A DNA stretch of 64,000 nt from Ophelia neglecta (GCA_965285935.1 OZ260661.1:95976001-96040000); one strand, 5' to 3'; shown: positions 1 to 64,000, counted from the first letter of the stretch. A program made the numbers and translations. Notes: a model not told the origin generated them from the sequence alone.

Positions 1-1055
1 CTGTGGAGTATATATATATCCCCAAGGAGCGTAATCATTCAAGAAATAATGGGACTTACACAGCAACCCAGTAGTCCTACACATTGTTCTATTAAAAAGG
101 TTGAAAAATGAAGCCGAATGAAGAAAATATTGTGGGATATAGAAAGAAATCGCTTTCAGGTTTAAGGAATGCGTTTTGGGCGTACGTGGTTCCTACACCC
201 CTAACGGGTCAACTATGGTTGTGCACAATAATTGGGGGCGGGGGGGGGGGGGGCTGCGAAATAAGTATTTTGCCTTGAAAGGTGAACCATGTTTTTGTCG
301 TTCAAGGAATCAAGCAGTGCACACCCTCACCAGAGACATTGAAAGAGTCTCTATCTGGAAGCCCCAGATGTTGGCAGTTAATTTTAGTGTCCAAGTAAGC
401 ACTTTTTCAGGCACTTGGAGGCGCTGATGACGGTCTGACGGCGGCGCTGATGGTACCGGGGTCGAGCACTATGAGAATCTGTGCTGGGCTGTTTGTACTA
501 GGCCTGAGTATATGAATGTGGCATAAATTATCGTGGTTTGTGTGACACACAGAAGTATGTAAAATTTAAAGCCACTGCAAGAAAGAGTGATAAATGTACA
601 ACACATAATATTTAAAAATAAATGATGTCCCTTTTTTCGAGGCACACCGATACGGAAGGGTTTATGCCAATTTTCCCGTGAAAACACATCGAGCTTACCA
701 AAGTTGGCCTATGACACCGCTAGTCGGTATTAAACTACGTTAATTAAAAAGTTGAAAGCGCTAGTGACAACCATGTATAAGGAAATAAGCAGCGAACCTA
801 TAGTTATCTGTGTTATACCCGAAATATATCCCTTATATTTCACCACGTTCGCAGTGTAGATTTTGGCAGAATTTACAATTGTTTTTGGGGGACATATTTG
901 GCCTATTAAACACGATGCTTTGCTGTTTACAAGTCTCTTGTCTGCCTTCTAAACGTCGTGATCTGACGGCTCGAAATCATCTACCAGTTCATATTTCTTA
1001 TTAAATTAAACAGACTTGTACACAGCATAGCATCTTGTTCTTTCTTCAAACCTAC

Positions 1056-2207
1056 TGTGGGGAACGAAGTGATCACATCCTCGTCATGACGTAGAAGAGC
1101 AAATCCCGTGCCATCGCCATCAGTCCGATAGACGGTGTACCAGACTAGAACCCGGGCACAGGATGAGGAAAAACAAGTCTCCTCCCCAGTGTGTCGGGAC
1201 GCCCCTGCGACAGGTCCATTTTCAAAGCTTGGTTGAACTTTTTCAGGTTTTTTGTTCCAGGAGTTCTGTTCTGAGGAATGCTCGTCACTGCCATCCGCCT
1301 GGTGCGAGGCGGCGTCATGCTCCTCTTCTTCTCCTAGCTCTTCACGTAGCTCACGCGAGTCGACATCTGCAATTTCTTCAGAATCAGCCTCGTGTGAGCT
1401 TTTTTTTGAACTCTCATGTGAGACTTTTTTATCGCAATTTCTTTCAGACTCCGAACTCGAGCTTCTGTCTAGAGCGGAACTACTCTCAGACCTCGGCCAT
1501 TCCTCAGAACTCGAATCGAGAATGCTGGATCGGCCGCTGCCGGACAAGCCGCTGCCGGACAAGCCGCTGCCGGAGCCGGAGCCGCTGCCGGAGCCGCTGC
1601 CGGAGCCGCTGCCGGAGCCGCTGCCGGAGCCGCTGCCGGAGCCGCTGCCGGAGCCGCTGCCGGAGCCGCTGCCGTACACCTCGCTGTCGGAGCCGCTGCC
1701 ATACACGGCGCTGTCAAAGAGCTCATCAAGCCAGCGACTTAGCGGTCCTGGGCTGTCCCGAGAATGTCCACGATGCCTTGGCCGCCCCCCTCGGTGAGGG
1801 CCACCATGACCAGCTATTCGCAAAGCATGTCTTCGTGTCCTTCCTTCCCCCGACAATGGCGGAAAAGCCCACCCGTCACCCTTAACGAGTTTCCAAATGT
1901 CTTGGTCTTCATCTGGTTTTACATATTTGGGACACGATGGGCACAGCTGTCCGTCGACCATTTTGGTCCCTTTCACCCGGCACTTGGTTCCGGTCATTCC
2001 TCGGGGTGGTTTCATAACCACCGCCACCAGCAGAATGGCCACCACTGCCATGGAGACAAAGATTCCAATGCCCAACAAGAAGTCGATCCCATTGTTTTGC
2101 TTCGAAGTGCTCCTATCTGACCGAGATCGGTCTTTCTTTGGTACGTTTTCTTCATTAGAAAACCCCCCAATCTTGTAGGATTTGTCCATTCCGGAAGCGT
2201 GTCCCAT
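1056..2207 (-). CDS. KCNMB/CaKB-like paralog A, first coding exon (N-terminus, TM1, expanded extracellular loop with Ser-Gly repeat); second exon not in window
   Basis: ATG at 2207. Hydrophobic TM (FLLGIGIFVSMAVVAILLVAVV), then TKCRV...CPSC...TCFSSSCARVLVWY...FALLRHDEDVITSFPT, which aligns with the KCNMB loop motif (C-x-x-V-x-V...ALLHxDE...). Followed by a phase-0 donor ACA|GTAGGT at 1056/1055, the same position as the donor of the + strand gene. Confidence 0.8.
1533..1700 (-). repeat. Coding 12-bp tandem repeat (GCCGCTGCCGGA on +) encoding a (Gly-Ser)n tract
   Basis: Near-perfect 12-mer array; 1564-1674 gives 37 alternating G/S codons on the - strand. Confidence 0.95.
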
Positions 2208-2973
2208 CACATAGGAGTCCTTAATATGAATAATGACAGTGCGCTATGTTTTCAACATGTTATACGTGACCAGTCGACCAATACTTAGGTCAAATGAATG
2301 TCATTCTCTTGTTATTGAATAATCAATTATTGTATAATCAATTGAACAATGAAGGTTGTAGCAACCCGAAACTGTTGTTTATGTCACTGCCAAACTAAGC
2401 TTTCTTGGCCCTAACATTTTTCATCCTACAATGGACGAGCAGAACAAGTTTCTATAAATCAACCATGCAGTAATATAAACACAATCTAACAAAACACTAA
2501 TCTCTTGCCATTGTTATTTGAATAGAAAATCATTTGTTCCTAAATTGTCAAAAAATTGTATAGGCTTATAGCATTTGGGAACTTAGTGCCTAATCACTTT
2601 GTCGACGACTTATTGTGCATGGTCTTAGCTTTAACAGATCAATAAATTCATGTCGCTTATGAATGTTTATACATATATTTGTATATAAGATACACTGAAT
2701 AAAATTAATGAACTATAAACGTTTCACATAAATCTTTCGGGCGTGAAGCAGTTTTATGAACTCTGTCACTCATACTACTCAGTTTATGCTTACGAACAAA
2801 AGATCGTTGGCGCGCTAGCGCAATTTTTTTTATAGATACATGGCTAAAATCTTCAGGGTCATGGCCAGTACATAAATGCGAACTGATTAAGTTATAAGAA
2901 AATATTGGAAATATTCAGGTACCAGGTTTTATCCAGAATGAAATATGCAGGACAGCATCATGGAGACAACTAC

Positions 2974-3240
2974 CTAAGTATATAGGGGGCGTACAGAAAG
3001 GTGCATATTTTGTGATTCCATTAAATGTCTATTCAAATTTGACCTTGACCTAAATAAATGTTTAAGATCAACTTGAAGCTCTTTATGATCTATCACCAGG
3101 TCTAGACATTCTTGTTTTTGGTACGCGAGAAGTGTCTTTGACTGAGACCGAAAAGCAGGAGTAGGTTCGTATCTTTGCAGCAGCTCGGAGTTGTACACAG
3201 GAACATCGCCTTTCAGGGCCTTGTACACCATAAACGAATG
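2974..3240 (-). mobile_element. Decayed 3' fragment of an L2/CR1-type LINE ORF2
   Basis: Translation VYKALKGDVPVYNSELLQRYEPTPAFRSQSKTLL resembles the conserved L2-clade C-terminal motif (YKALxGxAPxYLxELLxxYxPxRxLRS..LL). Confidence 0.7.
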
Positions 3241-3415
3241 CTAGAAATCAATGGGGTTTGTCCCACTTTCAAAATCACAGCCGTGTAATTGTGGAAGGTA
3301 ACCTGGCGTTGACAGCTGTTGTGCAATAGATTAGTCTAATATTGTTCTTACTTGCTATAAAGGATTATCGTTATTAGGAAATAGTTTATTAAAGACTACC
3401 ACCTTCTTTACTTAC

Positions 3416-4099
3416 CTTTGATATATGCTTCGCTGATTTCTCATTGTGCTCCACTGTTTGTATAATTGCCTTCACTTTTTGAGTCGATTTGCCAGTTTTT
3501 CTGACATATTTCACAAGGACTTGGGCGCAGATCGTAGGGACGCAGGGGCTAGTGTTAGACCGACCATCAGCTTTTCCATAATCAGCGCCTTTTTGGCTCC
3601 CATCTGTGTTATTCTTATTACTGATTGGTCCAGTACCCTCGTGAAGCAACATAAGTAGGTCACTTTCCAAAAAGGCATCTTCATTGCAAGGGGGGCAGAA
3701 GTTGCCTTTGAGTGTAGAAGTCGTCTGCACCGTACAACTTGTTGGTCGGGGCCCCACATTAAAGTTAATGTTTGTCGTCACAATTACCACGCAGATTATT
3801 CCGGCTAAAAACCCAAAAACCAGCAGCAGGTCACAGTGGCGACTTGCTGTTTGTGTGACCTTTGTTTTCCCTCTGTCACCACTCAATTGTGTCGCATTCC
3901 CATTGTTGACGGCCTGACTTGGACAACTTTGCCTCACTGGCTCGCTTCTTGCCCGTCTTTTTTTATTTTTGGAGTTTTCCAGTCTTGAGTATCGTCTTAC
4001 CTTTCCCATGTGATAGCTATCAGTTTCGTTGTCGTGTGATCCTGGATTAATTGTCAATTTCTTTTGGCCTGAATAGCCATATCTTACCCTGGCTATCAT
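3416..4099 (-). CDS. KCNMB/CaKB-like paralog B, first coding exon (long basic N-terminus, TM1, loop with 5 Cys); second exon not in window
   Basis: ATG at 4099. TM LLLVFGFLAGIICVVIVTT, then TSCTV...CPPC...PCVPTICAQVLVKY...KAII. Perfect phase-0 donor AAG|GTAAGT at 3416/3415 at the homologous position. Confidence 0.8.
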
Positions 4100-6285
4100 T
4101 TTATAAGTCGGGCTGTTTTGCCAGCGGGTTCAAAGAATACGTATTCTCACTGCAGGGTGTGATATTGATCAGAAAACTTGGCCAACTAAACCTGCTAGCT
4201 TAAATTGGTGCCTTAATAGTTCTGGTGATCCTAAATCGATAAATGAATATGCACAGAGTGTATAGCTTCTGGACAGTCGCAATGAGATCCAACCTATATA
4301 TATATTTTAATCCAAACTTAGCTAGTTGTTTCCTGGACCATGTAGATATAAGGTGACAGTTGGTGTCGTCATTAATAATGAGTTTGGGGTCTAAACTAAT
4401 CTGGCGTGACCGTCCATGACCCGAGTAAGTCGACAAATCTCAGGCATATACACAAAGTTGGCTGTTTATAATTTCTTAGCCATTTTTGATGTACCCCTTG
4501 GTTAAATCAAACGCTAGGTGAATTATAGATATATCTTTAGGCATTCTCGCTGCCAAAGGTACAGCAATCGATTGAATAAACAAATTATTCAAACATAAAG
4601 CCCAATATGCCACAAATATATATGTGTGTGCGGCTTAATACTTTTGGGAGGTCGTCAATAAACGAGGGACGCCAACACTCTGTTGTTCAGATTCGAGATA
4701 TCGTACCAAGATTGATTTCTGTCCACGCTTTGGTTAATTAAGTTGTGTTATAAACTGAGTAATATATAATTATATTCATTCCTTAAAATTTTTTATGATT
4801 CCATCTCGTGCCACTTACTACTCATTTCTAAATAAAAGATTATAAAGGTCTAGGCCTATACGTAGGCCACTTTCCACTTGTAAAGTTAGCGAATGCAGCA
4901 TGCACCACTAGTGAGCTAGTAAACGACTGTCGAAGCTTGTGGGACTTAGGGTGCTGTGGTGAATATAAACATGTAGATATTCGTATTAAGCCACTATATG
5001 TACAAGAATTTGCTGCAGGTATAGAAAGATGCATGATACGTACATAAACCTTTGTATGTTAGGCAGTACATTCCCAAGCAGTAATGATATAGGGGCTCTA
5101 TGTCTACGATAACAGCATACAGGGAACTTGAAACGTAAGCATCACTACTTCGGGGAATGAGCGAATTCCGTTGATACTATTTCCGTTGATGCAATTTGAG
5201 ATATTACTCTCCTTGCATGTGGGACAATAAACAGCTTACATTCTACAGTCTAACCAGCGACACAGTATTTCAGGAACATGTTGTACTATTTCTATTGTAA
5301 TCTATTCTCGGAGGATGCCATCATAAAATGAAGGGCTTTAAAAAAATCTCGCCTTTATCGAAAGTCGCTTGTTCTGGTAAAGTACAGGATCCGTACTGGA
5401 TAACAAAGACGCTCGATTCACCTCTTTGTTTAGGCGAAGCAATGAGAAAAGGTACTATATGCCACCGAGATTTGAAAGCAGTTAAATAATGACTCGTTAT
5501 ATTTAACTAAACCTACAATAATTTATAGTCTTTGTGACAGGTCCACCATATAAATGTACATGTGAATAATTTCATCGGAATCAACAGGGGTGAGAGGGTG
5601 AAAATATCAACATTAATAATATTGCTTATTTTTTATTATTAAAATGTTGGATCTTTAGAAGAACGCCCAGTACAGTGCTTAAATACGTACCAGCCCATGT
5701 TCATTGTTCTTATTTTAAAGGTAACCCTTTATAATTATTTATTTAACAAAATCATTTATTCTGAATTCTGAATTCTAAAAGAACAATACACATTGAAAGA
5801 AATTATAGTTACAAATGTTTATAAAATAAACAGTCGAGACCATGTCCGCACGACCATGCGAAAAAAACATGAATATGTTCACATAAAAACATACACTCTC
5901 TCACCCACACACAAATAATATCGCATCACCCATGAGAAAAAAACACTTAAAGAACAATTATAAATTAGTGTTAAAGAATAATAGAGAGTTTGAACCACCA
6001 CATCTCCATAAGAATATTTAACCATAGGTGCACAGATATGTCGCAATAATTTAAGGCCTAATTGCCATTTAAAAGAGCGGATATTAATCATTTTCCCCAG
6101 TGGTGGAGCAGAATAATTGATTCTATAAGCTTCGTGTATGTACTTATAAGTTAATACGTATTAGCGCAATCTTTTGAGCGATAAAACCGGACTCTTTAGT
6201 CCCTCCATGTTTTTGATTGATTAAAATGCATTTCTTTTGGACGCCAGTTATATAGCTTTTGCCGTTTTTTTCAATCAAATGTACG

Positions 6286-6403
6286 TGACCTTAATAGGTA
6301 GGTCAGTTCACACATGCATAAATGGGGATTGGTCTATTACTTAGTGACCTTAATGGCAGGTGACCTTACTACACAGGTGACCACAAACACAGGTTTGACT
6401 GTA
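6286..6403. mobile_element. Partial MITE end (Tc1/pogo-like, ...CAGGTTTGACTG-TA)
   Basis: Repeated (AG)GTGACCTT subunits ending in CACAGGTTTGACTGTA, similar to the right end of the element at 14693-14870. Confidence 0.45.
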
Positions 6404-7884
6404 GTCTCTTCTCACCGAGACGGGTTGTAAGCAATGTAAACCAAGTTTCTGAACTCAGTCAAGACCACCAACGCTTTTGAGTCAAAATTTCCTGTAAAAA
6501 AGCAGACTGTTCTGTTTCGGAATCTTGGATTCTTTTAAGGTTCTTATCACTGAAGCAACCCAATATTGTTAAACAAGAGTCGGAGAGTGGCTAAACGACA
6601 GACTAAAAAATTTATTTCCAGGACGGCCCTAGACTTGTTGCACAATATTGTTATCTCAAGTTAGAAACACCCATTCTTATCAAATACTGCATAATCTAAA
6701 TTACAGTAAAATTACATAAATTCAGACAGAAAAAGCCTTGGTCTTAAATTCAAAAACACTAATTGACCCCACCATTTTAAAATCCGCAGGGAGGCTATTC
6801 CATTTAAAGCCAGTGGTACGTCTGACCAGGATAACATTGTAATCTTGTAACTACCAAATTATCTACACTACTTCCTGTTACAAGTGGATATCTGTCTTTT
6901 ACCTTATAGCTAATTGCAAGCATTCAACATTATTTCAACACTTAGGAGACATGCATTTATGCAATACTACTAACTTGTAGCTAAGACAGGTCTCTAAAGT
7001 GTGCAACATCAAGATTGGAACGAATTGATAGATCCACAATAGAAAGGATAGCCTTGTTCTCTTAGCATTGTAGTCTAGTCTGCAAATATTCAGTTATTCC
7101 GAAGTACCAAAAAAATTATATTCATTATCAATGAATAATTGCCAAAGAGACCTATACAATAAATTCTTATCGTGTCATGATTAAGAAAAGCCCTTTTTCT
7201 AAACAAAAAATTGAGTCTGGAATAAATTGTCTTTAACCCTGCATACCTACATGTGCCCTGCGTGGAGGTTACTGTCGGTAGGTCCTATAACATATGACAC
7301 ATTGGTTTACAAATAACCCAGTACCCATCAAGACTTGACTTTTGACATTGAAACTTCTTGGGAATTTTAGTGTTTTCTAGTGTGGAGTTTATGGTACGTA
7401 CGTGAAAAAGCGGAGGCTCGGAGCCTTGCAGAGGTAAATCCCCAAATTAGAACAGAGCACTAGACTTATCAAACATGTCCCCAACCCTTGATACAGTTTA
7501 CCTAATTAGCAGATGAGATGATATCATCATAACTAAACTACACCATTTACCGATGTCATATTTATTGCCCTTTAAGGCTTTATCACGAGGCAATTGAAAC
7601 AAAGCACTGCCGGTCCGATGAACTCCTGGGTTCATATATACGCAAACATATTCATAAACTCTTATTAGCGAGGATTAGCAGTTTCTCTCTCACCTCGCTC
7701 ATGTGGCTTTCTATATGCATCAAACATATTTGTTTTTACAGGAATTCCTGATAATTCCTGATAACCAATTTTCTGTCACACAATTACATGTATATAGACA
7801 TATCGTTATTGCATATAAAAATCAAAGATCAACTGGGCCCTATTGTTGCTAATTGGCTGAGAATTGAAAGTTTGAACATTGTCA

Positions 7885-8450
7885 CATCGGCTATTTCCGC
7901 ACTTTCGGCACTTAGGCGATTTTTCATTTTCGGCAATTAAGCTTCCTCCTGCATATTCGAGTATTTACTAGGCACATTCACTAAATTCGGCACTTTCGCT
8001 ACCTTCAGCGCAATCTTCAATTTAGGGCCATAGCCTCCCTGTGGTTTCATGTTGGAAATTAAAGCTATCCACTTTCGGTGTTTGTGCATGAAAATACGAT
8101 ATATTCTTCAGTAGGCGGTTTAGCTACATTTTTTACTGCCTTGTTGTTGTACAGCTTCCTACATTGTTGACCATTTCGGCACTTTCGCTACGTTCAGCAC
8201 ATTAATATTCGCTACATTCGACACTTATACTTATGTGCAGTTTATACAATTGACAATACGTAACATTCTGTAATTTCGGTACATTCTATTCTTTCTGCAA
8301 ATTCTCCTCTTTCTACTGGTCTAAAACTTTTGCCTTTTTCGCTGTCTTCGATTCAATCTGTACGTTTATGGCCTTGTTCACCTTTTACTCTTTCCATTCT
8401 TAATTTCGTCCAATTTTCGCCATTTCGATGCTTTCTTCGCTTTCTATATT
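7885..8450. repeat. Degenerate ~9-bp-period repeat (TTCGGCACT/TTCGCTAC-like)
   Basis: Many recurrences of ttcggcac, tttcgc and ttcgctac at roughly 9-bp-multiple spacing; strongly pyrimidine-skewed. Confidence 0.55.
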
Positions 8451-8573
8451 TCCGGTAAGTCCTACCGTACGTTACCTAATATAATATTATAGTCTAATAC
8501 AAATATTTCTAGATTTAACATATTTATGGCTCGTAGGAATATATTGGCCAGTTTCCAAATCAAGGCCCGATTG

Positions 8574-8817
8574 GGCATACTGGAAAAGCTGATACGAAAT
8601 ACCAGATACGAGACGCAGATACGAGATACGAGGTGTTTAAAACGTAGCCATATGGACTAGGTTAGGGTTAGGGTGAAGGATAAAGTAAGTTATGGTTTAG
8701 TTAGGTTGCTAGCTTAACCCTACCCCTTACCCTGTCATAATCCAACTCAATCTTAATTTTTCGTATCTGTGTATCTCGTATTTCCTTCGTATTTCGTATC
8801 AGGTTTTCCAGTATGCC
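8574..8817. mobile_element. Non-autonomous Mutator/MULE-like MITE with 9-bp TSD
   Basis: TIRs GGCATACTGGAAAAGCTGATACGAAATAC / GTATTTCGTATCAGGTTTTCCAGTATGCC. Exact flanking direct repeat GCCCGATTG at 8565-8573 and 8818-8826. Internal GATACGA subrepeats and TTAGGG-like tracts. Confidence 0.88.
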
Positions 8818-11800
8818 GCCCGATTGGGGGTGAACATACCATAGGGAGGATATAACGCTGATACCGCTCACACTGATAGCTAAGAAATGAGTATTAATAC
8901 GTTGATCCTAAGGGATGGGGTTTGGATGAAGGGCAAACCTGAAGCTATCTGGGAATGATTAAGCCTTTTAAGTTGTAGATAGAACCTTCTTGCCGCCTAT
9001 ATATCTAGCTGTAAGCACTAAATATTTATTTAAAATTTATATATTAGACGTCTGAATTCAAATCGCCATTAGGTTAATTGATTCTGCAAGTTCTCCATAA
9101 CTCGCCTTCCTGTGGTTTGAAATGCTGTCATCATTGTTTGATCTAAAATGATGTTTCAAATATAGCAGGACACCAATGTATCGTTGAAACCAAATATCGG
9201 CAGAATCTTGCTGAATAACATTATTCTACAGGGAATGGAGTCAAAGAGATCAGCGAGATCACTGGACAGAACAAGTGGATATAAGATAAGCCTGAATCAC
9301 TCGTTATGGATCATCATTATTATAATTTTATTAAAATGAGGCTTAATTTGGCAAAATGTGAGAACTACAGGACTAAGAAATGTACAGAACCTACTGAACA
9401 TGTTTATGTGTTAATTTGATCTTTTAAGGTTATTGGGTGTTATCTATGGGATTTGAAACGAGGATCTTTATACCGGTATTAGAAATATGGCCTATAGTAT
9501 GAGACTGGATTGTATACTACCGTCCGGAAGGGAGAACTGGCCACTGACATGTTTGGTGATGGACCAACCTGACTCCTTGCAGGGTAATATGGGAGGTGTG
9601 CTTAAGACATGCAGATCACATGTGACCAAACTTAGCAGGCATAAAACACGCCATATAACAGGATATTAACAGTAAGCCACACCTGTGGCTTTCTCGGGGC
9701 GTGGTCACACTCGTGGGTCTTCGTCTTCAATCTCATCCTTTGGTTTCGGTTGATCTAGACCCATTTTTTATTGGTGCTGATCACTTCACTGGTCACGGTT
9801 ATTAAGACTGACCCTGAGCGTCATGAATTGGACCCTCCTCTCCATGGACCGTCCCCTTTGCCGCATGTTAAAAAAGTCAGTTATTGAAAGGAGGATACAC
9901 TTCAAGGAGTGAGAAGTGGGCCCTCCTCCTCTAGTGCCGCCCTCTATGGCTAGTGGCCAAAAAATTGGTGCATTGAGAGGAAGATTCACCTCAAGGGGCT
10001 CTGAGTTAATTTAAAATGCGCGGATTACTTTTGAACAACTGCAAGATGGCATCAATAAAAATGGGCAGCACCACTAAAAATGATTCTAATCTGAAAATAC
10101 CTGCAGCCCCCGGGCTATCCGTCAACAGCAAGCAACCAAACGGTACTCAGTAAGCATATTAGTTGTGGTGTGCCCCGGGGGTGGGAGCACTGACCATGCA
10201 TAATTTAAGTCATGGAGTCCAAGCTGGAGACTAAAATTAGGAGTCCATCTAAAAGCGAATGGCAGCGAATGGCCCAAACGGCTTTTATAGCATAGCTTAT
10301 AATGGGGGTTTCATTGTAACATTAAAGGGAAAAGTGAGGGTCTTTATTATAGCATATTGGACGCTCATGATTTTCATATGCCTTTAGGTTTTATGGATCT
10401 AGGAATTGACTGGCCCTAGGGCAGGATCAAGGTGGACAAGGCGGACATGTTAAGGTAATTGCAGGACAAAATGTTGGAGGCCTATTTATCTCACCTGTTA
10501 AGGTCGGCGGGAGGAGGGGGGGGGGGGGTAGAAATAAGTGACATTCCGAGTTATCTTCTTATGGATTTCAAGAGGTTATTTATAAAATGTTTGCGCATGG
10601 CAGTACAAGCCGCCCCCCCGCCCCCCCTCCCTCTCCTACCAGGCAGTGTACACGTACAAAATGTGAAAGGCCGAAGCGTACGTCAAGACTCCGTCGCCAA
10701 GGCGTGTTTGGAAAGGTGCTACCTACTGCCTTTTTCACCAGAGAGTGTGTAGCTCATTGTGACACTATACGTCTGCATCCCTTGTGGCGCTCTGGGCGGA
10801 CTAGCCACTCATTATACCTGAATGTGAGGCAGAAAGCTACAAGGGCTATTGTTGCTCGTTGGATTATGGATTTATCTTGTATACTTATGTTCGTGTGTAT
10901 GTTTGTTTAATGTCCGGCCTGCAGTCCACTGTGTGGTTAACAAAAGTGCAGCCCTCAACCATCGTGATGTCAGACGCTCACCAATACACAATGCTGTCTT
11001 TACATTTTTGTGCAAAAAAAGTTTTTTTTAGATGATTGGGCCTAAATAAATACCCTTGTTCACACTGTAATCAACTTTCCATCCAAATCATTCCAAATCG
11101 TTACAGGCGTCATGAGGTAATAAGTCTGCCAGGGATCTATTTTTACTTATATCACATATTTTATTTTATGTAGTTCATCGTTATTATCTAATTATTCGAC
11201 CATCTTAATGTTTTAATAAGACAAATACTACTGACTCCAACCGTGCTTTAAATAAAGCAACAATAATCAGTGCAGTAATCTCCATAATTGCAATGAAACA
11301 ATATTTTCAACTTGACCGAGAAACAAGCATTATTTTTTACACAAAAAACAGCCCCAGCCAGAAAGATCAAATGGGCCACCCCTAAGAGTTGAGTGACTAG
11401 GTTTCCAAGCGATAGCATCTGTCAATCCTCATAAAACATCCCAAATCAAGTCCGTGTCTTAAAAGCGTTCAATGTTTTAACAATAGCTGACCAAGACATC
11501 CACGCTGACACTGACCTAATTCGGCTTGCAGCTAACTGGATGCAAAGCATTATGTGTTCTCAGGTATAATCTTATTTTGTACTCGCATGGTTAAGAATCT
11601 GTTCGCGTGAATGTCCTAAGGTCAGGATTTTGGAGGCGTTAACGGATACAAGCTATGCCCGTAATTCATTAGCTGTTGAAAACCAGAGTGGTGATCCTTT
11701 ACGGAAAGACCCTCCGGCAAGTCTGGTCATACAAGCCCAGCCACCGGCTGTGAAAGTCAAGATTGTTGACCCATCAACGTCAAGTCTTGTACCACGTGCG

Positions 11801-12979
11801 CGGCAAAAGGCAAGAAAAACGGGCGGCGATACCTGGCAGATAAAGACAAAGCACTAATCAAGAAAAGTCATTTAAATGTGCTCGGAATCACTAGGAAACG
11901 GCAGTCACATGCTCCTCTCATCTCTACGTGAATCCTCAGATCCCAAACAATAAGTATAGGCCTATACAGGTCTGAATGATGAACAAATAACCCGTATTAA
12001 CGCTTTTCTTGTAGCTTGGCGTGTAATAGAAGATGTTGAAATATATAAAATTACTAGGCTTATAGGGCTGGCCTAAAATATTCAGATATGTTTAATACTT
12101 CAGTAATCTATCCGAACTTGCATGCACACAACGAGCTTGACGTCCAATTCAGTTGAGTACATGCGGCCTTCCATATTTCGCGTCCTTGTTTTCAGCTTAA
12201 AACATCACATCATGCGTTAGTGAGTGTTTTTAACCGTAACGTTTGTTTAAATCAAATAATAGGCCTATTATTAATATAGATTTACATAATTCTTCGACAT
12301 AATTTATTTAGACATTGATGGTGATGGCCAAAAGGGGTAACCCATAGTGAGGAGGGACCCGTCAATGGGCTCCGAGACGAATTTCGATGGTGAGCTCTAT
12401 TCAACTGATCGATCATAATATGGGCAGCTCCACCAAGAATGTTTCTAAAAATGGTTGTACATTTTATTACCCCTCCAGGACGTGCCGTTTATTGTCATAT
12501 TAGTTGTGTAGAATGAACAGTTGGGTAGGCTTCAAGATTACCGTGCAATGCAAAAGGCCTAAAGGCCCAATGAATTTGGAGGGCCTGAATCATGTTTGAG
12601 GCCCCGTAAAATGGTTCCAATTGGCTGGGACAACCTATTAATATATCTGTTTATACCTGCACTGTCAGCGATACCGGAAATACAGATTACATTTATTTAA
12701 TATTTAAAAACATACGCATAAAAAACATCCTTTAAGAGTAAAATGCGTGACCATAGTTCGGGAGGTGTCGCCGGCGGGTTCGTTGAACCCCGGGCTGCGG
12801 GCTGGAACATATGCTATGGAATTGTAACACAAGATTGCGATCGACCACCTGTATCACACTGTTAGTCTTTTCGACCTACACAATTCAAGCTCTCAGCCGT
12901 CACCTTAACTTCCTGCAGTGTTCAATACGCCAGCTTTTATAAACATAGATATCATATAGTGTAGGGAGTGATATAGAGG

Positions 12980-13663
12980 CATATGTCTGATTGGAATTGT
13001 GCGTAGATTAGTTTGTTGTTTTGCAGCACCTTGCATTGAGAAGCCAATAACGAGGTTTATATACTAACCAGGAGTCCGGCAGCTGCAGTCAGCGACAATA
13101 AATACGCCGCCTGCTGCCTGAGATGTAGATACAGCTAATGCATTTGCTCGCAGCCGACATCGGTGAACAGGATCGATTACTGCGAGTCGGGCGCGAATCT
13201 CGTTTCGAGCGAGCAGACTCCCGCTCAGAGCCACCGAGGCTCTCCTCACACTGCACAGGGAGCACACTACTTCAATGGCCGCACAATTGAAAGTTGCCCT
13301 TTCCTGCTTTAGTCGGCAGTTTCTATTAGATCTGCTTGTAAGCTTTAAGCGATGATACTGAGCTATACTAAGTTTGCCGCCCTCTTGCGCCAGCATTGTT
13401 AGTTTGTTTGGCTGCAGCCCGCGTTAGATAGTGTAGGACAGCAACTGTGCCGTATCAGGAGCTCGAACGTCTGTTGTGCATTTACGGGCGGGGCTTGTCA
13501 GTTGACAAAGGTGTACCTGCTACTCGATTCACAAGGATTCAATATGGTCGAGGAGAGTTTGGATAGCAACAGCAATACCGCGGACAAGGGCAATAGCGGG
13601 AAGCTGGGCTAAAGACTTGGCAAGGGAATCGCCTTTTAGTGTCCTTCGTGAGTAATATTGGAA
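12980..13663 (+). promoter_or_regulatory. Probable promoter / GC-rich 5' UTR of the + strand KCNMB-like gene
   Basis: Local rise in GC/CpG just upstream of the ATG; CCAAT boxes (ATTGG ~12990, CCAAT ~13044) and TATA-like AT boxes (~13056, ~13097). TSS not determined. Confidence 0.45.
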
Positions 13664-14059
13664 ATGTACGCAGCTGCCATGGGAACCGAGGTGGCTACCT
13701 CTTCCAATTTGCCAACCCAGGATTTCAAAACGCGAGCAACCAACTGTGTACTGCTTACTGTCACCGTGATCTGCATCTGTATACTGGTCGCCTGCGGCGT
13801 GATGATAGTTAGGGAATATGCGCTGGCAAAGTCCTACGAGGAGACCACCTGCCAGATAAAAGATGTAACGAGAGCTACAAATGACTCCTGCAGGTATTGT
13901 GCAGATGCCAAGGATAAGTCCAAGGAGAAGGGGCCAAATGCTTGTCATAAAGCTGACTTTCCTTGTGTCAAAGTCACGGTGACGTATGATCACAAGGGAA
14001 GGACGGAGAATGCTTTGCTTCATATTGACAGTATACAGGCCGTAGGAGCTCACAGTCAA
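13664..14059 (+). CDS. Calcium-activated potassium (BK) channel beta subunit-like protein (KCNMB/CaKB family), coding exon 1
   Basis: ATG at 13664. TM1 (CVLLTVTVICICILVACGVMIV), then EETTCQI...CRYC...C...FPCVKVTVTY...NALLHID, matching the KCNMB loop (cf. beta4 YPCVQVYVN...RALLHSDE). Phase-0 donor CAA|GTAGGT at 14059/14060. Confidence 0.92.
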
Positions 14060-14692
14060 GTAGGTCAAGTTTTTTTTAAAGAATGTACACATTCGGCCTG
14101 ATTTCTTAGCCACTTATATAAATTTGACCTCTTTGCAAGTTAATATTTATATTATGAAGGCATCAGGCACAGGATTTTGATCTTCTTACAATTGGCCTAT
14201 GGGCCTACACGTATCCGTAGCCTTCAATCATATGTACATGGGCCGGTCATGTAGATCGTGTTTTAGAAGCAACACCCGTATATATATATATATACTCCTG
14301 GAATATTCCAACTAGAGAGGTTTTATTTCATAATTATCCGTTTTACTGTGCATATTTCATTTAATTCTTTTGAACAGGAAAATAGATCCACGAATGCATA
14401 TCAATTGAAAACCGGTTATATATGCTAAAATATATGTAACAGTTTTATCATGTCTATAGCCTTTCAAACAAAAGTCGTCCAGACGATTTTTTCCTACAAA
14501 TTAAACTATTATATATACTCTATATTATGCTAGTTGCTGCCGGCTTGCTGGTCCGGGCAAATCTGTTACGTTTAGAATGTGTCCTCGTCAGGAATTGTCA
14601 ACGCACTGTAGAACTACGTACTGGCATTGTCATTAAAAAAAACAGTCTATTTTTATACATCATGCACGCACGCACGCACATCTGTATATGTA

Positions 14693-14870
14693 AAGTGAAG
14701 CCTGCCTTAAAGACCACCTCTATAAACAGACCACCTGACAATTCAGACTACTAATATGAGGACCGTGATGTATACTTTCAACGTTAGATAACCTGTCTCA
14801 ACAGACCATCTCTAAAATAAGACCAATATTTTCCAGTCCCTTTTGTGGTCTTAATTCACAGGTTTCACTG
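14693..14870. mobile_element. Tc1/pogo-like MITE (degenerate)
   Basis: Imperfect TIRs AAGTGAAGCCTGCCTTAAAGACCAC / GTGGTCTTAATTCACAGGTTTCACTG with internal AGACCACC subrepeats; TA on the left flank. Confidence 0.7.
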
Positions 14871-15178
14871 AATATGGATACTGTCTATATAGTCCGTTTT
14901 ATAAAGGGAATTTCACCTGTTGGAAAAGTAAAAAATGATAAAAATACTACATGTATTTTAAAACTCAAGTCAAAATAATACGCGAAATGAATAACTTATA
15001 CTGTTTAATACTAATGAATGGGGTTGGGTGTTGATGCATGTTTATAAGGTGGTGTTTGACGGGTAGGGTGGTGACCGTGGGAGAGTCACCAAAAGATCTA
15101 TCGCAAAACTAGGCGCCTTCTTGGAAGCACATTTTCTCAATTTATTCAGTCATCTAATCTGACTTAATCTTAGTATGT

Positions 15179-15346
15179 CATTTCAATGTTAAATCCCCCA
15201 ATTTGTGATACGTCTTTATTTCAACACATGCATTTTAATGCTTGGGTAGCCTAGGCTAGGGTACCACATTTTGCGCATTTGAGGGGTTTTCATAAATGAG
15301 ATACTAAATTACCTTATAGTTCCTATATTGCATTTTCAGGGTCATA
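15179..15346 (+). repeat. Local direct duplication, copy 1 (~168 bp)
   Basis: Nearly identical to 16160-16329 (CATTTCAATGTTAAATCCCCCAATTTGTGAT...GTTCCTATATTGCATTTTC). Confidence 0.9.
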
Positions 15347-16159
15347 TTACTGAGAGCGTTATTTCTCCATTTTATTATTTTGATAGCTAGACCTTACACC
15401 TATATTGGGAGCCTATAGGAAATTACGTATTCATGGTATTAATAACTAACCCAAACAACGGTTGCATTTAAATTTTCACGGGAAAATTTCCTTCATTGTG
15501 GGCCTCCAAAATCGACGGAGAGTCTTGAAGATATCTGATATTGAGTTGTTGATTATCTCATAATGCGGCATTATCTGCTCATGATTATCGTCTGCTGAAC
15601 ACTATTTTATCTGCGCCTGTATAAATTGTAATTATTAATACTCCCAATCGACATAATAAGTTATAATATATACTAACAAATGTATCCGTAAATATTATCT
15701 GTAATATAGCACAGTCTCCGCATATAGGTGTTGTTTATAGAAGTGATTCAGCATTCTGCTTGTGGCAATCTGCATTCAGTATGTGCATTTCACAAACGCC
15801 CTCTAACAGCCCGGTACACACAGTCCCCTGCAGCTCATATTTTGTTGAGCTTGTTAATTCTAGCCACATCCAGCTAAAACCATCCTTATTGTCTTATCTC
15901 ACACGGGCAAGGCAGTTCTCTGCGATGTGTTCTGCTAGTACAAAGTCAGTGGTGACGCTGGCTGATTAGAATATCAGACGCTTGTCTATGCAGTGCGCTG
16001 TTCTATTATTCCTTGACTACAGACACAATGCATATGTGAACCTGAACCCAAAGCAGCTATTTACTCTTGTTACTTGCATGTAGCATGCGTTTGTGCTGTG
16101 CCAGAGGCACCAGGACAAGGATTCGCGTCAGTACCATGTAAGATGTACACGCTCAGGTA

Positions 16160-16329
16160 CATTTCAATGTTAAATCCCCCAATTTGTGATCCGTCTTTAT
16201 TTCAACACATGCATTTTAATGCTTGGGTAGCCTAGGCTATAGGGCAGCATATTTTGCGCATTTGAGGGGTTTTCATAAATGAGATACTAAATTACCTTAT
16301 AGTTCCTATATTGCATTTTCTGGGCCATA
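16160..16329 (+). repeat. Local direct duplication, copy 2
   Basis: Nearly identical to 15179-15346, with a few substitutions and a 2-bp indel. Confidence 0.9.
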
Positions 16330-19300
16330 GCTCCTTTTGCAGCTGTTCAGGATCGTCTTGGAAAAGCCACTACCGCCATAAAGCTATACTTGTCAGCATA
16401 CAAAGGCATCAATATTAAATACCTATTTATACTCTACTGCAATCTTTATTGGAATATAAATATACTGGTGAATCAGCAACCGATATAATTACTATATGCT
16501 TCTAGCACTTTGAATAATCCAATCAGTCGCCCCACATTGTCTTAAGAATGTAGGCCAACATGTCTGATGACAAATGGAACTCCCATTATTGAGGTTATTG
16601 GATAAATAAATATGCAACCATAATGGGAATTTCTTGACCAACAGCGGCATATAATGAGGCATACTACTAAACCAACAGCGACATAATGAGCACGTGGTAA
16701 CCATCCCTCTTGTTCCTGTCATTCTTTTCGACTTTTGCATGAGTCATTTCCGTTACAGTCAATGTTAACGTATGCTAAGAAAATAATTTGAATATTGAAT
16801 GGAATAATTTATGTAACAATATTATTAGGCTTTATATAGTGATTATCAGATAATGCTTTACTAATAGCTTGAAACAGAGTGTCAAATTTTACTGTTTGGG
16901 CTTATAATGACTCAGTTATGTTCGAGAATTAGAAAAGCACATGGATGTATTTTGAAATGAACTTTAAAGGACAACCTTTAATGTGAAGGGCTAACTACCT
17001 TAAATGTGAAATGAACTTTAGCACTACCTTAAATGTGAGATGAACGGCTACCTTACAAGAGTTTCTTATATGAATAACTAAAGGATTACATTTTCAGCCA
17101 ACAGATACTATTTAGTAAGTAAATGTGAGCCAAGCTAAGCCAGTATCACATCCGTCATTTATAAATGTGAAATGTATAAATGTGAATTATAAAAAATATA
17201 TTGGATAGGAACTATTATAGGAAGACCGAGAGGCAAGTAAATTCAGACGATAACGACTTTTGTCATGTTGGTTTCCTTGAGATATTATGCAATATGGCCA
17301 AGATTCGAGCTTACATTTGGGCTCCAATTCTCGCTAATTAATATCATATCAACGCCATTTTGGAGCTAGTATGTTTTCTTTCTGTTGTCTTTTAGTTTGG
17401 GGGTTTGATGATGGCAATGAGCTCATGATGGGTCAATGGTCCGAATTTGGACATGTACCATCCCTCCTCAGTACTCCTCAGGTCTTAGTACTGTAAGTAT
17501 TGTATTCCATTGCTGTCGGTGGCGTTAAGCAAAATGCGTGACCCACAGAGCACATGTGACGCCGGTCATCTGAGAACGTTGATTTTCAAAATCATAAAAA
17601 GCGTAGGCCTAATCGTATTGGGAACATGAGTTCAATGAGTGAAAATTCCTTTTTTAAAAAAAATGAATGCCTGATTTTTAATGATATAGGTTCAGACTAA
17701 AACCACGTTGTGAGTCTGGACAATAATGGCACATTCTTGTCTTCTTGCTTCTTGCGAAGTAATATAAAAGGCTTCGATCGTATCAATTAACAAATATATT
17801 ATTGTTGTTCATTACCAAATGATGCTCATTAATCATCGAACCTAAGGTTGACAGAAATTCTGAGTTTTGCTCATCATTCCAAAAATCCACAACAATGCTG
17901 AGATTGTTCAAATAGCTTGGTGCCTTCGTAAATTATAGGTCTACACCTTTAAGGCGAATTATACGTGCTTTACAGTGATCAGTGTTAACATCGTGAAGTG
18001 TTTTTATGTATATTAACCTTGATATAGGCCTATCTGTTTGACATTTGCTTTAAGTTGGCAGGTTGACCTATTACCCACAGATCTAGAGCGTGGACTCGCG
18101 GCTCCTATATTTTTATTATGATTACATAAATTGAAGTCAGTTTTATTGAGCAATATCTGTATTGTGTCCGTTCTATACCGCAATGGTTTTTCAGGGTTCC
18201 ATGCGCATTAATTATTTATGCAATTAAAAAGTATATATATTTCATATATTGCATTCCATAAATGAATGAGCGGGATGCATCTTTATGATAAAGCTATGTA
18301 AATTATTGCCTCCAATCTTCGGGGAACAGGGGAAGCAAATTATGACGAGGACCCAACTGGACATGGCGCCACTTGCCAATTACAATATTATTTTCGCTGG
18401 AAATAGGCCTATGTCAATTCGGTTTACGGAACAAAACAAGCCGTGGTTACTGATGGGTCAGAATTGAGTGGTTATACATCGTAGGATTGCGAGACGCCGC
18501 CCTATGAACGTTCTGAAAAGGCCTATGCAATATTATACAGCACCAAAGTCTCTCCAACCAACGAAGCAAAGTGAGACATAATATAATCACAAGGCTATCA
18601 ATATTTCAGAGCCAGTGCCATTGTGTATTGTCAAAGTCAAAGAAGTGTCTGTCTTATAGGGCTTTTATTGGGAGGTCTTCGTTGCGACCTCAATGAGTTC
18701 CACCACACTTGTATAACTGTATTGTTGCCAGCTGGTTCGCTTGGGCTGAGCATTCGCTCATCGGTTCGCTCAAAATATTTAGATGCCGAAGGATTTCCCA
18801 CAGTGTCGTCTGCCAAGCAGTCGGATAAAAAGTCCAGAAACACTTAAATCCGCGAAGACAAGAGTTAATACATCCTCCCTAACTTATAATGTGTGTCATC
18901 GACTCACTAACAGCACAGCAAGATATAATGCCTTTTTATATATATGTATATTACCTACTTACCTTCTTTATGATATAATACGAATGGAAAAAATGATAAT
19001 TTAATAGGGATCTATAAAAACCGACCTTTAACTCTGTTAGTTTCATATTACATTATAGAAGTAAGAAACATTGTGGTATCGCAACAGGACATTTTTCTAG
19101 CTGGATGGATGAGACCAATTTCGCCAATGTGCGATTATACTAAAATTCCCCAAGATGACTTCATTGCGTGTAATTTTCCTAGTCCCACATTGCATTAACA
19201 TTCACTCTCTATTACCACCAGCTTCGAGATTTGAAGTCGTATATATGAAGATGTAGATCTATGGTGAAATTGTGTTACCTGTAAAATTTTCCCAAGTGTT

Positions 19301-22300
19301 TAGGTTTTACAGTAGTCATTTCCCAGGCCTCGATAACATTCTATTACCTCCCGCAACATAACTTGGACCCTGGCAAGCTGCTTTATAATTGATTGCTGAA
19401 CCTACGTCAGGGAAAGGGAAACCTTTATAGCAACATAATGGGTTAGATGTTATCTCTATTGAAAAAGGAAGAGTAATTAATTTACATAGGCCTTGCGGCA
19501 TCCCATTTTTTTGTGGAGGCTATTTCATTTCTGAGAAAAAATCTAATGGTTTAAAGTGATTATCGGTAGGTCATCAGTTACAAATGAACTTGTGGTGCAT
19601 TTTGGACTGACATTTAATTGATTTCTCTGATTATATATAAGCTATTCCTGTAGGCCTATACGGTTTATACTTGTGGTTATACGAGTGGCATTAATTCTAA
19701 AGGCTTGAACACTGCCTAGATTACTTTGTCTGTGATTTTCAGCAGGAATACTGCTGTAAGGTGACGACAACGCTCATTCACCTAGCTTAATGTGAATTGG
19801 CTTTGTGTACTGTCATATTAAGCTAAAAAATTAGTTTTTAACAACTGTAAAATAAGCATCTTTACGGTTTTAAAGCCACCCCTTACGATATCTGGTAGTA
19901 AGCTTCCCAGACAGTATCCTTTGCTTCGAACTGATATTGCCTCACAGCAGGGCATGCCCCTGTTCTGTCTACCGTACATAAACTGTTATTCTCTGGTTGG
20001 GCCTGGTTCTGAAATTGCAGATAATGGGTGTGTATACTTGTAGGTTTGGTACAGAGTGAGCGATACGAATGATGAAAGTCGGTCTTGTAAGAAGATAATG
20101 AGGCCAACTGACACTTGGGCGTCCCTAATAATTACCATCGTGTTCATTATCGCCCTGCCCTGCCTACCAGTAAATATATTCGGGGCAGACATTCCAGCCA
20201 AGGGACTTCCAAAATGTTTACATTGACACTGTACCAGTATAGTTTACCCACAGTGACTTATCTTAAAATAACTTAAAGATGGATTTCTTAGAATGATTCA
20301 ATCATTCTTTTCTTCAACTATCAATATGTAAAAAGCACATTTGCATGGCCAAATCGATGCATTTAGACTCATTTACCACATAATACTTTCGGTGCTCTCT
20401 TAGAAAAAATAAATAAGAGAGACAGTTTGTAAAAGGTGACATTATTTATAAGGCGATGCCAAATTGCAGCCATAATTTTGGTATCCTTCAATATCTATTG
20501 GGGCCCGAACACGCTGCACCATGTCGGGGCTCAAGACTTACCCGACAGGTAACTGGCACCATAACAATGTAGAGCCCAATGTAGTTATAGCTTTCAGTCC
20601 TTGACAACCGCTGTTGAGTATAGGCCAGTAACGTTACCGTCCATGTTGATTGCCATCAGCACCTCATATCCCAGTCTTTTGCAGACAGCCTGGTGGAGAT
20701 AAGGCGACCAACCCACTTGAGGCCTCCTGACCATTCCTCTTCGATTATCCTTCGCAAGTAATGAAATACAAAGAGCCCAGACCTGGTAATTCTCACGTCG
20801 AAAAGGGCACGACCTTAATATTTCATAAAGGGACATTAACGGCATATAGCTTTTGACTGTTTCATAGCATATTCTACATGCTCGATTATTAAATGCCGTA
20901 GGGCGAACACATATCCATGGATTAAGTTCCCCGACACCCGCTGAAGCCGAGTGACTAAAATCACCGAGCTACCTACAGGCCTACTCGTCTTCAAGTCGAA
21001 ACCATCGCCGCTGATCTGCAATCCAGGCAATAAGAATCTTTTCGCTACGCGAGTTGCACGCAATACCATAAGTACTCAATAAGCTATCCTGGTGAGTGGC
21101 AACGGTGTATGAATTCATAAAACATCATCAATATCCCGCAAACGAATCAAATGAACATTCTTCCCTATAAATATAATACTTGCCCAGTCAATATGATATC
21201 TACAATAGGGGTCCTGGCAGAATACTGCGGGCAGGTCTTTGTCATTGCTGTTGCTGTATATGGAAGGTTTGAAAGAATGCCCGTGAGTGTAAAGGCAGAA
21301 TCGAAAACAATAATTAACTGCTGTAGAAATCATGATTGTCATTTGTCGTGTAAGGAAGCATAGCTTGAAATATGCGCGCCTTGAGAGTACTTAGTGAATC
21401 ACTGGTTGAGAATTATTATGGCGTTCGATAGGATCGCAAATGATTGGGGTCAGATCGCTAATCTTGGGTCTCTAAGTCAATATTGTCTACAGCAGTTGCC
21501 CTTGATATCTCCAGCCTTTTATGGGCTCTGATGGCAGCAAGTCTCGCCTACGGCATGCCCGCATGAAATTCGGTCAAACAATCTCTCAGCCAACCCGGGT
21601 GAGCGTGCTGCCAGTTGAAGGAGCAGATAGAATATATTAGGCAGCTGTCCTTATATTCAAGATAAGAACCGAAGCGTTTCGTTTAGATACTGCTTCTCAA
21701 TTTTCGTCCTGACAGGCGCTTAGCCATGATTTCAACCTGGTATAATTTGTTGCCCTGCTAGAATTTTCAGCTTTGATATAATTATGTTAATGATAGCCAG
21801 CATCTAAAAGTGTTGAGCCAAACAATGAGTTAACGGTCTGAAACAATAGGTGCAGGTAAGCCCCTTGTAACAGAATGATTCAGTTTTCCTTATATATGCA
21901 GCCTTCAAAACTCGTGGTCAATCAAATGATTGACCAGCCAGTGTCTTCTCCAACTGAACGGATGCCACAAAGACATGAACCATCCATTCAAATTCTCTAA
22001 TCTTTGATGCCAGTATAGAGAGCCATTGCTTCTTGTGGAGGTCGGCATTTATATTGTAATTTATTATAGGCCTGTACCTGATAAACATGTAATCAGAGCC
22101 TTCATTGGTCCAGAGAAAACCACGTGTAATTACTCAAAATACACGGTTTCCCTATATATCACTGGAAACCCGGTCAAAATCGAGATGTATAGCTTATTAT
22201 TGCCTGGAATATAGCTAGGCTACAATCAAATATTGGCTTGGTGTCTGGAAAGCAGACATTTGGTTGAGATGGATTTAGCCTTAGGTAGCACACTGCAGGC

Positions 22301-24153
22301 AACAGGCATTCGACACAAGCTTCGTCATTTACTGCAAATGTGCCATTTCCCACAGGCAGCACCGCTTAAAACAAGAATTAAGCGCACTGTCCGCAAGACG
22401 AATGCGAATTAAGAGACAGTAAGTAGTTAGTTAGGCGAGTTCCCAGTCCTACTACATGGAAGACTTGCCATATAAGACAGAATTCAGATTAGAATCCACA
22501 GTTTCAAATCACCCAAGTTCCTGTCAATATGGTTATGTACATCCTGCAAGGCTACAATATTCTAATGTTCCCAAGCTCATTTCCTGCCATTTCTCGGAAG
22601 AACTAGTGGAAAATGCTTGTTTCATAAGCACGAGCATGTTTATCATATTTAAACCCTTACGTAAAGTAATATTTCATTAGGCAAAATACATAGTGGCAAA
22701 CTATATTCAAGTGGAATTTTTCGGAGTATGTTCATTAGTCATTGATCGGCCTATCCAACATTAAAAACCTTCATTATAACTACCCCATATCCATATCCAA
22801 AAAAGCTTGTATTTTGTAATTTTTTTTTTTACACAATTGCATGCAATGAACACATTTTGGGTTTCTTTAGTGTGTTAATATGATTTATATTGGACTTCAA
22901 GCAATCAGTTATTACTCATATATACTAATGCTATTCATACGTGTAAAAATGAAAATTGGGTTTCAAAAGGTCAAGGCTAAAAAGCTTGCAGGCGATAGGC
23001 CTGTGATCAGCGACGTCACATATGGCGCTTCATTTGAAATTGAATGGCTGAGCTGAAGCCTAGAGTGACTTCTAATAGGTTAGCGACACTTTGCTGCTGA
23101 ACTGCAATCGTTTCCAGGCGCCTAAAAACCTACATATATAGATTTTTCAACACATGGAATACGATTGTATTAGATATAAAGAATAAAGTGGTGACCGAGT
23201 TTCCCCCTTTACTCCTAACCGAAAAGTAATATCGGTTACTCAGAAATGGCTCTAAATGTCAAATGACGTTTGGCCTTATTTAAAAACAGTCTAAATTAGA
23301 AGAAATTCCTTGGAATAAAACATAAATACCTTATAGAGACCAGACTTTTACAAAGACAGGTACGAAGACAGACACACATTCATATGAATATGCGGTCGCT
23401 GACTCCTGGGCAGGAATCCTTGTCACCCATTTGAGTGGCGATGCACTTTCTACAAGCCTACTCCACCGTGTTGTTGGGTATATGGAGAAAAGGAATAAAA
23501 ATATATTGTGACTGCGTTATGTCTTTGTATATATAGAGTGTGTTCTTAGAAATGGACCTGTTAGTTCAAATGTTTTTGCTTTTGAAAATTCCTTATTAAA
23601 TATTCAAGATAACTCGTCGTCCTGCAGGTTATTTAGTGGATATTTATTTCAGCATAGTCTGGGCTACTGAAATTTTAAAGTTAATTATTTAGTAATTAAC
23701 AGTGAAATACACATTTTACTGGGTTTTTTTCTATCAAATATCGCTTTAATAAAGCGTCCTCTAAGAAAATAAGTTTAATTGTAATGAATTATACATTATA
23801 CCAGGGTGTATAACTAACGATCCTGTTAACGAAATTACCCAAATTTCCCTTAGCTAGGCTATGTGAAATTTCGTCCAATAAATCTCCGCCGCAAATGGCC
23901 GACTGTGCTCACTGGGGTTAAAACTCGTGCTCCTTGGACACTGAGGTTTGGACTGCGGCACTGCCTTGATTCAACCCGTCAAGTGAACCGAAAAAGCAAA
24001 TTGCTGTATATATCAAACAGACGACCTCAGCGAGGTTTACTAACCGCCCGGAGTTATCGTGGCAGAAGTAGCCAACAGTTAAGGACTCTTGCTAGGGTTC
24101 GGGGAAGGGCAGATTCGTCGCGTATTGACGGCACGGCTAATAGGCTTTGAGTA

Positions 24154-24389
24154 CTGTAAACCAGGAAAATTTCGCGACAAGAAAATTTCGCGGGAATCCC
24201 CACAGGATATTTTCGCGCCAGGAAAACTTCGCGCTCAATACCAAAACAGTGAAGTATGTCATGCGTTGCAACTGATTTAACTAGTAGTATTTAGACACGA
24301 AATTTTCGCGAGCAGGTAATTTTCGCGGGTGTCTGCTATTCGCGAAACTCGCGAAAATTTCCTGCTCGCGAAAATTTCCTGGTTTACAG
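24154..24389. mobile_element. MITE with TA target-site duplication (Tc1/mariner-pogo type)
   Basis: ~40-bp TIRs CTGTAAACCAGGAAAATTTCGCGA... / ...TCGCGAAAATTTCCTGGTTTACAG, flanked by TA on both sides; internal TTTCGCG subrepeats. Confidence 0.9.
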
Positions 24390-27300
24390 TACTAAAGCGC
24401 CTTTTGGGCCTCAGAGACCGATCTTGTCACGTGCGGTTATGAAGCTCTCAGCGATGCTTATCACGTGGTGAGCCATCTAGACTAGGTTCAACATGATGTT
24501 CAGGTGTGTGTTACTATAGAGTGTCTACTATAGTTTTCACTGTTAGCTATAATTGTCGACCAGGTTTGGCAGCTCTGAGCGGTATTAACCACAGGTAGCA
24601 ACCAGTATGTCAGCAGCTCGTCTGGCACTCGTGTACCGCACTCACTTCCTGCTCGCATGTAGCTTTGTATTATATAAACAAAACTAAGCTCATATTTATC
24701 GGGAGCGTGTTTTCATTGTATTAGCTTATATCTGTCAGTTACAGCTGATAACTGTAGAGCAGGGCATTGCCTATAGTAGACTGATGAAAATAGTCCTTCA
24801 TATATATAAATATAAATGTATATATATAATTATTTATAGGCCTATATTAAGATACGCTAAAGATGAATATTAGAACTCGACCGAATACTGTTAAAAAATT
24901 GTGCGTACACGTTAGGTTCACACGGATAAGGAATCGCGTAAATTTAATAAGGTCTGTATCATGAATAGATGACAATGCTGCGAAATGACTTGTTTGTGTC
25001 ATTTCCATCATAACTATTATATAGGCCATTGCTTCAACCAGCCTGTGGCAGGCGGCTTATTGTTACCGGGCAACATATTGACAACAATCCCCATTCATGT
25101 TCAAAAGTGCTTTGTTTTGTCATTAATCGTGTGACCGCTTATCGATCCATGGAGACTCTTGTAGTCCGCTGGCTACAAGGCCAATTTGAGCATCCATCGG
25201 TTTTAACGTTTTAACGTGAAAGTAACTTAAAAGGCGTTCTGAAAATTGAGGTGGAACAAGTCGATTTCCACATGTTAAGACGGCTGCTATTTTAATAATC
25301 ACCGCCATTTATACAATATAAGCTACTCAAAATAATGAAAAAGCGTAAATTGATAATTTTAAGATGAAAACTGCAAATATAACTTTAGATGACGTTTAGT
25401 ATGAAAAAATAACTTGTTGATGATGTTCGTCATACTTGTCATTTTTTTCTCAGATGACTGCATGACAAATGAGCACACATTTATCAAATATAATGACATG
25501 TAGGCCTGTAGAAATTCTATGGGATGTGCTAGGTTGGGACAAAGCTAGATATTTTATACCAGAAAGCAAAGGATCAAAAAAAGAAATCGATCAAAATATC
25601 ATCCATTTTCGATTTCAAAATGATGTCATTGTGAACAAATAGCCTGCTGACAGGGGTTGTAAGATCAATATAGCGAGGGATAAGCAGGGCATATCACCAA
25701 CCACACTAGTAAAAAGTATATTTTGTTGTTGTTTAAGCTATACGAGAGCAGTAAATTCTTTGCACTTCGTTTCTTACCTGTTTCATGATTTACTACTATA
25801 TATAAGTGAGACACAAGCAAAAATAAAAAATGATGGATTTTTAAATAGCTGCTATTTTTCGAGATTTCCGGCAAAATCTAATATTCCAATGCTATTGTCA
25901 TTTCTAATTAAGCCCCGTATGTTATTAACGTCTACTTGTGTCATATTTCGAGGCATTTTAGAAGGGAAAATCCTATGAAAGCATAGGATGGATTTCAATG
26001 TGACAGCTAATTTCAAACATTGTCGTTTTTCAACATTCGTTTATTTCTTTCAAATATCATAGGAGCTCAGCTTGATGACAAATCAAATGTCCTCCATGGC
26101 AGCCATTTGATATAGAGAAGCTAATGTAAGTGGTCTCTTTCCAAATCAAGTGCTAGTTTTGAAAAAGCATCATGTTAAAACGGCGTCTATCTTTTTAAAG
26201 AGTGATTCCAATACAATTTCATTAGAGCGGCGAAATAGAGCTGCATAACATATACAAAGGAAATAACTATACGGACAGTCCAAGACGATTGAAATAAATA
26301 GAAAATTTAACTTTTGGATTCTGTATGTTACAAAATATACAAACAATTTGGCCTTTTCCGACGAATGCATCTTTCGTCATTGATCAGTTTGAAATATTGA
26401 CATCCATCAAGAACCACGACCCAGAACGATAACACGTAACATAGCGCTATCTGAAGACCATGCTATACAGGACACATCTACTGGCAGAAATAACACCAGT
26501 TGTCTAACAAATAACCTGCAGAACCAGACAATCCTGCAATGACGGTCACAGACCTCATTTCATGGGATATTCTTATTTTCTTTTATTTTTATTTAATGGC
26601 CTTCAGTCAAGCCCTATGTTTGTTTATTTCGATGAGTAATAACTGCTAGACTTCGTGGTTATCCCGTTCGCAGCATGCCCAAGATAAAGCTATCCTTTTA
26701 AAATATGGTTTGGCCCATACTGATGTGACTTTGCTTAATATATGTTCATGTGTGAAAGTCGATAAGAGAGTAGACTTTATTACTCTTAATCAGATTTATT
26801 ATAAAAGAGAGCACTAAACATTGGATTCAAAATAGGCCTGTCATAAAAATGATGCAATTAATAAGTATTCACAAATGGTAAACCAACCTTACGTTTTAAT
26901 GCACTGCCCGCAACACACCATCGGTCTTTTGAATATCTCTTGGTAAAGAAGTCCATAGCCTGGGATCTTCCCTTCAAGAGAAATGTCTCCTTAAGTCTAG
27001 TGAGTTGTCCGTTAGATTCGACCTAACGGCCATCGCGAAAATGGCAGGTATTAAACATGAGACTTGGAGTAGTTTGGCCTCAAACCTCGTTAGTGCAGCA
27101 TTCAAAAAGCGCTTTTCACTATGACGAAGCAAATGCTTATATAGCACTAGGTAAAATTATATTACATGTAGTAGCTGACCGACAAGAATCGCATCTTTTA
27201 TATATTGAATATGGAGGCCATTGGCATTTTCCATTCTCGCCGTGGTTGAAATACGAGAAATATGACGTTGATCAGTGCGTCATGGGATACCTACACAATT

Positions 27301-30300
27301 CTATTTTGATGTTGTGTTTATAACTGGCATATGTTGTAAAGGAAACCGTGTACTTCTAGAAATATACAAAGGGGCCATTTGCACCATCAACGCTTTGCAG
27401 TTTTATATGCAGTCTGTATAGTGAAGTCCAGTTCTGTTGTCGATCATAGCTAGGCAGTTTTATGAATAATTAAATATTGCCATCCATTAATTTGACACTA
27501 AGCCATGTGCTCTAGCATGTTAAGTAACGATAGATCAGACTTTAGGCTTGTGACGCTACAAGACAATTAAATCTAAAACAACTTTGAACCATCAGTCATA
27601 TATACCGGAAAACAGGAGTAAGCGTATTTTTATCTAGACTGGTGGAGTTAGACTATAGCATCCGATGGTCGCCAGTGGGAATAAAAAAATCCCACCCGCC
27701 TCCGCTGACTTTGGCAAAATAAGGAGCTTGCATTTGATTGGTATCAGCTATTAAAGGCTCGGTTCCGGCGGGCAAAATAGGTCAGGTCAGGTCCCAGGAG
27801 ACGCGCACTGTCCCGCTACTTGAAAAAAAGCCAACGCTCAGGAGAATCATGCTGACCATCTAGACGCTTAGTGCAGCAAAAGCAGCGTTCATTAATCATC
27901 CTCCGGAATCGTTATCTTCCATAGTGTACGCTTATGGAATTCTATTTTTCCCCCAGATTCTGAAATGTTATTTTTCGGTGTTGTCCTAGGCCGAATTTGA
28001 CCGTTATTACTTTTATGGAGTTAACCAGATTACCTCCCAGAAAGGATAGTGATGTCGTCTGCCATGATTAAAGTTTTGGTGAATGTAAAATACTAACAAG
28101 TAAAATAGGAGCATTTATTGTCTCTAACGGCTACCGCCTTACTATAACTAACAGTGAGAACAAATCGTGCGTAGACAAAACGGATCGATTTCTGCATTTG
28201 AAGCACTGCCCTCTTATTTTGATAGGTCCCCCCCCCCCCCACCATTACCAACTTCTTAAGGGATTAGCCAGAAGGCAAGGCAAGCCAACTGCAAACAGTG
28301 ACCGAGAGAGATAATCAATGTATTAAAACTTAGTACACAATGATATAGGCCTAGTATATTTCTTTCTAAATTGGTTTCGCATTTCCATGAATTAATATGG
28401 CAAAAAAAAGCCACCGCCCCTATGTAACAGTTCATGTGGAAAAAAGAAAACCTTCCGCCTTCACTAGGCCCTATATAATTAATGTGAAAAAAGCCTACCA
28501 TCATGACCGTTTGATTCATTGTAAAAAAGCCGCCCTCCTCCCTCTTGTCCAGAAAAATGCCTGAAAATCACCTGTTTCAGGGCAAAAACCAAAATCCCCC
28601 CGCACTATTTTCTTGAAAAAATACATGAGAATCATTTTATTTACTTAGGGTGACCTAACGTGTATGGGATAGGCTGATTTTCGATGCCCTCTTGGGTACG
28701 TCAATACATTGATATCCCATCTCACAGCTCAGTGCATGCATATCCGGTTCATTAATAATATAAATAATAAATTACAAAAATTGGCTGGCTGATTAACTAT
28801 ATGCGAATATATTTTGACACGAGCAAGTGATCTTGTCCTAGAGCGCTGGCCCGAGAGTAATATAATAGCAATTGCATGCAAATATATGGTTTATTTTGTT
28901 TCGGTAGAGGAAGGCAATACTTTTACGTTATTACGTTTGTCAATCATCATTAAACTAATTAAAGCAAGGCTGTCTTGATTATTACTAGTATTCTATAGAT
29001 TTCTTTGGTAGGATTTGGATCAAAGCATTGCCCAATATAGTCAAGGTATGTTCATAACACTGCTTTATTGATAAGTACTGAGCAGGTCACTTACTTAAGA
29101 CCTAATTAGGCCTATATCTCATTATAAATAAGGAGAGTGGTATTTTTGTTAGAATTATCCCCGAGAGTCACTCGTGCGTCCTTCCAGGTTAGCAACGATG
29201 CACACTAGAATTTAATCAATGGAATATTTTCGGCCCATCAATGTTTATAAAGTTTCCTTTATTTGATAGCGTATCTATAAAAATTATTTACAACACGGGA
29301 GTAACGTATAACTAAATATTTGAGACAGAAACGTTATGCGTACACATTTTCATATCTTCATATTTATAAACACGATTTTGTTTTGATCTGGCCCAACTTC
29401 ACGCGCTTCCTTTATTTCGTGGTACGGCCAGTAACCGTTGCAACTTTTACCCTTTTCAAAATAAAAAAAATATGGTGTCACCCAATACAATTGTTTTTGG
29501 TTATTGGAAGAAGATTTATAATTGTTTGCGATATTTAATAGAGTCAGTTTCTGTACTCTTTAAATTTCCATACAAAAATATGAAAAAACGGTTAATTTTA
29601 TAGCTAACCGTACACTGATAGCATCGCCATGCCAAACGGTCTTAAAGACTAATCCGGTTTAAGTAATTTTTTTGTGAAATTCGGTGAAAGTCATTTATAG
29701 GTGAATACTTCCCGCTCAAGTTCAAGCTGGTCAGTTGATTGTGGTATCTCTCTGCCAGCGCTAGTCGCTGGTGTGTTATTCTTAGAAGTATGAACAATCG
29801 GCCAAACGGCACAAGAAATCTTGGAAGGCTTTGTGGATGGACAAGGCCGATAGTCACTACAGTTATAATGTAAGCCTACGTAAGCACGCCCACACCAATT
29901 CCAAACCTCGTCCTAGGTTTAAGATGACCTTTGAATGGATTCTTTGTCTCCCGCCTCAAAAAACAAAACAAAACAAGACTCATATGAAAAGCTGCTTAAT
30001 GTTTCAAATTTATTGTCACCTCTCAAGGCGTGGCAATACGACAACAGTTAAGTCGTTTGCTCGCCTTCAACGTACATTAATTTCCTTGACAGGAAGTTAC
30101 TTTTATTTATTCACCCTCTATCCCTACCGCACATTATAGACATAAATTATATCATGATCTTATTGGGTGATTTGAATGACAAACGCACAGAAAATTATCA
30201 TTTGTTCTTCAGTGTTGATTAAGGTAGTTTATGCTTCTCGGTGCTTGCCGTGTACGGCTTAAATGAACGATGACATGCGGGTTTTTCTGTGGCACCATTA

Positions 30301-32369
30301 TATTAATAACTTGCATTTCAAAATGTGGCACCATTATATTAAAAAATAACATGAACAATAACCCAAATGGAACTAAGCACTAGTAATGAGAAAATCCAAC
30401 TGTTCCAGATAAATATCATTAAGGGAACAAAGGGGGCAGGACTCCAGATTGGAGTATGAGCCCTCAACTTAGGTCCACCAAATAAGTTCAAATTAACAGT
30501 GAGTGCGCTTAAAAAGAAAAAAAAATCCAAGGTGGAAGTCAGATATATACATCAACAAAAACAGATAATTAACATGGGAACCACATGCTACGAGCAAAAG
30601 ACTAACAGATCATGTCCGAGGTTTCACAGGAATCTCGTTTTCCAACAAGAATAGCTTTAAACTCGCATTTCAAAAAATTATTTTTATCTATGGCGTTCAT
30701 ATTTAAACACATTTTATTTTTGTTGTAACTAGGAAAGTAACCTTTATCACAGAAACACTGGATTGGGGTTGATTTTGAATCATTGGCGCAGGTTATGCAG
30801 ATTATGGTATTTTCACAGCCTCCATTATATTTATTGTATACAGCTTTTCAGTGTTTGTTCATTACCTAGTAGAATTATTTACAATGAGATTATAATAGCC
30901 GAGGAGTCGTGTCAAAAAAGCATATTTGGACGAAATACAATATCTTTAAATTCGACCAGTCGCAAATTGGTAAAATGGCATATTGTGTATTAGTTTGTGT
31001 GGATGTATTGATAGAGATAAGACATACGTTATCGATCATAAAAAAACTGATGATAAATGAGTAAACAACTTCTATGGCTCACGCACAAATTCACCAGCTG
31101 TGATATCAAGCTGACGTACGTGGCGTCTAAAATCATCTTCGCGAACTTTATTGTTAGAATTTGATCCCTAGCTTTATTTATTGAATTGGGAAGATGCCAA
31201 GACATCTCCGATAGTGTTATGTACGGTGAATAAACTCAAAACTGTATCTAAATAGATGCAAATACATAGAGCATAGAGAGCAGGTAATTCTGTTTACATA
31301 ATACCGCGGCGCCATCTTTTTGAGAGTATTTGTAAATGTGTGCTGCGAATTGATCTCGTCGGAGAATCCATAATCTGTGCTTTTATTTTTCTACATGGCG
31401 TTTTTTGATCTCGATTAAGGGAGTTTTCCCACGAAGCGTTAAATTCATAATTGTTTATTTTATGTGACAATACGTAAAAGGTGAGCACATGTAAACACAT
31501 TACAGCCTAGTCATATAGACTAGAGCGTTAGCAGCACGGATCTATCAATATATTGTGGCAGGGTGGTATAATAAAATGTATTAAGGGGGGATCATTTGTT
31601 AGATAATAAACACGTTCTGACTTCGCATTGGTAAACGACCTATTGACTTCTATGTACTGAGTGGACAACACAATGTTCTCGCTTAGCACTACCATATTAT
31701 ACACCGACAAAATATTAAGGCGTTACAGAAAAAAAATGTCAAGTTGGCTGGAAATAGAAACAGTGACACAAAACAATATAAAACCTTTAACTGTGTATGC
31801 TTGAACCAATTTCTAAGATTGTCTGTTTTGTACCGTCATTTTAACTTTTAAATTATCTTGATTAAGGCGGTTCTCACCAATCGTATAAAGGAAAAACAGT
31901 CCCATCCTCGAACCACATATGGAGGATGTTATCTTAGCTGCATATTATTGTAGGTATGCATCGGACTTTAAAGAACTAATCTTACATTTAATTTATTTAA
32001 TCCATCCAAATGCGGTTACAGATTTATGTGCAGTAATGGTAATGAGCTTAGGTGGTATGTAGTCTGGCATTTGATAGCTTGTGGTGACCTTTGACCAATT
32101 CAATGGGCTATTCTCGTTGACTGATATGGTTTTGTCTGCCAAGTATTCACTCCTGTTATTGAAGAACAGAATCGACCTTTTGAGCAAGCAGCAATGCTTT
32201 ACCACACCGCGCGACCGGGCCTAGAGGGGCCAATGACAAATGGCTATTGAAAAGACCAGACATTATATTCTGTCAATGTTGGTCAGCATGCCTTATCCGA
32301 TTTGAACGATTTTGAACACACCTGTATCATCTAACTAGAGTCAATGGACTTGATAGATTCTCAACTCGG

Positions 32370-32437
32370 ATAGAATTGGTATAGAATTGGTATAGAATTG
32401 GTATACAATTGGTATACAATTGGTAAACAATTGGTAT
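32370..32437. repeat. 11-bp tandem repeat (ATA[G/C]AATTGGT), ~6 copies
   Basis: Directly visible array. Confidence 0.9.
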
Positions 32438-35400
32438 AGGTATAGCTGATCGACAACTTCAAATTTTAGGAACTCCGGTTAAATCACCTAGGAATATTCG
32501 GCTTTTCGTACCATCAAACCCAAAAACGCCTTAAATACCCTGTTCGAGTCTAGCGACAAAAACAATATGGCGTTAAATTAGGCCGATCATGAAACAATGA
32601 AGACAGGATAATGTTAGCGCAAGCTATACTGTTCAGGTAGATGCCAGCCGGGTGGACAAACACGTATCTCGCGATCAAACACATTGTATTGATGCAATGT
32701 AACCATGATCTTCAGAATTACATATTGGAAAACATCGTGCACACTGACAGCTGAAACAATTGTGGCTGCCCGCTGGTTTAGCACCAATTAATAGTGTCAA
32801 TATTTGTTGTTTTCCTGATGTATATCCCTTTAAGGAACTAAGATGGATGAACATCTTCTGATGTCATGACCTCTTGCTCGAAGTTACGTGCCTTTAGCTG
32901 GTACCTGCTGCAGCATTGCTATGCAAATCTGGGTACCTTCATACCCTACAAGGATAATCGAGATTCCACAATTCCTTATCGATGTTGCCCCGCAAAGTTC
33001 ACTACGAAAATAACTAGCCATTAAAGGTATATAAAAGATTCACAAATGTTTCACAAATAGAGTCAAATATGACCAAAATGCTATGGACAAATTTCTGTTT
33101 GAACCAGTGCCAGTATCCCTATCATATTCGTCTGACACACTCTCATTGTCTTAGAATGTCCTTATTTTGTGTTGGCACTCTTTATCGAGACCAGGTAATC
33201 ATGAAACTGTATGTGTTTAATTTAAAGTTCATCGCCCCAAAGCCCAATCCAACAGAAGGATTTCTCGTCGGTTTCCGAGTAATTACAGTAAAGGCGTTCT
33301 GAAAACTCAGTAACAATATGATGGGGAATATGATCGAAATGTCGCATGTGATTGTTGAGCTAATTTATTGGTCTATGCGGATGACACGTCTTTGTTATTC
33401 ATGGAAGGGGAAATTGAAAATCGAGCTCTAAAAGTAGTTGTTCATCAAAGAGGATATCATGTTATTACCTGCCGACGTTTCGCCAACAATGCTGTGGCAG
33501 GTTGTCGTTGCCTAGATATACGCCTACTGTCAAGTGAAAGAGGCGGATGTGTACAAATGAGATCGTGTAATAAATATCTGAATACAGTAGCCTATCTAGA
33601 TGGCGATTGGTACGCGTGCCATAAATGAAATACCGAGTATTTTACAGATATCTAGTATCTTGTTTGGATCTTCAAACCAAGCTTTAGTAAACCCATTGGA
33701 AGTCATACATTTCCTTAAAGTACTCAAAGTGCATAATTTTTAGTACCCCCCCCCCCCTGGAAACAACTTATAATTGCATATACAGCTGTATAAACAACCT
33801 GGGAATAATATATATGATGAATGTATCTGTGTTACAGCTCACAGGCCTACTTATCAGACAATGATCTTACGGGTAGGCCGATAACGTCAGGACTGTCTCC
33901 ATTAACCTCGTAAAACAAACCTCAAATTTCCTTGGGCTTGCCATGATCATTTCTCATTAACCAACCATTATGTTTTCATATATAAGAACTGTATTGTACA
34001 TTCGTGCGGCGTATTGTACCAGCATATTTTCTTATTCCATCTTATACCATATTGTGGCTTATAGATTCTGTAAATTTAATTAATGATAGCATGTACCAGC
34101 TGGGCATTAACTATTTCCCGCACAGGCCTCCCCCATTACTTTTCTATTTACCCTACAATTTCTGTTTATGGTTGCTTATTTACTGTATAAACGTGTTGCG
34201 TGGTCTATGAATTCGAACAATTGCAAACAATTTATATTAAGCAATGGGACGATCTGATCCCAAAGTAGGCAAAGTGACACTATTATCATTATAACAAAAT
34301 TGTCCCAGACGATCAATGTTGGTAACCAAATTATCGCAATACGCCACAATCCTAGACTTACAGCGTTTTAATTGACAATGAACAATAATCTGCGAAACGA
34401 AGGTTGATATAGCTAATTATATATTATAGATAGAAAAAAAAAGTATACTGCATTAATCTAACCATTCATAAACAATAATAAGTACAATCCGTACAATAAT
34501 TTCCAGGATGCCTATAGGAAAATATTAAATAGGCAGTACAGCACAATAAAACAATGTATTGTTTTTTTGTATGTTTTATATAGTTAAATGATCTTCATAG
34601 GTGTTTCCCTTGGTTACTTGTGTTACCAGCAAGACAAAGTTCTTCAAACTTCGTGTTCGGCGGCGGCTGGGCGCCGTCCGGTACTTTGTGCATGGCATAC
34701 ATGTTGTGAATCAGATCTGGATAGTTTATGACGAGGATAAAAAACAAAATGGCCGCCGCCGGCATGGTCTTAAATACCCTGTGTTTTGCGAAACAATCAA
34801 TCACACCGCTCCTAATGGGTTGTTCCCCCTCTCTCCCCTTGCTTTCACTTTATTTACGGTGGAAATATGATAGGGTATACCTTTTCTAGTTGCATGTCGT
34901 CAACATTATATATATATATATATATATACATGTAAGGTGACGTCATGGTTGTTTTGACTATTTTGATAGCATGTGACTTAGACGAGTAGATGATACTGAA
35001 AGGTGAGGACAATCAAGCCAGTTAGCCTCAATGTATCGAAAGGAAGGTGGGCGCAAGTTTCTCTGGTTTACCCAGCCCCGGCCTAGCTATCAATACCAGC
35101 AGGATTCCTGGCAAATGTGCACTTCCCAAGTCGTATTCATAGCTTAAGGAGGTAGAAATGGCGTAAATAATGCAGTCGCAATTTTGTCTGTCGGTCGATA
35201 ATGTTGGCAAGTGTTTCGATAATTTATTTTTGCTTTCAGTTGCAACATCCATAATTGATATTGAATCATCCACGGGTTGAAGGGTACTAATGAACAACTC
35301 TTGCTCCGTCGGATGGTGTTGTCTATTAGGGGTCCTGTCTCATAAACGGTTATTTGCATACCATTATAATGTAATGTACAATGCGCGCCAGGTGAATAAG

Positions 35401-38400
35401 TCAATCTAGTAGTCCCGAGGTTGTGGGGGAAAGAGCTGAACTATTGCCCGAGACCCGAGGGTCGAGGCCATTAATTCACATCCGCTCTCCCGAGGGAAGC
35501 AATTGAATACTCCAGATGTAAAAGTGCTGAAGTGATTATGCATTTCCACGTATAATAGTTAATATTCATTTGAGACAGGGACACTGATTTAGTGCGTTTT
35601 TACCATATTGAAAGTTTTTAACAAATTGAAAAGTGGTTTTTATGAATATTTTATAACGTTAAATAAATATTTTTGTGATTATTGAGACTTTTTTTTGCGT
35701 TTTTTTTTATAAATTAAAAACTTAGTGAAGAAGGTGGGCACTTCAACCATATGATAACATTTTTCTGCTGATTAGCTCAGATCAAAGCGATATACACTTG
35801 GTCTCCACGAATGAATTAGGTGATTAAAAATACATGCACGATTTGGCCAAAGCAGAAATGATTCCGGTTGGCCAAAATTAAGTCCAGCTGCCAACTAGGT
35901 TATAGCCAGGTCTCACCCGATGTCTATTTGAAGATCTGTCCGCCCTTCGTAGCAGACGAGACTGCTCGAATTGAAAGTGACCTCGCCAATTCAGGTTTAG
36001 CATGTCAAAGGGAATTGACATCAGGCCCCTCCAAAGAAAAATAAGAAAATCCAGACGAAGCTTTCGACCTGTTATTGGCACTTCCAAGAATGCTAGTTAT
36101 AAGAAATCGATGCCAATCCCGATGTTAGCCTATTGTAGCTATTAAGACGGTAGAAAGTGCCAAACTCCTCCCTGGCTGAAGATGAATGCTACCCACAGGT
36201 GTCATCAAGCACCCTACAAACGACGGTAGTCAGCGGGTGTGAACTAGGCTACAGCGAAATCCTCCTCAAGACAATACTCCATCTGACGCCCATGAATCTC
36301 CAGATAATCTACAACATCAAACTGTAGATCATCTCAGATATTAGTGTTTTTGTCCAATTACCACTTCATTTTCTGCTACATATTTAAAAAGAAACTACAA
36401 TGCATGGCCAAATTGAATATTTTTCTTTTTCGAAAATTTGATCGGTGCATGGAACGAAGTATCAATTGTATAACAGCCTAAATATTCATCGTCTATCGTT
36501 TGGGCTTTGAAATAACCGTATTTACCAGACTTAGATCTTTCTGAATATTTGTTTTGAGATTAAATGTTCTATATCACGATTTCTTATCGTTATATTCCCC
36601 GACATCATATTTTTTTTCTTTCAATTTTATCTTTGGTTTTTGAGTTCGTATTTGGAGTGCGAAGTTATTATGTATTACAGTTAAGTGCGTTAAATGAGTA
36701 GTCCCTTAAATAAGAAATTTGTTACTTTTAATCTGTTCAAAATTGTTTGGTTGAACCGGAGTGCATTACAATATATTAAACCTATAAAGGTGTTCCTAAA
36801 ACAGTTTGTACATGGAACAAGTTACCAAGACAGCACAAGGACGAATGAAACATATTTTATGATATTGATGTGCCTCTTTCGGTGTACTATTAAATCAGCA
36901 AACCACACTATGGACCGCATCCATGTTATCAATCTAAATATAATGATTTCATAGGTTCACACATCGTACATTTGCCGTTCATACTAATCGCTAGGCATAT
37001 AGTTATAACAGAAGAAAATACCTTTAATTTCCAGCATGTAGGGTTTAAAAATATGAATTCTAACGTTATATATTTTTTTACACCTAGTGAATTGTAGATT
37101 TCATAGTTGTGCCTGTTGGGATTGATCTGATTATTATTTCTGAACAACATTGCACTTCCTGTGTACTTCGATGGACCTAGGTGGTTGGCGCACAGAAGAA
37201 GTAAATCTCAGTTTTGGGAATGTTGTAGCCCTACTTTTGTACAGTAAGATGAAGCTTGTATTATTGATACCAGGCATCTGAAAATACATCTATAGGACCA
37301 CCATGTAGTTTAAGCCACTCAAACAAAGTCACCGCGATCTAGCCCTCCGGACTGAAGCCAATTTATCGATCACGCAAACGCGATTTATACGAAAATGAAA
37401 TATCCAAATCCATTCAAAGGCAAATCGGACATGTTTCACGTATATTTCACAGCACAAGTAAACGTCTGTCTTCATAAGGCATGCACCTCTATACGATTGG
37501 CTTTAATCAGGCCCATTTCCACTATATTAGTTAGAAGACAGAAAGGCTTAAACTGATTCTGGTATTTTCATTACGTGTTTTATCAAAGTTTCGACCTGTC
37601 ACTACTCAACCCTAAAGATAATATTGCAGCTCATGTAGAACAAACCATCAGCTGCCTGATTTTAATAAATTGTATTCCTCTACAGTCTCGTTGAAGTCCT
37701 CATTGATCTACAGGGGATTCCCACGCACGTTTGTTGACGGGCGTTCTCCTGCTCGGATTGTGGACACTTCCGGTGAGGATATTTATAACTGGGCGTCGGT
37801 GCCTCTGCTTTATAAGGTATAAGCTTCGTGTTAAAGTCTCGACACCTGGGAGCATGACCACTAACGCTAAATAAGCAGCCTGCCACAGGCCAGTTGAGGC
37901 TGTTTTAAGCCGGTTCCTCGCGTCATTACATTGCCTTGCAGGCTCTGCTTCCTTTTATGACATTATCGCCCTTAGAAAAGTTTATTGCCCATTTCGCCCG
38001 ACCAAAGCTTTATGTGTCCAGTGAACATAGCTAAGACGGGGGCTGCAAATTGCTCAGGGGACTGTAGGCTGAATCTTCTTGTCTTTTATATTGAGATATA
38101 TGAGCAAAGCCTGAATATCGGTAATCAGTCTTTTTTTTACATACAGTGAGATGGTACCAACAACTTGTATAAGCCAATTACAAGCAATCGTCAGACGAAT
38201 CCAAGGAATTTAACAGAACTTTAGGGTGCCACAAAAAGGTCCTTATTGGGTCAGTGCTGAAAGGCTGCACAGAAAATATCATTATACCTGATTACTTGAG
38301 ACCAACTATGGATATTTTGTGTGCAGCATTAAGGACATCCCTGTAGACGGGTGCTCAGAAAATTACACTCTCGCTTTTTAGGAAGGAATGTCTTATCTTC

Positions 38401-38830
38401 TGATGTTTAAATCGGCAAATATTTCATCCGTTTTAAACAGGTTTTCGTATCGTTGGTTTTTAAAATAGGCAAAATATCGCCTTATAAGGATCCGATGTTT
38501 TGTCAAATTTGATTTCGGGACTTAATATCCTAATGTACCTCTCCCGTGGGTGTAACATTTCATCCGGAATGTGGGATGCTAGTAATTTCCAAGCCGGGAT
38601 AATATTGGGGTCCATGTTTTGGTAATTTTGAGTGACATTCAGCAGTCAAAAGGAGACCCCAGGCTTTGGAGCTGTAACGATTTAGTTTCTTCATGGAAAT
38701 ACGCATGTCTGTATTTTCAAACCCTTAAAAAAGGATGTGCAAAATGCAAAAAGCGTGGATTTGAGAAGATTTTGGTAACGTGCTGACGATAGGCGTTATA
38801 TGCTTATATGTATGTCCTTTTTCTGGGATG

Positions 38831-39390
38831 TGTGACGAGTATGTGGTGGCTATTCATGTCCTTTATTACCTCGGTATGTGACGAGTATCAGATGGCTATT
38901 CATGTCCTTTATTACCTCGGTATGTGACGAGTATCAGATGGCTATTCATGTCCTTTATCACCTGGGTATGTGACGAGTATCTAGGGCTATTCATGTCCTT
39001 TATCACCTGGGTATGTGACGAGTATCTAGGGCTATTCATGTCCTTTATCACCCGGGGTATGTGACGAGTATCTGTGGGCTATTCATGTCCTTTATCACCC
39101 GGGGTATGTGACGAGTATCTAGGGCTATTCATAGTTGGTTGTGTGACGAGTATCTGTGGGCTATTCATGTTCTTTATCGCCCGGGGTATGTGACGAGTAT
39201 CTAGGGCTATTCATGGTTGGTTGTGTGACGAGTATCTGTGGGCTATTCATGTCCTTTATCACCCGGGGTATGTGACGAGTATCTAGGGCTATTCATGGTT
39301 GGTTGTGTGACGAGTATCTGTGGGCTATTAATGTTCTTTATCAGCTGGGGTATGAGAAGATTATCTATGGGCTGGTCATGCTGATATCGC
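38831..39390. repeat. Minisatellite, ~12 units of 35-47 bp with a TGTGACGAGTAT...GGCTATTCAT core
   Basis: Units directly visible; the later units alternate long and short. Confidence 0.95.
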
Positions 39391-40869
39391 AGCAACCCAC
39401 CGCCGCAGCACAACGTGGAAAACAGGAGTATTTAGATGTGATGCTCATGGCTTAATCATAATATCATTTTTTGCAAAGGCGAGTATAAAATTGCCCCATG
39501 TGTGTCATTGACGGAAAATCCACGCATCCTTATTAATACTGGCACTTATTATACTTATAGTACTTGAATATATAGTATAGTACTTATACTTGAAGTTATA
39601 TTTCAAGATATGTTACATATTCACCCCTGCTAAATGAATCAAACTCATGTCATTTATTTATGTCAGGATTTACGAGTGATGGTCATATATTTCTAGTGAC
39701 ACTATAAGTACAGTATTTTATAGCCTATATGTGCCATATTTAGTGGATATGTTTAATTTTCCTAACTTACACCTAAGCAACCTTCCTACCTTGCTCGGAT
39801 TTAAGTCATATATACTTCAGAACAAATCAAGTCAACTAATGTTTTATCAAACCCTCAAGTCATTTCAACCACACGGGGCCTGACCTTCACCAGAATAAAA
39901 AAATGGATGCAGAAGTTACCTTATCAGCGATGCCCCAGTGCATTATATCTGGCCGGAAATATAATTAGCTGTAATTAATTACATTTTGCGGTCGTTTTAC
40001 TTGGAAATCATGATATAATCCAACAGGAAACCCAGTTTAAATGTTAGGCAATTGTTCTGGCAAACAACAGTCTATCGCCGACAATGGTGAAGTTGTGTTA
40101 TCTAGACAGAAGGGTTGGCTGGTGAGTAGGGGAAGGCAATCACGTACTTGCCTCAGAAGATTCGCCGATCGCCTCAGGACATCACTCATATAGGTACAGT
40201 GCGGCAAAACCAATTTCTACAGCATGATTAGATGGCGCGAGTTCTAAAGAAACATAATTCTCGACCATAAAGATTTGATAAACATTCCATTATTGTGATG
40301 TATTGACATGCCCTGCGGCCTGGTGAATGGAGTGTGCGACGCAGCAAACCTCTTCAGGCAAAGCACTGACGTGACCTCAATTCGGAGCAGAGGTCAGCGC
40401 CTTCAACGCCTTCAGTGCCTGGCCATTCACTGCGCACCGGACAGTTTATTCTACTGTTATTGTCCGTTCATCATCTCTTGTGAGGAACGGACAATAACAA
40501 CGGAATAAACTCTCGGGAGCACCTAGAGGTGAACTCAGGTCAAATGACCTTCCACAATTGTGCACCGAAGGTCAAAAAGCGTTTATAAATCAGTATTTTT
40601 ACATCGTCAGCCTCAACTCTTGATTTTTACCCATGTATTCAAAACAAGGAGGAGGATGTAATAAAAAGGCCAATGTTGACATTTTTGCGGGAGAAGGCCT
40701 AGGGACAGGCCTAGGAATGGTGTGTGTGTGTGTGTGGGGGGGGGGGGGGGTAGACATGTCTTGAAATGGAAAATGGATTGGCTACAGTGGGAGTAATAAA
40801 TTTGTGCTTTAAAATATGGATTAATTGTCTTTTAATACATTTTTCCATGGGGCGGGTTCTTCCTACCCC

Positions 40870-40965
40870 TCCCCCCCCCCCCGGCCCAATTCTTTATGGC
40901 GCTTCCCGAAGGGTTCTGCCCCCCCCCCCCCGGCCCAATTCCTAAGGATGCTTCCCTTAGGGTCT
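40870..40965. repeat. Tandem duplication of ~49 bp starting with poly-C (CnGGCCCAATTC...GCTTCCC)
   Basis: Two adjacent similar copies. Confidence 0.75.
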
Positions 40966-41788
40966 CGGCAGTAGAAGACAGTGCGCGGCGCATGGTCTTG
41001 GTTTATTGTTAAGAATCACTGCCCTATCTTGGATGAATAATTTGGCCTCTTCACTGAGAAATGAAATTTCTACATTGCAAGGAACGTTGATGATAAAATC
41101 ATTGCGGTTTTTGGAATCCGACATTCCATTCTCGGCGGCCACAGTAATGTGTGTGTCTTGTCAGCACCGAGTTGTGCGCTGGGGAGGGGGATTCAGTCCG
41201 AGGCGATGTCAGATCAATCGCTCTAACCTAAGACGACAGGCCCTCCGGAGGGTAAGGTTTTGTATGGACGAAGAGTTCGAATGCTGCCGTAACATGTCAC
41301 ATGGTCAAAAAGCCACGTGAATATAAAACAAAGCAGGGTGCATAAGTGCATTGTAAAGAGAAACCATTTAGTCGGCCCTAGTCCATACACGTTAAATTGC
41401 ATCCAGACATATAGCCATCACTGTTGAGATTTGGCATAGGCTTTGATTGTTACATTATTTGATAGGCCTATTTAGGCAAATATATACATGTATTTGACAA
41501 ACGGTCATAATATCTCTCTAAAATTGTATTGTTGGTCGATAAGACTTCCAAATTATGCTCTGCATTCGGCAATCCATTGCCTTAATGAGCCTGAAACAAT
41601 TGACTCGATTGGTCAATCTTATTTATAACAAAGAATACAATAAAAAGGTTCAATCTGAGTCAGTATTCTAACACATAAGTACTATCAGAACAGTTTATTG
41701 TTTTCGAAGGTCTTTAAACAAGTTGGCCTGATTGGTTCCTCTAAAACCCCCAAACAAATTGACCAGCCCACCGCTGATTCTAGATAGA

Positions 41789-41856
41789 GGCCCACTTTAC
41801 GGCCCCGGCACACTTTACGGCCGCGGCCCACTTTACGGCCCCGGCCCACTTTACCG
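41789..41856. repeat. 18-bp tandem repeat (GGCCCACTTTACGGCCCC), ~4 copies
   Basis: Directly visible array. Confidence 0.9.
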
Positions 41857-44399
41857 TCCACTGTCCCGATCACATCACCAAATCTGAATATAGGCTGCCA
41901 CTCTCAGAATCAAATCCCATATAGATTCAGATCTCAGCCCCTCATTGAGATTTTGTGCTCGGACCTGAACATGGGTTTAAAAGCCGAGATCTGAATCCTG
42001 AATGAGATTTTATCCTAGTCAGTAACTATTCGAAAGTGGGGTTCTCCTAAACTTCATGCCACTTTGCCGACTATTTTGGATCTGAGCATTCTATTCATTT
42101 TATATACCAGTCAACAATCTGCTGGTTTATGGGTTTGTGGATGAGAGCACACAAACCACGGGGCCATTTAGTGCTTATTCAATTTAGGCATATTCTTATG
42201 GGCCCAAGCTTTTGTTGTGTTTGGTGAATGACCCTCTCCCTGTACACAATAAACTAATGTAGAATCATTGGTCACAATTCTATAATAACGGTTTATTGAA
42301 TTTTGTTGGGACCAATGTTGCCGGCCAGTGCAATAATTGAAATATTGCGAGTGCCCTTGGTAAATGGCCGGTTGTCCTTGCCCACAGAATCCTCGAGTAT
42401 TGAGATGCCCTGTCAGTATAGCGGTGATTGAACCATCAATCTGAGAAATCAATCATTGCATGTTATCGACCGGTGACAGGGCATTTGCAGCCCTTTGGGC
42501 ATAGCATAACCGATAGTTGCATCGCTAAAACATTTGAAGTCAACCAAATGTTCGGTGCTATCACATATTATGGCCAGTGGCAATTTAAACATATCTCAGT
42601 AGGCAGACGACACTGTTGATGTTAGTTTTTAATATCGATTCGTCTGTATTTCTGCCAAGATTTGAAAGAGATGGGAGCCTCACGTATAGACAGATTTTGG
42701 TGTGCAATTCTTTGAAAGGCCACAAACCAAGAGGTCAGGCGAGTCTTGAGGAGTCTGAGCCGCGGCTCTGGCCCTTGAATCAAATCTTGACAGCTCTATC
42801 AACCAAGACGGAGCAAACTCGAATAATCAAAGAACATCTACATTAGATCGACAATTGGCTTCTCATTTCGAAAATGATCCATCTTAAAGTTGATCGAGTT
42901 GAAAATTCAGTAGTCCCTTCCGCATGTATTTAATTATTTCCCAATTGGCAAGAATATTATGCCTGTATATAAGACCGACAGTAGGCCTAATGTGTGTCAG
43001 TTTTCATTGTGCGTCTAAGTTAAAACTGAAGCGTTGCATCGAATCAGTGTAATCGTTCACGTGGCAAACAAACCATCCCTCCAGAACATCGTAATCTTGC
43101 CCGGATTGCTATGCAGCATGTATCTTTCATTCCACAGTGTTAGTTCACTGTTATCTTCAAAAGTGTGCCCACGGGGCGTAGAATGAGTCTGAATGGAACC
43201 AAATGAGTTTAAAAGCATTTGGAAGGCTTCATTGTACTTTATTTTCATCTCTGGTTTTAACCTCGACGATAAAGACACCCACTCAGGATCTATTGCTAAT
43301 ATTTTTATCGTGCCACACGCTGCCAGTGATTTGCTATTTACAGAGGGCTGGCCCAGGTACTCAAATTATACATCTGCACAAATTGTGACATATTAGCTGC
43401 GTTTCCCATTGTCAGTATGTAGACCTGTAGTCCTGAGTTTTTTATTTTGTAATTTACAGCGAGCATGATCAATTAACGAGCACGATAAGCGTGTTATTGA
43501 CTGAATTCCCCCCTCCTCCACCCCACTCTATCCCCTCAACCATTGTACTATAGGCTAAAACCATATAGAAGAGGCCCCCAGTGAAGTAACACTCGTACAA
43601 GACGTTTTAAACAACTTCGGTTTAAAATATCTGTTCTTATCTGCCAGGAGCATATTTCGGTGCTCCAGAGCAACACATACATTACAGTTTATACAGTTAG
43701 ATTGGGTCAGTACAAGGGTGTGCAACACATAAAGGCCCATTTAGGTGGTGATCTGATGGTAGACAGCCAGTTTATATGCTGATCTGTTTAACACATTTAA
43801 TAGGAATATTTCTACTAGGCCTATACAATTTAATTTTTTAATGCCATTGGAGGCAGTGGTAGTTTAATGTTAAGATTTAAATGTTCCATTCAAATCTGAA
43901 GTTCACATAGAAGGTAAATACCCCAAAGAGCACTGTCCCGTCTTTTTTAAAAATTAAAATTAGGCATGTTTTCATCTTTTAAAATGTTGACACAAGGGCT
44001 GCTAAATATTGTTCCCTCATTATGTGAGCATGGTGGTATATAATCTTTTATATCTCACAAACCGATCAAATGTGTGAGAAAAACTCAGCTTCATCAATTG
44101 TTTATTTGCCTAACATTCAAGAAATTCCTCTCGCCAGGTTCAAACGATTGCAGCTGGGGAAGCATTGATATAAAATAGTCTGCCTATAAAGCCTAGGTCT
44201 GTATGTGCGGTATGTACGCGCAGGCGCATTTCGCGATTTTTGGTAGTCGCGAAAATTGTGAACATTTTCTGTTGGCGAGTCTCAGTGTCCAAGACAACAT
44301 TTGGTTCTCCATTAGCCATATTGCATTTCTACTTAATAATTCACAGCCCCGTATCTGTAATGAGATGCTTGTGATAAGTATCTATTGATCAGGGTTGTT

Positions 44400-44545
44400 G
44401 TTAAGTATTATTTTTGTCTGCTAAATATTATTGCTAAGCATCATTCTTTTCTGCTAAGGATTATTATTTTCTGCTAAGGATTATTATTTTCTGCTAAGGA
44501 TTATTATTTTCTGCTAAGGATTATTAATTTTTGCTAAGTATTATT
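44400..44545. repeat. 20-bp tandem repeat (TTATTATTTTCTGCTAAGGA), ~7 copies with degenerate edges
   Basis: Directly visible array. Confidence 0.9.
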
Positions 44546-47500
44546 TCGCCGATGGTGGCATTCACTGCTGATATTGACAGCTAGCTATTTCCAATACATT
44601 TGATTATGTTAATGGGGCATTGCTACCAAGCATTTAATTCAACGGGGTCTTTAATTTTTAACTTTCCCTGCAGGAAGCAAAATAAAACCTTATGGATATC
44701 TATTTGACTAGTTTTTCCCACAAATAGGCAAATATTTCCCTTTTTCAACCGAAAAATATTGCCCATGCATGTGTGTGGGAATCTATCATCAATCATCGTG
44801 GAATTCTTACCTCTTGCAGTTGTAATTTTGTGCCAAAAAAGAAAAAATCCGCACAATCTATCAAAATGCGCTCGGGACTATATTTGAAAAGAGTATATTT
44901 GAGGAGCGCAACCTATAGTATAGCCATCAATATAGAAAAAGAAGAGCATGCTGGGAAATTGTTCTGAGATCACAAGGAACCTAACTATATAATATATTTG
45001 AGAGAATCGTTTGAATTTGGCATTCGATTATTGCAATCCTGTGTACCGACACAATATATAATGATATGCCTAGGTCTTTATAGCCCTATAAGCTAACTTG
45101 TCCAGCTGAATTAGCCTTATTTTATCGGATTGTGTGGCTCCTTAAAAAAGTAAATTTGCGGTATTGAATTATATGGACTTAAATTTCTGTTGGTTTTAGT
45201 CAAATAGGTTTAGGAATATGATGGTGCATACGTCTATATCATTTATGTCGCTTTTTTTGATATAGCAGTAAATTCAGATGGCTGGTTAATCCAAACGGCG
45301 TCTGTGCATGGCGTATTAAACACGAAGGTCTTATGGCGATATTGTCTGTATTGCAGACAGTGCTGTGTGAATCACTTGGGGGATACCGTCAGGCAGGCTC
45401 CCTGGTAGAGAATTACATCGTCAATCATTCGGGGTGGGAATAACCGGAAAGTGCTCGAGCATCAATGGGACACGGCAGAATTGATAGACTAGCGTGATTT
45501 GTATTAACGGCGTAACGACCTGAACAACACGTTATTCATCTGCCAGCCAGACACAAACACACATAAACAACGCGGTTTCTACTGTGCATCAGTGGATTTG
45601 ATGCGCTTTCCTTGCTGATATTGTCTCCATACAAGCCCACAGCCCATCGGAAAACCACATGCATGCACTGTTTGTGTAAATCAACAACTCAGTAGAATAC
45701 ACGGTTTAGATGCCTAGGTTCCTCTATTCATTTACCAATTGATATTAAGGCTGGTATATGGAACTTGTTTTCTATCGTGAATTGCGGTAAAACCATGGGC
45801 TGTAATCCTGTTTTAAACGACATGTATGATCTACGTAAGTCCAACGTACTGGTACTCTTTTAAACATGTGTAGGGCCCTACAGGCCATGTAGCCGGTGCT
45901 GTGTCTCATGGATAAAATCAGTATTCCTTTTGCGCAGTTCATGTAGATTTATCAGGGAAGTCCTCTATTTATCACCTCCCCAGCTGCTTGCTCCGATTGC
46001 TGAAAACTGTTTTTAGGGCCATTTAACAGGCGTTACTCCGTTTAAGCCCATTGAAGCTGATTTGTTGGTAAACATTTAGAAAGGGCCCTTAGGCCTCTGT
46101 CAGTACGATGCCTACAGTAGTAGAGGCCGTCTATACCTGATGAATCTTTTGACTGTATGCCGGTTCTTAATCTGAAAAATAAAAACAAAGTAGCGTTCCA
46201 ATAAATCAAATATAGAGCTGAGTGTATGCCGCGCTGCGTGGCTTATTTTACTGGTAAAAGCACGTAACATCCCCGCAATTGGCATTTGGACTCTTCTTAT
46301 CTTGCGCAATCTCAAGGTTTAACCTCTGAAAATAGACTGGCCTATTGCCCCTGTTGTATTCATACGTTACAGGCTGGTTGGAAATATTGTGGTTAGCAGT
46401 CCTCGCGTCTTGGTCACAGCAAACGCATCAGCATTCCAATGAAGCGGACTCAAGTTCTTTTTAATGTGTACCGCAAAAATTCTTGATCACTAAAACCGCC
46501 TACCATACCTTATGAGCTTTGTTCCGAACGTATTTAATTGCACGAATATGTTTATTATGAAGCTTGATTAACAACAGCATTCTCGATAAAATTGTCTTAA
46601 ACTCAAAAAATAATTCAACGTGACATTAATTTAAATCCATTTCTGTGGCGCATGGGTTCAATAGAATTGAATATTTTGTAATATTTTTTTTGTTGAAGAT
46701 TTGAATAAAGAGGCATTTGTTTTAATTGGGTGGATTGATAGGTTCGCCTACAGGGCGTAAATGTAATTTCCAGCTTCATTCAACAGTTGTAGTCTAGGTA
46801 TTAAGTGATTTAAAGCCTCATTGTAAGTCAATCGCAGATTACACATCCAAGCTGCTGGCTTGTAACAGTCTGCATGTATGTGATACTGGAATGTGAGTTA
46901 GGTTTTTTAAGTAGACCAACTTTAAATGCACCCTTCCCACAGATCTTTATCTACTACCCGATCCTCTGGGGAATAATGACACCAGACAATGTGAGCAGGG
47001 TACCTATAATGTAGCGTTTAAAAGAAACACCCATCGTGTTTAAGGCAAAGGTAAAAACGGTGAATAAAGCCATATTTCCTATATGAATATTTTTTCGTTT
47101 GCCTATACTTATTTATGACATTGTATGTAAAGCTATTGAGCCTATACATCCGAAATGTCCACATAAACAAAGCTCGAATTGACGAAACGGCAGAGACATG
47201 AACCGCCTCCTCACGCACGTGAACCTGAATTGTTCAAATGAGAATTTAAGGCTGGCAGTTTTAAGCCCTCATTCCTTCGAGACAAGGATCAGTTGACACA
47301 AGCCGGCTCGTACGCATGCGCACAACAGTTACTGACTGTTCCCGCCGATATGAATATCGATTCAAGTTTGTTCCAATGATATTCGAACAAAACTATGAGG
47401 CCCCTATAACCTTTAAATTCTATATTTGATTTTTCCAATAAGATGCCATCCATCCCTTGGATTGGACCTACACCTTAGAACCGCTTGAATCTTATAGTAG

Positions 47501-50019
47501 AAAATAATCATACTTTCGTCCATTTTTCTTAACTATGATTTATAAATTGTTTTCATTGTATTAAGAAATGTGCAAGGGTCTGTTCGGAAAGAACTTAAAA
47601 CAATTTATTAAACAAAAGGAGTTATAATCTTTGAAATTTAAAAACAATATATAACTAAAATATCCAATGGGAATGGCTCACTCTTTATTGTTAGGGCATC
47701 TTCACGTGTTTTAAAAGTTGTAGAGAATCCCACCAAACCTGAGGATGTTGTCATTTACGACTCATAAGGCACGCTTATATTTCCAACAACAACAAAATCA
47801 TATAATATCCTGAATACTAAATAGTTCTTAAGACTCTATGAAAAGAATTTTAGACCAAATATCAAGATATGCTGATAAGTATTGAGGCAGGAAAAACAAT
47901 ACCAAGAAAAGCTGACGGCTGAGGGGCTCCTACCTAGAATCATAGTCCTGCCATCAGAGCCTCGGCCGAGAGCCAACATAAAAGGTGGGCGATATAGGCC
48001 CGAGGCTTATTACTATGATGAAGTACTGTGAGCACTATATATAGGCCTGTATGCGTTTATATAATCACTATTTATATCAAAGAATTCACCATGGTTATTA
48101 GGCTAGGCTATTTTTATTTGTTTTCGCGTTGAATGTCAATATTGCTCTGTTAAATATAGGCCTATGGCTACCAATAAAATTGAATTAATGGTACGCCAGG
48201 AATTTAATCATCCAAGACAAATCTTTACCTATATTTTCATTTATCGTACGAACAATTATAGGCCGAATGCTCATATGACGGGGTCAATTGAACCATGCCG
48301 AAGGTTTGTTGGGATCCCGGTAAAATGCAACTGCCACACACCATTGAATATGATGATTGAATAAAGAAATTTGTGTATATGAATAAAATCGAGGCGAAGC
48401 TCAGGGTTTGTGAATCCGAGTGGCAAAAACGTCATGATATGTTTACAAGTGTTATCCCTCCCGACTGTTGGTGCTCTACTACATTTATTATTCTTAAAAG
48501 ATACGGGGATGGAGAGGTGATTGAGCCGCTGGAAGCCGGAAGGGGAGGAGGGGGTCGGAGTAGGTACGGCGAAGCATGAGCTGGGATGTAGGCTACGTGC
48601 CTACAAGGTAATGTTTCGAGTTGATATGCAAGGGTCTTTTAAAAGATATTTTGATCGACATAAAGAGGCTTGCAAAATGTTTGGGCATTGAACTTGCCTC
48701 AAACGACAATGCAGGGCTCAATACATTCCGCCTAAGATGAACTTCAATGAGCTTTACATCTTCTGACCAAATTGTATAAATTGCCATTTTTTTTATTGAA
48801 ACTATTTTAGCCACGAACACACCAGTTTCCGCAAGACGCGTTATGTGCAGTTAAAAGCAAATTGTCTGTGGTGACTGCCCCCTGACCTTGCTCTTGGTTG
48901 TGCAGTCTTTTATGGCCGCACAATATGTGTGGGCCCGATCCAATCCGAGAGGGTCTCGGCCCGTGACCTCATAGCCGACAGCTACTGTCTGTCTATACGT
49001 GCTCAACCTTTATATTTCTTCGACAGGCGCTTCCTGCCTCAAGCCAGAGCAGCAATGTCCTGTCAGCAAACCGGCGGTATGACACAACGACCAAACATGG
49101 CCGGAGGCCAGCTATATATGCCTTCATAGACACAATCTGGGATATAAGAATCTGGTTGCTTGCATCCCAGACACACTGTACAGAGATAATATTCCCCCAG
49201 CGACTAACCGTCTGGGCACCAGTCAACCGGGAATGCTATCACGCAGTCATGTGTAAGAAATAGACTCCCATACAAAATAGTTACTATTCCTATCCACAGT
49301 CGTTCCAGTTTATTTTTTTTAAAAATCCTTTCAAAAGGTCAAACAACAGGTCCCATAATCGATTTTTTTCAGCGCTAAAAACGTATAAGCCTAGGACTAT
49401 AGAGCCAATTCATTTATTTTCTTAATAAATAAGTAGGCCTATATTTTATAACATTACATACAGAAACTCCCCTGTTTATTACTTTAAGGGTGTGCACGCT
49501 TTCTGTAGACCCATCTCACTGCGGCCTTCTGGAAAAAGTTCAGCAAGGTTTGGTTCCCACACCGCCCGGCGGACATACTTGTGTATATGAATACATGGTG
49601 AATTCAAATCAAGCCCTCATTTTGTCTGAATATTTCAACTTTAAGCAGAATATTGTCGTCTAGTTCGCTCGCACCAGGAGCTTAATGCAAATATTGGGCT
49701 AGATCCAATGTAACCAATCAGGGTACATGAAATCGAAATCATTGATCAATTGCACCCGTTGAAATTACGGGTGGGGTGGGAAAGTGAACAACAAACATAG
49801 AACTAATTTCAAACCCCGAAATAATGCGACCCTGTTGTTTTAGCCAGGTATAAGCAAAATAAAAGAGTGCTTGTCGAGTGCTTATCGGTCCATGGTTCAT
49901 ATAGATTGAGAGGGTTTGTGGGGTACTGATGGGTTTGCTACCAATATTCGTTGCTTAAACAAATTTGAATTTGAATGACAAAACATGAGAATTGAAAAAC
50001 TTCTTTTCTTTTTTTTCAG

Positions 50020-50703
50020 TGTTCATTCGACGTGTGTATGAAGCGCTATTCAGAAAATAAAGCCGCTGTCGACAAATTCGCGGAGCCCTGGGAAGCGAAA
50101 CAAAAGTCGAGAGAGTCCTTCCAATGTTTTTACGATACATTTAAAATGAAAGATGTTATAACGGAAAAGAAGAACACAAAGTCCGACGTAGTCCATAGTA
50201 TGCTGTGGCCGTCAATAGTTATCATAATCTGCGGTACTATTTTCCTGCGCCTTGAGATGCGCAGGCGTGGACTTACTTTTTGGGGAACAGGAGAGAAAGA
50301 CGGCAAAGCAGCGCCAAATCCAAAGCCAAAATACGGAGCGGAAAATAACACACGAAACGGAAAAGGAGCCCACCAGACTTTGTTACAAACATCACAACAC
50401 TGTGAATACCCAAAATGCAAACTGTTGAAAAACGCAGAGACTCCTGTTATATCAAGTTCCTTATCAGATCTGGACAGAATCAAACCACTTGACAAGAGAA
50501 CTATTGCATTTGCCGAGGACCAATGCAAATTGTCAACAAGTATAAGTGCTGACAGGCTGCAAAACCAAATGGTGAATCCTGAAGTGCATCGCGACAATAT
50601 CACTACAAGGAACATTGATAAATTTCGTCAGGATTCGGCCAAATCGGATTCCCCGACTGGCTCTCAGGGCAGTAGGGCAATGGGCATGGAAACTCCAGTA
50701 TGA
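50020..50703 (+). CDS. KCNMB/CaKB-like protein, coding exon 2 (rest of loop, TM2, long C-terminal tail)
   Basis: CSFDVC...N...V...W...FQCFY...DVI...VVHSMLWPSIVIIICG matches the KCNMB C-terminal half (cf. beta4 CSYIPPC...FTCYF...DVLL...LLHCFLWP). Ends ETPV followed by TGA TGA. Confidence 0.92.
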   Translation, partial: CSFDVCMKRYSENKAAVDKFAEPWEAKQKSRESFQCFYDTFKMKDVITEKKNTKSDVVHSMLWPSIVIIICGTIFLRLEMRRRGLTFWGTGEKDGKAAPNPKPKYGAENNTRNGKGAHQTLLQTSQHCEYPKCKLLKNAETPVISSSLSDLDRIKPLDKRTIAFAEDQCKLSTSISADRLQNQMVNPEVHRDNITTRNIDKFRQDSAKSDSPTGSQGSRAMGMETPV

Positions 50704-53700
50704 TGACGTCAACATCCGTCAAGATGGCTACGGTTTTATATCAAATCCTCCATTGCCCATGCAAAAGCGGTTTGCTTGCTGGGCAAGACATGGTGGCCTC
50801 GGCTTGTGCCGTGCCGAGATCTGGTCGTGACACAACGATGTGATTGGCTGGCGAAGGAGCAGCTTAAACCTATCATGTTTGAAGGAAATTGAAAGTTTGT
50901 TTTCACTCGTTATCACGACGCTGTATATGCTGCTTTACACTTACTGTGTATGAACCCCGTTCATAATCTTATGTAATCCAGGAAACTTCATAAGCCTGTT
51001 TATAATTTTATGGATATTCAATCTTCAAATACTCCAAACACTCTACACAAAAAAGTCATGGATTCACCATCAAGGAGAGCTGTCCTCAATGACTAAACCA
51101 GGTGGATACAATACGACGCGTGCGTATTTCGTGCAAATCACACGACTCGGCTTTAAGAACACTTTCCAGAATTTCTTATATAAGAGTTAGGGCATTATAG
51201 TATAAAATATATATTCATAGCTTTATTATCGGGCAGAGCTGCAGATAACAAAAAATAGTGCTAAAACCAAGTATCTGCATCAAATATCCATTCTTGCTCA
51301 GTTAGTTTCGTACCTTGTCGTTATTTAAATAAAACTATCTTGTGGTAAGCTCTGATAATGTGGAAGTAAACGCATGAGTGACAACAATGCTGTGTTCTGG
51401 GAGAACTTATATAGGCCATGTTGGCTTGCTCATAGGAACCATCAATTGAAGAAGTAATATTTGAAAAGATAAAGTCATTAACCAAGCAAATATGCAGTCC
51501 GTCATGTAGGTGACATGTTCGGTACAATGACGAAACCTAGGCATGTTATGTTCTTTGCAGTTGTATTTGCTAAGTTTTGGGTGTACGTGTACCAACAATG
51601 AAACCAAAAAGACGAGCATGTGTGTAAGAGATCAGGAGCACTTTTAGTTGTAAAGCCTATTTATTGATTATTACTGGATGCTTACGAAATGAACAATTGC
51701 TGCCGGATAAAAATCATTTGGAAAATTGATTCCTATTTTACTCGGGCTGAAAGCTTGTTGTTTTATTTCGCACAACGTACAAAAGCAGACAATATAGATC
51801 TGTTTAAACATCCTTTTATTTTCAAAATGTTGGTGTAACATTTACAAAGTCTCTTTTGGCCCGATTACAGGGACACTTTTAGATTTCTTTTGATTAGATG
51901 TATATATAGTTTAAGTGCCACGTTTGAGTTCCTTCTATAAAAAATCGTTGCGCATGATAGGCTTATTCGGTTAGATATTTTTGAGGCTGAAAACATATAA
52001 GGGTTCTACTTTTCCCTATTTTTACGGCTCTCAGATGTGGTCCAAATAAAGATACGGTTGAGTGATCTAACAAAGATAATAGTTCAGTTGTTAGGAATCG
52101 GCAGACAAAAATTGCTTTATTTTTATACAGAAATGTAATTCTTTCAATTTGTAAATCATTTGTGCTGAAAAAAAAGAGTTAAAAATACAAGATGGCCGTT
52201 TGAAAGTCCCTCGTTTATTATGGTAACGCGCGTGACCATATTACAAACTGGCCTTCGCTCAATTTGGCTCAGGAATGTATCTTTATACAGATCTTTTTGG
52301 GTAGCTGTGAAGGTAATACACGATACCCCAGCTAGAGACCATGAGCTTGCCCCAAATATCAAAGTTTAAGGTCATAATAAATCATATTAAGCGGAAGTCA
52401 GGCATGATAAAAATATGATAGCATGGTAACGAGAAAGAAAGAGTAACGAAATACTACGACATGCTCTAGGTTTATATATCTACTCCATGATATCATGAAA
52501 TTATTCGAAATTGTGTCCTATACTCGGTCTTTGGGTATAATAAAAAGAATAACTCATTTATCGAGGCAGTGAAATTTATGGCAATTACGCTCGTGAAACT
52601 ACATTATAGAAATTGAAGTTCGGACCAGTTTTGCTGTACGGCCATTTTGTACCATAGTAACACGCTTTACCATGACAGATAAAGCACTGTGCTATTGTCT
52701 TTTTTTGCTACTAGGTCCTATATTTACAATCTTGCGTCTCATACTCAGTATATAAGACTTCTTTTATCTAAGGCTCTAAACTAATAGTTTAGTTGTTTGC
52801 GATGTAGTGATTATGGGGGTCTAGATTGTTCAGCTTCATGGTCGACCGCACCCTTGTTACATTTACGTTTATATATAGTAAATTAAGGTATGCATACCAG
52901 CTCAATGGTGAGAGGGATTATTGTTATTTTTAGCCCTACATAATCTAATTTATGAACCAATGATGTATCGGATTGGCTTCTATTGGGCAAGGCTACATAA
53001 TAGTCTGATGGTACCTGTAAATGCCTAAATGAATAAAAATTGTCAGTTCTTTGTACTATTTACCTTAAGTGTATAGGCCTGTTGATTGTTATTTTGTACA
53101 TAACATTAGATTTGATGTCCAAATGATTAAGAAGGTTCTATCAGGCCTATTCAAGGTCACAGAAAAGTTGGTCAAGAGATGCTCTCAAGATTTGTTCAAG
53201 TAGAACACGCTTATGGACGCGCTTTTAACATTTAACAATGCAGCTTTTTTCTAGCAGCAAAAACCGTTAGCAAATATGTGTGTAAAAATATATACCATGT
53301 GATGAAAACCATTCCTTTTTTAGGTATTTGTATAAACTGTCAGTCACCATGTATGCAGAAGGCCTCCTTTGAATTGCCAGATCTGAAGGAGATGTCACAT
53401 GACCTTTCGTTGATAATTTCCGGTTGTCATAGCCTGGGATCAGTTCGTATTTGATTTAATCCTCGACAAAATCCATTTGTTATTGTATGCTATTTACAAA
53501 CAGGGTTTTTTTTTTCGGTATAAAGCCAAGTCATGAGTTGGGATTTAACCATGTTCAGCTCAGAGAGTAATTACATAGACAGGAACACCATTTATAAAGC
53601 AGAACACGATCAGGAATAGATCAACCATCCAATGATTTTCAATAGCATGCCGTCGCCTATATCTGTACAAACTTTAATTAGTTCTACTCGTTCGACAAGT

Positions 53701-54830
53701 CTTCCAAAGAAATGTGTTCTCATTAAGTTTGCCTGGGTTTAGAACGAAGCAGCAACATGCATTTCTAAAATTGATACAGAAATATGAATAAGATAATAAT
53801 GGTTTAATGGTTGGTGCCACTATGTATCGAATTACTATCCTTGGAAACCACAATTAATATTAGCTTTGTTTGTCCACTGTTATCTTGATTGTTGTGAAAT
53901 AATCATAATATGTCTTGTCAGCTGCTATATATCGAGATATGAAGCTCATCTATAGTGCGTCTCGTGATTTGTTATGTTGAAATTGTAAATTAAAATATAC
54001 ATACTATGGGGCCAGACCCTGCAGAAGAATCAACGAAACGTCAATTGTAAGTTGAAGTTAATCACTTTCGTATATCATTTTAGCTGCGATTGTATGCCCT
54101 TTACTTGGAGGGAAATTTAAAACTGCTCATTGGTATAAAGGGTTCGTAAGTAATGCGTAACTCTCAGCACTGCAGATCTTTTTAATGCTGACTTTTAACA
54201 ACGCCCATCCAGGCTTCATGAAATAAGAAATTATTTCAGCTTGGAATTTGTGGCATATGTTTCAGTAAGCGGCAGACAATTTTTACGCGAACTTGGAATT
54301 AAATACATGTATCTGGGTATGGTTGTGAGCAATATTAAATTTATAGCATGTTTATTTTTAAGATAAAATTGTATTTTTGAATTATTTGACACAAGGCTGT
54401 CATCTATTAAAGAAATAGAAATACGTTTATACATATATCCAAATGGTTGCACATTCAATTTTAAGCACACATTTGACCTTAATATTCACTGTCAGTAAAT
54501 ATTTAAGGTATTTTTTGTTTTCGTATTTTATCTACAAATATACCGGGAATGGGGTGCTTGATTTAAAAAAAGATAGTGTTGTAACTTTCAAACACAACTG
54601 CATGGTCATATACGTAATTAGATAGAAATTATTGAGTGCGATACAAGTAGTGTGCGTGTCTCGAAATTGTTGTTCTGTATTCATGGGGAAAGCACGGTCA
54701 GATGCCTAAACTGTGAGATATCGTCTATTATTATTAACATATAGCATATACCTTCATGTATGGTTCCATATTATTCACATGTACTATATTTGAAATTTTC
54801 AATAAACAATGCATATATGCACCCAAGTGA
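50704..54830 (+). other. Probable long 3' UTR with candidate polyadenylation signals
   Basis: AT-rich, no recognisable mobile elements; AATAAA at ~51328, ~52045, 53032 and 54801, the last two followed by GT/T-rich sequence. The true end is unknown. Confidence 0.4.
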
Positions 54831-57800
54831 CAAACACTAGTGTTCCATTTGCTCGACAAGACTGTTAGTGGCTTTGCACAGTGAGCAAGTGACTTCGATT
54901 TTGATTAATTGGAGGGTGTATATAAGTCAACGTAAATGCTAATTTTAATGAAAAAAGAGACACAGTAAATAACACGAGTAACCAAAACCTGGCATCAAGG
55001 AGGCAAGTTACCAAAAGATGTCCTTAATTTGTCAAGTAACCGAAAATTGTCCTCAATGTGCCAAGTAATCAAAAGTTGTCCTCAAAGTGCCAAGTTGGCA
55101 ACATTTTTCTCAAGGTGCAATGCCTGTGGGCTCGTGGATCGTAAACACAGCATGCATGACAATATACACCTTACAAAAATGATGTTACTGTTATATAAAC
55201 AAGGAACAGTCATGTGTAGCTGGATATCTAAAGGCATATTTTTGTTTAGAGCTGCCTTAAAATATCTTGCTTGTTTTCCAGGCGGTGCCTGGCATATTTC
55301 TTGCAGGCTTGTGACGAAAATACAATTACCTTGAAAGAAACGAAATACAGCAGTTCCTTGTAGTGAAAATAAATTGGAATTCCGAGCCCTTGAATCCAAG
55401 GTTGTGGAAGGTTCTTTCTGTTATTTTTCTTTCATTTAACGATTGTATAAAACATGCCTGGTGCCACGGGGCTTTATTAATGGTAGACTCTGATGTAACT
55501 CATTCAAAATTTCATTTCACAGGCCAAAATTTTCGAATAGATAACTAAAATGCATTTTGGAATTTCAAAAGTATTATATTAATAATAAGCACCCATGCTT
55601 AAAAAGGGCCGATGTTTTTAAGTTGATTATAGAAGCCATAACTTTACAAACCAATTATACGTTTAAAAAAAATGTCGGCCGTCATTCACTCACCAATTAT
55701 TTATAGGAAAACAAAGAACCGAGCGTGCGAATCCGCCTTGCCAATTTACCTAGCTACAGCTTTGGAGTAGAGCCACCTCCCCCCCCCCCCACCCACCCCC
55801 AGTCCCATTTAATCGAGGTGTAGATATACCAAAATATCGATAGCTTCCTCTTGATATGTGAAATAAATATTATTACATTTACTGTAAACCGGAAGCTAAA
55901 TTGAGACAGTGAACATAGTGGAACATGTCGTGTAAGATGTAGTGCGAATTACGATTTCATGAATATTGCCTTCCTATATTGTAAGACTTGCTGGTCAATC
56001 ATTCGAGTGCTAAATTTTGAATGCCAGATTGTCCTTCCCTATACAAGACTCTAAGCATGCTAATTTGACATGTGACTACAATTTCAGTTCGCGAAGGAAT
56101 TATATAATGACATCTTTTTAAGGTGAGAAAAAAAGTGCTTTACTCTATTGAAGAAAAGTTTCCTTGGGTTGTTTCAACATTTCTAACGAGACACATCAAC
56201 TCCCTGGTTGGCTTTGAGAATAGATTGCTACCAATTATATTGCAGGTGTTCACAGTAACTTGATTGGCAAAAACAAATAGACGTTGGTCTCCAGCGAGAA
56301 TTTGGCACGCGGCTGTTAAGGTCATGTCCAAAAAGACGAAGCGAATTAAATGTGTACCTCTTTAATCTGGGAAACATCCAAATTAGCCAAAAAAACTAAA
56401 AAGCATTAAAACCGAAGCCTGGAGGAAAAAAGACCAGCAGTGCCAGTCAATTCTGCCTTCATTGCCTATTCACACACACATAAGGCCTACCTTGCACATG
56501 CACATAGAATTGAAGTATCGAGTAAGATGTGGCATGTTTAATCGGAGCCACAGTCGAGAAAAGGCTTTTTCGGAAGACCGCTTTTAGGTCCGAGAATGAC
56601 AAGCGGCAGCCACAGCATGCAATTTATATTTCATCTCAATCTGTTATCACGACGTTGATAAAAGACACTTAGATGACCTTAAAACTAATGCTCGCCGAGA
56701 AATGTATACCATATTACAAAGGAACACCCAAAGAGAAAACTCTTTGTAAAAAGAAATGCACAGTTCACTTCGCAATTGTTAACCCCCACGCATATACTCT
56801 GTAACCTAAGAGCTATAATTTGTTTATGGAGATATATAGATGTACTATTAAAGCCATGCATTTCCCGCCAGATTGTACACAGTGCTGAAGATTAAATAAA
56901 TTGTTGATCGTTCCATAACAGTTCTTGAAATATAGAGCTGCACGAGGCCTATTGATTAGGTCAATAGGTTTCACGTTGTTTCACTTAATACACGACATTA
57001 TAGATTATTTTAAAGTGACAGGAGCAGAGTTTGCTAGTAAGACACTAATTTTCTTCACTACTTCACCTAACTATGGCTCTTAAAATGAGAAAAATACCCA
57101 TAAGCTATGTCTTGAACGCAACTGCTTCCGGAGACTATTGTTAGACTTATTAGCAATGCAGATTAATTGGATCATAATAGGTGGCTGTTTGGAAGAAGAA
57201 GAATATTGGATATATTTAGATGTCATAATAATATCAAATTCTGTCGTATATAGAAATAAAAATTGTTTAGTGCAGGTTATTTTCATGAAGCGTTTCCGTA
57301 TCAACCTAGGTGTGGGTCTATGGCAGCAGTGGACACAAGTCTTTGATTTGATTGCAATTTAAAAAATGTACATGTACTTAGGGAATAACCATTTGGAATT
57401 GGGGGTTGCTGTGGGAGGGGTGGGGGGGGGGGGGGGGGAGTTGGTTCTCCTATTTGGTAAAAAAATCAGACGGAAGAGATATCATTCATTTTCAGGTGGA
57501 AATTTTTCTAGCACGCTCTTGGTTCCCAGCTCTAGAACACTATACGTATTCGAGTCAATTCTGCACTGCTCCAAGTTCACAATTCACCTGCCACTAACTG
57601 AGCACTAGCCGATTATTCAGTCTGGCTTAAAAACCTATATCACTGGGACCTCGTTTGACCCTGGACATTGCAGTGAGTTTTCCATTGAAACTTCAAAACA
57701 TGTAACAAAGGTCCATTCCACACAGGTTGACCTTAGTTACTTATACGACCCAATTAATATTAGTTACTTATTATCATAGTTACTATAAGTACGAAGTATA

Positions 57801-58599
57801 ACGACTCATCTCATCATTGTCCCTGATTTGATCTGACCACGGTGGCTCAAGGTTTACGAAAACTCGGTCGAGAAGATTTCAGCCGGCAACAGGACTCTAG
57901 AAAGTATCCATTGTGAAGCTATTATTACGAGTTTCTTAAGGGCCTATGGATGGTTTTGTTTTCGTTGGAAGGCAACATAAATAGTTTGGGCAGACAAGCC
58001 AAGAGGCAGACTTCTCCTTTGTGTTTTCGGATTGGATTATTGGGTCTAAGAAGAAGTAAACAGTTTAGTATTGATTGAGCCCAACTGGAAGGCATTTTCA
58101 GGAGTTTCATTGTATACTCGACAACATAACAATTATTCGAGTAGAATAAGGTTTCCTTTAGTTTCCGTACTAAAAGGGAAACTGATATAAAGTGCTTACG
58201 GCAAATTAAAGCAGCGCAGTTTGACTATTGACAGTTATATATCCATGGATTGATGCCTTTTTACTTTCAACAGGAATTTTAAAGGATGCATCACTTGAAG
58301 TCCGTGTAAGCATGGAAAAATAGCCGGTGGCTTACCAGATGCTCAAAAACACGTACACCGAATAATTCACATCAGCCTGGAAGTCTAAATTGAAGAGACT
58401 TCTTGGGCAAAACAGCGTGCAAAGCAAACAGCAGAATGATAAAGACACATCATTTGTGTCGGTAACCTATAACATGGAATAAAACCAAATTAATTCTACC
58501 ACAATTGTTGCTTAATGTGCCCTCTAATAGCCAAATTGGTGCTAAGCTAAGTTTGAGAAGAAGCCAAGTGAGAAATCAGTAACAAAATGATATGACTAT

Positions 58600-59520
58600 T
58601 CACGACACAACCAACCCGATAACAATCAGTCAACAATTAGACAACAACCACACAACAACCAGACAACAACCAGACAACAACTAGACAACAACCAGACAAC
58701 AACCAGACAACAACTAGACAACAACCAGACAACAAACTGAACCAAACAAAAAAACAGACAACAACCGACAGCCATCTAACGACCACCAGACAACAACCAG
58801 ACAAGGACCAGAGACACATGAAACAACCAAACAACAACCTGACAACCAGAAACAACATGAACGAACCAGAAACACGCAGACAACCACCAGGCAACAATGA
58901 TCCAATCTAAAAACAACCAGAAACAACAAGAAACAACCAACCAACAACCTGACAACAAACTGAACCAACCAGAACACCCAGAAACAACCACCAGACAAAA
59001 ACCAGATTACAAACTGACAGAACCAGAAACAACCTTAGTCAACCCAAAAAACAACCTGACCACAAGGAGATAATAACCGGAAACAAATTGAATCACCCAT
59101 AAGCATCCAAACAACCACCAGACAACAATCAGATACAACCCGGCTAAAATAAACATACTGCAACCGGGCATCGACCAGACAACAACATGAAAACAACCAG
59201 TCAAAGCCTGATTACAACCCGTAACAATATGAATAAAAAAACAACCTTACGACAACGAGAAAATAACCAGAAACCACAATACAGCAACCAGACAACAATA
59301 AATAACATGCCTTGCTGTAACAACTGTACTACAACCAGGCAAAGACCAGAAAAAAACCTGAAAGCGACCAGTAACAACATGAATCACCCAAACAACAACC
59401 TGACAACAACGAGACAACAGCCAGAAACTACTCGAACCAACCACAAACATCAAGACAACAATCAGATAAAAATCAGAAACAACCCGGATGACGCAACCGA
59501 ACTGCAACCGGGAATAGAGC
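58600..59520. repeat. Degenerate A/C-rich satellite based on an 11-bp unit (ACCAGACAACA)
   Basis: Near-perfect units at 58640-58735, decaying outward; extreme strand asymmetry generates spurious ORFs. Confidence 0.9.
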
Positions 59521-60270
59521 AGATCTAAAGACTTGATCTATCAGATTATTGTCGTGGCAACCACATATAACAATTACACAATAGAACGTTGCCTATTTGA
59601 AATACATATGGCCACATTTGCCAGTTCTGGGACTCCTGAAATGTAGGGTGTTCATTTGTCTTTGTCTTTCTGAAGAATATGGTAAGCATACGGCACGTTG
59701 ATCTGTATCTATGCGAAGCAGTTGCCAGTAAATAGCTGGGTTTCACGGTCCAGATCCTCAGAAATATTGTTTATGAACAATAAGTAGAGAATTTGGACAA
59801 CTACACTGCATTGTAATATACAAGATAAGTCCTAAGCTTCTAACGACTCCGCCAAATCAACCAGTATCCTCTGAATGTGCTGAGGAAGAATGATTTTGAT
59901 CCAGGATTTGCGCCATCATGTATGCTATAGAACTCTGACTCTGTAATGAGATGGTGATGAGGGACTGTTGAGAAGTCTCTTGAATAGTCGAGAGCTGCTG
60001 TCTCTTTTTATCTTCCAAAGTTGAGAGTTGCTGCCAAATCATGACTTGCAAAAAGCAGCTGAGTCTCACAGGGAGGGGGGGGGGGGGCTAACGAAAGGAA
60101 CCACAATCGTTTTCCGTCAATCTGGTGGTACCTGGCTATTGGTAGTGGATTATAGGATAATGAAAACAAGCATTTTGGGCTACTTCTTTATACTGCTCTT
60201 CTGTAGAACTATTACGAAATCATTTGTAAAATCGACTCATTTCTTCTCAGAAATAAAATATTCTCTACTG

Positions 60271-60770
60271 TAACCAATATGACTTCAGGAACCAAAATCC
60301 AACAGATTTGGCTCTTATCATGCTCATCAATAAAAAAACCCACTGCACTTGACCGTGATGAATGGGCCAGTCATATGCGTATTTCTTGATTTTTCAAAAC
60401 CCTTTGACACAGGTGATCATTCTTTCGTTCTTTCTAAATTATATCATTATGGAATCAGGGAAGAAGCTTTTTAATGGCTTAATCATAATCTTTGGAACAA
60501 AATACCAAGGAACAGTATTCTGACTTAAAACCTGAGGCACATAGACAGTCTAATACTTAACACTATTCTGCTTGCAGATGATTCAAATCTATTTCTATCT
60601 GGTAAGGTCGTAAATGACTTGATCTCAATTAATTAAGAATAAAGAAATTAACAAGAGTTTACATTGGCTGGAGATCAATGGACTTTCCCTACGTATCAAA
60701 AACACACTTTATGCTTTTAACATCCTCCAAAAGGAAAAAAACTAGTGCCAAATTAACTAGTGATTAAAGG
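60271..60770 (+). mobile_element. Decayed CR1/L2-type LINE reverse transcriptase fragment
   Basis: Hand translation gives NQYDFR...TDLALIMLINK, FLDFSKPFDTGDH...SKLYHYGIR and ILLADDSNLFLSGK, matching RT motifs (QYGFR, FLDFSKAFDTVDH, FADD), with stops, frameshifts and deletions. Confidence 0.88.
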
Positions 60771-63369
60771 CCAAAAGTTTAGTAAATGACCATCCCCTTA
60801 TGACCAACTGCTCTATTGTTTCACGAATGAAAACATAGGCACACAGTTTATGTAGGGGCAGTAGGGCTCCTGCTGTACTCTTTGCAGTTGCGTGCATCGA
60901 AATCATACAAACATATCGGAGAGATTCCTGCCGAATACTGTCTTTTTTGTGTTGGTATGACAAAGATATATCTTCTTGTCTTATCCTCAGCTAGCTCTAT
61001 CATGTTGTTCATGGATGACCAGTAATCCTTTTTGCGCGCACGTTAAAATTTGCCTATTCGCACGTTAATATGTCTGCAGTGTTTTGTGTGAAATCCGTCC
61101 CATAGTTTTTGTTCCTTCCAGCCCCTGCCCAAATTAGACGCACCTTACCTTCTCCTCCTATCTCTTTATTTGTTGCACTAGGTATGGCAGATGGTATCTC
61201 CTTCCTTTGTGAGCCTTAACATGGGTGTCCATCACTGCTCATGCAGCGTCACTGAAGCCGGAACTATTTGAGTAAGACTAAGGGTTGAGGGGAAAATTGG
61301 TTCAAGGATATTACTGGCTATGGTGGGTTGAAGATGCATTTGTTCCAAGCTATGGTTCTGGGTTGTGAGCTCTACCAGGCATTCGCGCATAGAGTGGCCT
61401 CAGACACCTGGACTAACTGATACTGAATACCCAAGGTACACCAGGATAGTTCAAAACCTCTTCAAGTATGATGGTGGCATATTTTTGTATGTTATTAAAT
61501 TCTTAAGCGAGTCATCTAGAACTCACACGTAAGGATAGTTTTGGGTTACACGGGCCCTTAGTAAGACCCCGGGGTGATAAACCTATATAAGCTAAATGAA
61601 TTATTTTCTTGGACCTCCATGTTAACTCATTTTTGATCTGTTAAATAATGTTGCATGCCTTGATCAGTACGTGTTGTCTGAAGTATATTCAATATTGAAA
61701 AGTGCCAAGGGGGAGTGAGTGTTTTCCATGAAGGTTCTGCATGCAGAGACTTGAATATAAATACCCTGTTTGGCAGCCATTTTGAAAATCCTCATTCAAA
61801 GCACTTTCCCTATTAGGGAACCGTGGGGAATTATTTTTGCCATCACTGCACAGCACAAAGAACTGTTTAAAGCGTAAAATGATTCTTTAGCTAAAATGTC
61901 AGAGTCCATGTCAATTTCTGTTGGTCTATTAAGCCTACACCAGCTCGGAAGACACATACTTAGGCAATACATTTAAAAAGTCACTGTTCTTCCCAGTAAT
62001 AACACTTAGAACCAAAGCCTAAATATCAAGTTAAAATATGGTGAGTTGTCTGGAATTTTATACATAAAGCAACAGACACCATACAGTTTGACTTCTCTTT
62101 CAAATCTTGCCATTTTAGACCACCAACTACAAAATAAATTATGATGCGATGAGTTTAAAATCATTCCTTTGCTGCCAAACATTGTAGACGTAAACTTGTG
62201 TTCTCCTACTTGAAGTACAGTTTCATCGATGTAGTTTACTTTCCATTAGGCCTCATGCCTATCTATGTTAAAAAAAGAGTGGTTGGAGTTGTACATGGCG
62301 TATAGCAATAAACACCTACCCAAAAAACAAAATGTAGAGCATTCCATTTTCTATATATAGTTAACTTTAATTGTCCTTCGTTTCCTCTCACAGCTTGTTG
62401 AGCACATCCGTTGGCGTTCTTCGAAAGGAAAAAAATACCAATCAAAAGCCATTGTCTGAAGTAAGTGCATCCTTCTTTTATAACTTCTATTCAGGATACA
62501 TCCTTTCTTCCGGCCTCTGTCCATTGTTACTGTTAACGGGGGTGGCGATTTATTCATAGAACAAATTCGAAAGGCAGGTGTAAGTCACGTTTCCCTAGAA
62601 ACGCATGTAGACTAAGTAAATAGCTAAGAAATGGCTGGCATCGACAATCTCAAAGATGCTCAAAAGGTGAAATTATCATAATTTCGCGTCTGTCCGGAGT
62701 TTCCCACCTAACAATCTAAATGATCTGGTGTTGATTCGTTGTTTTTCAGCAGTTTTCTCTCGTCTTGATGATCGTAAATCATTTCTGGGGCCGTTTTGCA
62801 TAATAGCTAAGAGCTATTTTCTCTTTCGATCGTGTATTAGGTTTTTTCCGACTTCGGGAAGAGCAGCTTTAGCGGACTGATGATTTCCTCCACTGTCTTG
62901 TCTATTCACAGTCATGCCTGTTATGCTTCATTTTCAGGAAGTTATGCAGGCAATTTAAGTTTTCTGGCAGATGTAAAGATCAAATTTAATTATTTTGGTC
63001 AGTGGAACGGGTGTTTCGTAAATAATTTACTGCTAATATTCGAACAAGTGCTAATAAGGACCAAAAATTCTATAAATTACTGATGCATTAGGTAAACACG
63101 GTAAAAGGAACATTCATGTAAATAATCCAATAACAATACACGTACAATCGGAACTAAAACAAATCGTGCTTAGAAAAAATGATATTATATTAGCTCTGCC
63201 TTGTAAGGGGCACTAGGATGAGATAGTTTGGTAGCACATGAGCTTAAATGTAGTTAGATTTTTGTTTCTCTAGGTCTGCTAAGACATTTATATATGATTT
63301 TGTGTGTTGATAAGGTTACTATACGCAAATAGACGATGATTGAGCCTGTTAATGCCTCCATCACAACAG

Positions 63370-63500
63370 AGGTCCTAGCAAATATCACAGAATTAGTGGT
63401 ATTTTAATTTTGTAAGATATTCTTGGCAAAAGGTCAATTTAACATCATGGACAGAGTAAATAAGATAAATGAAGAACAGGCTGGGATCAAAATGGGGATC
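63370..63500 (+). mobile_element. Possible highly decayed LINE RT fragment
   Basis: Pieces resembling PxNYRxI...LGK and NKINEEQAGIK (cf. EEQAGFR). Confidence 0.4.
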
Positions 63501-64000
63501 AAAATTTTGTTTTACAGCCAATTAGGATTTGGTATTGGTACGTTTTAGTTAAGAGAACAGAGAAAAAGTGTTTTTGCTCGGCTATACACCTAATAGAAAT
63601 TAACAACATGGAGGGGAAGCAAACTAACAAATGGGCCAGTACCAACCAGCCCCTATGATGGAAAGGCCGACCTCTCCTTAGAACAAGGCAGCTATGTGCC
63701 TAAATATACCTTGATGTAATGAGTCCGAGACACCTATTGGGGCTAAGCATGGCAGCAAATACGATATTTGAAACAATTAAGGAACACAGAAAATGCCCGG
63801 AAGTAACATAACAGGTAGCGAAGTCCACAGGCGACTCGTTAACTGTTGGCTGTTGTTTATGGTACACAGATGATACCAGGTAAGCGAGTGTTTTCACATA
63901 CGTTCCAAATCTCAGATCTTAGTACCCGCAGAGTAAGATCTTCGGATTCTATTTCTTCACCCGGTTCAACACATTTAAGCATTAAAGCTATTCTATTATA

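What the first reader, a model, noticed from the sequence alone, without database searches (positions are those of the whole stretch)
1056..4099. Tandem orphan first exons of BK-beta-like genes: candidate variable-exon/constant-exon system
Seen: two divergent - strand exons each encode N-terminus + TM1 + the first five conserved loop Cys. Each ends at a phase-0 GT donor (AAG|GTAAGT at 3416, ACA|GTAGGT at 1056), where the complete + strand paralog splices to its CSF..C/FxC/HxxxWP exon. No such second exon was found in the 1.2 kb between them (partly a LINE remnant) or in 1-1055. Known: beta2/beta4-type KCNMB loops have 8 Cys and need TM2, so each exon needs a downstream partner. Inference: both splice alternatively to one shared exon beyond the left edge, as in clustered protocadherins or UGT1A. 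That would give channel auxiliary subunits with swappable N-termini and extracellular loops on a common TM2/tail. I do not know of this architecture in the KCNMB/TipE family.
Basis: partly seen in the sequence, partly recalled or inferred. Interest (0 to 1): 0.9.

Follow-up and report, generated by a model that had tools for sequence, protein, structure and literature searches.

The report
Tandem alternative first exons, BK-beta-like gene
Two neighbouring exons each encode the front half of a potassium-channel helper protein and have no back half between them; a related species shows three such exons in a row feeding one shared back half, so this is probably one gene making several protein versions from interchangeable first exons.

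Summary
Exon A (4099-3416, minus strand) and exon B (2207-1056, minus strand) are intact ORFs. Each has its own ATG, one strong transmembrane helix, five loop cysteines and a phase-0 GT donor. The cysteine spacing matches that of the plus-strand CaKB paralog's first exon (13664-14041).

The window holds only one second exon (50020-50703, plus strand). It belongs to that paralog, across a 36 kb intron.

Both exons are conserved elsewhere. An A-type copy in another species keeps the ATG, the donor and the first 21 residues, with dN/dS 0.33. A B-type copy lies on a 25 kb contig of a third species. On that contig three first exons (B-type and two others) stand about 0.9-1.0 kb apart, all ending at phase-0 donors. 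They are followed by a single CaKB-like constant region of three exons, and then by unrelated genes. A C-type exon lies head-to-head upstream, as in the window.

The shared exon itself lies off the window, and there are no transcript data.

I rate it a new variant of a known kind. Vertebrate KCNMB3 already swaps short N-terminal first exons. Here the swapped unit also carries TM1 and most of the loop.

The parts
3416..4099 (-). Variable first exon A: ATG, 88-residue cytosolic N-terminus, TM1 (residues 89-107), first five loop Cys
   Evidence: ORF and translation. TM and Cys spacing. The homolog P0001/L001 keeps the ATG, the donor and the first 21 residues. dN/dS is 0.33 at dS 1.2, and the flanks do not align.
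3410..3415 (-). 5' splice site of exon A (AAG|GTAAGT, phase 0)
   Evidence: Sequence. GTAA is conserved in L001, and similarity stops right after it. The read-through tails differ between the two species.
1056..2207 (-). Variable first exon B: ATG, N-terminus, TM1 (residues 47-65), five conserved loop Cys plus one extra, long Gly-Ser/acidic insert
   Evidence: ORF. TM and Cys. The homolog P0010 in L005 has the same CPSC and CARVLV motifs, a Gly-Ser/acidic insert and a donor after '..PT'.
1050..1055 (-). 5' splice site of exon B (ACA|GTAGGT, phase 0)
   Evidence: Sequence. The L005 B-type exon has the same position and a similar hexamer (ACG|GTAGGT).
1575..1700 (-). 12-nt tandem repeat encoding the (Gly-Ser)n run inside exon B's loop
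   Evidence: Tandem Repeats Finder: period 12, 10.2 copies. Repeat family.
2208..3415 (-). Spacer between exons A and B (presumed intron of A transcripts and promoter region of B); includes a LINE-tail-like ORF at 2974-3231
   Evidence: All three frames are full of stops, and no exon-2 signature is present. It is single-copy in the window.
1..1055 (-). Start of the intron downstream of exon B; no constant exon before the window edge
   Evidence: tblastn, HMM and regular-expression searches were negative. In the relative the nearest constant exon lies 4.5 kb past the B-type donor.
13664..14041 (+). First exon of the neighbouring head-to-head paralog (C-type; conventional BK-beta-like gene)
   Evidence: Pfam CaKB E=4.9e-4, profile positions 10-96. 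Phase-0 donor GCC|GTAGGA. Orthologs P0012-P0017. The same head-to-head position is seen in L005.
50020..50703 (+). Second (last) exon of the C-type paralog: three Cys, TM2, tail ending ETPV. It is the only second exon in the window.
   Evidence: Pfam CaKB 37.1 bits against a cut-off of 25.1, E=3.3e-9. Orthologs P0002-P0009. dN/dS 0.15 against L003.

Best explanation
Exons A and B are two members of a tandem array of alternative (variable) first exons of one BK-beta-like (CaKB/TipE superfamily) gene on the minus strand. Each variable exon carries its own start codon, cytosolic N-terminus, TM1 and the first five cysteines of the extracellular loop. Each ends at a phase-0 donor.

Transcription would start upstream of one variable exon. 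Its donor would then be joined, over any downstream variable exons, to the first acceptor of a single set of constant exons: the last three loop Cys, TM2 and a cytosolic tail. These constant exons lie beyond the left edge of the window.

The result would be a set of two-pass membrane auxiliary subunits with different N-termini, TM1 helices and outer loops on a common TM2 and tail.

Shown: the exon anatomy, its conservation, the absence of a second exon in the window, and the array-plus-single-constant-region layout in a related species.

Inferred: that the same layout continues left of this window, that each exon has its own promoter, and that the products modulate Slo1-type (or Nav-type) channels.
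For: (1) A and B are intact, same-strand and 1.2 kb apart. They share an identical Cys register (13, 3..., 5) and phase-0 donors at the position homologous to the CaKB paralog's intron.

(2) No second exon lies between or after them. Only one exists in 64 kb, and it belongs to the + strand gene.

(3) Exon A is under purifying selection. The ortholog-like copy in sample ERR14113986 has dN/dS 0.33 at dS 1.2, a conserved ATG and GTAA donor, unalignable flanks and non-conserved read-through tails.

(4) A B-type homolog sits on a 25.2 kb contig (L005 and L009). Its first exons are B-type 7648-8847, X 9807-10289 and Y 11243-12478. Each has a TM, Cys and a phase-0 donor, and they are about 0.9-1.0 kb apart. 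Then come one exon 2a (13389-13523, phase-0 acceptor; my own exon-2 HMM E=4e-11; Pfam CaKB E=0.0039 at profile positions 106-147), exon 2b with TM2 (13616-13804) and a tail exon. No other second or first exon lies on the rest of the contig, and the next genes are unrelated (Mat89Bb-like on the opposite strand, zf-CCCH).

(5) Synteny holds: a C-type first exon lies head-to-head upstream of the array both in the window and in L005.

(6) X has a stop 9 nt upstream of its ATG and no in-frame acceptor, so it can only be a first coding exon.
Against: The constant exons of this genome are not in the window, so sharing is extrapolated from one other species.

That contig is a 4x assembly. Its C-type exon carries a frameshift, so errors are possible.

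No A-type exon was found in L005. No transcript or junction evidence exists for any species.

A and B alone give no Pfam CaKB hit. Profile-profile similarity to C-type first exons is weak (hhalign P=0.0016, probability 16%).

No shared promoter motif was found upstream of the variable exons.

More distant species show the C-type gene without a visible array within 4-10 kb.
Confidence: 0.65

Rival explanations
1. A and B are first exons of two separate, nested or interleaved genes. Each has its own private second exon further left, so A's intron would span the whole of gene B or part of it.
For: Introns in this family can be long here: the + strand paralog needs a 36 kb intron. TipE-family genes are known as clusters of separate, sometimes nested genes (PMC3240667). 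The left flank is unseen.
Against: In the syntenic relative, three first exons are followed by a single constant region and then by unrelated genes. No other second exon lies on the 25 kb contig.
Confidence: 0.12
2. Only one of the two exons is a working first exon. The other is a duplicated orphan that is not spliced productively: a pseudo-exon, or a source of a truncated single-pass protein.
For: First-exon duplication without the rest of the gene is a common outcome of tandem duplication. A-type was not found in L005. A and B alone fall below Pfam thresholds.
Against: Both ORFs are intact (228 and 384 codons). A has dN/dS 0.33 at dS about 1.2, with conserved ATG and donor and a perfectly conserved 21-residue N-terminus. 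B-type is conserved with the same donor in a species where it shares only 26% identity. The read-through tails are not conserved.
Confidence: 0.1
3. A is spliced to B itself, through the AG 12 nt upstream of B's ATG. That acceptor would be in frame and would give a tandem A+B fusion rather than alternative products.
For: An AG at 2221-2220, preceded by a moderately pyrimidine-rich tract, would start an exon at 2219 in frame with both A's phase-0 donor and B's ATG (reading).
Against: The product would put B's N-terminus outside the cell and invert TM1 of B. The equivalent X exon in L005 has a stop 9 nt upstream of its ATG and no in-frame acceptor. An in-frame AG within 36 nt is expected by chance in AT-rich sequence.
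Confidence: 0.03

Closest known systems
Vertebrate KCNMB3 (BK beta3a-d): four alternative N-terminal first exons joined to a shared exon 2 (PMC2442174)
   Same: It is in the same protein superfamily. Several first exons, each with its own start codon, splice to common downstream exons and give auxiliary subunits with different cytosolic N-termini.
   Different: In KCNMB3 the alternative exons encode only a short N-terminal peptide (one to a few tens of residues), and TM1 and the whole loop are constant. Here each variable exon also encodes TM1 and about two thirds of the extracellular loop (five of the eight expected Cys). The exons are large (161-412 codons across the two species) and paralogous to each other.
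Multiple-variable-first-exon clusters: clustered protocadherins, UGT1A, GCNT2 (PMC1885805, PMC3325998, PMC7811963)
   Same: A tandem array of large paralogous first exons lies in one orientation. Each encodes the N-terminal, ligand- or partner-facing part including a membrane or extracellular portion, and each ends in a 5' splice site. One set of constant exons follows.
   Different: The array is small (two seen here, three in the relative). No promoter element is shared between the exons, and no transcript evidence exists. The constant part supplies the rest of a disulfide-bonded loop, so variable and constant parts must fold together.
Insect TipE/Teh gene cluster (PMC3240667)
   Same: It is a genomic cluster of paralogous two-pass auxiliary subunits distantly related to BK beta. 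The loops vary in length.
   Different: TipE-family members are complete separate genes. Here the first exons outnumber the second exons.
The neighbouring C-type gene (13664-14041 plus 50020-50703), a conventional lophotrochozoan CaKB gene
   Same: It has the same Cys register, the same intron position and phase, and a head-to-head genomic neighbourhood.
   Different: It has one first exon per second exon. It is conserved in many species (P0002-P0009, P0012-P0017, L006, L007, L010-L012), and its tail ends in ETPV.

Membership tests
BK channel beta subunit family (Pfam CaKB, PF03185) | Significant match to the family profile | tested here: not met
   Exons A and B alone give no CaKB hit at E<=10, and the A/B profile against PDB returns only Gly-Ser linker artefacts. 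The neighbour's exon 2 passes (37.1 bits against 25.1). Exon C scores E=4.9e-4, below the cut-off. The relative's constant exon 2a scores E=0.0039. A full-length test needs the joined product, which was not made.
BK channel beta subunit family (Pfam CaKB, PF03185) | Two-pass topology: cytosolic N-terminus, TM1, large extracellular loop, TM2, cytosolic C-terminus | tested here: inconclusive
   The N-terminus and one strong TM are present in A and B. TM2 is not in the window. A TM2 exon follows the B-type exon in L005.
BK channel beta subunit family (Pfam CaKB, PF03185) | Conserved loop cysteines (five in the first part, three in the second for the 8-Cys type) | tested here: met
   A, B, P0001, the L005 B-type exon and the C-type exon share C1-C2 = 13 and C2-C3 = 3, plus a C4-C5 pair just before a V.V.Y strand. 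The three later Cys are in exon 2/2a.
BK channel beta subunit family (Pfam CaKB, PF03185) | Association with and modulation of Slo1 channels | not testable with these tools
   This needs co-expression and electrophysiology.
Variable-first-exon / constant-exon gene cluster (protocadherin, UGT1A type) | Tandem, same-strand, paralogous first exons, each with its own start codon | tested here: met
   A and B in the window. B, X and Y in L005.
Variable-first-exon / constant-exon gene cluster (protocadherin, UGT1A type) | Each variable exon ends in a 5' splice site of the same phase, with no constant exon between variable exons | tested here: met
   Phase-0 GT donors at 3416/3415 and 1056/1055 and at 8848, 10290 and 12479 in L005. 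Searches for intervening second exons were negative.
Variable-first-exon / constant-exon gene cluster (protocadherin, UGT1A type) | One downstream set of constant exons with a compatible acceptor | tested here: inconclusive
   It lies outside the window. In L005/L009 there is a single exon 2a with a phase-0 acceptor, then 2b and a tail exon, then unrelated genes.
Variable-first-exon / constant-exon gene cluster (protocadherin, UGT1A type) | A separate promoter in front of each variable exon | tested here: inconclusive
   No k-mer shared upstream of the five exons exceeds shuffles. The absence of a shared motif does not exclude separate promoters. Transcription start data are needed.
Variable-first-exon / constant-exon gene cluster (protocadherin, UGT1A type) | Transcripts that join each variable exon to the same constant exon | not testable with these tools
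   No spliced full-length relative was found among 1.84 billion representatives or in the word-indexed search.

The most novel reading that the evidence does not exclude
A lophotrochozoan lineage has built a protocadherin/UGT1A-style variable-exon locus for an ion-channel auxiliary subunit. Promoter choice among tandem first exons would swap the cytosolic N-terminus, TM1 and most of the extracellular loop on a constant TM2 and tail. A's first 21 residues are invariant between species and might act as a gating or inactivation peptide, as in beta2/beta3. This would give cell-type-specific tuning of BK-type (or Nav-type) channel gating and of outer-vestibule pharmacology from one gene.
Probability: 0.5. 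Interest if true: 0.8.

Novelty: new variant of a known kind. Interest (0 to 1): 0.7.

Why it matters
BK beta and TipE-type subunits set the gating, inactivation and toxin sensitivity of major excitability channels. In vertebrates this diversity comes from four genes plus short N-terminal splice variants. A locus that exchanges TM1 and the outer loop as a cassette would be a different route to that diversity, and a rare invertebrate case of the multiple-variable-first-exon design.

It also gives testable natural chimeras. The TM2 and tail stay the same while the N-terminus, TM1 and loop differ, which allows mapping of which part of a beta subunit controls which channel property.

For annotators it explains why automatic gene models miss these genes. 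The Helobdella model P0006 lacks TM1. In the ORF-based gene calls on the metagenome contigs, the first exons appear only as unconnected ORFs.

Tried and rejected
1. A first-exon-like fragment at 49490-49654 (+), 365 nt upstream of exon 2, looked like a decayed proximal first exon. It is not significant against any first-exon profile or sequence, so I dropped it as chance.

2. No shared promoter element was found upstream of the five variable exons (an earlier slower script timed out).

3. Neither array contains intergenic or intronic direct repeats, so these are not recent duplications.

4. Pfam scans of A, B and P0001 gave only noise. PDB profile searches gave Gly-Ser linker artefacts for the A/B profile and a weak KCNMB4 loop match for the C-type profile (5y7l, E=1.1).

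5. I used the C-type first exon as an anchor to find more arrays. L006, L007, L008 and L010-L012 show the conventional gene, with 2.4-3.3 kb between its first and last exons where the last exon is on the contig (L006, L007, L012). Upstream they show nothing or satellite DNA. The P0014 contig gave no DNA.

6. A metagenome scan with the A-type profile found nothing.

7. The window's own genome is not in the protein collection: neither search returned a self hit. The left flank could therefore not be reached.

8. No contig looked human, and the window has no N runs.

Full report
**What is in the window.** The sequence is eukaryotic, at about 36-45% G+C in most 2-kb windows (49% in the first), and has no N runs. 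On the minus strand, exon A runs from an ATG at 4099 to 3416 and ends AAG|GTAAGT. Exon B runs from an ATG at 2207 to 1056 and ends ACA|GTAGGT. Both donors are in phase 0.

Each exon encodes a cytosolic N-terminus and one strongly hydrophobic 19-23 residue segment. After that segment come cysteines in a fixed register: C1, then C2 thirteen residues later, C3 three residues after C2, a spacer of variable length, and C4 and C5 five residues apart just before a V.V.Y strand. B carries a 250-residue insert rich in Gly-Ser and acidic residues. Part of this insert is a 12-nt tandem repeat, and it adds one extra Cys.

**The plus-strand paralog.** Its first exon is 13664-14041. It has the same Cys register except that C4 and C5 are seven residues apart, and it ends GCC|GTAGGA in phase 0. 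Its second exon begins at a phase-0 acceptor at 50020 and runs to 50703.

The second exon passes Pfam CaKB (37.1 bits against a cut-off of 25.1). The first exon matches the N-terminal half of the same profile at E=4.9e-4. The implied intron is 36 kb. In other species the same gene spans only 2.4-3.3 kb from the first exon to the last.

**No second exon for A or B.** Several searches found exactly one second exon in 64 kb, the one at 50020. Nothing turned up in 1-1055 or 2208-3415, where all frames are broken by stops. The searches were:
- tblastn with the window's exon 2 at word size 2;
- a signature regular expression;
- an HMM built from nine lophotrochozoan second exons;
- tblastn with a relative's constant exons.

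**Are A and B real exons?** A word-indexed search with exon A found one relative, P0001, from a 1.2-kb Logan contig of sample ERR14113986. The DNA alignment shows similarity starting exactly at the ATG and ending exactly after the GTAA of the donor, with unalignable flanks. The first 21 residues are identical. Overall identity is 48%, dS is 1.22 and dN/dS is 0.33.

For comparison, the plus-strand gene's exon 2 in the same pair of species has dS 0.97 and dN/dS 0.15. The peptides that would result from reading through the donor are unrelated in the two species. Exon A is thus a constrained coding exon with a constrained splice donor.

An exhaustive profile search (A, P0001 and B against 1.84 billion representatives) added one more protein, P0010, a B-type exon from an ENA assembly. 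It has the same CPSC and C..CARVLV motifs, a Gly-Ser/acidic insert, and a read-through at '..PT|VG', which is the same donor position. No spliced full-length protein was found.

**The decisive comparison.** P0010 lies on a 25.2-kb contig, fetched as L005 and L009. On one strand it carries the following, in order:

| Element | L005 coordinates | Boundary |
|---|---|---|
| B-type first exon | 7648-8847 | donor ACG\|GTAGGT |
| Second first exon, X | 9807-10289 | donor CAG\|GTTAGT |
| Third first exon, Y | 11243-12478 | donor CAG\|GTACAT |
| Exon 2a (CSYSVC .. FDC) | 13389-13523 | acceptor tttcag\|TGC |
| Exon 2b (..ILWPSLF.. TM2) | 13616-13804 | |
| Tail exon | from 13986 | |

All donors and the acceptor are in phase 0. 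Each first exon has a TM segment and loop cysteines, and the gaps between elements are about 0.9-1.0 kb.

Exon 2a matches my second-exon HMM at E=4e-11 and Pfam CaKB at E=0.0039, at the correct profile positions. No other first or second exon exists on the rest of the contig. The next genes are a Mat89Bb-like gene on the other strand, a zf-CCCH gene and an EFCAB10-like gene.

Upstream of the array, on the opposite strand, lies a C-type first exon orthologous to 13664-14041, which is the arrangement in the window. X has a stop 9 nt upstream of its ATG and no in-frame acceptor, so it cannot be an internal coding exon. In that species three first exons must therefore share one constant region or be orphans, and all three are intact.

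**What this means for the window.** The most economical reading is that A and B belong to the orthologous array, and that the constant exons lie beyond the left edge, possibly after further variable exons. In the relative the B-type donor is 4.5 kb from exon 2a, whereas only 1,055 bases remain in the window. It does not prove it for this genome, and no transcripts are available for any species.

**Family membership.** The link of A and B to CaKB is architectural and positional rather than statistical.
- Alone, they do not hit Pfam CaKB.
- hhalign against C-type first exons gives P=0.0016.
- A C-type-only HMM gives the variable exons only weak scores: Y 0.0018, A-type copy P0001 0.021, L005 B-type 0.081, X 0.59, window A 4.9, and window B no hit. 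Four of them are nevertheless among the six best non-C-type hits out of 5,293 six-frame fragments.

The arguments for homology are the identical Cys spacing, the identical intron position and phase, and the CaKB-like constant exon behind the B-type exon in L005.

**Comparison with known systems.** Vertebrate KCNMB3 has four alternative N-terminal exons spliced to a shared exon 2, which give different inactivation behaviour (PMC2442174). So alternative first exons are not new to the family. There, however, they encode only the short N-terminus.

The layout here, with large paralogous first exons that include a membrane span and extracellular sequence followed by one constant set, is that of the clustered protocadherins, UGT1A and GCNT2 (PMC1885805, PMC3325998). 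Insect TipE/Teh clusters are arrays of complete genes (PMC3240667). My literature searches found no description of such an array for BK-beta-like or TipE-like genes. That is absence from the searched library only.

**Verdict.** I rate it a new variant of a known kind, with interest 0.7.

Noticed in passing
window 4037-4099 (-); L001 106-168: The first 21 residues of exon A (MIARVRYGYSGQKKLTINPGS) are identical in the other species, while the rest of the exon is about 45% identical. A short, hydrophobic-then-basic, highly constrained N-terminal peptide recalls the inactivation peptides of BK beta2/beta3a. That comparison comes from my own knowledge and was not tested.
   Followed up: partly
window 1056-2207 (-), especially 1575-1700; L005 7648-8847: The B-type loop carries a long Gly-Ser plus acidic insert in both species, although the sequence itself is not alignable. 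Ser-Gly runs next to acidic residues resemble glycosaminoglycan attachment sites, so the B-type loop might be proteoglycan-like. This is inference only.
   Followed up: no
window 14042-50019 (+): The conventional C-type gene needs a 36 kb intron here. In other species the same gene spans 2.4-3.3 kb from first to last exon (L006, L007, L012), and there its first exon is split in two. No ORF of 110 residues or more lies inside the 36 kb.
   Followed up: partly
window 50689-50703 (+); P0002-P0004; L012 13099-14106: The C-type gene's tail ends in ETPV in several species, a class I PDZ-binding-like motif. The constant tail of the array gene in L005 instead has PPDY and PPTY motifs and ends TPCNA. 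The two paralogs may therefore use different cytosolic partners.
   Followed up: no
window 2219-2222 (-): An AG 12 nt upstream of exon B's ATG would be an in-frame phase-0 acceptor for exon A's donor. It is probably chance, but it is worth checking in junction reads.
   Followed up: partly
contig of P0014 (ENA ERZ26222911; no DNA returned): About 6 kb upstream of a C-type first exon, on the opposite strand, two large ORFs were called: one of 543 residues, and one of 970 residues that runs off the contig. The 543-residue ORF has no Pfam hit on record; nothing is on record for the other. They are in the position where the array sits in the window and in L005, and they could be further variable exons or a transposon.
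   Followed up: no
L004 10001-12145 (Helobdella robusta KB097143.1): The annotated leech protein HELRODRAFT_162326 contains the CaKB second exon but has an N-terminus without TM1. The automatic model apparently missed the real, distant first exon.
   Followed up: partly
window 38823-39380 and 58607-59034: There is a tandem repeat block with nested periods of about 46, 82 and 137 nt at 38.8-39.4 kb. An A/C-rich 11-nt repeat (about 40 copies) at 58.6-59.0 kb causes the strong AT skew there. Both lie outside the genes discussed.
   Followed up: no
L008 129-8725 (-): About 8.6 kb of satellite-like tandem repeat lies upstream of a C-type first exon in another species. Gene callers read it as several 140-400 residue ORFs.
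   Followed up: yes
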